Source: Guptibacillus hwajinpoensis (GTDB lineage: Bacteria; Bacillota; Bacilli; Bacillales; Bacillaceae_J). From it: 49,369 nucleotides of DNA. The stretch lies in contig JAENZK010000001.1 in NCBI GenBank assembly GCA_016841285.1, positions 1 to 49,369 on the forward strand, read 5' to 3'. The notes beneath the pieces were generated by a model. The model worked only from the letters and a program-made list of their open reading frames with translations. It was not told the DNA's origin and ran no database searches. The position numbers were made by a program, and so were the translations under genes. Positions 1 to 49,369 of the stretch are shown piece after piece. Each line of letters starts with the position of its first letter. Position 1 is the stretch's first letter.

Positions 1-450
1 CAACTAGACCCTGAAGAAAAGGATATTCCACTTTTAGAGAAGGCATTAAAGGATGAAAAAGCTTCTATCCGAAGACTAGCTGTCGTGTATCTTGGCATGA
101 TTGAATCGGAAAAAGTGCTACCTTACCTGGGGGAAGCAGTTCTGCACGATCCATCCGTTACTGTTAGAAGAACAGCAGGAGACTGTTTATCTGATATTGG
201 GAATCCAAAAGCAATCACGACCATGATTCAGGCACTAAAGGATAAAAATAAGCTCGTGCGTTGGAGAGCAGCGATGTTTCTATATGAAGTGGGGGATAAA
301 TCTACAATCGAAGCATTACGTGAGGCGGAAAATGACCCGGAATTTGAAGTGGCTATGCAAGTTAAAATAGCGCTACAACGGATTGAAGGTGGAAAAGCAG
401 CAGAAGGGTCTGTGTGGAAGCAAATGACGGAAAACCGGAATAAGGAATAG
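1..450 (+). CDS. HEAT-repeat protein, conserved virulence factor C (CvfC/YpgR-like) family, 5'-truncated by window edge
   Basis: Frame is open from base 1 (QLDPEEKDIPLLEKALKDEKASIRRLAVVYLG...) into ORF 85..450; PBS-lyase HEAT repeats (D-x-x-x-x-VRR/VRW-x-A) and C-terminal GSVWKQM typical of the family. Confidence 0.8.
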   Translation, partial: QLDPEEKDIPLLEKALKDEKASIRRLAVVYLGMIESEKVLPYLGEAVLHDPSVTVRRTAGDCLSDIGNPKAITTMIQALKDKNKLVRWRAAMFLYEVGDKSTIEALREAENDPEFEVAMQVKIALQRIEGGKAAEGSVWKQMTENRNKE

Positions 451-522
451 AGTCAGAGTTCCCGACCCTCTGTCCCTGCCGGTAATTCAGTAAAAGCCAG
501 AAATAGAAAGGGGAAAAATAAA

Positions 523-1203
523 ATGAATAACTTATTTACGGATCGTTTATGGAAACGGGTAGAGCCTATTTGGAATTCATATTTGGAGCATCCTTTTGTG
601 AAAGGGCTTGGAGAAGGTAGGTTAGAAAAGGATAAATTCAAGCATTACATGAAACAAGATTATGTTTACCTGATAGAGTATTGCCGACTTTTTGCCTTGG
701 GAAGTGCTAAAGCACAGGACTTAAAAACAATGACTACATTTGCAAAACTTCTTCATGGTACTCTAGATATGGAAATGGATCTTCATCGTCAGTATGCCGC
801 TCAATTTGGTATTTCTCAGGATGAGCTCGAAGCAACTCAGGCTGGGGCAACAACTACAGCCTATACAAGCTACATGCTGAACGTAGCGCAACTTGGTGGA
901 ATAGAAAATGTGGTTGCCTCTGTTCTTACATGTGCATGGAGCTATAGCTTTATTGGCAAAGAGCTAGCAACATGGCCTGGTGCCATCGATCATGATTTCT
1001 ACGGTGAATGGGTAAAGATGTATTCTTCTGATGAATTTACCGAGTTGGCAGAAGACTGTAAGAACCTTATGAACGAAATAGCAAATGGAAAACCCGAAAG
1101 AGAATTAGCCAAATTAGAAGAGATTGTCGTTAGTACAAGTTACTTTGAATATATGTTTTGGGATATGGCTGAGAACAAAGTGGAATGGCCTATAAACCTA
1201 TAA
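523..1203 (+). CDS. tenA: Thiaminase II (TenA)
   Basis: HPFV, YMKQDYVYL, AYTSYM, C-AWSY and EYMFWDMA motifs; 226 aa. Confidence 0.92.
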   Translation: MNNLFTDRLWKRVEPIWNSYLEHPFVKGLGEGRLEKDKFKHYMKQDYVYLIEYCRLFALGSAKAQDLKTMTTFAKLLHGTLDMEMDLHRQYAAQFGISQDELEATQAGATTTAYTSYMLNVAQLGGIENVVASVLTCAWSYSFIGKELATWPGAIDHDFYGEWVKMYSSDEFTELAEDCKNLMNEIANGKPERELAKLEEIVVSTSYFEYMFWDMAENKVEWPINL

Positions 1204-1226
1204 GTAAATAATAAAAAGCATTCGTT

Positions 1227-1255
1227 TTGGCAATAATAGAAATATATGGTATAGT
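1227..1255 (+). promoter_or_regulatory. Sigma-A-like promoter
   Basis: TTGGCA-17 nt-TATAGT with TG extension. Confidence 0.55.
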
Positions 1256-1312
1256 AAGGTAACAAAGTAAAATTTCTATTCTATATTAAACAGAGGCTTT
1301 TTTCAATGTAAA

Positions 1313-1352
1313 AAGAGGATGCACCAAAAAATAACTTACGGTGCATCCTCTT
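1313..1352. terminator. Hairpin, terminator-like
   Basis: 13-bp perfect inverted repeat AAGAGGATGCACC/GGTGCATCCTCTT. Confidence 0.6.
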
Positions 1353-1392
1353 CAGTTTATGTCAAAAATATAATGTAAAGAGGGTTGTATTA

Positions 1393-1680
1393 ATGATTTC
1401 TAAAATTAGAAAAGTTAAATTCAACAAAGAAGGAAAAAATCCTGCATATAAGGTTATTCTTGAAAGTCCTGAAGGAAAAGAATTGTATACTCAGTTTGAT
1501 TATATCCTAGAAACCCAATCCTATTCTCTATTAAAAGTAAAATATGATGGTCTTGATAAAGATGCGAAACTTGCTTGGTATACTAATGATGTTGAGAAAC
1601 TTACCGTTGATAAATTTCTGGATAAAGTTAGTCGAAAAATCAATAAAAAATATGGTTATGTATTAAACAGTAAAAGCTAG
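1393..1680 (+). CDS. Hypothetical protein (95 aa)
   Basis: ORF with AAGAGGG RBS and downstream terminator; no recognisable family. Confidence 0.7.
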   Translation: MISKIRKVKFNKEGKNPAYKVILESPEGKELYTQFDYILETQSYSLLKVKYDGLDKDAKLAWYTNDVEKLTVDKFLDKVSRKINKKYGYVLNSKS

Positions 1681-1710
1681 TTTACATAAAATATTTATGG
1701 TTACCAAGTT

Positions 1711-1745
1711 AAATGTCGAAGTGCTAGGCACTTCGGCATTTTTTA
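1711..1745 (+). terminator. Intrinsic terminator
   Basis: AAATGTCGAAGTGC-tag-GCACTTCGGCATTT followed by T run. Confidence 0.8.
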
Positions 1746-2122
1746 TTTTAAGGTAATAAAGGGTGAAAGTATAATTTAAATTTACACAATATTTATAAAA
1801 TTGCAATAGATACTTAATAAAGTTTCGTTACTATTAACCATATAAACCGGAGTTGGGGGGATGTTTTCTTATGTCGAAAAAAACCGACAAGTTCTGTCTG
1901 TATTGACGTAAGTATTTTATTGTATTTCCTATTACCATATGGTTTAATTAACCATGTTGATATTTTATAAGAATTTTATAAAATAAAACCTTGCTAGAAT
2001 AATTGATCGGGAGGTTGATAGAAAGGTCATATGAAAAATGAATAACAATTGAAATCATTCGTAATTACTTTGTCTTTTTATTTGATATCTAAAATAATTC
2101 TAATGAGGGGTTTTATATTAAA

Positions 2123-2407
2123 ATGGTTATTCAAAATTTAGTTAGTACGAAACAATATTTTGAAAATGAAACAAAAATGAACTATTTCGTAGTTTATGAA
2201 AAATCAGAAAAAACCAAGGCCTTATTTAAGGATAAATATATAGAGGAATGGAATGCTGGAACAGAAGAACTTATACATATTTTTTATGCTAAAAGTAAAT
2301 CTGATTCTGTTCGACGTCTGCACAGTTACAAACTTAATCCAGAGAATATGTCGATTGAGGACACACTTAAGACTATACAGGAAGAACATAAAGAAATTTT
2401 CAAGTAA
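2123..2407 (+). CDS. Hypothetical protein (94 aa)
   Basis: ORF with GAGGGG RBS followed by a hairpin. Confidence 0.65.
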   Translation: MVIQNLVSTKQYFENETKMNYFVVYEKSEKTKALFKDKYIEEWNAGTEELIHIFYAKSKSDSVRRLHSYKLNPENMSIEDTLKTIQEEHKEIFK

Positions 2408-2417
2408 AGCAGAAAAG

Positions 2418-2449
2418 TAAGCCGAGGTTAAACCTCGGCTTATTGCTTT
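2418..2449 (+). terminator. Intrinsic terminator
   Basis: TAAGCCGAGGT-ta-AACCTCGGCTTA hairpin. Confidence 0.75.
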
Positions 2450-2524
2450 AATTAAGCAATCGTTTGAACGGGGTAGTGGTTAAGGGGTTGGCTTGAAGTA
2501 GGAATGGAAGGAGAATGTTTGATA

Positions 2525-3190
2525 ATGATCAGCACAACTTTGTCCGGTGTTGGAAGACTTGGGAAAGCCTTGATGAAACAATGGAATATTAGTAATGAAA
2601 AAATGGGTATCTTTCATCCGTCTGATGAAAAAGTAAAAAGTTTTATTTCCGATTATTCGAATGGAGTCCCAGTATCAACAAAAGATTTAGCGAATATGAA
2701 AACAATTATTTTGGCTTTGCCTGCAGCAAAAATACCGGAATTTCTAAAGCAAAATTATCATTCCAATATTACATATGTAAATATGGCAACTGCCATGAAA
2801 ACGTCTGATCTCCAAAAAGAATTTACTGAATTACAAATCGTGAGTATGAAGTTTGTTGGCCATGCCAACGACCTAAATAAAAATGGGAATGGTTATTTTA
2901 TCACTGAACAAGAAACGCCTGATGAAATCGTAAATCTTTTTAACGGAATCGGAGTAGTCAGGAGGGGTGAACCTGATATAGTTAATGATGTTAACAAGTT
3001 GGCTACTTATTACGCGATAAAAGCAGCTGTTGAGTTAGAAAATGAGCTTAGAATAAAAAAATATGATCAATCCTTGATTGATCGTGCTCTTTCTGCGATT
3101 ACTCCGGAAGTGATAAAGTCCTACCAGAAGGGTGATCTTGGTCATTTTGCTCAAAGTGTTGTGACAGAAGTTAAGGAATTGATAAGATGA
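2525..3190 (+). CDS. NAD(P)-binding Rossmann-fold protein, distantly pyrroline-5-carboxylate-reductase-like
   Basis: N-terminal GVGRLG dinucleotide-binding motif, IILALP strand; start chosen at ATG 2525 after AAGGAG. Confidence 0.6.
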   Translation: MISTTLSGVGRLGKALMKQWNISNEKMGIFHPSDEKVKSFISDYSNGVPVSTKDLANMKTIILALPAAKIPEFLKQNYHSNITYVNMATAMKTSDLQKEFTELQIVSMKFVGHANDLNKNGNGYFITEQETPDEIVNLFNGIGVVRRGEPDIVNDVNKLATYYAIKAAVELENELRIKKYDQSLIDRALSAITPEVIKSYQKGDLGHFAQSVVTEVKELIR

Positions 3191-3243
3191 TAGCCATTTT
3201 AAAGGGTGCACCAAATCAGGTGCACTCTTTTAAATCCCGATTG

Positions 3244-3831
3244 TTAGCACCGTGCAATAAGCGAAATTACAAGACTAGAAAGGTATTTTTTACAAGATAT
3301 AATATCAAACCCACATTCTTTAATTATGACTTCTGGATTTCTGTTAAGATGGCATCCATCAGCAATATGTTTCCAAGCTGGTGTTAAAAGATGCTGTAAA
3401 CCTGCCAAAAATGGTTGTTCCATTTTGATATGTTCCAAAACTAGTAATTTTCCATTTGGTTTAAGGACTCTTTTACACTCTTGTATTACTTGCGTCATGT
3501 TATCAACAGAACATAGAACGAGTGTTATCACTATTGTGTCAAAATGATTATTGGGAAAAGGGAGATTCTCCGCCTTATTTTTGATTATTTGGATTGGAAC
3601 ATTAGCCTCTTGTTTTCGAACCAAAGCTTGCTTGATCATATATGGGTTTGGTTCAATGGTAATAACCTCTTCACATTTATTATATAGGGGAAAATTTATG
3701 CCAGTTCCTCCTCCAATCTCAAGCACTTTACCTGTAGCTTGGTCCAGTAACTTTTTTCTCCATGCCATTATGTACTTTTTTTCTAAAGGTGCCATAGCTT
3801 TGTCGTAATATTTAGCGAATGTATTTGTCAT
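3244..3831 (-). CDS. Class I SAM-dependent methyltransferase
   Basis: VLEIGGGTG motif I, AENLPF, FDTIV, RVLKPNG, GCHLNR. Confidence 0.9.
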   Translation of the reverse strand: MTNTFAKYYDKAMAPLEKKYIMAWRKKLLDQATGKVLEIGGGTGINFPLYNKCEEVITIEPNPYMIKQALVRKQEANVPIQIIKNKAENLPFPNNHFDTIVITLVLCSVDNMTQVIQECKRVLKPNGKLLVLEHIKMEQPFLAGLQHLLTPAWKHIADGCHLNRNPEVIIKECGFDIISCKKYLSSLVISLIARC

Positions 3832-3924
3832 TTAAATGATTTCCTCCAAAGTTTAATCCCATTCTTTTATTATAATATAGAAAATTTGATCATAGGAGGG
3901 GGGGATCCAAAAAAGCGGGTAAGC

Positions 3925-4030
3925 ATGTCCTAAGTTTCAATACCATCATTATTATGATATTATATATTTCATTGATATAGACCTATCCCTATAAGTTGTT
4001 TAGGCTCAAGGGAGGTCTATTTCTTTTTGT
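3925..4030 (+). ncRNA. Putative ~60-nt sRNA gene (promoter plus terminator); internally deleted paralog of the antitoxin gene at 17137-17326
   Basis: 3977-4030 matches 17273-17326 at 51/54 nt; upstream TTTCAA-17-TGaTATTAT promoter is homologous to the antitoxin promoter. Confidence 0.55.
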
Positions 4031-4079
4031 ACTATAGGAAAGTATAAAATTTTATGGATTAATTGCAAAGAGGAAGCAA

Positions 4080-6272
4080 ATGATAACAACTAAAACCTAT
4101 ATAAAAGAGTGGCAGCAAGCACTACATCAAGAGATAAATTACTTAAAAAGGTTCGGTGGAAGCAGATACGCAGTAACAAATGGAAGGCTGTTATCCAACG
4201 AGGGTTCATATAGCTATTATTTTGAAACGGCTTTTTCAATAAGGATCCCAGTTGGTTCCTCAATCAAATTAGAATCGGGAACGATGAAAAATAAAGGGAG
4301 AGTGCTTTCCTCAGAGGGGAGGGGAATCATTCTTGCGATCGATCAGTATTTTGGGGATTTCATTCAGGATGCATTTTTGTTACACGATCCATGGGAATTA
4401 CTAGAACAATTAATAGAGCGCTTAGATGAAATCAAAAAAAGCAAACAAAAGAGGCTTAGACTGAAAAGATTGATGAATCCCTCCCTGGAAGTAAAACATC
4501 CTATAGGAAAAATAAAAAGTAACGTCCATGAACTAATTTTGCGGTCCAAATACAATCCGGTCACGTATGTATGGGGTCCGCCGGGTACAGGAAAAACATA
4601 CACTTTGGCCAGAACAGCCGCTCAAAAGTATTTTCAGAACAAAAAGGTATTGATTTTGTCGCATAGTAATCAAGCTGTCGATGTATTGATGGCTGAACTG
4701 GCTGCTTTTATTAAAAAGAAAAAAAGATTTCAAGAAGGGGACGTGCTCCGTTATGGCGGGTACAAATGGGATACCCTATCTGCCCATAACGAAATTACCA
4801 CCAACCTACTCATTGAGAAGCATGACCCCAACCTCGCAAAAGAGAGAGAGAAACTAGTAGAAGAAAGGCGTAATTTAAAGCAAGATTTGGCCCGTTCATA
4901 CAGTAAAAGAGACTCGGATCATTTACTAGATTTAGAAATAAAGATTGCCAGGATTCATGAAAAGGTAAGGAAAAAAGAAGTTCAATTGGTTAAGGATGCA
5001 TTAATTATCGGAACGACGTTAGCAAAAGCAGCTAGTGATAGTGCTGTTTATGAACAAGAATATGACATCGTCATCGTCGATGAAGCAAGTATGGCCTATG
5101 TACCGCAGGCAGCTTTTGCTGCAACCTTGGGGAAGCGGGCCATTATTTGTGGGGATTTCAAGCAATTGCCTCCAATTGCATCAAGCCGTGACCTGCTTGT
5201 GGAAAAATGGTTGAAAGAGGATGTGTTTCATCATGCCGGGTTAGTAAAATGGTTGAATGAAGGGAATCTTCACCCACAGCTGTTTTTATTAAAAGAACAG
5301 CGGAGGATGCACCCTGACATATCTGCTTTTACTAATCGATACATTTATCATTCGTTGGTTGGAGACCACGAAAGCGTCAATAACAGCAGAAATAAGATCG
5401 TAGGTCAATCTCCTTTTAAAGAACAAGCTGCTGTGCTAGTTGATACTAGTTTCACAGGCTTGCAATGTATGAATGATAAAATGACCAATTCCAGATTCAA
5501 CCTGTGGCAGTTGTTGTTGTCTTTTCAATTAATGAATGAAGCATATGAAGGTGGAGCTAAATCGATTGGTTATGTAACACCTTATCGGGCCCAGGCAAAT
5601 CTTATGGAACTGCTACTTGAAGAGATTTATGATAAAGAGCGCAGCCAGGCGGATATTATTGCGGCTACAGTCCACCGATTCCAGGGAAGTGAACGGGATG
5701 TGATGATTTTTGACACCGTGGATAGCGACCCGCAAGACCGTCCAGGCATGTTATTGATCGGGAAGGATAGTGAACGTCTGATTAATGTAGCAATTACTAG
5801 AACGAAGGGAAAATTTCTTCACGTCAGCAACAGACATTTCATTGAAAAGCACATTTACCAAGGAAAAACGCTTCGGCAACTCATAGACCATCAGGTCAGA
5901 CAAAAGCAAATTATCACAACAAACGAAATTGGTTCATGGATTCGAAACCAACACCCAAAATTGCGGTGGATTCATGCCCGAAAATTGGAACCTGTTTTTC
6001 GTGATATTCAAACTGCAAAGTCATCGATTACTATCTCCTTACCTGTGGGTACCCAATTGAATGAAGAATGGAAAAAGCAAGTACACAATAAAGAAAATCA
6101 CTTGAAATTATCCATTATTACCGATCGCTTTCCGTTTCCGTTTGTGATGATTGATGAGAAGGTTTTGTGGCTTGGACTTCCACTTGAAGGAGCAAGAGGA
6201 GTTCAGCCGCCCTATGTTGCAGCAAGACTGAGTTCAAGTGTAGTTTGTGAATACTTATTAAAACAGATTTAG
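4080..6272 (+). CDS. Superfamily 1 (UPF1/DNA2-like) helicase, AAA_11/AAA_12 domains
   Basis: WGPPGTGKT Walker A, SHSNQAVD, IVDEAS, GDFKQLPP, QRRMHPDI, TVHRFQGSE, INVAITR. Confidence 0.92.
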   Translation: MITTKTYIKEWQQALHQEINYLKRFGGSRYAVTNGRLLSNEGSYSYYFETAFSIRIPVGSSIKLESGTMKNKGRVLSSEGRGIILAIDQYFGDFIQDAFLLHDPWELLEQLIERLDEIKKSKQKRLRLKRLMNPSLEVKHPIGKIKSNVHELILRSKYNPVTYVWGPPGTGKTYTLARTAAQKYFQNKKVLILSHSNQAVDVLMAELAAFIKKKKRFQEGDVLRYGGYKWDTLSAHNEITTNLLIEKHDPNLAKEREKLVEERRNLKQDLARSYSKRDSDHLLDLEIKIARIHEKVRKKEVQLVKDALIIGTTLAKAASDSAVYEQEYDIVIVDEASMAYVPQAAFAATLGKRAIICGDFKQLPPIASSRDLLVEKWLKEDVFHHAGLVKWLNEGNLHPQLFLLKEQRRMHPDISAFTNRYIYHSLVGDHESVNNSRNKIVGQSPFKEQAAVLVDTSFTGLQCMNDKMTNSRFNLWQLLLSFQLMNEAYEGGAKSIGYVTPYRAQANLMELLLEEIYDKERSQADIIAATVHRFQGSERDVMIFDTVDSDPQDRPGMLLIGKDSERLINVAITRTKGKFLHVSNRHFIEKHIYQGKTLRQLIDHQVRQKQIITTNEIGSWIRNQHPKLRWIHARKLEPVFRDIQTAKSSITISLPVGTQLNEEWKKQVHNKENHLKLSIITDRFPFPFVMIDEKVLWLGLPLEGARGVQPPYVAARLSSSVVCEYLLKQI

Positions 6273-6308
6273 GAGGTACTTTTCTATTATAGAAAGGTGC
6301 CTTTTTTA
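6273..6308 (+). terminator. Intrinsic terminator
   Basis: AGGTACTTT...AAAGGTGCCT followed by TTTTTT. Confidence 0.7.
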
Positions 6309-6525
6309 AAATTATTTTTAAAATATATGTGATTAATTTAAAAGTAACTAAGGTATGAAGTGAAATCTTGATATATCAATATGAAAGCGTTATAAATTCC
6401 GCCTGAACCGGTCAAAATATAAAGCGCTATCAATTAATATATATCAAAATTAGATTAATTTAAGTTAAAAAATGTATTGTTTTAGATTGATTATCAGATT
6501 ACTATAGGAACATATATAATTTTCA

Positions 6526-6542
6526 TGTTAGAAAACCTCACA
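6526..6542. promoter_or_regulatory. TnrA/GlnR box
   Basis: TGTTA-GAAAACC-TCACA matches TGTNA-N7-TNACA exactly, directly upstream of glnK-amtB and just downstream of TATAAT (6515-6520). Confidence 0.85.
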
Positions 6543-6563
6543 TGAAAATAAAAGGGGTAGTTA

Positions 6564-6938
6564 ATGATGAAAAAAATTGAAGCAATCATAAGACCAGAAA
6601 AGCTCACAGAGACTATAAAGAGTTTAAAGAATATAGGTGTTACTGGTTTCACTGTTTCACAGGTGGTTGGTAGAGGGAAACAGAAAAGCACTCTTGGTGT
6701 CTATCGTGGTAAGAATTACAATGTTACCCTGCATCCAAAAGTGAAATTAGAGATTATTCTTTCGGATTATATGGTGGAATTGACAGTAAAGAGCATTGTG
6801 GAAGCTGCGAATACTGGTGAAGAAGGCGATGGAAAGATTTTTGTTTATCCCATTTTGGAGGCCTATAACATTCGAACAGGGAAAATTGATACTGATATTG
6901 ATGAATTAAAAGAGGAGGGGGAAGGGTCGTGGAACTGA
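6564..6938 (+). CDS. glnK: P-II nitrogen regulatory protein
   Basis: KKIEAIIRP, GRGKQ T-loop start, PKVKLEI, TGEEGDGKIFV, IRTG. Confidence 0.93.
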   Translation: MMKKIEAIIRPEKLTETIKSLKNIGVTGFTVSQVVGRGKQKSTLGVYRGKNYNVTLHPKVKLEIILSDYMVELTVKSIVEAANTGEEGDGKIFVYPILEAYNIRTGKIDTDIDELKEEGEGSWN

Positions 6939-8236
6939 TATATTTAAATACAATTTGGGTCGTATTGGCGGCTGCAATGGTTTTATTAATGGAAGGTGGA
7001 TTTAGTTTACTGGAAGCAGGTTTTGTTAGAACTAAAAATGCTGTAAACGTAACGATGAAAATATTTGTTGATTTGACAATTGGAGCATTGACTTTTTGGG
7101 TAATAGGCTTTGGATTAATGTTTGGGAAGGATGCATTCGGGATCATTGGTACAAGCTTAATAGGTACACCAGAAAAAATTGCTCTTCCTTTTGAGTTACC
7201 TAGTACAGCATTTGTTTTATTCCAAATGGGCTTTGCGGTAGCTTGCATCTCGATTATTTCAGGAGCTGTTGCGGAACGTATGAATTTTAAAGCCTATATA
7301 ATAACGGCAGTCCTTATATGTATTATCATTTATCCGCTATCAGGACATTGGATTTGGAATAGCGATGGTTGGCTGGCTAAGTTAGGAATGAAGGATTTTG
7401 CGGGTTCTGCTGTTATTCATGCGGTTGGTGGCTTTGCAGCATTAGCGATGGCTAAAATATTAGGACCTAGAAAAGGACGATTTAATTCTGATGGAAGTGT
7501 TAATGTATTTGCGCCGAGTAATATTCCGTTAGCATCAGCTGGTGCGTTTATTTTATGGTTTGGCTGGTTTGCTTTTAATGCAGGTAGTACATTAGATGCA
7601 TCCAATGGTTCTCTTGGATCGATAGCGATCAATACGATGTTGGCCGGAGCGAGTGGTGGTGCAACTGCCTTGATTCTAACCATGAAAAAATTTGGGAAAG
7701 CTGACCCAAGTATGACGATTAATGGGATATTAGCTGGTTTAGTTGCGATAACAGCTGGATGTGCATTTGTTTCTCAATGGAGTGCTATTTTGATAGGAAT
7801 TAGTAGTGGGTTCATAGTTATCTATGCAACACTTTTTGTTGACTTTATTAGAGTGGATGATCCTGTAGGAGCAGTTGCGGTACATGGATTCAATGGATTG
7901 TTTGGTACGATTGCAGTTGGATTATTTGATACATCACAAGGTCTTTTTACTACAGGGGATATCTCGCTTTTAAAAATCCAGTTGCTTGGTGCAGTTGTGG
8001 TGATTGTTTGGGGTATTATCGGCGGTGCGTTTATGGCGAAGGTATGTGAAATGACAGTCGGTCTTCGGGCAAAAGAACGGGATGAAGATGAAGGATTGGA
8101 CATGGCGTACCATGGCATACCAGCCTACAATGAATTAGAAAGATTTACAGATTTACCTACGAGTTTTTATAACTTTGAAGAAACAACAGGAATATCAATT
8201 GCCCCAATTAAAAAAGAGAAAGCAAGCTCGATCTAA
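6929..8236 (+). CDS. amtB: Ammonium transporter
   Basis: FQMGFA, SGAVAER, DFAGSAVIH, LWFGWFAFNAGS, DDPVGAVAVHG; overlaps glnK stop. Confidence 0.95.
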   Translation: MELIYLNTIWVVLAAAMVLLMEGGFSLLEAGFVRTKNAVNVTMKIFVDLTIGALTFWVIGFGLMFGKDAFGIIGTSLIGTPEKIALPFELPSTAFVLFQMGFAVACISIISGAVAERMNFKAYIITAVLICIIIYPLSGHWIWNSDGWLAKLGMKDFAGSAVIHAVGGFAALAMAKILGPRKGRFNSDGSVNVFAPSNIPLASAGAFILWFGWFAFNAGSTLDASNGSLGSIAINTMLAGASGGATALILTMKKFGKADPSMTINGILAGLVAITAGCAFVSQWSAILIGISSGFIVIYATLFVDFIRVDDPVGAVAVHGFNGLFGTIAVGLFDTSQGLFTTGDISLLKIQLLGAVVVIVWGIIGGAFMAKVCEMTVGLRAKERDEDEGLDMAYHGIPAYNELERFTDLPTSFYNFEETTGISIAPIKKEKASSI

Positions 8237-8255
8237 TTGATTGCATAGTTATGGA

Positions 8256-8300
8256 AAAACACACGCAAATTTTAATACGTTAAAATTTGTATGTGTTTTT
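8256..8300. terminator. Intrinsic terminator after amtB
   Basis: AAAACACACGCAAATTTTAA...TTAAAATTTGTATGTGTTTT inverted repeat. Confidence 0.7.
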
Positions 8301-8334
8301 CTTTCTAAATGAACTGTACCTAATATTTCAAATA

Positions 8335-8363
8335 CACCACCAATTTGTCTAATACATAGGATA
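8335..8363 (+). promoter_or_regulatory. Sigma-K-like sporulation promoter
   Basis: CACC-16 nt-CATAGGATA fits the mother-cell sigma-K consensus (CACM-N16-CATAnnnTA). Confidence 0.55.
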
Positions 8364-8399
8364 AATATGTGTTGAACGATCTAAAAGGAGGACTGCCTT

Positions 8400-8993
8400 A
8401 TGGATGAGAACTGTGTACAACCTTTTTGCGCGCAAATTGGAGATCAAGCTCCTCTGTTTGTAGCCGAAGCTTACGACAATGCAGAAAAGACTATGAAAGA
8501 AATTGAATTAGAAAATTTACGTGGAAAATGGGTGCTCTTATTTTTTTATCCGAGTGATTTCACATTAGTTTGACCGACGGAGTTGGCAGCGGTCGCTGCT
8601 ATTTATGATCAATTAAAAGCTTTAAATACTGAAGTACTTGCGATAAGTACTGATAGCGTATTTTCTCATAAAGTTTTTACGGAGGTTTCTTCAGCTGTTT
8701 CGCAGATAAATTTTCCTCTTCTAAGTGACCGAACACAACAAATAAGTAAGGCATATAGAGTGTTAAATGAGAAAACAGGTGCTGCATTCAGAGCGACTAT
8801 CATTATTGATCCGGAAGGGATAATTATTACGAAATTTGTTAATCCACCAAATATTGGGAGAAACGTCTACGAAATAGTAAGGATGATTCAAGGTCTACAA
8901 TATAATAGAAAGACTGGGGAAGTTGTTCCGGCGAATTGGGTTCCTGGTCAATCTGGAATTGCAAGAGATCCAAATTATATTGGCAGAATCTAA
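8400..8993 (+). CDS. AhpC/Prx1-family peroxiredoxin with in-frame TGA (probable selenocysteine U58), 197 aa
   Basis: AAAGGAGG RBS, ATG 8400; reads GKWVLLFFYPSDFTLV-TGA(8571-8573)-PTELAAV in frame with ORF 8583..8993; TGA sits exactly at the peroxidatic Cys. Confidence 0.85.
8581..8603 (+). promoter_or_regulatory. Bacterial SECIS-like hairpin
   Basis: TGGCAGC-GGTC-GCTGCTA stem-loop; apical loop G is 18 nt after the UGA. Confidence 0.7.
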
Positions 8994-9096
8994 TTGCCTT
9001 CCAATAATCGTGTATAATAAAAAGTGGGTTATGTGATAAAGAAGAGTTGATCGTTTCCAGTAAATGATTAGCTCTTTTTGTAAGAGGTGAGAGTTC

Positions 9097-9945
9097 ATGA
9101 TTTACATTGGTTTAACAGGCTGGGGAGATCACGAAACCCTTTATGCTAATGAAATAAAGCCTAAAGATAAACTAGCTGAATATAGTGGTCACTTTAAAGT
9201 TGTCGAGGTAGATACATCGTATTATTCGATTCCACCAGTCCAGAATGCAGAAAAATGGATCAGTGAAACCCCAGATGGATTCTGCTTTGTGGTAAAAGCC
9301 TATCAAGGAATGACCAAGCATATTCGGAAGGAAAGAATTCCTTTTAATACTAGTAATGAGATGTTTCAAGCGTTTAAGGATTCGTTAGCACCGTATGAGG
9401 TAAGTGGCAAATTAGCAGCAGTTTTGTTTCAGTTTCCACCATGGTTTAATTGTTGTAAAGAAAATGTAGCTTATATAAGGTATTGTAAAAATTTAATGGA
9501 TGATTTTCCTGTGGCTCTGGAATTCAGGCATCAATCATGGTTCAGTAGCAAATACCGTGAGGGTACTTTATCGTTTATGAAACAAGAAGGATGGATTCAT
9601 TCAATTGCGGATGAACCACAAGTTGGAGAAGGGTCAGTGCCGTTAGTTCCAGTTGCAACTGATTCGGAAATGACAATTGTTCGGATGCATGGCCGAAATG
9701 TTCAGGGGTGGAACAAACCAGAAGATGTTGACTGGCGAGAAGTCCGATTTTTGTATAAATATAGTAGGGAAGAGCTTTTAGAATGGAAAAAAATCATTGG
9801 AGAGCTTTCAAAACAAACAAAAGATATTATTGTATTATTCAATAATAATTCGGGTGGAGATGCGGCAGAGAATGCAAAACAATTTCAAGAAATTTTAGGA
9901 GTTGAGTATGAAGGACTTGCTCCTAAACAATTGGGTTTGTTTTGA
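9097..9945 (+). CDS. DUF72 (YecE/YunF-like) protein
   Basis: IYIGLTGW, VEVDTSYY, FVVKAYQGMT, LFQFPPWF, EFRHQSW, RMHGRN, FNNN. Confidence 0.9.
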   Translation: MIYIGLTGWGDHETLYANEIKPKDKLAEYSGHFKVVEVDTSYYSIPPVQNAEKWISETPDGFCFVVKAYQGMTKHIRKERIPFNTSNEMFQAFKDSLAPYEVSGKLAAVLFQFPPWFNCCKENVAYIRYCKNLMDDFPVALEFRHQSWFSSKYREGTLSFMKQEGWIHSIADEPQVGEGSVPLVPVATDSEMTIVRMHGRNVQGWNKPEDVDWREVRFLYKYSREELLEWKKIIGELSKQTKDIIVLFNNNSGGDAAENAKQFQEILGVEYEGLAPKQLGLF

Positions 9946-9958
9946 AGCGAAGGATAAA

Positions 9959-10027
9959 AAATAGGGACGGTTCTTGAATGGTAATGAAATTGGATTTCTT
10001 AGTACTTAGAACCGTCACCGTATTTTT
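9959..10027. repeat. Imperfect palindrome with GGGACGGTTCT/AGAACCGTC arms (REP-like, bidirectional terminator)
   Basis: AAATAGGGACGGTTCT...AGAACCGTCACCGTATTT between convergent genes. Confidence 0.55.
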
Positions 10028-10290
10028 TATTTAACTCGATATAATACAACATAGCCATTCCCTCTAGTAATGTATTTGCGATCTTTTTCTTTTCTGTTTA
10101 GAACTTTTTGTAGTTTATAAAGAGATGATTCTTTTGCGATTTCAGGGGTGTTTCCATAATTGTAAGCGGTTACACTTTTTAACGTTGAAGAGACTATATA
10201 CCTATCGTCGTCAAGCCATATACGGTGTCTTATTTTTCCGTTTTGATACCAAAACGAATTCCAAATTTTTCTAACCATTATAATAATCAC
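10027..10290 (-). CDS. Hypothetical basic protein (87 aa)
   Basis: ORF with GTGAGG RBS-like sequence; no recognisable family. Confidence 0.55.
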   Translation of the reverse strand: MIIIMVRKIWNSFWYQNGKIRHRIWLDDDRYIVSSTLKSVTAYNYGNTPEIAKESSLYKLQKVLNRKEKDRKYITRGNGYVVLYRVK

Positions 10291-10372
10291 CTCACTATTT
10301 TATATTATAATTATAATATACTGCTTTTATTCTTTGAATTCTAGTTCTATTTTTTGAAAATACAAAATAATC

Positions 10373-10429
10373 AACCCGAAGACACTGACAAATATGAATA
10401 TATCAATGTTCGTCAGTGTTTTCGGTTGT
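10373..10429. terminator. Hairpin terminator after ORF 10430-10615
   Basis: CCGAAGACACTGAC...GTCAGTGTTTTCGG inverted repeat. Confidence 0.6.
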
Positions 10430-10615
10430 TTAGCTAACCCGATTCACTCTTCCGCCATGGATAACCTGAAATTTTTTCTTTTTTCCTTCTCGTAGTTCTT
10501 TTTTTACCTTTAGAAAAAGCAAAACAGGTACCCAACTAAAAGCTACTATGGTAATGATTACATAGTACAAAAAAGGATCAACAACACCAAAAAGATTTTG
10601 CCCCTGCTCTAACAA
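10430..10615 (-). CDS. Small single-pass membrane protein (61 aa)
   Basis: GAAAGGTGG RBS, TTG start, one hydrophobic segment, basic tail ending FQVIHGG. Confidence 0.6.
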   Translation of the reverse strand: MLEQGQNLFGVVDPFLYYVIITIVAFSWVPVLLFLKVKKELREGKKKKFQVIHGGRVNRVS

Positions 10616-10788
10616 TCTATAATGCCACCTTTCTGATAGTTTTTATATTATATTCTATGGAAAGTTTAAATATCCTTTTGTATATATAAATTTTTCTAAA
10701 ATATTATAATGAGAGTTGCTCATTGACAATAAACTAATGAAAAACCCAGAATTCCAGTGACCTAAGTCGCGGGATTCTGGGCTTTATA

Positions 10789-12135
10789 TTAATTATTTTC
10801 AGCTGGTGATACTTGATAATTCGCTTTTTTAACAACATTGATGATAAATCCGATGACTCCACCAATAACCGCTGGCAAAATCCATCCTAATCCTACCGAA
10901 TACATTGGAAGAATTGTAGTAAATAAATCATTGATGGCTTGTACCTTAATGCCGGCAGCGTTTAATCCATCAAACACACTTACGATACCGGTTAATAACA
11001 TACTAACTTGATATACCTCTTTTTTACCCTTAAATAGAGGGTGAAGGAATGTTAATACTAATAAGGCAATAGCTAACGGATATAGAGTGACTAAAACTGG
11101 TACAGAAATTGAAATTAAGGTTGATAAACCAAAGTTTGCAATGATTGTACTAAAAATTGTGAAAATGATTGCCCATCTTGTATATGAAACGCTTGGAACT
11201 AACTTGTTGAAATATGCTGCACATGATGTGATCAAGCCGATACTAGTTGTTAAACAAGCAGCAATTACTATAATAGAAAGTAATGCATTCCCGTATGATC
11301 CAAAATAATGAGCGGCCACTGCTGCAAGAACGGCACCGCCGTTATCTAACATGCCAAGTTCAGAAACGCTAGTTGCCCCCATGTAAGCAAGGGAAGAATA
11401 GATTGTTGCTAGTAATACTCCAGCAATAAGTGCAACCTTCAAACTAGAAGTCATAATTTCTTTTTTCGTAACTTCACCCCTGTTTTTAATTGTATTGATA
11501 ATAATGATTCCAAATACAAAAGCGGCTAATGCATCCATTGTTAAATATCCTTCTTGAAACCCTTTGAAAAAAGCATTGTTTAGATAGTTTTCAGTTGGAG
11601 CTTGAATTTCTCCAATTGGATTAAGAAACACGAATGTAATAAGAACACCAATCGATAGTAGCAATAAAGGTGTTAATATTTTTCCAATAACGTCAACTAA
11701 TTTAGAAGACCTTAATGAAAAGAATAGAGTAATTAAAAAAAAGATTAATGAAAAAATTAGTAAAGGTAAGAACCCTGCATTTTCCCCAAAGAAGGGTTTA
11801 ATTCCGATTTCATAAGATACTGTTGCTGTTCTAGGTATAGCAAAAAGTGGACCGATTGAAAGATAAAGTGCACTAGTAAATAGTATTCCGTAAATAGGGT
11901 GAACTCTACCTGCTAGAGATTGCAAATCACTCTTCCCTGAAAATCCTAATGCTAGTACACCTAGAATTGGTAATCCAACTCCGGTTACGATAAAGCCAGC
12001 ATTTGCAGCCCAAACGTTTTCTCCAGCCATTTGTCCAAGCATTACAGGGAATATTAAGTTACCTGCTCCAAAGAAAAGAGCAAATAACATAAATCCAACT
12101 GAAACAATAAATGAGAATGAATTCCTTGATGACAT
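10789..12135 (-). CDS. brnQ: Branched-chain amino acid transport system II carrier (BrnQ/BraB)
   Basis: GFMLFALFFGAGNLIFP, GPLFAIPRT, GYLTMDALAA, ACLTTSIGL. Confidence 0.93.
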   Translation of the reverse strand: MSSRNSFSFIVSVGFMLFALFFGAGNLIFPVMLGQMAGENVWAANAGFIVTGVGLPILGVLALGFSGKSDLQSLAGRVHPIYGILFTSALYLSIGPLFAIPRTATVSYEIGIKPFFGENAGFLPLLIFSLIFFLITLFFSLRSSKLVDVIGKILTPLLLLSIGVLITFVFLNPIGEIQAPTENYLNNAFFKGFQEGYLTMDALAAFVFGIIIINTIKNRGEVTKKEIMTSSLKVALIAGVLLATIYSSLAYMGATSVSELGMLDNGGAVLAAVAAHYFGSYGNALLSIIVIAACLTTSIGLITSCAAYFNKLVPSVSYTRWAIIFTIFSTIIANFGLSTLISISVPVLVTLYPLAIALLVLTFLHPLFKGKKEVYQVSMLLTGIVSVFDGLNAAGIKVQAINDLFTTILPMYSVGLGWILPAVIGGVIGFIINVVKKANYQVSPAENN

Positions 12136-12342
12136 ATATAAGACCTCCGTTAATTTTTAAAATAATATCTAACTATTTTAAAATTATGAAAATAATATAA
12201 TTTTTTATATTTCTTACAATAGCATTAATATTATTTTGTTAGAATGTTATTTGATTTTTCCGTAATTCGAATATATCATGCTAATTGCGATTATGCAATA
12301 GATATCTGAAAAATCGAATTATATAAATATACTAATAATATT

Positions 12343-12357
12343 AATTTTCTGATAAAA
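12343..12357. promoter_or_regulatory. Possible CodY site upstream of brnQ
   Basis: AATTTTCTGATAAAA, 12/15 match to AATTTTCWGAAAATT; BCAA transporters are known CodY targets, but the region is very AT-rich. Confidence 0.4.
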
Positions 12358-12530
12358 TATCCCTGTTTTTTACTAATAATCTTTTTTATGGAAGTGGTTT
12401 GATATAACCAGTATTAATATATTATTAAAATGATTTGAAGTTCATAATGTTAATCTAGCAAGAAATTATTCTTCATGATAAATTTATAGAAGAAAATTTA
12501 ACGACCGTATAAAAGAAAGGAGGCAACCTG

Positions 12531-15500
12531 ATGCGAATTAAACTCAATCAAAAAATTATAAAAGAGCGCTGTGGGGCTGTCTCCTTTAAAAAAGGAGAGG
12601 TCTTTTATCGTAATGGGAAAGTAACCGTAGAATTAGTAAGTCCCTACTCCATACAAGCCATAGTTCAAGGAAGCGAGAGTTTCTTGGTTCACCTTGAGAA
12701 AGATCCTTATAGTTTTCGGGCGACCTGTAGCTGTCCTTCCCTTTCTTCGGTTGATAAAGATTGTCAACATGTTGCCGCGGTCTTAATTGCTTGGAATCAT
12801 CACCAACAAGAGATGAAACTAGTTGAGAATAGAGTTGATGGAACAGAGGAAGAGTTATCGGAAGGGTTGCTACGATTATTTGAGCCGAAACAACCATCTA
12901 AAAGTGGTCAACAACTCCATTTTGAAAATAGGCAAGTACTGAATACAACTATTTTTTGTAATGGAGTTATCGCTTGGGGAAATGCGCGTTTTGGAATCGA
13001 AATATCCATCGAATCAAAGAAAATAGCTGATATTCGTGAATTTCTTGAAAGTATTAGGGAAGGAAAAGGTCACGTCCTGTCAAATGAATTCAAGTACGAC
13101 CCAACCAAACATTGTTTTGACAACTTAACTGATGCAATTTTGGGACAACTCATTCTTGCTATGGATGATGAAAAAATGTATAGTCGGGCAATGCCAAATA
13201 CGGTTCAACAGGACAAAGGGATGGTACGCGTTCCTGCATCTTTATGGAAAAAAGTCGAACCGCTATTAGTACGTGCTCCAAATGTAATCTTACAATATAG
13301 TGGGAAAAGCTATCATCATTTTCGAGTTTCTGATGAACCGTTACCTTTAATATTTGAATTTACGGGTACAGAAGAAAACGGTTATCAACTTATTATTCGC
13401 GGTCTAAATGAGATGATGATTTTAAAAGAATATGACAGCGTCCTTTCGGAAGGGAAAGTCGTTGCCGTAAAAAGATGGGAAGCTGAACGTCTTTATGAAT
13501 TAAAGAGGATGCTGGAGAATTCCAGAACGAATGAGATTCCGATGCCCAGTCATCAATTGAAATATTACATGGAAAAACTAATGCCGTCCTTAAGGAAAAT
13601 GGGAGAGGTCCATTTATCTGGGGAAATTACCGCACAACTTCATAAAACCCCATTACAAGCCAAGCTCTTCTTGGATCGTGTGAAAAATCGCCTATTAGCC
13701 GGACTAGAGTTTCATTATGAGAATGTTGTTCTCAATCCACTAGATTACCGGCAGCCAGAAGTGGGCTCAATGATTATTCGAGATATGGAGAAGGAAGAAG
13801 CTATTTTGCAACTGATGGGGGAGAGCCAGTTCAACCAGACGGAAAGTGGCTACTATATTCAAAATGAAGAATTAGAGTATAACTTTTTGTACCATGTATT
13901 ACCAAAGCTGCAGAAAGTTGTTCAGGTGTATGCTACAACGGCAGTTCGCATGAGAATTCTACCAAAAACTATGATTCCTAGAATCAAGGTGAGGCACTAT
14001 AGGGAAAAGTTCCATTTTATTGAGTTTTCGTTTAAGATTGACGGTATTCCGGAGACTGAGATTAAAGAAGCTTTAGCAGCACTGGAAGAAAAACGGAAAT
14101 ACTACCGGCTTCGCGATGGTGCCTTGCTATCCTTAGAGACGAAAGAGATGGAAGAAATCAAGCGTTTTTTGCATGCTGTTCCAGTTCAAGATGATGAATG
14201 GGAAAAGCGTTTTGAAGTACCTGTTGTCGAAGGACTTAGATTGCTAAATTATTTTGAGGAAAGCGATATCGTATCACACGAAGCATCATTTCGGAAGTTT
14301 CTAGAGAAACTTCAACATCCCGAACGACTGCGGTATAAAGTTCCGGAGCAGCTAGAAGAAATTTTGCGAAACTATCAAAAACACGGATTTAAATGGATGA
14401 AAACCCTTGCTAGTTATGGATTTGGTGGAATACTAGCAGATGATATGGGACTTGGGAAGACCGTTCAAAGTATCGCCTTTATTTTATCCGAGCTTCCAAT
14501 TATTCGTGAAAAAGGCCGGCCGGCATTGATTGTGTGCCCTTCTTCCGTTACGTATAATTGGCAAAGCGAAATTATGAAATTTGCACCCGATATTGAGATG
14601 ATTATCATGGATGGGAAAAAGTCTGAACGAGTCAAGTTGCAATCCATGCTTGGTGGTATAGATGTGCTCATTACGAGCTATCCCTTGCTTCGTAGCGATT
14701 TACGGTGGTACGAGAAGCAGGATTTTCATGTTGTATTTTTTGATGAAGCACAAATGTTCAAAAATCCCTTAACGCAAACAGCCCGTGCAGTAAAAAAACT
14801 GCGATCAAATTATCGTTTTGCTTTAACAGGTACACCTATGGAAAACGCATTAGAGGAACTCTGGTCTATCTTTCATGTCGTATTTCCCGAGTTATTCCTA
14901 GGAATAAGGGAGTACAGTGAATTAACAAATAAACAAATTGCCCGGAGGATTCGGCCATTTATGCTTCGTAGAGTCAAAGAAGATGTTCTTGATGAATTAC
15001 CAGGGAAAAAGGAAGCAGTGGAAACGAGCGAATTACTACCGGAACAGAAGAAACTTTATGCCGCTTATTTGGCCAAGCTGCGTCATAAAACATTAAAACA
15101 TTTGGATAAAGAAACAATTAGGAAAAATCGTATTAAAATCTTAGCGGGTTTAACCCGACTGCGTCAAATTTGCTGTCATCCTCGACTGTTTGTTGATGGT
15201 TATACTGGGACTTCGGCCAAATTCGAACAGCTCATGGAAATTGTTGAAGATGCAAGACGTTCCGGACGCCGGCTGTTGATTTTCTCTCAATTTACAAAGA
15301 TGCTGCAAATGATAGGGCAAGAATTAGCTATTCAAGAAATCTCTCATTTCTATTTAGATGGCCAGACTCCATCAGAGGAGAGACTGGAGTTATGTAATAG
15401 GTATAATGCTGGTGAACGGGACCTATTTTTGATTTCCTTAAAAGCAGGTGGGACAGGGCTTAATTTAACTGGTGCAGACACCGTTATTTTTTATGATAGC

Positions 15501-15722
15501 TGGTGGAATCCTGCCGTAGAAGAACAAGCGGCTGACCGCGCTCATCGGATCGGTCAAAAACAAACGGTTCAAGTAATCAAACTTGTATCCAAAGGGACCA
15601 TTGAGGAAAAGATGAATGAATTGCAAGATAGAAAGCGGCATCTAATAGAAGAAGTCATTGATCCAAAAAATGAACACCTGGGCACCCTCACAGATGAGGA
15701 TATTCAGGATTTGTTGAGTTAG
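12531..15722 (+). CDS. SNF2-family helicase with N-terminal SWIM zinc finger
   Basis: CSC...CQH SWIM, GGILADDMGLGKT, DEAQ, TGTPMEN, SLKAGGTGLNL, QAADRAHRIGQ. Confidence 0.95.
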   Translation: MRIKLNQKIIKERCGAVSFKKGEVFYRNGKVTVELVSPYSIQAIVQGSESFLVHLEKDPYSFRATCSCPSLSSVDKDCQHVAAVLIAWNHHQQEMKLVENRVDGTEEELSEGLLRLFEPKQPSKSGQQLHFENRQVLNTTIFCNGVIAWGNARFGIEISIESKKIADIREFLESIREGKGHVLSNEFKYDPTKHCFDNLTDAILGQLILAMDDEKMYSRAMPNTVQQDKGMVRVPASLWKKVEPLLVRAPNVILQYSGKSYHHFRVSDEPLPLIFEFTGTEENGYQLIIRGLNEMMILKEYDSVLSEGKVVAVKRWEAERLYELKRMLENSRTNEIPMPSHQLKYYMEKLMPSLRKMGEVHLSGEITAQLHKTPLQAKLFLDRVKNRLLAGLEFHYENVVLNPLDYRQPEVGSMIIRDMEKEEAILQLMGESQFNQTESGYYIQNEELEYNFLYHVLPKLQKVVQVYATTAVRMRILPKTMIPRIKVRHYREKFHFIEFSFKIDGIPETEIKEALAALEEKRKYYRLRDGALLSLETKEMEEIKRFLHAVPVQDDEWEKRFEVPVVEGLRLLNYFEESDIVSHEASFRKFLEKLQHPERLRYKVPEQLEEILRNYQKHGFKWMKTLASYGFGGILADDMGLGKTVQSIAFILSELPIIREKGRPALIVCPSSVTYNWQSEIMKFAPDIEMIIMDGKKSERVKLQSMLGGIDVLITSYPLLRSDLRWYEKQDFHVVFFDEAQMFKNPLTQTARAVKKLRSNYRFALTGTPMENALEELWSIFHVVFPELFLGIREYSELTNKQIARRIRPFMLRRVKEDVLDELPGKKEAVETSELLPEQKKLYAAYLAKLRHKTLKHLDKETIRKNRIKILAGLTRLRQICCHPRLFVDGYTGTSAKFEQLMEIVEDARRSGRRLLIFSQFTKMLQMIGQELAIQEISHFYLDGQTPSEERLELCNRYNAGERDLFLISLKAGGTGLNLTGADTVIFYDSWWNPAVEEQAADRAHRIGQKQTVQVIKLVSKGTIEEKMNELQDRKRHLIEEVIDPKNEHLGTLTDEDIQDLLS

Positions 15723-15792
15723 CGGGAATTAGGTAATAAGGTGCCTTGTTCGAGTGATAGGATCAGTGCTTCGAGCCCGTTTTAGCGAACAG

Positions 15793-16200
15793 TCACAATG
15801 GCTGTTCGCTAATTTTTTGCTCAAGTAACACTATTCTTTGCTCTAGTGATTCATTCTTGTGTTCTAATTCATTTATTTTCTTTTGTTGTTCTTCAATTAA
15901 ATTTTTTAATTCTACATAGGCACTTGGTTTTGATGAATATTCAGAAGATGGTAAATCTAGGCGGTTTTGTTTATCCGGACTAATAATTTCAATTTCCATT
16001 GTGTGTCCAGCTACTTCTCTTATTGATTCAAAAATTAACGTTTTATAACGGGATTCAAGCCAATCAGCTTGAAATTCATTTTTTGCTTTTACAAATATCA
16101 CGTCATCATCAATCTCTGCCGTTGTGTCAGCTAACCATGTTGCAAAACTAGGTTTGCTGATTTTTTTCTTAATATTATCTAATACATCTTCCCAATTCAT
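15793..16200 (-). CDS. Stand-alone DnaA N-terminal (domain I) protein with C-terminal coiled coil
   Basis: W-x-x-VL-x-x-IKKKISKPSFATWL and NEF-x-x-DWLESRY match DnaA domain I; AAGGAG RBS; no AAA+ or DNA-binding domain. Confidence 0.85.
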   Translation of the reverse strand: MNWEDVLDNIKKKISKPSFATWLADTTAEIDDDVIFVKAKNEFQADWLESRYKTLIFESIREVAGHTMEIEIISPDKQNRLDLPSSEYSSKPSAYVELKNLIEEQQKKINELEHKNESLEQRIVLLEQKISEQPL

Positions 16201-16361
16201 ATGAAAACAGCTCCTTACCTTTTTAGGTTGTCCGTTTTTTATCTATATTTCTAATTTATCTAAAATCCCGTATAATTTCTACAATCAGATAAAATCACTG
16301 AATTGAATAGTGTATCAACTACTTACTAAACCTTCAAATGTATGGTACTATACAAAAAATA

Positions 16362-16554
16362 TAACTTTATTCAGCAGAAGATCCCCACTTCCAAAAGTGG
16401 TGGGATGAATGTAATGTAATACTCCATTCAATGGGAGGTGCAAAACCCTTCTGAATAAAGTTAAGCCTCCGGCGGATCCCACGGATTTTCGGAGGAAGTT
16501 TTTCGAGCAAGCTCGAAAAAATCCGGGATCAAATACGCCAGGGCGTATTTGATC
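16362..16554. repeat. ~190-bp multi-hairpin interspersed element (MITE-like)
   Basis: 13-bp IR TAACTTTATTCAG/CTGAATAAAGTTA, CCCACTT/AAGTGGTGGG, TTTTTCGAGC/GCTCGAAAAA and GATCAAATACGCC/GGCGTATTTGATC hairpins; GC-richer than flanks. Confidence 0.65.
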
Positions 16555-16575
16555 AATTTAGGGGTGAGACTTAAA

Positions 16576-17106
16576 ATGAGGTATGTTACATTAACGCAAA
16601 TATTTAAGCACCGTATTGCGCAAAAGTATTTATTACGTTCAGGTCTTGCTCACGCAATTGCTTGTGCATACCATGCGTTTAAATTAGCCAAACAGAGAAA
16701 TGTATCCGTCGATCTTGCAACTAAGGCAGCACTACTTCATGATATGGGGCATTATACTTGGTATCAAAATGGTAAATGGGATTACGACCTGTATAGACAA
16801 AATGATATTCATGCTATAAAAGGTGCAGAAAGAGCACATAAATTATTGATACGATTAGGTGAAAATCCACTGTACGCAAAGGATATCGCCTTTGCAATTC
16901 TTTTTCATACAGATTCTTACATTAAGGATAGCTTTATAAAACGGACACCTCTTCAAGAAATCACAAAGCTTGCAGATGAAATGGATGAAGAAAAAGATGG
17001 GCTTCATCACTATCGTAAAATTGATCATGATAAGGCATTAAAAATGATTGAAAGATTAGATCTGATGGTCGAAAAGGAAATGGAACTCCAAGATGACGCA
17101 AGGTAA
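16576..17106 (+). CDS. HD-domain metal-dependent phosphohydrolase
   Basis: H...LLHDMGH...H...FH...AD pattern; start ATG 16576 after AGGGGTGA. Confidence 0.88.
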   Translation: MRYVTLTQIFKHRIAQKYLLRSGLAHAIACAYHAFKLAKQRNVSVDLATKAALLHDMGHYTWYQNGKWDYDLYRQNDIHAIKGAERAHKLLIRLGENPLYAKDIAFAILFHTDSYIKDSFIKRTPLQEITKLADEMDEEKDGLHHYRKIDHDKALKMIERLDLMVEKEMELQDDAR

Positions 17107-17171
17107 AAAATTAATGTCCTACTTGTTCCACGAACATTTCAATCATCTCATAATTATGTTATAATATAACC

Positions 17172-17326
17172 AATATAATCATAAACTAAAAAAAGACCGC
17201 AAGTGCGCTAACACTTACGGTCTAGTACAATAGTCGCCCTCAAAAAGTGGCCGGCTCGAATTGGGTAATGAAATAGACCAATCCCTACAAGTTGATTAGG
17301 CTCAAGGGAGGTCTATTTCTTTTTGT
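17172..17326 (+). ncRNA. Putative antisense antitoxin RNA (type I TA)
   Basis: Promoter TTTCAA-17-TGtTATAAT (17137-17165); terminator AATAGACC...GGTCTATTTCTTTTT overlapping the toxin stop codon on the opposite strand; boundaries approximate. Confidence 0.7.
17187..17223 (-). terminator. Terminator of toxin mRNA
   Basis: Minus strand AGACCGTAAGTG-ttagcg-CACTTGCGGTCT followed by T run. Confidence 0.8.
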
Positions 17327-17396
17327 CTTGAGACAACATAGCAACAATCAGTAATCCGAATGTTAGCATTAACATTAATGTTTCAAATGTTGTCAT
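17313..17396 (-). CDS. Type I toxin, holin-like hydrophobic peptide MTTFETLMLMLTFGLLIVAMLSQDKKK (27 aa)
   Basis: Strong RBS GAAAGGGGGTGA, single TM helix with Lys tail, BsrE/BsrG/BsrH-like sequence, convergent antisense RNA. Confidence 0.88.
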   Translation of the reverse strand: MTTFETLMLMLTFGLLIVAMLSQDKKK

Positions 17397-17493
17397 AGGC
17401 TTCACCCCCTTTCAGTAGGGGAGTGAGCCAGACCGCCCTTGAGTGAGCTGTTTCTATTATACTTAAAAATATTATATCATAACACTTGTGTTA

Positions 17494-17507
17494 AGAACAT
17501 ACGATCG
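17494..17507. promoter_or_regulatory. LexA (Cheo)-like box over the toxin promoter -35 region
   Basis: AGAAC-ATAC-GATCG vs CGAAC-N4-GTTCG; minus-strand extended -10 TGaTATAAT at 17471-17479. Confidence 0.5.
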
Positions 17508-17602
17508 CATGATTGTTGTGAAAAAAACATACATATGATTCTACCATGTAAAATTTTGGTTGGGAATAAGTTTTCTTACTGATTGAATTCAGAGGTGAAG
17601 TC

Positions 17603-17794
17603 ATGCTAAGCCAAGGAATTTACGAAGAAATTATCAATATCAATACAAAACTGTAAGGTGATCTAGCCGCATTAGAAATCGATAGATACGAAGTAGGGAA
17701 GGAGCAGCTTGGTCCTTAATATTAAACCTTATTTCTATCAAAAGGAAATTCTTGAAAAATTGCAGGTTGAAAGAGCAAATAAGAATATTCTGTA
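17603..17794 (+). pseudogene. Deleted remnant of a large helicase gene (DUF3427-type DEAD/DEAH helicase-like)
   Basis: GAGGTGA RBS, MLSQGIYEEIIN...*...EIDRYEVGKEQL, then in another frame NIKPYFYQKEILEKLQVER (Q-motif-like helicase segment); family assigned from recalled similarity. Confidence 0.55.
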
Positions 17795-17911
17795 GGGTAA
17801 CATATAAACACTGGGTAAATACAATAGAACTACAAAAGGGGGAAGCTGAACTAAACCAAAGGCTTCCCCTATCTTATATCCAATATATTCTACAGAAAGA
17901 ACAATTAAAAT

Positions 17912-19378
17912 TTATTGAACGGTATTTGATATTTTAGTTGTATGAATCATTGGCTTTCTATCTTTCCAAGGTAACGAAGCTTCTAGTTGGGCGGCTAATT
18001 GCAATAAAGTTGCTTCGTCGGCAAATCTGCCTGTAAATTGCATTCCGATTGGTAGGCCGTTTTTACTCATTTTTAAAGGTAAGGAAATAGCCGGTTGTCC
18101 TGTTGAATTAAATAAATTTGTGAAAGGAGCGTAGGTGAAAATTTGGTCTGTCCATTGTTTTGCATCAAGAGAAGGATTATTAGCATTTAAAAATCCAATT
18201 TCTGCAGGTAAACTTGCTATTGTTGGTGTTAAGAACACATCATAATCCATGAAAAAGTTTCCCACTTGTCGCGAAACCATTGCATTCATGTCAATTGCTT
18301 CCAGCAATTCAGATGCTTTCATTTCTTTTCCAAACAAATAACATTGCAAAATAGCTGCTTCGATATTGTCTTCTGATGGTGCTCTTCCCGACAATTTAGA
18401 AGCGCCTTCAATCATATTATAAATATTTGCCGTCCAAATCCGTAAAGTAGCTAAACTCAATGCCTCGACATCATAGATTGGAGAGGCTTCGACTACTGTA
18501 TGTCCTAACTCCTCACATAATTTTACGGTTTCATGTAATGCTTTAATACATTCTTCGTTCACAGGGACACCTGTTCCAGGTTTTGCTGTCCAGGCAATTT
18601 TTAAAGGTTTAATGGGTTTGTTAATGATTTGTTTATACTCTTCGTTTGGTGATTCAGGCCAACCATAGCATCCAATGTCTGGTCCGCTGACTGCATCAAG
18701 AAGGGAAGCGGTATCTCTAACAGATTTTGTTAGAGCAAATTCTATTGCAATTCCATTAAGAGGTTCACTATTGTATGGGCCGGCAGGTATTCTACCTCTA
18801 GTTGGTTTTAAACCAACTAAGCCGCTGCAAGATGCAGGGATCCGAATTGAACCACCCCCATCATTTGCATGGGCAACAGGTGTTATTCCTGAAGCGATGG
18901 CAGCAGCAGAACCACCACTGGATCCACCGGGACTATGATTTAGATTCCAGGGATTACGTGTAGGTCCATAAATAACTGCTTCAGTTGCTGCGTTGTAACC
19001 AAACTCAGGTGTTGCTGTTGTACCTACTGTAACAAAACCAGCTTTTCTAAACCTTGCCATTAGCTCGCTATCAACTGGAAATACGGTATTTTCAGCCAAA
19101 CGGCTCCCCATACTTATGGGAACATTTTTTGCGTGAAGTACAAGTTCTTTAATAAGAAAAGGTACGCCTTGAAAATCACCTTTTGGTATACCAGACTTTA
19201 TTTCCTGCAAAGCCTCTTCTTCAAGAATGGATACAACAGCATTAAGATCTGGATTTAAAGCATTTATAGCCTTAATAGATAGCTGGATAAGCTCTTCCGG
19301 CTTAACCAGTTTGTTTTTAACCAGTTCTGCAAGACCTAAACCATCATAACTTGAAAACTCAGAAATATTCATGATCAT
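17912..19378 (-). CDS. Amidase signature family hydrolase
   Basis: GVPFLIKE (catalytic Lys), GGSSGGS, DGGGSIRIPAS, GLKPTRGR. Confidence 0.93.
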   Translation of the reverse strand: MIMNISEFSSYDGLGLAELVKNKLVKPEELIQLSIKAINALNPDLNAVVSILEEEALQEIKSGIPKGDFQGVPFLIKELVLHAKNVPISMGSRLAENTVFPVDSELMARFRKAGFVTVGTTATPEFGYNAATEAVIYGPTRNPWNLNHSPGGSSGGSAAAIASGITPVAHANDGGGSIRIPASCSGLVGLKPTRGRIPAGPYNSEPLNGIAIEFALTKSVRDTASLLDAVSGPDIGCYGWPESPNEEYKQIINKPIKPLKIAWTAKPGTGVPVNEECIKALHETVKLCEELGHTVVEASPIYDVEALSLATLRIWTANIYNMIEGASKLSGRAPSEDNIEAAILQCYLFGKEMKASELLEAIDMNAMVSRQVGNFFMDYDVFLTPTIASLPAEIGFLNANNPSLDAKQWTDQIFTYAPFTNLFNSTGQPAISLPLKMSKNGLPIGMQFTGRFADEATLLQLAAQLEASLPWKDRKPMIHTTKISNTVQ

Positions 19379-19387
19379 TTCCCCCTT

Positions 19388-19421
19388 TTAGATTTAAATA
19401 TATTCTAATATCTAAATCTAA
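19388..19421. promoter_or_regulatory. Palindrome, candidate operator between amidase and LuxR genes
   Basis: TTAGATTTAAATAT-attcta-ATATCTAAATCTAA, 13/14 arm match. Confidence 0.4.
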
Positions 19422-19500
19422 GTTTTACTATTACTCAAAAGGATAATATTTATAATATTAAGAATATTGTATATAATATTACAAGAGGGGGAGAAAAGGA

Positions 19501-20232
19501 GTGCAATTAACATATCATGAGTATGAAAAAGTGCTTTGCGCAGTGGAAGATTTAGCAACTAAACAATTAACCATTGGATTAGATAGCTATAGAAAGGAAG
19601 TTCTACATATCCTCTATAATGTTTTTGGTTACAGATATTCTCTATTCTGGATTTCAGACGGGAATCATCTGATTGATCCAATTTTATTAAACATAGAAAA
19701 GCAGTCTCTTATAGAATATGAAAACCATTATAAAAAGCAAGATTTTCTACAACCATTTAATGTAAAACACAAGAAAAGAATCCAAACGCTAAATGATGTT
19801 GTTCCCTTTTCAAAGTACTTGCAAACTGAATATTACAACTCATTTATGAAGAAATATCTTTTCCTTGATGAACTAGCCATTTACCTAGAACATAATGGAG
19901 AAATCGTTGGTGGTATTGGTATTTTGAGAAATAGAGATGAGACAAGGTTTACCCTTAAAGATGTAAGTATGCTTAATTATCTTGTTAAACAAATTGAAAG
20001 CGGATTTAATATTCATAGGAACATCGCTAACAATATTATTAAAAAGATTGGATTGACGGAAAGAGAACAAGAAATTGTTTACTATCTTGAAAAGGGACTG
20101 AAAAATAAAGAGATATCTAAAATTCTATTTGTGACTGAACATACTGTTAAGAAACATTTGCAAAATCTATTTCTTAAGACAGGTACTAATAATAGAACTG
20201 AGTTATTATATAGATTAAAATATATGAAGTAA
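19501..20232 (+). CDS. LuxR-family transcriptional regulator with N-terminal ligand-binding (GAF-like) domain
   Basis: C-terminal LTEREQEIV...GLKNKEIS...TVKKHLQNLF.K...NRTEL HTH. Confidence 0.88.
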   Translation: MQLTYHEYEKVLCAVEDLATKQLTIGLDSYRKEVLHILYNVFGYRYSLFWISDGNHLIDPILLNIEKQSLIEYENHYKKQDFLQPFNVKHKKRIQTLNDVVPFSKYLQTEYYNSFMKKYLFLDELAIYLEHNGEIVGGIGILRNRDETRFTLKDVSMLNYLVKQIESGFNIHRNIANNIIKKIGLTEREQEIVYYLEKGLKNKEISKILFVTEHTVKKHLQNLFLKTGTNNRTELLYRLKYMK

Positions 20233-20291
20233 TTTAGACGTACCTCCAGTTGTCTTTTGGCCATTCGATCTTTTATGGGAGTGAGAAGTTG

Positions 20292-21062
20292 ATGAAAATG
20301 ATTGATGCTCACATACATCTAGATAAATATGCAGATGAAGAAATACGTCTGATAATAGAGAAATCCAACTACCTAGATTCTTTGGTGTCTGTTTCTTATG
20401 ATTTAGAATCATGCAAAAGGAATCTGCAATTGTCTAAAAAATACGATAAGGTCAAACCGGTATTTGGATTTCATCCAGAGCAACAGTTACTTACAGCATC
20501 CGAATTATCTTTGATGATTGAATGGATGACTGCTAATCATACAGAAATGATTGCAGTTGGAGAGGTTGGTTTACCGTTTTATAGCAAAGCTGATGGAAGG
20601 ATATCTAGTCTGCAGTTTGAACAATATAAAGAGCTTCTGGAGCAGTTCATAGTTTTGGCGAAAAAATGGGATAAACCGATTGTACTCCATGCTGTTTATG
20701 ATGATGCTCCTATTGTTTGTGATCTTTTAGAGATACATTCAGTTATAAAAGCACATTTTCATTGGTTCAAAGGAGATGATAAGATAATAAGGAGAATGGC
20801 TGAAAATGGATATTATATATCTGTAACACCTGAAATTGTATATAGGGAAAAAATAAAGAAAGTTGCTCAAATGTATCCCATAGAACAAATTATGGTAGAG
20901 ACAGATGGACCGTGGCCATTTGAAGGACCGTTTAGTGGCAAAATGACTCATCCTTTTATGATGAAGCAATCAATTGCTACAATAGCAAAGATTAAAGACC
21001 TTTCAGAGAGTGATGTTGCAGAAAAGATAATTGAAAATACAAGGGAATTCTTTTTGATTTAG
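20292..21062 (+). CDS. TatD-family hydrolase
   Basis: IDAHIH, GFHP, GEVGLP, VLH, HFHW, ETDGPW; start moved to ATG 20292. Confidence 0.9.
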   Translation: MKMIDAHIHLDKYADEEIRLIIEKSNYLDSLVSVSYDLESCKRNLQLSKKYDKVKPVFGFHPEQQLLTASELSLMIEWMTANHTEMIAVGEVGLPFYSKADGRISSLQFEQYKELLEQFIVLAKKWDKPIVLHAVYDDAPIVCDLLEIHSVIKAHFHWFKGDDKIIRRMAENGYYISVTPEIVYREKIKKVAQMYPIEQIMVETDGPWPFEGPFSGKMTHPFMMKQSIATIAKIKDLSESDVAEKIIENTREFFLI

Positions 21063-21080
21063 AATTTTGAAACAGTTGAG

Positions 21081-21851
21081 GTGTTTTTAATGGATTTACA
21101 ATTAAAGGGGAACAATGTACTCGTAACTGGTGGATCGAAAGGGATTGGAAAAGAAATAGCAAAGGTATTTCTATTGGAAGGTGCCAATGTTGCGATTGCT
21201 GCACGTAATATCGATTTTCTAAATAAGGCAAAAGAAGAACTGGGAGATGCAGTTACTTTTTTTCAGTGTGATATTACAAAAGCTGAAGAACGCGAAAAGC
21301 TGATTGTCTCATTTACAGAAGAAAAAGGAGCCCTCGATATTCTTGTTAATAATGCAGGTGGAAGTAATGGTGGATCAACAATGGAAACAGACTTGGATTT
21401 ATTTCATGAAGCGATGGAACTGAATTATTTTTCTGCTGTTCATTTATGTAAATTAGCAGTTGAGCAAATGAAGAAGAATGGCTGCGGGGCTATCATTAAT
21501 ATAACTTCGATCTTTGGTAGAGAAAGTGGTGGGAAGGTTACTTACAATAATGCCAAAGCTGCTCTGATCAGTTTCACAAAGTCGCTAGCTGATGAAGTGA
21601 TTCGCTACGGAATTCGTGTTAACAGTGTTGCACCAGGAAGTATCTTTCATGAAACGGGAAATTGGAAAAAGCGAATGGAAGAGAATCCGGAAAAGATTAA
21701 GGCATTTGTGGAGAACGAAATACCAGGAGGTCGTTTTGGCACAGTTGAAGAAGTAGCCAATGTTGTCGCTTTTCTTGCTTCCGAGAAGGCGTCATGGGTT
21801 GTTGGAGCAAGTCTGAATGTTGATGGCGGTCAATCAAGAATGAATTTTTAG
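21081..21851 (+). CDS. SDR-family oxidoreductase
   Basis: TGGSKGIG, NNAG, YNNAK catalytic motif, VDGG. Confidence 0.92.
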   Translation: MFLMDLQLKGNNVLVTGGSKGIGKEIAKVFLLEGANVAIAARNIDFLNKAKEELGDAVTFFQCDITKAEEREKLIVSFTEEKGALDILVNNAGGSNGGSTMETDLDLFHEAMELNYFSAVHLCKLAVEQMKKNGCGAIINITSIFGRESGGKVTYNNAKAALISFTKSLADEVIRYGIRVNSVAPGSIFHETGNWKKRMEENPEKIKAFVENEIPGGRFGTVEEVANVVAFLASEKASWVVGASLNVDGGQSRMNF

Positions 21852-21883
21852 GTCAAAAGTCCCAGAATTTCAAGTATTTACAG

Positions 21884-21913
21884 GTGCAAATCTATCAATA
21901 TACATGTTATATT
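21884..21913 (+). promoter_or_regulatory. Sigma-A-like promoter of the ncRNA array
   Basis: GTGCAA-18-TATATT with TG extension (TGtTATATT). Confidence 0.5.
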
Positions 21914-21994
21914 TTATATACGCGATACGAACGAAACACACATATCGCTGAATAACGATTTGGTAGAGAAGTACTCTTTGCCATTTAATATTAC

Positions 21995-22356
21995 GGGAAT
22001 GTCCTGGTATCGACAGGGATATTTTGAGCTTGTATTGCGAGTCGCGGGGATCGGCCGCGCAAACAACGTCAAAGCCTATAATAACTGGCAAACAACAAAA
22101 CAACTTCGCATTCGCTGCCTAATAACAGTTGATTGCGGTTCCTTCCTCCATCGTCCATGTGGTAGGATAAGGGACTCACTCTAAGTGGACTACGCCGGAT
22201 TCTGCAGTCTGAAGATGAAGGAAGAGAATAATCAGACTAGCCCCTTCAACGTCAGTTAGCAGGCTAACGGAGAGGGCGAAATCAATTTGCTGACTACACT
22301 CGTAGATGTATAAGTGCCAATATCTTTGCACATGGGTTCGACTCCCATCATTTCCA
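21995..22356 (+). ncRNA. ssrA: tmRNA, divergent copy, tag (A)GKQQNNFAFAA
   Basis: Acceptor stem GGGAATG/CATTTCC-A with G3.U70, TCGACAGGG 5' motif, ATAACT-GGC resume context, tag ORF 22087-22122 ending AA-TAA-TAA, T-arm ATGGG-TTCGACT-CCCAT. Confidence 0.93.
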
Positions 22357-22373
22357 TTTTCTTTGTGATTTTT

Positions 22374-22550
22374 CATCCTGCATTGTACGTAACCCATACT
22401 TGTTTTAAACCGTACTATTTTTTCGGGATTCCTATATGAGTTGACTGATGCCATGCCTGTTTCACAGGATTGCAGAAAGGTCAAACTGCGGAAACCCACC
22501 TGCGAGAGCGGGTTTATAAAACAACTTGGGATACGGCATAGGTGGGACTT
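22374..22550 (+). ncRNA. ssrS: 6S RNA
   Basis: Bacillus 6S motif ACCCACCTGCGAGAGCGGGTT...AAAACAA...ACGGCA...GGGAC; rod-like pairing of TCCTGC/GTGGGA, CGTA/TACG, TTGTTTT/AAAACAA; boundaries approximate. Confidence 0.82.
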
Positions 22551-22592
22551 CATTTTTCTAACGACATAGGTTTATTATAGTTTACAATTACA

Positions 22593-22861
22593 TACCGTGG
22601 TAGGCGGGGAGTTAGCGGTGCCCTGTAACTCGCAATCCGCTTTAGCGAGGCTGAATTCCTTTCTGCGGTATGACAATGTAAGGTTTGCCTTATGTATGCG
22701 GTGTTGACCTTTGGAGTCCTCGCAACAGATACCCATGAAATTGGTCAGGTCGGGAACGAAGCAGCCATAAGTGGTCCATTCTGTGTGTCGAAGGGTTGCT
22801 CTGAATGAGCTTGCAGCATAAGTAACACTTATATTGCCATATCAATGAAAGGTCCACGGTT
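22593..22861 (+). ncRNA. ffs: Large bacterial SRP RNA (scRNA), divergent copy
   Basis: Closing helix ACCGTGG/CCACGGT, Alu-domain GCGGGGAG.TAGCGGTGCCCTGTA...GCAATCCGCT, helix 8 GTCAGGTCG-GGAA-CGAAGCAGC. Confidence 0.92.
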
Positions 22862-22903
22862 TTACATATTCAGATCATGAAAAGTAAATTAGATATATAG
22901 GAG

Positions 22904-22943
22904 ATAAACGCTGGCTCTACATTGTGAGTTAACGTTTATTTTT
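22904..22943 (+). terminator. Intrinsic terminator closing the ncRNA array
   Basis: ATAAACGCTGGCTC...GAGTTAACGTTTAT followed by TTTT. Confidence 0.7.
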
Positions 22944-23032
22944 ATATGGACCGTTTAGATTTAAAAAAGGTTGTATAACTTTCTATTATGTAGTACGATT
23001 AATTTTCAAATAAATGAGGACGTGATTAATAA

Positions 23033-23407
23033 ATGATAAAAATTGAAATTCCTGAAGTAGCTGTTTCGATTACTGAGCGGAAACAAATTAGAAAAGAAAA
23101 TGAGCCAGTGATAACGTCTATTGAAGGATTTATTGACCTCCATAAGATTCCAAGAGACAAAGGTGGATTAATCTTGTTTTATAACATTAATGATGATTTA
23201 CTTTTTGTTGGGAAGGCGAGAAAACTTAGACAACGGGTCATTAAGCATCTGCAAGATAATGTGTCACCACTTAAAAATCACAGAGATGAAGTGTACAGAA
23301 TTGATGTATGTATTGTAGAGGATCCGATGGAAAGAGACATTTATGAAACCTATTTGATTAATAAATTTAAAGCCAAATATAATATAGAAAAGGTGTTTTA
23401 TAAATAA
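23033..23407 (+). CDS. Stand-alone GIY-YIG nuclease domain protein (UvrC N-terminal/YurQ-like)
   Basis: GLILFY...LLFVGKARKLRQRV...YETYLIN...YN. Confidence 0.85.
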   Translation: MIKIEIPEVAVSITERKQIRKENEPVITSIEGFIDLHKIPRDKGGLILFYNINDDLLFVGKARKLRQRVIKHLQDNVSPLKNHRDEVYRIDVCIVEDPMERDIYETYLINKFKAKYNIEKVFYK

Positions 23408-23692
23408 TATTAGAAATGTAATACACTCGCAAATGTTGATTTTTCAATGTTTGTGAGCGTTTTCTGTATACGGCAGTATCTGAAGCGGTAATAATATCAA
23501 TGATTAAAAGCGCCAATAATAAAATAGAATTGAAAGTAGGATTTTTAAGATAAATGTCGAAAATAGGTATATGGAGATTAAAAATGATAACAAGTACGGT
23601 AGGATAAAATTCTTGAATCTTTAGCGTTGCGCTCGCTTGAACAAGAAAAAGAGTTGCTGGAATTGAAAAGAATTTAATGAGGAGTGTTAGAT

Positions 23693-23998
23693 ATGGCAGT
23701 TATTTTGCAGGTTGATTTTAAAATGGATGGACCTTTTGGTCAAGAGATGGCTGAAGGTTTTGCTGGACTAGCAAAGAGCATTAATGATGAAGACGGCTTT
23801 TTGTGGAAAATTTGGACTGAGAATAGGGAGACAAAAGAAGCTGGTGGCATTTATTTGTTTGAGACAAAGGATACGGCCCAAAAATATTTAAATATGCACA
23901 CTGAAAGGTTAAAGGGCTTTGGCATTGAACCTGTAAATGCAAAAATTTTTGAAGTGAATGAGGAATTAACAAAAATTAATCATGGCCCACTTAAGTAA
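23693..23998 (+). CDS. YdhR-family putative monooxygenase
   Basis: LQVDF, GPFG, WKIWTEN, GGIYLFE, YL.MHT.RL. Confidence 0.88.
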   Translation: MAVILQVDFKMDGPFGQEMAEGFAGLAKSINDEDGFLWKIWTENRETKEAGGIYLFETKDTAQKYLNMHTERLKGFGIEPVNAKIFEVNEELTKINHGPLK

Positions 23999-24067
23999 TA
24001 CGACATTTGATATTTTTAAGTTATTGAAAAAGTTATTTAAAGGAATAGGCATAATAATTTAAGAAGT

Positions 24068-24118
24068 AATACTTCCGCTACTATCTATACAGAAGTCATA
24101 CTGTATAGCGGAGGTGTT
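24068..24118 (+). terminator. Intrinsic terminator
   Basis: AATACTTCCGCTA...TAGCGGAGGTGTT followed by T-rich tract. Confidence 0.65.
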
Positions 24119-24171
24119 GCTTTGTTTTTTTAATATATAAAAAATAATTAAATATTGATTTATATCAAATT

Positions 24172-24190
24172 GATAATGATAATCGTTAAC
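24172..24190. promoter_or_regulatory. Fur box upstream of flavodoxin
   Basis: GATAATGATAATCGTTAAC, 17/19 match to GATAATGATAATCATTATC, overlapping a TTGATA...TATAAT promoter. Confidence 0.85.
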
Positions 24191-24247
24191 ATATAATTAT
24201 TGTGTAATAAAATAACACATCTACTATCTTTATGGGAGATGGTTAGA

Positions 24248-24688
24248 ATGGGAAAAATCCTAATAGTTTATTGTAGTATGACTGGAAATACCGAGACAAT
24301 TGCTAAAATGGTGGAGGAAGGTATTATTGAGGGTGGCTCTGAGGTAGTGCGAAAAGATGTGCTTGAGGTTGATGCTAATGAGATACTTGATTATGAGGCA
24401 GTTATTCTGGGCTCCTATACATGGGGGGAAGGGGAAATCCCTGATGAATTCCTTGATTACTATGACGAAATCAACGGATTAGATTTCACGGGAAAAAAAT
24501 TTGCGGTATTCAGTTCAGGTGATACATCGTACGATAACTTTTGTGGGGCGGTTGACATATTAGAAAATAGGATTGAAGTAAATGGAGGACAAATAGTGCT
24601 TAAGAGCATAAAGATAGAACAGTATCCAAATGAAGACGATGAGGTACGTTGCAAAGAATTTGGGAAAAGATTTGTTGAATCCATATAA
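24248..24688 (+). CDS. Short-chain flavodoxin
   Basis: SMTGNTE FMN loop, GSYTWGEG, GDTSYDNFCGAVD; start ATG 24248. Confidence 0.92.
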   Translation: MGKILIVYCSMTGNTETIAKMVEEGIIEGGSEVVRKDVLEVDANEILDYEAVILGSYTWGEGEIPDEFLDYYDEINGLDFTGKKFAVFSSGDTSYDNFCGAVDILENRIEVNGGQIVLKSIKIEQYPNEDDEVRCKEFGKRFVESI

Positions 24689-24831
24689 TTTTAGAACTCA
24701 TTATTGGAAATTAGGAATAAATTCTTATATTTTTTGTAAAAATTTACCGTATAATAAAATTGAAGTAGGAGTACAACAGATATCTGCTGTGCTCTATTTT
24801 TATAGATAAAAAGATGGAGGTGGAACATTCA

Positions 24832-25305
24832 ATGTCAAATGATAATGAATTAATATTAAATAAAGGAGAACAAAATGAAATTAAAAAGATAAAAGTAGAA
24901 AGAAAGGAAGGGGAACCGACTTCAGCTTTCAAAAGCGCTTCTTGGGGAGCGCTGTTAGTAGGTGTTTCGGCCTATCTCATAGGATTGTTTAATTCGACGA
25001 TGCATCTGAACGAAAAAGGGTATTATTTTGCAATTTTAATTTTAGGGCTTTATGCAGCTGTATCCTTACAAAAAGCAGTGAGAGATAAAGATGAGGGTAT
25101 TCCAGTTACTAATATTTATTATGGAATCAGTTGGATTGCACTTATTGTTTCTTTGTCATTAATGGCGATTGGGTTGTACAATGCAGGAAGTATGGTTTTA
25201 AGCCAAAAGGGATTTTATGGTATGTCTTTTGTACTTAGTTTATTTGCTGCCATTACTGTCCAAAAGAATATAAGAGATACACAAAGGGCAAGAGAGCGAG
25301 ATTGA
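24832..25305 (+). CDS. YiaA/YiaB two-helix-repeat membrane protein
   Basis: GLFN...LNEKGYY and GLYN...LSQKGFY repeats, QK-x-x-RD; GGAGGTGG RBS before ATG 24832. Confidence 0.88.
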   Translation: MSNDNELILNKGEQNEIKKIKVERKEGEPTSAFKSASWGALLVGVSAYLIGLFNSTMHLNEKGYYFAILILGLYAAVSLQKAVRDKDEGIPVTNIYYGISWIALIVSLSLMAIGLYNAGSMVLSQKGFYGMSFVLSLFAAITVQKNIRDTQRARERD

Positions 25306-25312
25306 GTTAGAT

Positions 25313-25353
25313 AAAAAAGCGTTGCTAATCGCTTAGGTATTGCAACGCTTTTT
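25313..25353. terminator. Bidirectional terminator
   Basis: AAAAAAGCGTTGC...GCAACGCTTTTT between convergent genes. Confidence 0.8.
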
Positions 25354-25357
25354 CGAG

Positions 25358-26218
25358 TTAAGAAAACCTCTCAATCATAAAATCAATAAAATACCTGCTG
25401 GAAAGTGGCAGGATTTTTTTATTTTTATACGCGATCCCAATCGTTCGGATGATCGGCGGAGAGATTTTCTTTTTTACTAATTCGTAACTGACCCTATTGA
25501 GTACCAATTCCGGCAATATAGAAATGCCAAGGCCGTTCTCTACCATGGACATAATCGTATAGTCATCGTGGACCCGGTATTGGGTATTCGGTTGTAAGTC
25601 ATTTTGCTTAAAGATTTCAAGTGGCTCACTCAATTCACCTTCATCCAAAAGAATAAAAGGCTCGTGCGATAATTCTTCTAAGGTAACATTTTCCTGAGTT
25701 GACAGTGAATGATTACGTGGTAAGACAGCAAGCATTTCGTCATCTTGTAAAGAAACTGTTGGCAGATCGGTTACGGCATCTGGATTGACGAAGCCAAAAT
25801 CGACGCTACCATCTTTGATACTTTTAATAATACTAGTGTATTCCCCTTGCTGCAGTTGAAAGTGAACAGAGGGATACATTATTTTAAAGTCTTTAATTAA
25901 CCGAGGTAGCCAATTGCAGGACACACTTGAGAAAGTTCCAATTCGAATAAGCCCGCCCTCAAGGCCTTGCATTTCTTTCTTCTTCTCTAATAGCTCCCAA
26001 TATGCATTACTCACGTTCGTTATATACGGTAGAAACTGTTCGCCATCAGGGGTTAAGCTAATCCCTTTTCTTGATCGGAATATTAGTGTTGTGGAAAGTT
26101 CATCCTCAAGGGACTGGATCAATTGGCTGACTGCCGATTGAGTATATCCCAATTCTTCAGCTGCTCTTGTAAAACTTCCTTTTTCAATCACCTTTAAAAA
26201 GGCTTCATAGTGCTTCAT
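25358..26218 (-). CDS. LysR-family transcriptional regulator
   Basis: GSFTRAAEELGYTQSAVSQLIQSLE HTH; divergent from azlCD. Confidence 0.93.
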   Translation of the reverse strand: MKHYEAFLKVIEKGSFTRAAEELGYTQSAVSQLIQSLEDELSTTLIFRSRKGISLTPDGEQFLPYITNVSNAYWELLEKKKEMQGLEGGLIRIGTFSSVSCNWLPRLIKDFKIMYPSVHFQLQQGEYTSIIKSIKDGSVDFGFVNPDAVTDLPTVSLQDDEMLAVLPRNHSLSTQENVTLEELSHEPFILLDEGELSEPLEIFKQNDLQPNTQYRVHDDYTIMSMVENGLGISILPELVLNRVSYELVKKKISPPIIRTIGIAYKNKKILPLSSRYFIDFMIERFS

Positions 26219-26348
26219 CCAAACGGAACCTCCCTAATTTTCATTAGAAGTTCTAATACATTAATCATATATATTAATTTTACTTATTGTCAAACTATGT
26301 GGTAAAATCAGAACAATTTGTTAGATATACAACCGGAGGGACAGTCAG

Positions 26349-27068
26349 ATGAATTCGAATTTTAAAGAATGGACAAGGGGTGTCAAAGATGGCATTCCAA
26401 TTGCGATGGGCTATTTGGCGGTATCTTTTACGTTCGGAATTATTGCAAAACAAGCAGGGTTGAATCCGTATGAAGCTGTTTTCATGTCGGCGACAAATTT
26501 AACGTCTGCCGGCCAATTTGCCGGCCTCACGTTGATTGCCGCAATGGCAACAATGGTAGAGATTGCTGTTACACAGCTCATAATTAACTCAAGATATATT
26601 CTTATGTCGTTCGCTTTGTCGCAAAAAATCGATCCTAATACATCATTGTTTCATAGAATGCTAATGGCATATGGAATAACAGATGAAGTTTTTGGTGCTG
26701 CAATGGCAACTAAGGGGAAGCTTAGTCCCTATTATGTATACGGCTTAGTTAGTGTAGCGATGCCGGGATGGGCATTGGGTACATTTTTAGGTGTGGTTTC
26801 AGGGAATATTTTACCTCCAAGAGCAACTAGTGCATTAAGCATTGCGCTCTATGGAATGTTAATCGCGGTCATCATTCCACCAGCAAAAGGCAACAAATTA
26901 TTATCTGGAATTATCTTGGCTTCGATGGCGGCAAGTCTATTGTTCGCAAAACTACCAGTTCTTCACACTATATCTTCCGGAGTGAAAATCATAGTGTTAA
27001 CTATAATAATAGCAGGGATTGCGGCAGCACTGTTTCCTGTAAAAGAGGAGGAACCGCATGAAGGCTAG
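26349..27068 (+). CDS. azlC: AzlC-family amino acid exporter, large subunit
   Basis: GIPIAMGY, SAGQF, INSRY, TDEVF. Confidence 0.88.
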   Translation: MNSNFKEWTRGVKDGIPIAMGYLAVSFTFGIIAKQAGLNPYEAVFMSATNLTSAGQFAGLTLIAAMATMVEIAVTQLIINSRYILMSFALSQKIDPNTSLFHRMLMAYGITDEVFGAAMATKGKLSPYYVYGLVSVAMPGWALGTFLGVVSGNILPPRATSALSIALYGMLIAVIIPPAKGNKLLSGIILASMAASLLFAKLPVLHTISSGVKIIVLTIIIAGIAAALFPVKEEEPHEG

Positions 27069-27366
27069 TGTTGTTTTATACATTTTGATGATGGCCACGG
27101 TAACCTATCTCATCAGGGTCTTGCCTTTAACACTGATTAGAAAAGAAATCAAAAATACGTTTATTAAATCATTTTTGTATTATGTACCCTATGTAACATT
27201 GGCGGTCATGATTTTTCCGGCTATATTGGATGCAACGGCTTCGCAGTGGTCGGCGTTAATCGGATTTATCATTGCTATCATTTTAGCTTATATGGGAGGT
27301 AGTTTGATCAAGGTTTCTATAATTGCGTGCTTAGCTGTGTTTGTAGTTGAGTTGTTTATTTATTAG
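27058..27366 (+). CDS. azlD: AzlD-family exporter small subunit
   Basis: VTYLIRVLP, FLYYVP; overlaps azlC. Confidence 0.85.
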   Translation: MKASVVLYILMMATVTYLIRVLPLTLIRKEIKNTFIKSFLYYVPYVTLAVMIFPAILDATASQWSALIGFIIAIILAYMGGSLIKVSIIACLAVFVVELFIY

Positions 27367-27412
27367 ATGGACAGGCTGTTTTGGGTAACTATCAAAATTC
27401 GATTGCAGGAAA

Positions 27413-27434
27413 CAGGGACGGAAGACCGTCCCTG
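27413..27434. repeat. Short GGGACGG palindrome (REP-like/terminator)
   Basis: CAGGGACGG-aaga-CCGTCCCTG between convergent genes. Confidence 0.55.
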
Positions 27435-27440
27435 CGTTTA

Positions 27441-28799
27441 TTAACTTGCTTTTTGTAGTACCTTTTTCTTTTTTAACCAAGGCTTGGAAATCCAGCGTTT
27501 CAAGGCAAAAATTCCGCGTACCCATTCATCAAGACCTTGGGCTAACCATACCCCTAATAACCCCAGTCCCAATGTAATTCCGAAGAAATAGCTGAAGAGA
27601 ACAGCTATTCCCCACATACATATTACCCCAATGACAACAGGGAATCTTAGGTCACCCACTGATTTTAACGCCCCCATCAGAACAATATTCATGGCACGTC
27701 CAGGTTCGATAAAAACGATTGCCCATAAAACTGGAAGTGCGATAGCGATTATAGCAGGATCATTTGTAAAAACGGTCAAGACCGGCTTACCAATCAATGC
27801 AAAAGCAAGAGATATAATAGTTGAAGTGATAAATGCAATTTTTAACGTTTTAAGCCCCCGTGTAAGTGCTCTCTCATATTGCTCTGCACCAATATATCGT
27901 GCTACTAATAACTGCGTTCCTTGAGCAATAGCCAATGTAAAAAGGAAGCAAATCATTGATATATTTAAAATATAAACCCTTGCTGCTAATGCTGTGTCTC
28001 CAATTAGTGCGACAAAACTGGTGATTACCACCTGTGAGAACTGATAGGATAAGTTTTCACCAGCAGACGGTACTCCAATCGAAAGCAATGATTTTACATC
28101 AGATTTGTCAATCACAATAATATCTTTTATATGAAGCTTTAATGCTAGTTTTTTATAAACAAAGAAAAAAAGTACTGCAATTATAAAGACTCTGGCTACG
28201 ATAATAGAATAGGAAACTCCACTCACACCTGTTATCGGTAAACCAAACCAGCCCTTAATCGCAATAAAGAATCCAGTAATACTAATGACATTCATGATGA
28301 CAGTCACAATCATTGTTTCCCGTGTATATCCGTAGCTGCGCAAAACTGCACTTAAAGCCAAGGACATTGATTCAAGGAAAAGCGAGAGACCTGTGATCGT
28401 AAGAAAAGTATAAGCAAAGCTATAAATCTCGCCACTAAGTCCATAAAACTTTAAGAATATGCCACCAAAAGCAATTACAACGATAGTCATGACAATTCCA
28501 ACCCAGAAGTTAACCCCAAACGCTGATCTTGCAAGACGAAGTGCCCGATCCATCCGGTTGGCTCCGAGATTTTGACCGATGAGAATTGTTGCACCGATGG
28601 CAGTAACATTAAAAACTAAAATGAATATATTTATAATTTGATTTGCAACCCCGACTCCGGCTACTGCGTTATCCGAATAACCACTTAAAATAAGAGTAGC
28701 AATGATTCCCATACTCATATGAAGCGATATTTCAATGAGTAGAGGCCAGGTAATGCTAAAGAGAGATTGATCTTGATATTTATTGTGTCCGTTGGTCAA
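27441..28799 (-). CDS. MATE-family efflux transporter
   Basis: About 12 TM segments, AVAGVGVANQ, IGQNLGA, EPGRAMN, GLGLLGVW. Confidence 0.92.
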   Translation of the reverse strand: MTNGHNKYQDQSLFSITWPLLIEISLHMSMGIIATLILSGYSDNAVAGVGVANQIINIFILVFNVTAIGATILIGQNLGANRMDRALRLARSAFGVNFWVGIVMTIVVIAFGGIFLKFYGLSGEIYSFAYTFLTITGLSLFLESMSLALSAVLRSYGYTRETMIVTVIMNVISITGFFIAIKGWFGLPITGVSGVSYSIIVARVFIIAVLFFFVYKKLALKLHIKDIIVIDKSDVKSLLSIGVPSAGENLSYQFSQVVITSFVALIGDTALAARVYILNISMICFLFTLAIAQGTQLLVARYIGAEQYERALTRGLKTLKIAFITSTIISLAFALIGKPVLTVFTNDPAIIAIALPVLWAIVFIEPGRAMNIVLMGALKSVGDLRFPVVIGVICMWGIAVLFSYFFGITLGLGLLGVWLAQGLDEWVRGIFALKRWISKPWLKKKKVLQKAS

Positions 28800-28827
28800 G
28801 TAGTTTCGCCTTCTTAATTAAATATTA

Positions 28828-28868
28828 AAAATCCGAAAGGAACAGCATGTTCCATCGGATTTTGTTTT
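28828..28868. terminator. Terminator-like hairpin between divergent genes, in the MATE 5' region
   Basis: AAAATCCGA-a-AGGAACA-gca-TGTTCC-a-TCGGATTTT with T tracts on both strands. Confidence 0.65.
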
Positions 28869-29062
28869 TGAATTAATAAATATGTGTTAAAACTATTAGA
28901 TTATTATATAGAAATATAATGAAAAGCACCATATGGGAAACGATGGTCGTTTTACCGCTTATTAAATAAAGGCATTTTTTCGATGATAGTTTCATAAAAC
29001 TTAAGCGGAGAGGTAAATTATTTTGGAAACCGGAAGAAGTTTCCCTATGGAGTTGAATATCC

Positions 29063-30025
29063 ATGCAAAACTTTTTGGGGATTTTGGAAGCAGTTCAAAA
29101 TTCAACAGAAAAGTGTATTCTTGCAACGATTATTCAAGTTGAGGGTTCAGCATATTTAAGAGAAGGTACATTGATGCTGATATTAGAAAGTGGTCAAACA
29201 GTAGGGATGATATCGCCTGGATGTTTAGAGGAAGACCTCGTTTTAAGGTGTAAGGAAGTATTTTTATATGAACGTCCACAAACAGTTACTTATGATTTAC
29301 GGAGTATTGATGATTTGGGATGGGGACAGGGAATAGGCTGTAATGGAGCGATTACTCTTCTTTTGGAACCAATCACTGATAAGCTAAGAAAGGAGCTTAT
29401 ACTTTTAAAAAATACGTTAGAGCGCGGGTATTCAGTGCTGCATGAAAAGAAATTTTTAGAGGATTTCACGTTAAAATCGTATTCATTTGAGGATTTTAGT
29501 AGACAAGAAGATGTTAGAAATATTAATTTTACCCACATTCAAGAAGGTTACAACTATACTTATTTATTTACACCCCCTCCAGTTCTTCTAATATTCGGTG
29601 CAGGTGAAGATGCCAAGCCGCTCGTTTCTTTGGCCTCCCAAATCGGCTTCATTGTAAAACTTTGTGATTGGCGACCAGGTCTTTGCAATGAACATCATTT
29701 CCCTTCTGCTCATTGTTACATAATAGGATCCCCACCAAAAATCATGGATGAAATCACCTTTTCGAAAAACGATTTTGTTGTAATCATGAGTCATAATTTT
29801 TCAAAGGATGAAGAGTTCTTGAAAAATATAATAAACCATGATGTCCGTTATATAGGAATTTTAGGTGCTGAAGCGAGAACGAAGCGGTTACTGAATGGGA
29901 TAGAGCGTAAAAGCAACCTTTATTACCCGATTGGTTTTTCTATTGGGGCAGAAGGCTGTGAGGAAATTGCTGTTTCGATCATGGCTGAAATCATCCAAAT
30001 ATTTCGACGGAGCCATTCAAAATGA
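29063..30025 (+). CDS. XdhC/CoxI-family molybdenum hydroxylase accessory factor
   Basis: GSAY, SPGCLE, GIGCNG, IFGAGEDA, MSHNF, YIGILG, PIG.SIGA. Confidence 0.9.
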   Translation: MQNFLGILEAVQNSTEKCILATIIQVEGSAYLREGTLMLILESGQTVGMISPGCLEEDLVLRCKEVFLYERPQTVTYDLRSIDDLGWGQGIGCNGAITLLLEPITDKLRKELILLKNTLERGYSVLHEKKFLEDFTLKSYSFEDFSRQEDVRNINFTHIQEGYNYTYLFTPPPVLLIFGAGEDAKPLVSLASQIGFIVKLCDWRPGLCNEHHFPSAHCYIIGSPPKIMDEITFSKNDFVVIMSHNFSKDEEFLKNIINHDVRYIGILGAEARTKRLLNGIERKSNLYYPIGFSIGAEGCEEIAVSIMAEIIQIFRRSHSK

Positions 30026-30639
30026 GGGCGAACCAGCACGAGATTGTAGGCATTTACATGGCGGCAGGTCGGAGTTCAAGAATGGGCCAAAATAAACTTG
30101 CATTACCATTGGGAAACCAGCCGTTAGGGAGCCACGCTCTTCTAACGGCACTACAATCCAACCTTAGCCATATCATGGTAGTCATTCCTGACGAAAATGA
30201 TTATACGTTTAAAGCATTAAGTACTTATTTTACAGAAAAGGTCACTGCTATCCAATGTCCCAATTCGTCCCAAGGGTTCTCTTATTCTCTTAAATTCGGC
30301 ATTCAAACTGCTAAAACTATGGAAGCTTCGGGTGCGGTTATTTTATTAGCTGACCAGCCTTTTATTCATTTAGAAATGATTAATAATTTAATAAATACAT
30401 TTCAAAAGGAAAAAGTGGATTATGTAGCTTCTAGTTACAGCAATATTATTAGACCACCGATCCTTATCGGAAAACAGTTATTCCCGCTTTTCAAACAATT
30501 AAAGGGAGATGAGGGTGCTAAGAAATTGTTAACAGGGAATCCTGCTCTTCGTGGCAGGGTTTTACCCTATGAAAATGAAAAGTTATTTCGGGATATTGAT
30601 ACAATGAGGGAGTATGAAAAGGCTTTGAAGGAGAGGTGA
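30022..30639 (+). CDS. Molybdenum cofactor cytidylyltransferase (MocA-like)
   Basis: AAGRSSRMG..K, LADQPF, GDEGA, DIDT. Confidence 0.88.
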   Translation: MRANQHEIVGIYMAAGRSSRMGQNKLALPLGNQPLGSHALLTALQSNLSHIMVVIPDENDYTFKALSTYFTEKVTAIQCPNSSQGFSYSLKFGIQTAKTMEASGAVILLADQPFIHLEMINNLINTFQKEKVDYVASSYSNIIRPPILIGKQLFPLFKQLKGDEGAKKLLTGNPALRGRVLPYENEKLFRDIDTMREYEKALKER

Positions 30640-32960
30640 TGCAGGTGTATATTATTGGAAAAGGGATACCTCGTAAAGAGTCTTTTGAAAAAGTGACTGG
30701 CAACGCCAAATATACTGGTGATTATTATTCAAAGGAGACACTTCATGGGCGACTTTTGATCAGTCCTTATGCCCATGCATTAATAAAATACCTGGATGTA
30801 ACGGAGGCTGAAAAAGTCCCTGGTGTCAGAGCAATTGTCACGGGGGTGAACCTTCCGCTTATAGGGGAAGAAATGCGGGACCGACCTCCGATAGCGGCGG
30901 ATCGGGTTCGCTTCCATGGCGAAGTTGTGGCCATCGTAGTTGCTGATACACCATTTCAGGCAGAGCAAGGTGTCAAGGCTATTCAGGTAAAATATGAACC
31001 GCTTCCTGTCGTTAATTCCCCTTCTGAAGCTCTGAAGCCGGAGGCGCCACTCCTCCATCCGCATATGGAGGAATATGAAAAAATCCAACGGGTCTATCCG
31101 ATACCGGGAACAAATATTGCGACTTTGACTAAAATTCGAAAAGGGGATCGCGAAAAGGGCTGGGCAGAAAGTGAAGTGATTGTTGAGGAAAAATTCACAT
31201 TCAGACCTTCCGATCATGCGGCAATTGAAACAAGATGTTCATTTGCGCAAATACACAAAGATGGAATAATTGAAATTACATCTTCTTCACAAGCGCCTTT
31301 TATGATTAAGAGATTAATTGGTCAGTATTTTAATATACCAATAGGAAATATTAACGTTAACACACCTCTTGTTGGTGGTGCTTATGGTGGAAAAGCCTCT
31401 GTCCAACTTGAAATCCTAGCCTATTTAGCTACCTTAGCAGTCAACGGAAGACGAGTAAAAATTTTGAATAGGCGTGAAGAGGATATGCTTACTTCACCAG
31501 GTCACATTGGACTGGAAGCAACGGTGCGACTTGGCTCGACAAAGGATGGGATGCTAAAGGTTGCCGAGCTTCATTATCTTTGGGACGGTGGGGCTTATTC
31601 AGATAAATCGATTGATTTAAGCCGGGCTGGCGCAGTAGATTGTACGGGTCCTTACAATATTGAACATATTTGGTGTAATTCGTATTGTATGTATACAAAT
31701 CATCCCTATGCGGCACCGTTTCGTGGCTTCAGCCATTCCGAGGTTCATTTTGTCTTTGAAAGAACAATGGATGTGCTTGCGAAAAAAATAAACATCGATC
31801 CCCTTGAGCTTAGACGTAAAAATGCGATTTTACCGGGGAATCAGACTCCTACACAGGTTGTCTTGAATTCTAGTACGGTTGGTAATTTACCAAAATGCAT
31901 TAGTAAATTAAAAGAACTGATAAATTGGGAGGAAGGCCAGGTCATTCAACTTGATGAACACAGAGTCCGGGCAAAAGGAATTTCCTGTGTCTGGAAAAAT
32001 TCAACCATTGACCCTAACGCCAGCTCCGGAGTTATTTTACTTTTTAATATTGATGGCAGTATTAACCTTATTTCTGGCGTTGTCGAAATTGGAACGGGAA
32101 CAAAAACTGTAATCGCCCAAATATTGGCTGAAAAACTTAAGATGGACATCAATGAAATCTATGTTCAATTTCCAGTTGAAACATTAAATACGCCGGATCA
32201 TTGGAAAACGGTCGCAAGCAGAGGAACCTTTATGGCGGGAAGAGCAGTATTGGAAGCAGCCAATGATGTGATTAGGCAACTAAAAGCGATTGCTTCTATA
32301 GTCCTGCGTGCATCCGAAGATGAATTAGAGGTAGGATATGGGAAGGTATTTTTAAGAGCTGACCCTAATACTTATATTCCCATTAAAGATATCGCTTACG
32401 GCTATACTTATCCAAATGGAAATTCCATTGGCGGACAAATTCTCGGGAGGGGCAACCACGTGACAAGGGGGATCTCCTACCTGGACAAAGAAACTGGTGC
32501 TGGGAAGCCAGGGCCGGAGTGGACAGTTGGTGCCCAAGGTGTGGAAGTCGAATTGGATATTAGAGACTATACGTACAAAATCATCAAAGCTGTCTCTGTT
32601 TTTGATATCGGTCAGGTTCTTAATATAAAGGGGGCTATCGGTCAGGTTAAAGGTGCGATGAGTATGGGGTTATCATTCGCTGGTCGAGAAACTTTTCGTT
32701 TTGATCCACACGGAAGGGTTCTTAATCCGCAGTTACGAACGTATCGCCCGATTCGTTTTGGGGAGCACCCCAAATACGAGGTTGCTTTTGTAGAAACTCC
32801 ACATCTTGATGCTCCTTACGGGGCAAGGGGAATCGGCGAGCACGGGCTTATCGGTATGCCGGCTGCTCTTGGGAATTCTTTATCCACGGCATTATCAACC
32901 AATATTAACTACTTACCGATTATTCCGGAACTGCTGTGGAAGATTAAAGAAGGCGGGTGA
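30636..32960 (+). CDS. Xanthine dehydrogenase family molybdopterin-binding subunit
   Basis: KVTG.A.Y, VGGAYGGK, FRGF, EIGTG, GARGIGE catalytic Glu; start may be GTG 30645. Confidence 0.92.
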   Translation: MMQVYIIGKGIPRKESFEKVTGNAKYTGDYYSKETLHGRLLISPYAHALIKYLDVTEAEKVPGVRAIVTGVNLPLIGEEMRDRPPIAADRVRFHGEVVAIVVADTPFQAEQGVKAIQVKYEPLPVVNSPSEALKPEAPLLHPHMEEYEKIQRVYPIPGTNIATLTKIRKGDREKGWAESEVIVEEKFTFRPSDHAAIETRCSFAQIHKDGIIEITSSSQAPFMIKRLIGQYFNIPIGNINVNTPLVGGAYGGKASVQLEILAYLATLAVNGRRVKILNRREEDMLTSPGHIGLEATVRLGSTKDGMLKVAELHYLWDGGAYSDKSIDLSRAGAVDCTGPYNIEHIWCNSYCMYTNHPYAAPFRGFSHSEVHFVFERTMDVLAKKINIDPLELRRKNAILPGNQTPTQVVLNSSTVGNLPKCISKLKELINWEEGQVIQLDEHRVRAKGISCVWKNSTIDPNASSGVILLFNIDGSINLISGVVEIGTGTKTVIAQILAEKLKMDINEIYVQFPVETLNTPDHWKTVASRGTFMAGRAVLEAANDVIRQLKAIASIVLRASEDELEVGYGKVFLRADPNTYIPIKDIAYGYTYPNGNSIGGQILGRGNHVTRGISYLDKETGAGKPGPEWTVGAQGVEVELDIRDYTYKIIKAVSVFDIGQVLNIKGAIGQVKGAMSMGLSFAGRETFRFDPHGRVLNPQLRTYRPIRFGEHPKYEVAFVETPHLDAPYGARGIGEHGLIGMPAALGNSLSTALSTNINYLPIIPELLWKIKEGG

Positions 32961-32964
32961 TGGT

Positions 32965-33798
32965 ATGCTATCAGGAAATATTGAGTACTACAAGCCCGCT
33001 ACTATGAAGGAGGCTGTGGAACTCTTTTTTGCATTATCGGATGAAAACAAACAGCCCCTTTATTACTCAGGTGGTACAGAAATATTGACTCTTGGTCGAC
33101 TGAATATGATTAAGACAAGGGCGCTTATTGATATCAAAGGTTTGGAAGAATGTTATTCATTTGAGGTATCGGATGATTCTTTAATCACAGGCGTGGCCCT
33201 TCCACTTACATTTATTGAAGAGAAAAATTTATTTCCACTTTTAAGTAAAACTTCAATGGGCATTGCTGACCACACGGCCCGAAACAAAATCACACTCGGT
33301 GGAAATTTATGCGGAAAAATTTTTTATCGCGAAGCTGTGCTGCCCTTTTTACTTTGTGAAAGCACGGTTATTGTTGTAGGCAACGAAGGGGATGAAGCAA
33401 TTCCGATTGATGAAATTTTTAATCGTTCCTTTCAACTTAAAGAAGGGCAGTTTCTCGTTCAGCTTCATACGGAAAAGAAATATATCAATCTACCATTTAA
33501 GAGTATTAAAATACGCCAACAATGGGAGACAGGTTATCCCTTATTAACGATTGCCACTATTAAAATAGAAAATGAATTACGTTTTGCTTTTAGCGGATTA
33601 TGTCGGTTTCCTTTTCGTTCAAAAGAAATGGAGGCAGTGATCAATCAAACGGGATTACCAATCGATGAAAGAATTGCTAGGGCACTGGAGTATCTACCGG
33701 CACCAATTCTTAATGATATTGAAGGTTCGAAGGAGTATCGATTATTTGTTCTAAAAAATACTTTAAGAAAAATCATTGTGGAAATGGAGGGGAAATAG
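32965..33798 (+). CDS. Xanthine dehydrogenase family FAD-binding subunit
   Basis: YYKP, SGGTE, RNKITLGGNL; start ATG 32965 just after the upstream stop. Confidence 0.9.
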   Translation: MLSGNIEYYKPATMKEAVELFFALSDENKQPLYYSGGTEILTLGRLNMIKTRALIDIKGLEECYSFEVSDDSLITGVALPLTFIEEKNLFPLLSKTSMGIADHTARNKITLGGNLCGKIFYREAVLPFLLCESTVIVVGNEGDEAIPIDEIFNRSFQLKEGQFLVQLHTEKKYINLPFKSIKIRQQWETGYPLLTIATIKIENELRFAFSGLCRFPFRSKEMEAVINQTGLPIDERIARALEYLPAPILNDIEGSKEYRLFVLKNTLRKIIVEMEGK

Positions 33799-34271
33799 TG
33801 GTTCAAAAGCCGTACACAAAAATAAGTGCCTCATTAAATATCAACGGAGAAGACAAGCAAGTTGATTTCCGTCCGGTAGATACGCTTCTAAGTGTACTTC
33901 GAAATCAACTTTCTTTAACTGGACCTAAACCTGGCTGTCTAAATGGTGATTGTGGCGCTTGCTCCGTTATAGTCAATGATACGGTATATAAATCCTGCAT
34001 CATGCTAGCTATTGAGGCCATTGATGCAAAAATCACGACAATTGAGGGTTTGCATGATACACCCATTCAAAAAGCTTTTGTCAAACATTCTGCGTTCCAA
34101 TGTGGCTATTGCACACCCGGATTTATCGTGAATTGCCATGCTTTACTGCAAAAGCTTCCTCACCCAACCTATGATGTGATCAAGGAATGGCTCTCTTCCA
34201 ATTTATGTCGATGCACAAGTTACGAGGAAATCGAAGAAGCGGTATTTGAGGTAATAGAAGGTAATGAGTAA
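33798..34271 (+). CDS. Xanthine dehydrogenase family (2Fe-2S) subunit
   Basis: GCLNGDCGAC...SC, QCGYCTPG, NLCRCT. Confidence 0.93.
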   Translation: MVQKPYTKISASLNINGEDKQVDFRPVDTLLSVLRNQLSLTGPKPGCLNGDCGACSVIVNDTVYKSCIMLAIEAIDAKITTIEGLHDTPIQKAFVKHSAFQCGYCTPGFIVNCHALLQKLPHPTYDVIKEWLSSNLCRCTSYEEIEEAVFEVIEGNE

Positions 34272-34470
34272 TAGACAGGGAACCACCGGGCTCTCCGCCC
34301 CAAGTGGGACGCTGTACCCGACCCCATGGCCAACCGGAAATTAAGATAGGTATGACTATAGTCGTTTGCTAAAATAGAAAAGTCACTCTACTTTAGAAAG
34401 TGATATGCTCCCCTTAAGGTAGACAGATTAAAAAAATAAAAATCTGTATTACCTTAGGGGGAGTTTTTCT

Positions 34471-35151
34471 ATGTCTAACAAACGGTATTCTGAAGAGTTT
34501 AAATATGAAGTTATATTTGCTTATGAAAAGGGAGATTACTCTATTGAGAAAATCTGTTCAAAATATCAAATTTCTACAAGGACATTAATGGACTGGATTG
34601 AAAAACTTGAAAAATTCGGGGAGGAAGGATTAAAACGTTCTACATCATGGAAACCTTATACTAAGGAACTAAAGATAGCGGCTGTAAATGATTATCTATC
34701 GGGTAATTATTCTAAATGTGAGATCGTTAGAAATTATGGAATATCAAGTAGATCCGTACTCCAGAAATGGATTAACAAGTATAATAGTCATAGAGATTTA
34801 GAGGATACGGTGAAAGGAAGGACAAGCTCTATGACTAAAGGAAGAAAAACTACTTGGGATGAAAGGAAACAAATTGTACTCGATTGTTTAGAGAACGGAA
34901 AAGATTATCAAAGAACATCTGAGATTTATGCGATTTCTTATCAACAAGTGTATCAATGGGTTAAGAAGTATGAAAATGGTGGAGATGAAGCACTTAAAGA
35001 TAAGCGTGGAAGGAAGAAAGAAGAAGCAGAATTAACCCCAGAAGAAATTGTCCAACTCCAGATAAAAAAGTTAGAAAGTGAAAATGAACGGTTACGTGCG
35101 GAGAATTTATTTTTAAAAAAGTTAGAGGAAATCGAAAGGAGGCGAAAATAA
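34471..35151 (+). CDS. IS3 transposase OrfA (HTH repeats)
   Basis: Three HTH repeats, C-terminal ENERLRAENLFLKKL. Confidence 0.9.
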   Translation: MSNKRYSEEFKYEVIFAYEKGDYSIEKICSKYQISTRTLMDWIEKLEKFGEEGLKRSTSWKPYTKELKIAAVNDYLSGNYSKCEIVRNYGISSRSVLQKWINKYNSHRDLEDTVKGRTSSMTKGRKTTWDERKQIVLDCLENGKDYQRTSEIYAISYQQVYQWVKKYENGGDEALKDKRGRKKEEAELTPEEIVQLQIKKLESENERLRAENLFLKKLEEIERRRK

Positions 35152-36029
35152 GTCAAGTCCGATTTGAAGATAAGTATACCGCTATCTATGAACTTCATGA
35201 GAAAGAGGATTTGGCTGTTATTCTACTTTGTGAAATCGCTGGAATATCTAGAGCTGCATATTATAAGTGGTTGAATCGTACGCCTTCCGTTCGAGAACTT
35301 CAGAACGAAGAAATCATAAAAGAGATGAAAGCACTTCATGAGGAAGTTGATGGTATATACGGATACCGTCGAATGACGTTGAACATGAGTCGCAAGTTCG
35401 GCCAGAATTTCAATCATAAGCGTATCCGTAGATTGATGAAAGTCTCAAGAATACAATCTGTCATTCGAAGAAAGAAAACCCTTTATAAGCGCTCTACTCC
35501 TCAACATGTGGCGGAGAATGTATTGAATCGTGAATTCACGGCGGAAAAGCCAAATGAAAAATGGGTAACGGATGTCACGGAATTCAAATATGGTTCCTCA
35601 AAGAAAGCTTATTTAAGTGCTATTCTAGATCTATATGATGGATCAATTGTTAGTTATGTTTTAGGCCACTCCAATAATAATAATCTTGTGTTCAAGACGC
35701 TTGATCAAGCTGTAGAACTTTTGGACGGGGGTCATCCACTTATTCATAGTGATCGAGGGTTTCAGTATACCTCTCATGGGTTTAAACGAAGGATAAACAA
35801 AGCAGAGATGACACAAAGTATGTCACGAGTTGGTAGGTGTATTGATAATGGACCAATGGAATCTTTTTGGGGAACGCTCAAATGTGAGGAGTATTATTTA
35901 CATAAGTATGAAACATTTGAAGAACTTTCTAATGCGATAGATAAGTATATCCATTTTTATAATCATGATAGATATCAAAAAAGACTAAACGGCCTTAGCC
36001 CTATTGAATATAGAGTTAAAGCCGCTTAG
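35115..36029 (+). CDS. IS3 transposase OrfB (DDE), joined to OrfA by -1 frameshift
   Basis: A6G slippery site at 35115-35121; -1 frame open into ORF 35211..36029; WVTDVTE, HSDRGFQY, DNGPMESF. Confidence 0.9.
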   Translation, partial: KKVRGNRKEAKISQVRFEDKYTAIYELHEKEDLAVILLCEIAGISRAAYYKWLNRTPSVRELQNEEIIKEMKALHEEVDGIYGYRRMTLNMSRKFGQNFNHKRIRRLMKVSRIQSVIRRKKTLYKRSTPQHVAENVLNREFTAEKPNEKWVTDVTEFKYGSSKKAYLSAILDLYDGSIVSYVLGHSNNNNLVFKTLDQAVELLDGGHPLIHSDRGFQYTSHGFKRRINKAEMTQSMSRVGRCIDNGPMESFWGTLKCEEYYLHKYETFEELSNAIDKYIHFYNHDRYQKRLNGLSPIEYRVKAA

Positions 36030-36098
36030 ATCATTTTTATTATTTCCACTGTCTACTTGACAGGGGGCAGTTCAAAGTAAAGTGACTTTCATTGTAAA

Positions 36099-37628
36099 TC
36101 AATTTCGAATCAGATAGTCAAATGCCCCCAAGGCTGCAGTAGCACCTGATCCCATAGAAATGACGATCTGTTTATATGGATTTGTTGTACAATCACCAGC
36201 AGCGAAGACTCCAGGGATACTTGTCGCACCACGATTATCCACGACAATTTCACCCATACGATTGCGTTCAACTGTGCCTTCGAGCCAATCAGTATTTGGT
36301 ACAAGTCCAATCTGAACAAAGACACCAGCTAATTCAATATGCTTTTCAGCACCTGTGTCACGTTCAACATAGGTAATACCATTAACTTTATCGGTTCCTG
36401 TGATTTCTTTTGTTTGAACATTCTTTAGAACTGTTACATTTGGAAGACTGTACAGCCGCTCTTGAAGAACTGAATCAGCCTTTAACTCTGGCATAAACTC
36501 AAGAACAGTTACATGCTTGACAATACCCGCAAGGTCGATGGCTGCTTCAATGCCAGAATTACCTCCGCCAATAACAGCCACATCTTTTCCTTCAAATAAT
36601 GGACCATCACAGTGAGGGCAGTAGGCAACGCCTTTGTTCTTGTATTCAGCCTCACCTGGTACTCCGACATTGCGCCAACGGGCACCGGTTGATAGAATGA
36701 CCGTTTTACTTTTCAGAACAGCACCGTTTTCCAGTTCAACTTCAATTAAGTCTTTCTTTTCTAAGCTTTTTGCAAGCTGTAAATTCATGATATCAACATT
36801 GTATTCTTTAACATGCTCTTCAAGACTCGCAGCAAGTTTTGGACCTTCTGTATGCTTAACACTAATAAAGTTTTCAATTCCTAATGTATCCAAGATTTGA
36901 CCGCCAAAGCGTTCGGCAACAATCCCCGTGCGAATACCTTTACGTGCTGCATAAACGGCAGCACTTGCTCCTGCAGGTCCGCCGCCGACTACTAGAACAT
37001 CAAAAGGATCTTTATCAGCAAATTCCGATGCATCAGGGGCAGACCCAATCTTAGCTAAAATCTCTTCAAGAGACATACGTCCGCCTCCGAATGATTCACC
37101 ATTTAAGAACACCGTTGGGACGGCCAGGATGTTTCTGCTTTCAGCCTCATCTTTGTAAACTGCACCATCGATCATTGTATGTGAAATATTCGGGTTAAGT
37201 ACACTCATAATATTCAATGCCTGCACAACATCAGGGCAGTTGTGGCAACTTAGGCTAACAAACGTTTCGAAGCGATACTCGCCTTTAATACTTTTAATTT
37301 GCTCAATGACCTTTTGGTCAACCTTTGGAGCCCTTCCGCTAACCTGTAAAAGAGACAATACTAATGAAGTAAATTCATGGCCAAGAGGGATCCCGGCAAA
37401 AGTAATACCCGTATCCTCGCCAATACGATTAACACTAAAACTAGGTGTTCTTTCTAATTGAGTGTGTTCGATTTTAATCCTTGCTGTCATGGTGGACAAT
37501 TCTTCCATCAAAGCAAGCATATCTTTCGATACCTCGTCCGTACCTGCACTAACTTTTAAAAGAATGTCACCCTCCATTAATTGCAAATATTGTTCTAATT
37601 GAGCTTTTATATCAGCATCTAAAATCAT
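36099..37628 (-). CDS. ahpF: Alkyl hydroperoxide reductase subunit F
   Basis: CHNC, GGGPAG, CPHCDG, GGGNSG. Confidence 0.96.
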
Positions 37629-37685
37629 GTATATGCACTCCTTCCTTAATTTCCGATAAATTAAACTATAATAATTATTAGTAAA

Positions 37686-37700
37686 TTATAATTATTATAA
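37686..37700. promoter_or_regulatory. PerR box upstream of ahpF
   Basis: TTATAATTATTATAA, exact TTATAATNATTATAA. Confidence 0.8.
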
Positions 37701-37858
37701 ATATAAATTTATTATTATATACTTTAAAGCCGTTGTCAATTATTATGATAAAGATATTTAACAATTTAATACAAAAATATTGGGGCAAAAGACATGAATA
37801 AGAGGGAAGGATTTAATTGAGATGTGGATATAGTAATTGAAAAATATGTATCAGAATA

Positions 37859-37901
37859 AAAAAGTCACTCTACGTAAAGTAATACTAGTAGAGTGACTTT
37901 T
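37859..37901. terminator. Terminator between ahpC and ahpF
   Basis: AAAAGTCACTCTAC...GTAGAGTGACTTTT 14-bp IR. Confidence 0.8.
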
Positions 37902-37917
37902 GGCTTGTGTAAGTATA

Positions 37918-38481
37918 TTAGATCTTACCTACAAGATCAAGGCTTGGCTTAAGTGTTTGAGCGCCTTCTTGCCATTTAGCAGGGCAAACTTCACCTGGAT
38001 TGTTACGTACATATTGAGCAGCTTTAATTTTGCTAACAATAGTATTAGCGTCACGGCCAATGCCACCAGCATTAATTTCAAGAGCTTGAACAACTCCGTC
38101 TGGGTCGATGATGAAAGTTCCGCGATCTGCAACACCGTCTTCTTCAATTAGAACGTCGAAGTTACGGCTAAGTTGATGAGAAGGGTCACCAACCATAATA
38201 TATTCGATTTTCTTAATAGTTTCTGAAGTATCATGCCATGCTTTATGAGTGAAGTGAGTATCAGTTGATACAGAATATACTTCAGCTCCAAGTTCTTTTA
38301 GGGTTGCATAGTTATTTTGAAGATCTTCAAGCTCAGTTGGGCAAACGAAAGTGAAGTCTGCAGGGTAGAAGCAAACTATGCTCCATTTTCCTTTGAAATT
38401 TTGCTCAGTTACTTCGATGAATTCTCCGTTATGAAATGCTTGTGCTTTGAATGGTTGTACTTCTTTACCGATTAATGACAT
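37918..38481 (-). CDS. ahpC: Alkyl hydroperoxide reductase subunit C (2-Cys peroxiredoxin)
   Basis: [13 protein letters not shown] and GEVCPAKW; GAGGAGG RBS before ATG 38481. Confidence 0.96.
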
Positions 38482-38802
38482 AATTAAATTCCTCCTCATA
38501 TTTAATATCTTTTTTAACCAATAATAATTTATTTATAATAAACTATTATCAGTTAATTATATTAATTTTAATTCGATATTTATTATTGTATATTTTATAT
38601 ACTTTGTCAACTAAAATACCTATTTTATCCTAAAATTTTATTTATTAAATCTGATATAAAAGTGATTTTGACGAATAAGAGGGAATTTTGACGAATTATG
38701 TTGGTTTTCAATTAATATTATAAATTCTCAATAAAGTATTTTTAATTTATTTTAGATTTTTGTTAAAAACTAAGTTGATAAACAATAAGGGAGGTTGTTT
38801 TT

Positions 38803-38940
38803 ATGGAAGATAAACAAAATACATTTACAGTTGTAGGAACTAACGTTAATGAAGTAAAAAAACAAAATAAGAACTCTGGTATGTCATATAATGAGGTAAA
38901 AGAATGGCTAGCGAAAAATTTAAATAAAAAAGAAGTCTAA
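38803..38940 (+). CDS. 45-aa small protein, gamma-type SASP-like
   Basis: AAGGGAGG RBS; MEDKQNTFTVVGTNVNEVKKQNKNSGMSYNEVKEWLAKNLNKKEV contains TN-x-x-EVKKQN; below ORF-track cutoff. Confidence 0.7.
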   Translation: MEDKQNTFTVVGTNVNEVKKQNKNSGMSYNEVKEWLAKNLNKKEV

Positions 38941-39020
38941 TTTTTTCGAATTCCTTATTGACTCCAAGCTAATTCTAGGTAAGGATAGTAATATATTTTA
39001 TTTTTTTGTTGGAGGCTATT

Positions 39021-40421
39021 ATGAAATACATTAGTACACGTGGAAATGTAAATGAAATTGGTTTTATTGATACAGTTTTAATGGGACTTGCAACTGACGG
39101 TGGACTTTTAGTTCCTGAACAAATCCCACAAATCCCAGTTGAAAAACTGCAGGCAATGTCCCAGTTATCTTATCAGGAATTAGCATACGAAATCATTTCC
39201 TATTATGTTGATGGGGAAATTCCAGAAGATGAACTTAAAGAACTAATTAATAAAAGCTATGGAACATTCCGCCATCCAGAGGTGACTCCTGTTCAAAAGA
39301 TTAAGGATAATATGTATGTACTAGAATTGTTCCATGGTCCGACCTTCGCTTTTAAAGATGTTGCACTTCAATTTTTAGGCAACTTGTATTCTTATATTGC
39401 TAAGAATACAGGCGTAACGATTAATATTCTTGGTGCTACATCAGGGGATACAGGTGCATCTGCGATTGAAGGAGTAAGAGGGAAAGAAGGAATCCGCATT
39501 TGTATTTTGCATCCTCATGGGAAGGTAAGTAAGGTCCAGGAGTTGCAGATGACGACTGTCAATGATCCAACCGTTTTAAATTTAGCGATTGAAGGTACTT
39601 TTGACGATGGTCAAAGAATTATTAAGGAAATATTCGCTGATTTAGATTTTAAAAATAAATATCATTTGCGTGCAATTAATTCTATTAACTTTGCCCGTAT
39701 ATTAGCGCAAACTGTTTACTATTTCTATGCGTATTTCCAAGTGGCAAAAGAAAAGGATATCAAGAGCCTAAATTTTAGTGTCCCAACTGGAAACTTCGGT
39801 GATATTTTTGCTGGTTATTTAGCGAAGAGAATGGGACTACCTGTAGGAAAACTTATCGTAGCTACAAACGAGAACAATATCTTAGAGCGATTTATCAAGG
39901 ATGGTGTGTACCAGCCAGGTGAATTCCGTGGTACATATAGTCCATCAATGGATATTCAAGTAGCGAGCAATTTCGAACGTTACCTTTATTACTTGCTAGA
40001 TGAAAATCCAAGTGCGGTACGTGAGAGAATGGATCAGTTTAAGACAGAAGGAAAAATTGTTGTGGGAGAAGACCTTCTTCGTCAAGTACAAGCCGATTTT
40101 GCAGCCCATGGTGTAAAAAATGGAGAATGTCTGCAAACGATTAAGACGTACTATGCTGATACTAATTATTTACTTGATCCACATACATCTTGTGGAGTTG
40201 CTGCATATGAGAAAGCAAGTGTACCTGAGGAAGTATGTGTCACTCTATCAACTGCACATCCAGCTAAATTTAATGAAGCGATCGAATTATGCAATATAGA
40301 GCAGACATACCCAGAGCAAATTCAGCAATTGTTTGATAAACCACAATACCTAGAAGTGGTTGAGGCAGATAATGAGGCAATTGCTAGTAGATTAGAGAAA
40401 CTTTTCAGTTCCGCTCAATAA
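39021..40421 (+). CDS. thrC: Threonine synthase (long form)
   Basis: MKYISTRG, ELFHGPTFAFKD (PLP Lys), ATSGDTG, NSINFAR, VPTGNFGD, TAHPAKF. Confidence 0.93.
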   Translation: MKYISTRGNVNEIGFIDTVLMGLATDGGLLVPEQIPQIPVEKLQAMSQLSYQELAYEIISYYVDGEIPEDELKELINKSYGTFRHPEVTPVQKIKDNMYVLELFHGPTFAFKDVALQFLGNLYSYIAKNTGVTINILGATSGDTGASAIEGVRGKEGIRICILHPHGKVSKVQELQMTTVNDPTVLNLAIEGTFDDGQRIIKEIFADLDFKNKYHLRAINSINFARILAQTVYYFYAYFQVAKEKDIKSLNFSVPTGNFGDIFAGYLAKRMGLPVGKLIVATNENNILERFIKDGVYQPGEFRGTYSPSMDIQVASNFERYLYYLLDENPSAVRERMDQFKTEGKIVVGEDLLRQVQADFAAHGVKNGECLQTIKTYYADTNYLLDPHTSCGVAAYEKASVPEEVCVTLSTAHPAKFNEAIELCNIEQTYPEQIQQLFDKPQYLEVVEADNEAIASRLEKLFSSAQ

Positions 40422-40440
40422 AAATATTAACATTACGATT

Positions 40441-40474
40441 AAACACTTGCAAAATAACTGCAAGTGTTTTTTTG
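40441..40474 (+). terminator. Intrinsic terminator
   Basis: AAACACTTGCA...TGCAAGTGTTT followed by T run. Confidence 0.85.
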
Positions 40475-40846
40475 TAGTTAGTTTCCCTGAAATGAAAACG
40501 TTTAATAAAAATTTACAAAAAAAATGCTAGAAATATATAATTTTTTTTTGATATAGTAAGCAAACCGGCTGGTATAAGGGGGTGTACCCTGGTAGAGGAA
40601 ACATAAATCGCCGAAAATCAACATCGCGAAAATGCTTAGCCTTAAATATGGCATTATCAAATATTATGGAACAATTTTTACTTAAAGCAGCTACTGTGCA
40701 GTGGCTAACAACTGGCTTATGACGAATGTTCTTTTACTTATATTCCCAATCCACAAACGTGGAGTTGTAATGGGGATTGCACTAAAATACACTTCAATAT
40801 AAGATTGATTCTATAGAAGAACAAAGCTAATAAGGGGGTATCTATT

Positions 40847-41761
40847 TTGAATTTAGACAAAAGCACTTTCTTGAACGAGTATCATTTTACTGAAGAATAC
40901 CTCAATCAATATAATATTGATTGGGGAAATCTCATGCTTATTTACAATGACTATCTATACCTTAAACCCCAATTAGAAACACAAGCCAACTATATTGCTG
41001 ATGTTTTTCGGAAGCATAAAAATGTTCATACGGTTAAATCAAGGGTAAAAGAACCGAAGCACTTAGTAGCAAAACTAATAAGGAAAACTTCTGACAGGCA
41101 GAAGACTTATGGAAAAGAATTTCAATTTTCGGTAGAGAATTACAGAAAAGAAATAACAGATTTGATTGGAGTACGTGTCATCCACATATTTAAAGAGGAC
41201 TGGGAAAATATACATAATTTTATTAAAGAAACGTGGGAAACCATTGAAATAGTTGCTAATATAAGAGATGGTGATAATAAAGAACCTTATGAAAATTTGG
41301 GGTTATCTATCAAATCAAGAGAATCAGGTTATCGTTCCGTTCATTATCTAGTTAATTTTACCCCAACTCGTCAAAATGTGATTGCAGAGATACAAGTAAG
41401 AACCATTTTCGAGGAAGGATATGGTGAAATTGATCATCAATTGAGATATCCAAGTAATGATATCCCAACAGTGTTAGCATTAAATCTCTTAGTGCTTAAT
41501 CGTCTTGCAGGTAGTGCCGATGAATTATCATCAGTAGTAAAATTACTAAATGATAGTTGGAATGAAATGGGGCATGAATACAAAGCAATTATTGAAAAGA
41601 AGGATAAAGAGTTAAAAAAATTAAAATCAAGAATAGAAAAACTTGAAATAGACGAATCAGAAAAAAAATCACTCGTTTCAGATATAAGTAATATTCTTGT
41701 TCAAGAGCTTTCTGATGATATATTGAGTTTTTCAGACAAACTTAAAGATATTACTGGATAA
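40847..41761 (+). CDS. RelA/SpoT synthetase-domain protein (small alarmone synthetase) with C-terminal coiled coil
   Basis: SRVK, DLIGVRVIH, SGYRSVHY, EIQVRT, EIDHQLRY; AAGGGGG RBS, TTG start. Confidence 0.88.
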   Translation: MNLDKSTFLNEYHFTEEYLNQYNIDWGNLMLIYNDYLYLKPQLETQANYIADVFRKHKNVHTVKSRVKEPKHLVAKLIRKTSDRQKTYGKEFQFSVENYRKEITDLIGVRVIHIFKEDWENIHNFIKETWETIEIVANIRDGDNKEPYENLGLSIKSRESGYRSVHYLVNFTPTRQNVIAEIQVRTIFEEGYGEIDHQLRYPSNDIPTVLALNLLVLNRLAGSADELSSVVKLLNDSWNEMGHEYKAIIEKKDKELKKLKSRIEKLEIDESEKKSLVSDISNILVQELSDDILSFSDKLKDITG

Positions 41762-41781
41762 AAAAAGATTAGCCATTCAAG

Positions 41782-42534
41782 CTAATCTTTTTTCTTTAAC
41801 GCTTCCTGTAAAATTTGGTTTGCTTCTTCTACACTTTCTTTAGTAGGAGGTTCAACATCTTTTAGAGGATACTCGATGCCTAATGTTTCCCATTTGTATA
41901 TGCCTAATTTATGATAGGGGAGCACCTCGATCTTTTGTATATTGTTTAGTGTTTTAATGAATGCAGACAACTGCTTTAAATCTTCGCGATTATCTGATAT
42001 TCCAGGAACTAGAACATGTCTAATCCATACCGGAATTTGATGTTGGGACAGCCAGTTTGCAAAATCCAAAATATGGGCATTACTTTTTCCAGTTAACTTT
42101 AAATGTTTTTCCTCATTGATTTGTTTTAAGTCTAGCAATATTAAATCAGTAACCTTCATTAATTCTTCAAGACGTGAAAGAAATGTAGGAGAGCGGCTAA
42201 AGCATCCGCCAGAACTGTCAATGGTTGTATGGATACCGATTTTTTTACATTCCTTAAATAATTCTATCAAAAAATCAATTTGTAAAAGAGGTTCACCTCC
42301 AGATACTGTCACGCCGCCTCCTGAGAACTTCATATAAGGAATATAGCTTTTCATATCTTGAATTAATTCAGAAACTGTCATTTCATTGCCTTTGCCGATT
42401 TCCCATGTATCGGGATTGTGGCAAAATTGGCAGCGTAATAGGCATCCTTGCGTAAAGATCACATAACGTATACCTGGTCCATCGACAGTTCCGCATGTTT
42501 CAATTGAATGGATTCGTCCTTTCACAACTCCCAC
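41782..42534 (-). CDS. pflA: Pyruvate formate-lyase activating enzyme
   Basis: [20 protein letters not shown] radical-SAM motif, SGGEP, LPYH. Confidence 0.95.
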
Positions 42535-42548
42535 CTACTTATTTATAA

Positions 42549-42697
42549 TGTCTTGCTACAGCCACCCAGCGCCTAGCGAGACTTCCTTCACCTCCGTACG
42601 ATAAGTCAACATCGCCGCACTTTGTTCAGCGTGTTTCCTTTATCTCCTTCGGCTCAGTCCAGTCCGAACGGAGCTAAGCGGGTGGCTTCAGCTTTTC
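42549..42697. repeat. ~150-bp GC-rich interspersed element between pflB and pflA
   Basis: Terminal AGCCACCC/GGGTGGCT IR, internal GATAAG...TTTATC; resembles a Bacillus intergenic repeat family as I recall it. Confidence 0.6.
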
Positions 42698-44923
42698 TTA
42701 CAGGCTAGCATGGAACGTACGATTAATTACATCAATTTGTTGCTCGCGTGTTAATTTGATAAAGTTTACAGCATAACCAGAAACCCGAATAGTTAATTGG
42801 GGGTATTTTTCCGGATGTTCCATAGCGTCCATTAATGTCTCGCGGTTAAATACATTAATATTTAAATGGTGACCTTTATTCATAGCGTATCCGTCTAAGA
42901 TGGCGACTAAATTAGAAATCTGTGTTTCTTCTTCTTTACCTAATGCCTTTGGAACAATTGAGAATGTATTAGAAATACCATCTAATGAATAATCATAAGG
43001 TAATTTTGCAACAGAATTTAAAGATGCAATTGCCCCTTTTTTATCTCTCCCGTGAAGTGGGTTAGCACCAGGTGCGAATGGTTCACCGGCACGACGTCCG
43101 TCAGGCGTGTTACCTGTTTTTTTACCATAAACGACATTAGATGTGATCGTTAAAATTGACATGGTTGTAACTGAGTTACGGTATGTTCTATGCTTTTTCA
43201 ACTTTCTCATAAAAGTTTTTACCAGGTTAACGGCAATTTCATCAACTCGATCATCGTTGTTACCATACTGTGGATATTCGCCTTCAATCTCAAAATCGAC
43301 AATAAGTCCATTTTCATCACGGATCGTTTTAACTTTAGCATGCTTAATCGCACTTAAAGAGTCAGCTGCAACTGATAAACCTGCGATACCTGTCGCCATT
43401 GTGCGAAGAATTTCTTTGTCATGCAATGCCATTTCAATTCTTTCATAAGCATACTTATCATGCATGTAATGGATAATGTTTAGAGTATTGATATAGAGTT
43501 CAGCTAACCAATCCATCATTGTATCGTATTTATCTAATACTTCTTCGTAATTAAGGTATTCTGATGTAACTGGTGCATAAGCAGGTGCAACCTGTAGCTT
43601 AATCTTTTCATCTACGCCACCATTGATTGCATAAAGTAATGCTTTTGCTAGGTTAGCTCGTGCACCGAAGAATTGCATTTGCTTACCAATTCTCATGGCG
43701 GATACACAGCAAGCAATTCCATAGTCATCTCCGAATTGGGCTCTCATTATATCGTCATTCTCATATTGAATAGAGCTAGTTTTGATAGACATTTTTGCAC
43801 AGAATTTTTTAAAGTTTGCTGGTAATAGGTTAGACCATAAAACAGTTAGGTTTGGCTCGGGAGCAGGTCCTAAATTTTCCAATGTGTGTAAGAAACGGAA
43901 TGAATTCTTTGTTACTAATGGACGACCGTCAATACTAACACCACCGATTGATTCAGTTACCCAAGTAGGGTCGCCGCTGAATAAGTCGTTATAATCAGGT
44001 GTTCTTGCAAATTTAACTAAACGTAACTTCATGATGAAGTGGTCAACTAATTCCTGCGCTTCAACTTCTGTTATTGTACCGTTATCCAAGTCTCTTTCAA
44101 TATAAATATCTAAGAATGTAGAAACACGTCCTAAGCTCATTGCTGCTCCATTTTGTTCCTTAATGGCAGCTAAATAAGCAAAATATAACCATTGAAATGC
44201 TTCCTGGGCAGTTGTTGCAGGAACAGAAATGTCAAAGCCGTACATTTTTGCCATTTCTTTTAGTTCCTGTAAAGCTTTAATTTGTTCAGCGATTTCTTCA
44301 CGTTCGCGAATGATTTCTTCACTCATAGTTTTTCCGGTAAAAGTTAAGTCTTTTTTCTTCTCTTCGATTAGGAAGTCTACACCGTATAATGCAACTCGGC
44401 GGTAGTCGCCAATAATTCTTCCGCGACCATAAGCATCTGGAAGACCAGTTATGATACCAGCTTTTCGAGCCATTTTCATTTCATCGGTATATGCATCAAA
44501 AACTCCCTGGTTATGCGTTTTACGATATTTAGTAAAAGTTTCAATGATTTCATCACTAACACTATAACCGTAAGCTTTGTTAGCATCGACTGCCATTCTG
44601 ATGCCACCAAATGGTTGAAGGGAGCGTTTGAAAGGTTTGTCCGTTTGAACCCCGACAATTCTTTCTAATTCTTTGTTTAGAAATCCTGGATTATGCGAAA
44701 CAATGGTTGAAACAATATCGGTATCCATGTCTAGGACGCCGCCGTTTTCGCGCTCTTGTTTGGTTAACGTCATTACTTGTTCCCAAAGCTTGTTCGTATT
44801 TTCTGTTGGATCTGCTAAGAATTGTTCGTCGCCTTCATAAGCTTTATAGTTTTTTTGGATAAAGTCTCTTACATCAACTTCTTTATTCCAAGTACCATTT
44901 ACAAAACCTTCCCATGCTTTCAT
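42698..44923 (-). CDS. pflB: Formate C-acetyltransferase (pyruvate formate-lyase)
   Basis: [29 protein letters not shown] glycyl radical. Confidence 0.97.
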
Positions 44924-44978
44924 AAAAGCATCCTCCTAAAATGTTGTTTTTCAAGATGATATTCTAATATTTATATAT

Positions 44979-44996
44979 ATGTGAACTTTTTCACAT
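44979..44996. promoter_or_regulatory. Rex/Fnr-type palindrome upstream of pflB
   Basis: ATGTGAA-CTTT-TTCACAT (TGTGA-N6-TCACA). Confidence 0.8.
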
Positions 44997-45321
44997 AATA
45001 AACTAAAAAAATAGTGAAGATTTGGTTTTAAGATTACTCATCTTCTGTATCTATAATAACGCTTCTTTGTACTAATGGTTATAGATAATTTAAAACATTT
45101 TATGAACAAATTTAAAATTGGATCAAATCCCCAAATTGGGACGTTTTCATTTAGTTTTTTATTTAGGAGAAGTAACTGTTCATTGAAAAAACAGAAACTG
45201 TATTATGAAAATCCGATGCACTGTACTAACAAAAGGATTGGTTTACCGGGGAACTGGAAAGGGCTGCCCATATGTCATTCTTGACTTTTTGGGCAGCCCC
45301 TTTATTAATAAAATCTTTTAT

Positions 45322-47364
45322 TTACAAAACTTTTTCTACATCTACCCGTCCAGAGAAAAACGTTGCTCCACCACCAAGGTCTGCTATGCGGTCAGGGGTG
45401 AGGGAGTTGAGGTGGTGCTTCGTACCAGGTCGGTCGCTCCACAATCCTTGGGTAGCAACTACCCCTGGTAATACATTTTCACCTACAGAAACTTTTAGCT
45501 TGCAATCACCGCGATCATTCCAAACTCGAACCACATCCCCATCCTCAATACTTCTTGATAATGCATCCTGAATATTTATATGCAATTTTGGTTCTTTTTC
45601 TAAACTTACGTGTTTTTCATTGTTAGAAAAAGTAGAGTTTAAGAAATTGTGATTAGGTGCCGGCACAAATTGTAATGGAAAATCCCCGTCATCACACAAT
45701 GGGATATAAGTTGGCAACGGTGGAAGTCCCACATCCGCCATCATTTGTGAATATAGCTCGATTTTCCCACTTGGTGTTTCCAGCTTCCCAGGGAATAATG
45801 GTTTCAAGTTTGCTTTAACATATTTCTTCTCGGCCAACATTTCATACGTTATACCTTCTATATAAGGATTACCAGTATTTTTAAGTGCTCCTGTAATTAG
45901 TTCTACGTCTGTTTCAAAAAGAGCTGGATCTTCAAAACCCATTGCTTTTGCCAAGAGCCTAAATACATCTGTGTTTGGTTTTGATTCACCATACGCTTCG
46001 ATAACCGGCTCCTGAATCTGGATGTGGTTATGCCAATAGGAACAATAAAAATCCGTATTCTCATAAGAAGAAGTCGCTGGTAGAATGATATCCGCGTATT
46101 TGGCTGTTTCTGTTAAAAATAAATCATGAACGACTAAAAATAAATCTTCCTGCTCTAATCCTTGTCGGACCTTACTTCCGGATGGAGCGACGACGGCTGG
46201 GTTACTTTGGTAAACGTACATTGACTTAATCGGTTTTTCTAATGAAAGCAGTGCCTCGCCAATGGCATTCATATTGATAACGCGGGTATTCTTATTTTTT
46301 AATAAATCAGGTTGTTGTAACCATGTTTCATTATATTCCAAATAACTAGAATTAGATTTAATTGCACCACCGCCTCTATGCAGCCATTGGCCAGTCAGTG
46401 CAGGGAGGCAGGCAATCGTTCTAACGCACATGCCACCGTTATCATGATGCTGAATACCATTTCCAATTCGAATAAAGGAAGGGGAGGTTTCAGCATACAG
46501 CCTTGCAAGTCTGTAAATATCTTCTTCTGGAACCCCGGTAATTTTAGAAACAGCACCTGGAGTATATTGAACCACATGGTCCCGAAGCTCAACGTGACCA
46601 ATTGTATATTCATGTAGAAATGTTTCATCTACCAGATTTTCTTCGAATAGTATATGCATCATTCCTAAGGCAAGCGCTGCATCAGTTCCTGGTAAAATCG
46701 GAATAAACCAATCTGCCATTCTGCCAGTTTGGTTTTTATGGACATCAATCACTACAATTTTAGCTCCATTTTTACGAGCTTTCTGGGCTATTGCCCATTG
46801 GTGCATATTCGTGCTGACTGCATTGATTCCCCAAAATATGAATAATTTTGCATGAAGGGTATCAACAGGATCTACTCCAAAGCTGCAGCCCATTGTATAT
46901 TTATAACCCATTGTACCGGCTGTACTGCAGATCGTTCGATCTAGCTGTGAGGCTCCTAACCGGTGAAAGAAGCGGCGGTCCATTCCTTCCGCACTAAGAT
47001 TTCCCATATTCCCATAGAAGCTGTAGGGAATGATACTTTCAGGGCCATCTGTTTCGATAAGCCCTTTCCAATGAGTAGTGATCTCTTGGATTGCTTCGTT
47101 CCAGCTAATACGCCTAAATGTTCCTTCTCCTTTTTTACCAACACGCTTTAATGGATATTGTAATCGCTTTTCATCATAGAGCCTTTCAGGAACATTCCTT
47201 ACTTTATTGCAGATATTTCCCTTTGTAACAGGGTGGTTTGGATCGCCCTCAACCTTAATTATTTTTCCATCCTTTTTATGGATTAGGAGTCCACATTGAT
47301 CTGGACAATCAAGAGAGCAGACTGATGGAAAAATTCCGTCCTTCTGATTAGCATAGGTATTCAT
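45322..47364 (-). CDS. Molybdopterin oxidoreductase (YoaE-like, DMSO reductase superfamily)
   Basis: CSLDCPDQC...C.K Fe-S motif, RTICS, PGTDAALA, ADIILPA, FLNSTF. Confidence 0.9.
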   Translation of the reverse strand: MNTYANQKDGIFPSVCSLDCPDQCGLLIHKKDGKIIKVEGDPNHPVTKGNICNKVRNVPERLYDEKRLQYPLKRVGKKGEGTFRRISWNEAIQEITTHWKGLIETDGPESIIPYSFYGNMGNLSAEGMDRRFFHRLGASQLDRTICSTAGTMGYKYTMGCSFGVDPVDTLHAKLFIFWGINAVSTNMHQWAIAQKARKNGAKIVVIDVHKNQTGRMADWFIPILPGTDAALALGMMHILFEENLVDETFLHEYTIGHVELRDHVVQYTPGAVSKITGVPEEDIYRLARLYAETSPSFIRIGNGIQHHDNGGMCVRTIACLPALTGQWLHRGGGAIKSNSSYLEYNETWLQQPDLLKNKNTRVINMNAIGEALLSLEKPIKSMYVYQSNPAVVAPSGSKVRQGLEQEDLFLVVHDLFLTETAKYADIILPATSSYENTDFYCSYWHNHIQIQEPVIEAYGESKPNTDVFRLLAKAMGFEDPALFETDVELITGALKNTGNPYIEGITYEMLAEKKYVKANLKPLFPGKLETPSGKIELYSQMMADVGLPPLPTYIPLCDDGDFPLQFVPAPNHNFLNSTFSNNEKHVSLEKEPKLHINIQDALSRSIEDGDVVRVWNDRGDCKLKVSVGENVLPGVVATQGLWSDRPGTKHHLNSLTPDRIADLGGGATFFSGRVDVEKVL

Positions 47365-47517
47365 TGAAAGCTCTCCTTCCTATATTTTTTTAGTTTATTA
47401 ATCTTTCATTATTGGTAATAGTACAAATTATACTACAAAATATAACTATTTGTTGATTCATGGCATAAGTTTTTTAGGTTCTCACATATTCATTAGTAAA
47501 GAGGTGATTACACAGTG

Positions 47518-49369
47518 ATGAAAATGAAGTTGCCCATTATAAAAACAAAATTTATTCCGCCTATTTTTAAAGACAACTATGTAATACGACCCCAATTAAT
47601 AAACAAGTTTTCAAAAGCACTCGATTATCCACTTACGTTAATTCATGCAGGACCCGGATATGGTAAAAGCTCATCACTGTCATCCTTTTCTCAAGAAACA
47701 TCGATCCTTAACTGTTGGTATTCTATTTCAAAGCAGGAGGATGAATTTTTACCATTTCTTATTCATTTTATTTATTCCATCCGGTCAAAGGTGCCTGAAT
47801 TTGGGTCAAGCCTATTAACGTTTTTAGAGAATAATAATCAACAATCAGTGGAAGATGCTATAGAGTTTATCTGCTCTGAGCTTATAAATGAGTTTACTTT
47901 ACTAGAAAATGATATTCTTATTATTCTAGACGATTTCCATCTACTTGAAAAATCAAAAGGAATAGAAAAGTGTTTTGAAATTTTACTAAGATATCTTCCA
48001 TCTCAAATTCATATCGTCATTTCTAGTCGAACTAAACTAAATTGGTCTTTATTTACATCACTTCTTGTAAAAGGGAATATTCTTGAGATTGGAAAAGAAG
48101 ATTTTATTTTTTCTAAGGATGAGATGGAGGTGTTATTTTTAAATTACTTCGAAGCTGACTTGCCGCAAAAACAGCTGAAAATGATTCACGAACTAACAGA
48201 GGGCTGGATTATTGCAATCAGGATGTTTCATCATCACCTTATCACTAATCCAGAGCAGTCAATTTCATTTTCTAATATCAATGTGGATTCTGTAGACGAT
48301 TTATTCCGATATCTGGCGCTTGAGGTATTTACTGATCAACCTCGTGAAATAAAGGAGTTTTTATTGCTTACATCCACATTTGACCAATTCTCTATTTCAA
48401 TGTGTGAAGATGTTTTACGAATCCGTCATGCTGATCAATTGATCAATGAACTTTTAGCTAAAAATTTGTTTCTAACTGATATAGGAGAAAAACAATACCG
48501 CTACCACGCATTATTTAAGGACTTTTTGCAAAATCAATTAAAGCAAGATAAAAAGATATATGAGAAGACTCACCGTACTATCGCTTCCTTCTATTTAATT
48601 ACTAAACACTATGAAAATGCGATTGATCATTTTTTACTCCTAAAAGATTATGAGGCGATTACTTCGCTGTTGAAACAGGTTGCCCAAACAATAATAGATC
48701 AAGGCAAATTAGAATATTTATTTAGTGTACTATTGAAGCTTCCTCAAAATATTGTAGAGGAACATTATTCTTTGTATTTATTTTTGGCTGAGATTTATCG
48801 CTATCAATGTAAATATGAACTAGCAATTGAGGCTTATCAAAAACTTGATCACTTATCAAAAATGTCCAAGGATTCCCTTGTAGAAAGCTTAAGTATTGAG
48901 GGTAAAGCAAAGGTATACTTAGATACTATTCAACCAAGGGTAGCGCAAGCTTTGTTAAGGAAGGCCATCAGAATTTATGAAGATTCAAAGATTGAAATAT
49001 CTGATGTTAAGAAAATGGAGTTATATAGTTTAACGGCGGAAAATCTGGTCAATCTTGGCAATCTGGAGCAAGCAGGGGAATGGATCGATAAAATTAAGCA
49101 AATTAATCAGGAATATGAAAATGTAGAGCTTGAATCAAGGTTTTATCTTCGCGCCGGTAAATTGCAGGAAGCAGAAGATTTGTTACTCCGAAACCGCAGT
49201 AGGGTTGAAGCGTCATTATCAAAATCACATCGAGAAACGGACCTATTATTATCATTAATTTATAGTTTTACGGGTGAAGGTGAAAAAGCAACAAAGTTTG
49301 CGGATTCTGGGCTAGAACACGAGCATAAAAGAAAATCACCTTTTGTTGAAGCATGTGGCTGGATTCGAA
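47518..49369 (+). CDS. MalT-like STAND NTPase/TPR transcriptional regulator, 3'-truncated by window edge
   Basis: GAGGTGA RBS; KTKFIPP...RPQL...HAGPGYGKS, ILDDFH, TEGW, YRYHALF; absent from the ORF track, consistent with no stop before the window end. Confidence 0.85.
   Translation, partial: MKMKLPIIKTKFIPPIFKDNYVIRPQLINKFSKALDYPLTLIHAGPGYGKSSSLSSFSQETSILNCWYSISKQEDEFLPFLIHFIYSIRSKVPEFGSSLLTFLENNNQQSVEDAIEFICSELINEFTLLENDILIILDDFHLLEKSKGIEKCFEILLRYLPSQIHIVISSRTKLNWSLFTSLLVKGNILEIGKEDFIFSKDEMEVLFLNYFEADLPQKQLKMIHELTEGWIIAIRMFHHHLITNPEQSISFSNINVDSVDDLFRYLALEVFTDQPREIKEFLLLTSTFDQFSISMCEDVLRIRHADQLINELLAKNLFLTDIGEKQYRYHALFKDFLQNQLKQDKKIYEKTHRTIASFYLITKHYENAIDHFLLLKDYEAITSLLKQVAQTIIDQGKLEYLFSVLLKLPQNIVEEHYSLYLFLAEIYRYQCKYELAIEAYQKLDHLSKMSKDSLVESLSIEGKAKVYLDTIQPRVAQALLRKAIRIYEDSKIEISDVKKMELYSLTAENLVNLGNLEQAGEWIDKIKQINQEYENVELESRFYLRAGKLQEAEDLLLRNRSRVEASLSKSHRETDLLLSLIYSFTGEGEKATKFADSGLEHEHKRKSPFVEACGWIR

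What the first reader, a model, noticed from the sequence alone, without database searches (positions are those of the whole stretch)
21884..22943. Tandem operon of three divergent housekeeping RNAs: tmRNA, 6S RNA and SRP RNA
Seen: in about 1 kb with no credible CDS, one strand carries a promoter, then tmRNA (21995-22356), 6S RNA (about 22374-22550) and large SRP RNA (22593-22861) with spacers of only about 17 and 42 nt, then one terminator. Established: in B. subtilis these genes are unlinked (ssrA after smpB, scr next to dnaX, 6S genes elsewhere), and none of those neighbours is here. The tmRNA and SRP RNA differ from the canonical sequences I recall by base-pair-preserving changes, which argues for selection rather than decay. 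Inference: this is a co-transcribed, processed second set of core RNAs covering ribosome rescue, RNA polymerase control and protein targeting. It could be a backup against RNase toxins or phage nucleases that cut the canonical copies, or a stage-specific set. I know of no described operon of this composition.
Basis: partly seen in the sequence, partly recalled or inferred. Interest (0 to 1): 0.95.

Follow-up and report, generated by a model that had tools for sequence, protein, structure and literature searches.

The report
Second set of core bacterial RNAs
This Bacillales bacterium carries, in one compact gene cluster, extra and clearly different copies of three RNAs that bacteria normally keep as single scattered genes (ribosome rescue, RNA polymerase control, protein targeting); related clusters with tRNAs occur in scattered relatives, and they likely act as a reserve supply of the cell's core RNAs, possibly cut loose by a stress-activated RNase.

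Summary
Confirmed. Rfam scores full-length tmRNA, 6S and large SRP RNA in tandem. Canonical copies lie elsewhere, beside smpB, aspS and tadA-dnaX, so this is a second set. It is the shrunken form of a wider family of accessory stable-RNA operons in Bacillales: a 6S-SRP core amid tRNAs, sometimes with tmRNA, RNase P RNA or 5S. The window still holds a deleted tRNA-Ser stub. Operon SRP and tmRNA copies each form their own lineage apart from the canonical genes, and local duplication is rejected; SRP pairing covaries. The family is rare: 8 of 401 genomes. One metatranscriptome study has near-identical contigs over all three RNAs and both spacers, at far lower depth than the canonical tmRNA. UACAUA, the reported EndoA/MazF cut site, abuts the SRP 5' end in 19 of 20 operons and 0 of 35 canonical genes. 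Stress induction and toxin processing are untested. Closest analogue: the Anabaena stress-induced tRNA operon.

The parts
21872..21885 (+). Conserved upstream block (ATTTAC core 21876-21881, about -44 to -39); possible activator or UP-type site (inferred)
   Evidence: ATTTAC invariant in 6 of 6 aligned loci
21905..21913 (+). Predicted extended -10 promoter (TGnTATATT) with a poor -35; predicted +1 is A21920
   Evidence: Conserved in 6 of 6 loci, all with A at position 7 after the hexamer; not flagged by the consensus scan; start site not measured
21922..21948 (+). 5' leader hairpin (GCGAUA...UAUCGC)
   Evidence: Fold; both arms in window, G001 and G007, one G-U variant in G002, loop length varies
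21962..21983 (+). Remnant of tRNA-Ser(GCT): 5' and 3' ends kept, about 65 nt deleted
   Evidence: Alignment to the intact tRNA-Ser at the same place in G007 and L100
21995..22356 (+). Second-lineage tmRNA; acceptor stem with G3-U pair kept; CCA not encoded; tag ORF 22087-22125 (GKQQNNFAFAA)
   Evidence: RNA contigs with 2 differences stop at 22356 in three runs of one study
22372..22552 (+). 6S RNA of a lineage distinct from the aspS-linked 6S and from the family's other chromosomal 6S
22589..22594 (+). UACAUA hexamer abutting the SRP terminal helix; matches the reported EndoA/MazF site; candidate processing site
   Evidence: 19 of 20 operons, 0 of 35 canonical genes; PMC11780869 passages
22595..22859 (+). 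Second-lineage large SRP RNA (Alu and S domains; GGAA tetraloop closed by a flipped G-C pair)
22863..22868 (+). Second UACAUA, in the SRP 3' trailer
22893..22948 (+). Predicted terminator-like hairpin with a U-rich 3' arm
   Evidence: Fold, z -2.84; a similar hairpin follows SRP in G002; not called by the strict scan

Best explanation
The locus is a second, divergent set of tmRNA, 6S and SRP RNA genes, the reduced form of an old family of accessory stable-RNA operons in Bacillales, and it likely serves as a reserve that tops up the cell's core RNAs when the housekeeping copies are limiting (stress or recovery; inferred, untested). Shown: three intact structured RNA genes in tandem; canonical copies elsewhere; separate lineages; base-pair covariation; relatives with tRNAs, RNase P RNA and 5S in the same arrays; RNA contigs over the genes and spacers. 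Inferred steps: (1) One transcript starts at an extended -10 promoter, predicted +1 A21920. rRNA promoters start with G and fall when GTP drops, so this one would not be shut off with them. (2) RNase P and RNase Z would cut out the tmRNA, CCA would be added, and the same 3' cut would free the 6S 5' end. (3) A cut at U/ACAUA just before the SRP helix would separate 6S from SRP; EndoA/MazF is the candidate enzyme, with RNase III or RNase Y as rivals. (4) The products would load on the host's SmpB, sigma-A RNA polymerase and Ffh, as no partner protein is encoded in the cluster.
For: Second set. G007 has canonical and operon tmRNA on one contig, so binning contamination does not explain it. Family: 24 of 119 pattern hits in the species-genome scan are true 6S-SRP pairs, with record titles naming Bacillales or, in one case, an unnamed Bacillota MAG; architectures. 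Old lineages: SRP operon versus canonical split 100/100, with genus-level duplication rejected at p-AU 3.7e-4 and family-level at 2.8e-5; tmRNA 3 versus 22 split 100/99, local duplication rejected; 6S operon copies fall outside both chromosomal 6S groups. Selection: 39 of 79 SRP pairs have double-sided changes, 0 of 500 shuffles reach that, and slid controls give 5-11; 19 of 50 for 6S. Expression: near-identical contigs over tmRNA (depth 22-45), 6S and spacers (4-6) and SRP (10-16), with no cover of flanking genes at 21000-21923 and 22932-23183. Canonical tmRNA pieces are at hundreds to thousands. Promoter differs from the G007 rRNA promoters; +1 identity rule from PMC3113569 passages. Precedent: PMC8421152. 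UACAUA; a close EndoA relative with an upstream antitoxin-like ORF is in the genome.
Against: No condition-resolved expression data, so induction is not shown. RNA evidence is contigs from one study, without strand or level, and the canonical depth may include related species. The contig over the 6S-SRP spacer reaches only 11 nt into SRP. Several longer arrays have rRNA-type promoters or sit in rRNA operon tails (L192), which fits growth-linked dosage better than stress. Serial loss is evident (tRNA-Ser deleted; tmRNA absent in G001 and G002; no cluster found in G003 and G004, the latter 94% complete in 570 contigs). Operon copies evolve faster (SRP 83.8% versus 92.8% between G000 and G007) and fold less stably (mean -92 versus -107 kcal/mol). 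For UACAUA: canonical SRP genes also have a conserved 5' flank (NNUUUG in most), so fixity alone is expected. Its last bases can pair with the 3' trailer and predicted accessibility is mixed (mean unpaired 0.22-0.73). EndoA-type cutting was absent in wild-type B. subtilis data. EndoA is in 55 of 55 genomes tested, so there is no natural contrast. 6S operon monophyly is not clean: two long-branch non-operon rows fall inside and the bootstrap had not settled.
Confidence: 0.5

Rival explanations
1. Growth-linked dosage booster: the operons are extended rRNA/tRNA-type transcription units that raise the supply of all stable RNAs in step with ribosomes. The window's copy is a small constitutive version.
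For: Priestia, B. songklensis and Halalkalibacter arrays have promoters resembling the G007 rRNA promoters. An SRP copy sits in a 23S-5S-tRNA tail in G081, and a 5S at a contig end precedes the array in L081. Many arrays carry ordinary core tRNAs.
Against: The window-type promoter (6 loci) lacks the rRNA-type -35 and has a predicted +1 A. Operon tmRNA contigs are far shallower than canonical ones. Dosage alone does not need separate lineages, and 6S RNA is an inhibitor of transcription rather than a growth factor (established knowledge).
Confidence: 0.22
2. Passenger cargo: an array spread by plasmids or integrative elements that benefits the carrier element or nothing, and is now eroding gene by gene in the chromosome.
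For: Patchy: 8 of 401 genomes. Three Priestia plasmid records hold 6S-SRP, one with an integrase gene inside the array. Gene content and neighbours differ between genera. tRNA remnants, lower GC and weaker folds.
Against: Strong covariation across the lineage. 6S and SRP are kept intact in three genomes of the genus while tRNAs are deleted. No integrase or transposase lies next to the window's cluster. RNA is detected. Covariation could, however, predate arrival in this host.
Confidence: 0.16
3. Specialised paralogues: the operon RNAs act differently from the canonical ones, for example as decoys for nucleases, as a tmRNA with a different degradation tag, or as a 6S RNA for another holoenzyme.
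For: Lineage-specific fixed differences: tmRNA D-loop GGUAUCGA in 3 of 3, a rebuilt acceptor stem, tag ending FAFAA in the window and G007 versus FALAA. 6S forms a third group. A sponge role was suggested for Anabaena operonic tRNAs.
Against: All known identity elements checked are kept (G3-U, T-loop, tag ending AA, SRP GGAA loop and Alu domain). L100's tag ends FALAA.
Confidence: 0.12

Closest known systems
Long supernumerary tRNA arrays (L-arrays), e.g. the Anabaena PCC 7120 trn operon (PMC8421152; abstract, passages and section 29 read)
   Same: Extra stable-RNA genes in one operon, patchy distribution, some on plasmids, a second set beside housekeeping genes; the paper shows induction under translational stress, which is the model adopted here.
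   Different: That paper's main text has 0 mentions of tmRNA or RNase P. Here the core is 6S-SRP, with tmRNA, RNase P RNA or 5S in some members. The window has no intact tRNA at all. Induction is not shown here.
Firmicutes tRNA array units and rRNA-linked tRNA clusters (PMC4758250; passages read)
   Same: Bacilli arrays of core tRNAs with rearrangement, deletion and horizontal acquisition; some of our arrays abut 5S or 23S.
   Different: That survey's text has 0 mentions of 6S RNA or RNase P and 1 of tmRNA. Our arrays embed separate lineages of non-tRNA housekeeping RNAs.
B. subtilis ssrA, scr, bsrA and bsrB (single canonical genes)
   Same: Same RNA families and folds. The canonical contexts (secG-rnr-smpB, tadA-dnaX, hisS-aspS) are present in this genome; B. 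subtilis scr between tadA and dnaX was seen directly.
   Different: Unlinked and separately processed. scRNA 5' end is made by RNase III and the 3' end by RNase Y (PMC4838370 passages). The operon copies are about 76% identical to the host's own and have UACAUA where canonical genes mostly have UUUG.
Plasmid-borne rRNA operon with tRNAs of Priestia megaterium pBM400 (recalled; only search listings seen)
   Same: Stable-RNA genes on Priestia plasmids.
   Different: The plasmid stretch examined has 6S-SRP-5S and 7 tRNAs, with no 16S or 23S in the 18 kb scanned. I saw no text describing 6S or SRP copies there.

Membership tests
tmRNA (RF00023) | Full-length covariance-model match above cut-off | tested here: met
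   168.7 bits versus 47
tmRNA (RF00023) | tRNA-Ala-like end (G3-U pair, T-arm) and tag ORF ending in AA-stop | tested here: met
   Read from alignment and ARAGORN; CCA is not encoded and would need adding
tmRNA (RF00023) | Alanylation, SmpB binding and tagging activity | not testable with these tools
   Needs experiment
6S RNA (RF00013) | Model match and closing stem-bubble-stem fold | tested here: met
   74.6 bits versus 46.4; consensus fold with 19 of 50 pairs changed on both sides
6S RNA (RF00013) | Binds sigma-A holoenzyme and templates pRNA | not testable with these tools
   Needs experiment
aspS-linked 6S (6S-1 type) | Lies downstream of aspS and groups with those genes | tested here: not met
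   Genome's aspS-linked copy is on C277; operon copies fall outside that group
Large bacterial SRP RNA (RF01854) | Alu plus S domain, GNRA-type tetraloop helix | tested here: met
   196.4 bits versus 60, model positions 1-256; covariation
Large bacterial SRP RNA (RF01854) | Assembles with Ffh and supports targeting | not testable with these tools
   Needs experiment
L-array (long supernumerary tRNA operon) | Long run of tRNA genes | tested here: not met
   Window has no intact tRNA; relatives have 0 to at least 19 in the 5 kb fetched
L-array (long supernumerary tRNA operon) | Supernumerary to a complete housekeeping set | tested here: met
L-array (long supernumerary tRNA operon) | Patchy distribution, spread by horizontal transfer | tested here: inconclusive
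   Patchy and on plasmids; trees are unrooted and cannot tell transfer from old paralogy with losses
L-array (long supernumerary tRNA operon) | Quiet in normal growth, induced by translational stress | not testable with these tools
   Only contigs from one study
rRNA-operon-linked tRNA cluster | Attached to 16S-23S-5S with an rRNA-type +1G promoter | tested here: not met
   No rRNA in the window; promoter differs; met for relative L192
EndoA (MazF-bs) substrate | UACAUA hexamer, and the enzyme encoded in the genome | tested here: met
EndoA (MazF-bs) substrate | Site is unpaired and actually cut in vivo | tested here: inconclusive
   Window: first five bases 0.63-0.97 unpaired depending on the segment folded; mixed across 19 operons; cutting not testable

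The most novel reading that the evidence does not exclude
Scattered Bacillales keep an old, parallel kit of the cell's non-coding machinery (SRP, 6S, tmRNA, RNase P RNA, 5S, tRNAs) in one operon that is switched on when growth stalls and is matured by the toxin EndoA/MazF itself. The same UACAUA signal at the 3' ends of many canonical tmRNA and SRP genes would mean that this near-universal Bacillus 'toxin' doubles as a stable-RNA maturation enzyme.
Probability: 0.2. Interest if true: 0.92.

Novelty: new variant of a known kind. Interest (0 to 1): 0.72.

Why it matters
SRP RNA, tmRNA and RNase P RNA are treated as single-copy housekeeping genes. An old second lineage of them, kept intact in operons across unrelated Bacillales genera, shows that the housekeeping-versus-reserve split known for tRNAs may extend to protein targeting, ribosome rescue and polymerase control. 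Culturable carriers exist (Priestia megaterium, Schinkia azotoformans, Halalkalibacter), so it is directly testable. The UACAUA placement gives a one-mutation test of a long-open question: why Bacillales keep an almost invariant MazF (85-99% identical in 55 of 55 genomes).

Tried and rejected
Relocation: rejected, canonical copies exist. Binning artefact: rejected, G007 has both tmRNAs on one contig and isolate records carry the pair. Recent local duplication: rejected by AU tests for SRP and tmRNA; no AU test was run for 6S. Antisense ORF 22176-22553: rejected as a gene (interrupted in G007). Phage origin: first viral pattern scan gave 5 hits, none with these RNAs; a tighter pattern gave 0; the phage record search gave 5 single-RNA partial matches and no cluster. 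Toxin-site avoidance inside the RNAs: not seen. UACAU as a generic tRNA-spacer signal: weak, 6 and 7 of 125 tRNA flanks; UACAUA was not in the printed flanks of 11 RNase P or 5 5S genes. Correlating UACAUA with EndoA presence: uninformative, 55 of 55 have it. A regulon for the upstream block: 7 matches at one mismatch, none but the window's in a similar setting. The genome's own rRNA promoters could not be read because a 16S start motif was not found in the assembly; G007's were used. G011 and G073 'extra SRP' matches were sub-threshold and were dropped. Uncovered parts are not taken as evidence of silence. A 6S RNA distribution survey (doi 10.4161/rna.29894) is not held and may bear on novelty. 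No supplements were read. Earlier-finding look-ups gave nothing relevant.

Full report
Observation. Rfam finds three full-length RNA genes head to tail on the + strand: tmRNA 21995-22359 (168.7 bits), 6S 22372-22552 (74.6) and large SRP RNA 22595-22859 (196.4). ARAGORN reads the tag GKQQNNFAFAA. The neighbours are ordinary: a TatD-like nuclease and a short-chain dehydrogenase upstream; a small UvrC-like (GIY-YIG type) protein, a monooxygenase and a flavodoxin downstream. No integrase is adjacent.

Second set, not a relocation. The genome (96.6% complete, 3.4% contamination) has a second tmRNA after secG-rnr-smpB, a second SRP RNA between tadA and dnaX, and a second 6S after hisS-aspS, cut by a contig end. 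The window's tmRNA and SRP RNA are about 76% identical to these. G007 has both tmRNAs on one contig.

The wider family. Among 41 relatives, G007 has promoter, tRNA-Ser, tmRNA, tRNA-Leu, 6S, SRP; G001 and G002 have the same promoter and only 6S-SRP; G025 has 6S-SRP and tRNA-Met. The window keeps the two ends of the tRNA-Ser with about 65 nt removed, so it is a reduced form. I gave 19 of the 119 to Rfam, and 17 had the pair. Examples: B. songklensis 6S-SRP-tRNAs-RNase P RNA; A. deserti 6S-SRP-5S-19 tRNAs; H. suaedae 5S-16 tRNAs-6S-SRP-2 tRNAs; B. dakarensis Ser-tmRNA-Thr-Leu-6S-SRP-Ser; B. fengqiuensis tRNAs-RNase P-Cys-Arg-6S-SRP-Ser-Glu. Three Priestia plasmid records of 22 hits hold the pair, one with 5S, an integrase and 7 tRNAs. 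All 9 metagenome hits had it. Frequency: the strict pattern is in 8 of 401 order genomes, with 0 for the reversed control. Thirteen of 150 genomes listed two or more SRP matches; two were sub-threshold, leaving 11: four with 6S adjacent, two in tRNA or rRNA tails, five with stand-alone extras only. Two of 150 have two tmRNAs. Four of 5 array-bearing genomes have 2-3 RNase P RNAs; the window's genome has one.

Old lineages under selection. In an SRP tree of 55 rows (8 stand-alone copies and 2 long rows left out of the 65), 21 operon-type copies and 34 canonical copies are separated at 100/100. Holding operon and canonical copies of the genus, or of the family, together is rejected (p-AU 3.7e-4 and 2.8e-5). 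The three operon tmRNAs split from 22 canonical ones at 100/99 and local duplication is rejected. The 20 operon 6S RNAs fall outside the 30 aspS-linked ones and outside the family's other chromosomal 6S, but two long-branch non-operon rows fall among them and the bootstrap had not settled. Trees are unrooted, so transfer and old paralogy with loss are not separated. Among 20 operon-type SRP RNAs, 96.6% of cells pair and 39 of 79 pairs change on both sides; no shuffle of 500 reaches this and slid controls give 5-11 (the structure was predicted from the same alignment, which favours it). For 6S the figure is 19 of 50. Against strong constraint: operon copies diverge faster than canonical ones between the same genomes (83.8% versus 92.8%), and have lower GC and weaker folds.

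Expression. Four metatranscriptome runs of one study, held as contigs, were laid. Contigs of about 300 nt with 2 differences cover the operon tmRNA in three runs (depth 45, 27, 22), and their match ends at 22356, its last encoded base. One contig with no difference spans 22320-22544, bridging tmRNA and 6S (depth 4.6). One spans 22410-22605, covering the whole second spacer but only 11 nt of SRP. Flanking genes at 21000-21923 and 22932-23183 have no cover. On the canonical locus the tmRNA is covered by many pieces at depths of hundreds to thousands, secG at 11-24, and rnr-smpB hardly at all, which argues for RNA rather than DNA. Limits: one study, no strand, depth is a poor measure, related species may add to the canonical signal, and a bridging contig does not prove one transcript.

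Promoter and processing (inferred). Six loci share ATTTAC, an extended -10 and an A seven bases after the hexamer; the consensus scan did not call it. G007's rRNA promoters have TTGAC -35 boxes and mostly start at GTCGC-like sequence, and several long arrays resemble them. PMC3113569 (passages) states that B. subtilis rRNA promoters start only with G and that +1 A reverses the stringent response; hence the prediction that the window's operon is not shut off with rRNA. RNase P maturation of tmRNA 5' ends is stated in PMC3328962 (passages); RNase Z at the 3' end is recalled, not read. UACAUA ends within a base of the SRP helix in 19 of 20 operons, in 10 of 10 further loci not used before (some near-duplicates), and in 0 of 35 canonical genes; shuffled flanks give 0.56 of 20. 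PMC11780869 (passages) reports that EndoA cuts U/ACAUA, leaves a 5'-OH, is followed by 2- and 4-nt trimming, is not seen in wild-type data, and that sites near scRNA were excluded from that analysis. The genome encodes a close EndoA relative beside rsbV-rsbW-sigB-like genes. The same hexamer lies in the 3' trailer of 15 of 35 canonical SRP genes at varied positions, 7 of 8 stand-alone copies and 16 of 22 canonical tmRNAs, against 27 of 3132 ORF trailers (kin are not independent). B. subtilis scr itself lacks it. Against the toxin reading: canonical genes also fix their 5' flank, the hexamer's end can extend the helix, accessibility is mixed, and in B. subtilis RNase III and RNase Y do this job (PMC4838370 passages).

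Comparison with what is known. The nearest analogue is the stress-induced supernumerary tRNA operon of Anabaena (PMC8421152: abstract, passages, section 29). The window fails membership because it has no tRNA run, but may work like it. A tRNA-array survey (PMC4758250, passages) does not mention 6S or RNase P. B. methanolicus has the usual single copies and two 6S (PMC4342826, passages). Ten full-text searches listed no paper describing such operons. The library lacks most subscription papers and one 6S survey was not held, so absence from print is not proven. The scan's own index had no matching note.

Verdict. The feature is real, conserved, apparently transcribed and apparently undescribed: a new variant of supernumerary stable-RNA operons that extends the idea from tRNAs to SRP, 6S, tmRNA and RNase P RNA. 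Identity is secure (about 0.9). The reserve role is the best guess (0.5) and toxin-driven maturation the boldest open reading (0.2). Interest 0.72.

Noticed in passing
G000:C360:11237-11520 (L011): The canonical tmRNA is interrupted in its T-loop by a 284-nt insert that looks like a group I intron (label from recalled motifs; Rfam did not flag it). A similar insert start is in 7 of 22 canonical tmRNAs. The operon tmRNA has none.
   Followed up: partly
L018-L033, L011, L167, L170, L175, L290-L293 (canonical tmRNA trailers): UACAUA follows the CCA end in 16 of 22 canonical tmRNAs, mostly in the loop of a hairpin that pairs with the CCA end, and lies in 15 of 35 canonical SRP trailers, versus 0.9% of ORF trailers. 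Possible general stable-RNA processing signal in Bacillales.
   Followed up: partly
L194, L197, L198, L207-L210: A third, strongly divergent lineage of stand-alone large SRP RNAs (7 copies, long branch, 100/100) in G025, G052, G056, G100, G114 and G145, all with UACAUA in the trailer.
   Followed up: partly
L300:2124-2214, L303:2125-2213, L301:1264-1348: A small-SRP-like match (48-52 bits) directly follows a tRNA downstream of extra RNase P RNA copies; may be another array RNA or a chance hairpin.
   Followed up: no
L301:1348-1422: ARAGORN calls a tRNA with a CUA anticodon in an rRNA-tail array with an extra RNase P RNA; possible amber-reading or mutated tRNA-Gln.
   Followed up: no
L292 (G403:C4:3538-4472): Two equal-scoring canonical-type tmRNA genes in direct tandem, 580 bases apart.
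   Followed up: no
window 17198-17462 (-): BsrG-family match (160.4 bits), a type I toxin-antitoxin locus.
   Followed up: no
L015 (G001), between promoter and 6S: About 200 nt of repeat-like DNA sits where other members have tmRNA; probably a small inserted element.
   Followed up: no
G000:C350:1959-2055: ARAGORN calls a selenocysteine tRNA in the genome.
   Followed up: no
window 34471-36029 (+): Two ORFs resembling an IS3-family transposase pair (label from recall).
   Followed up: no
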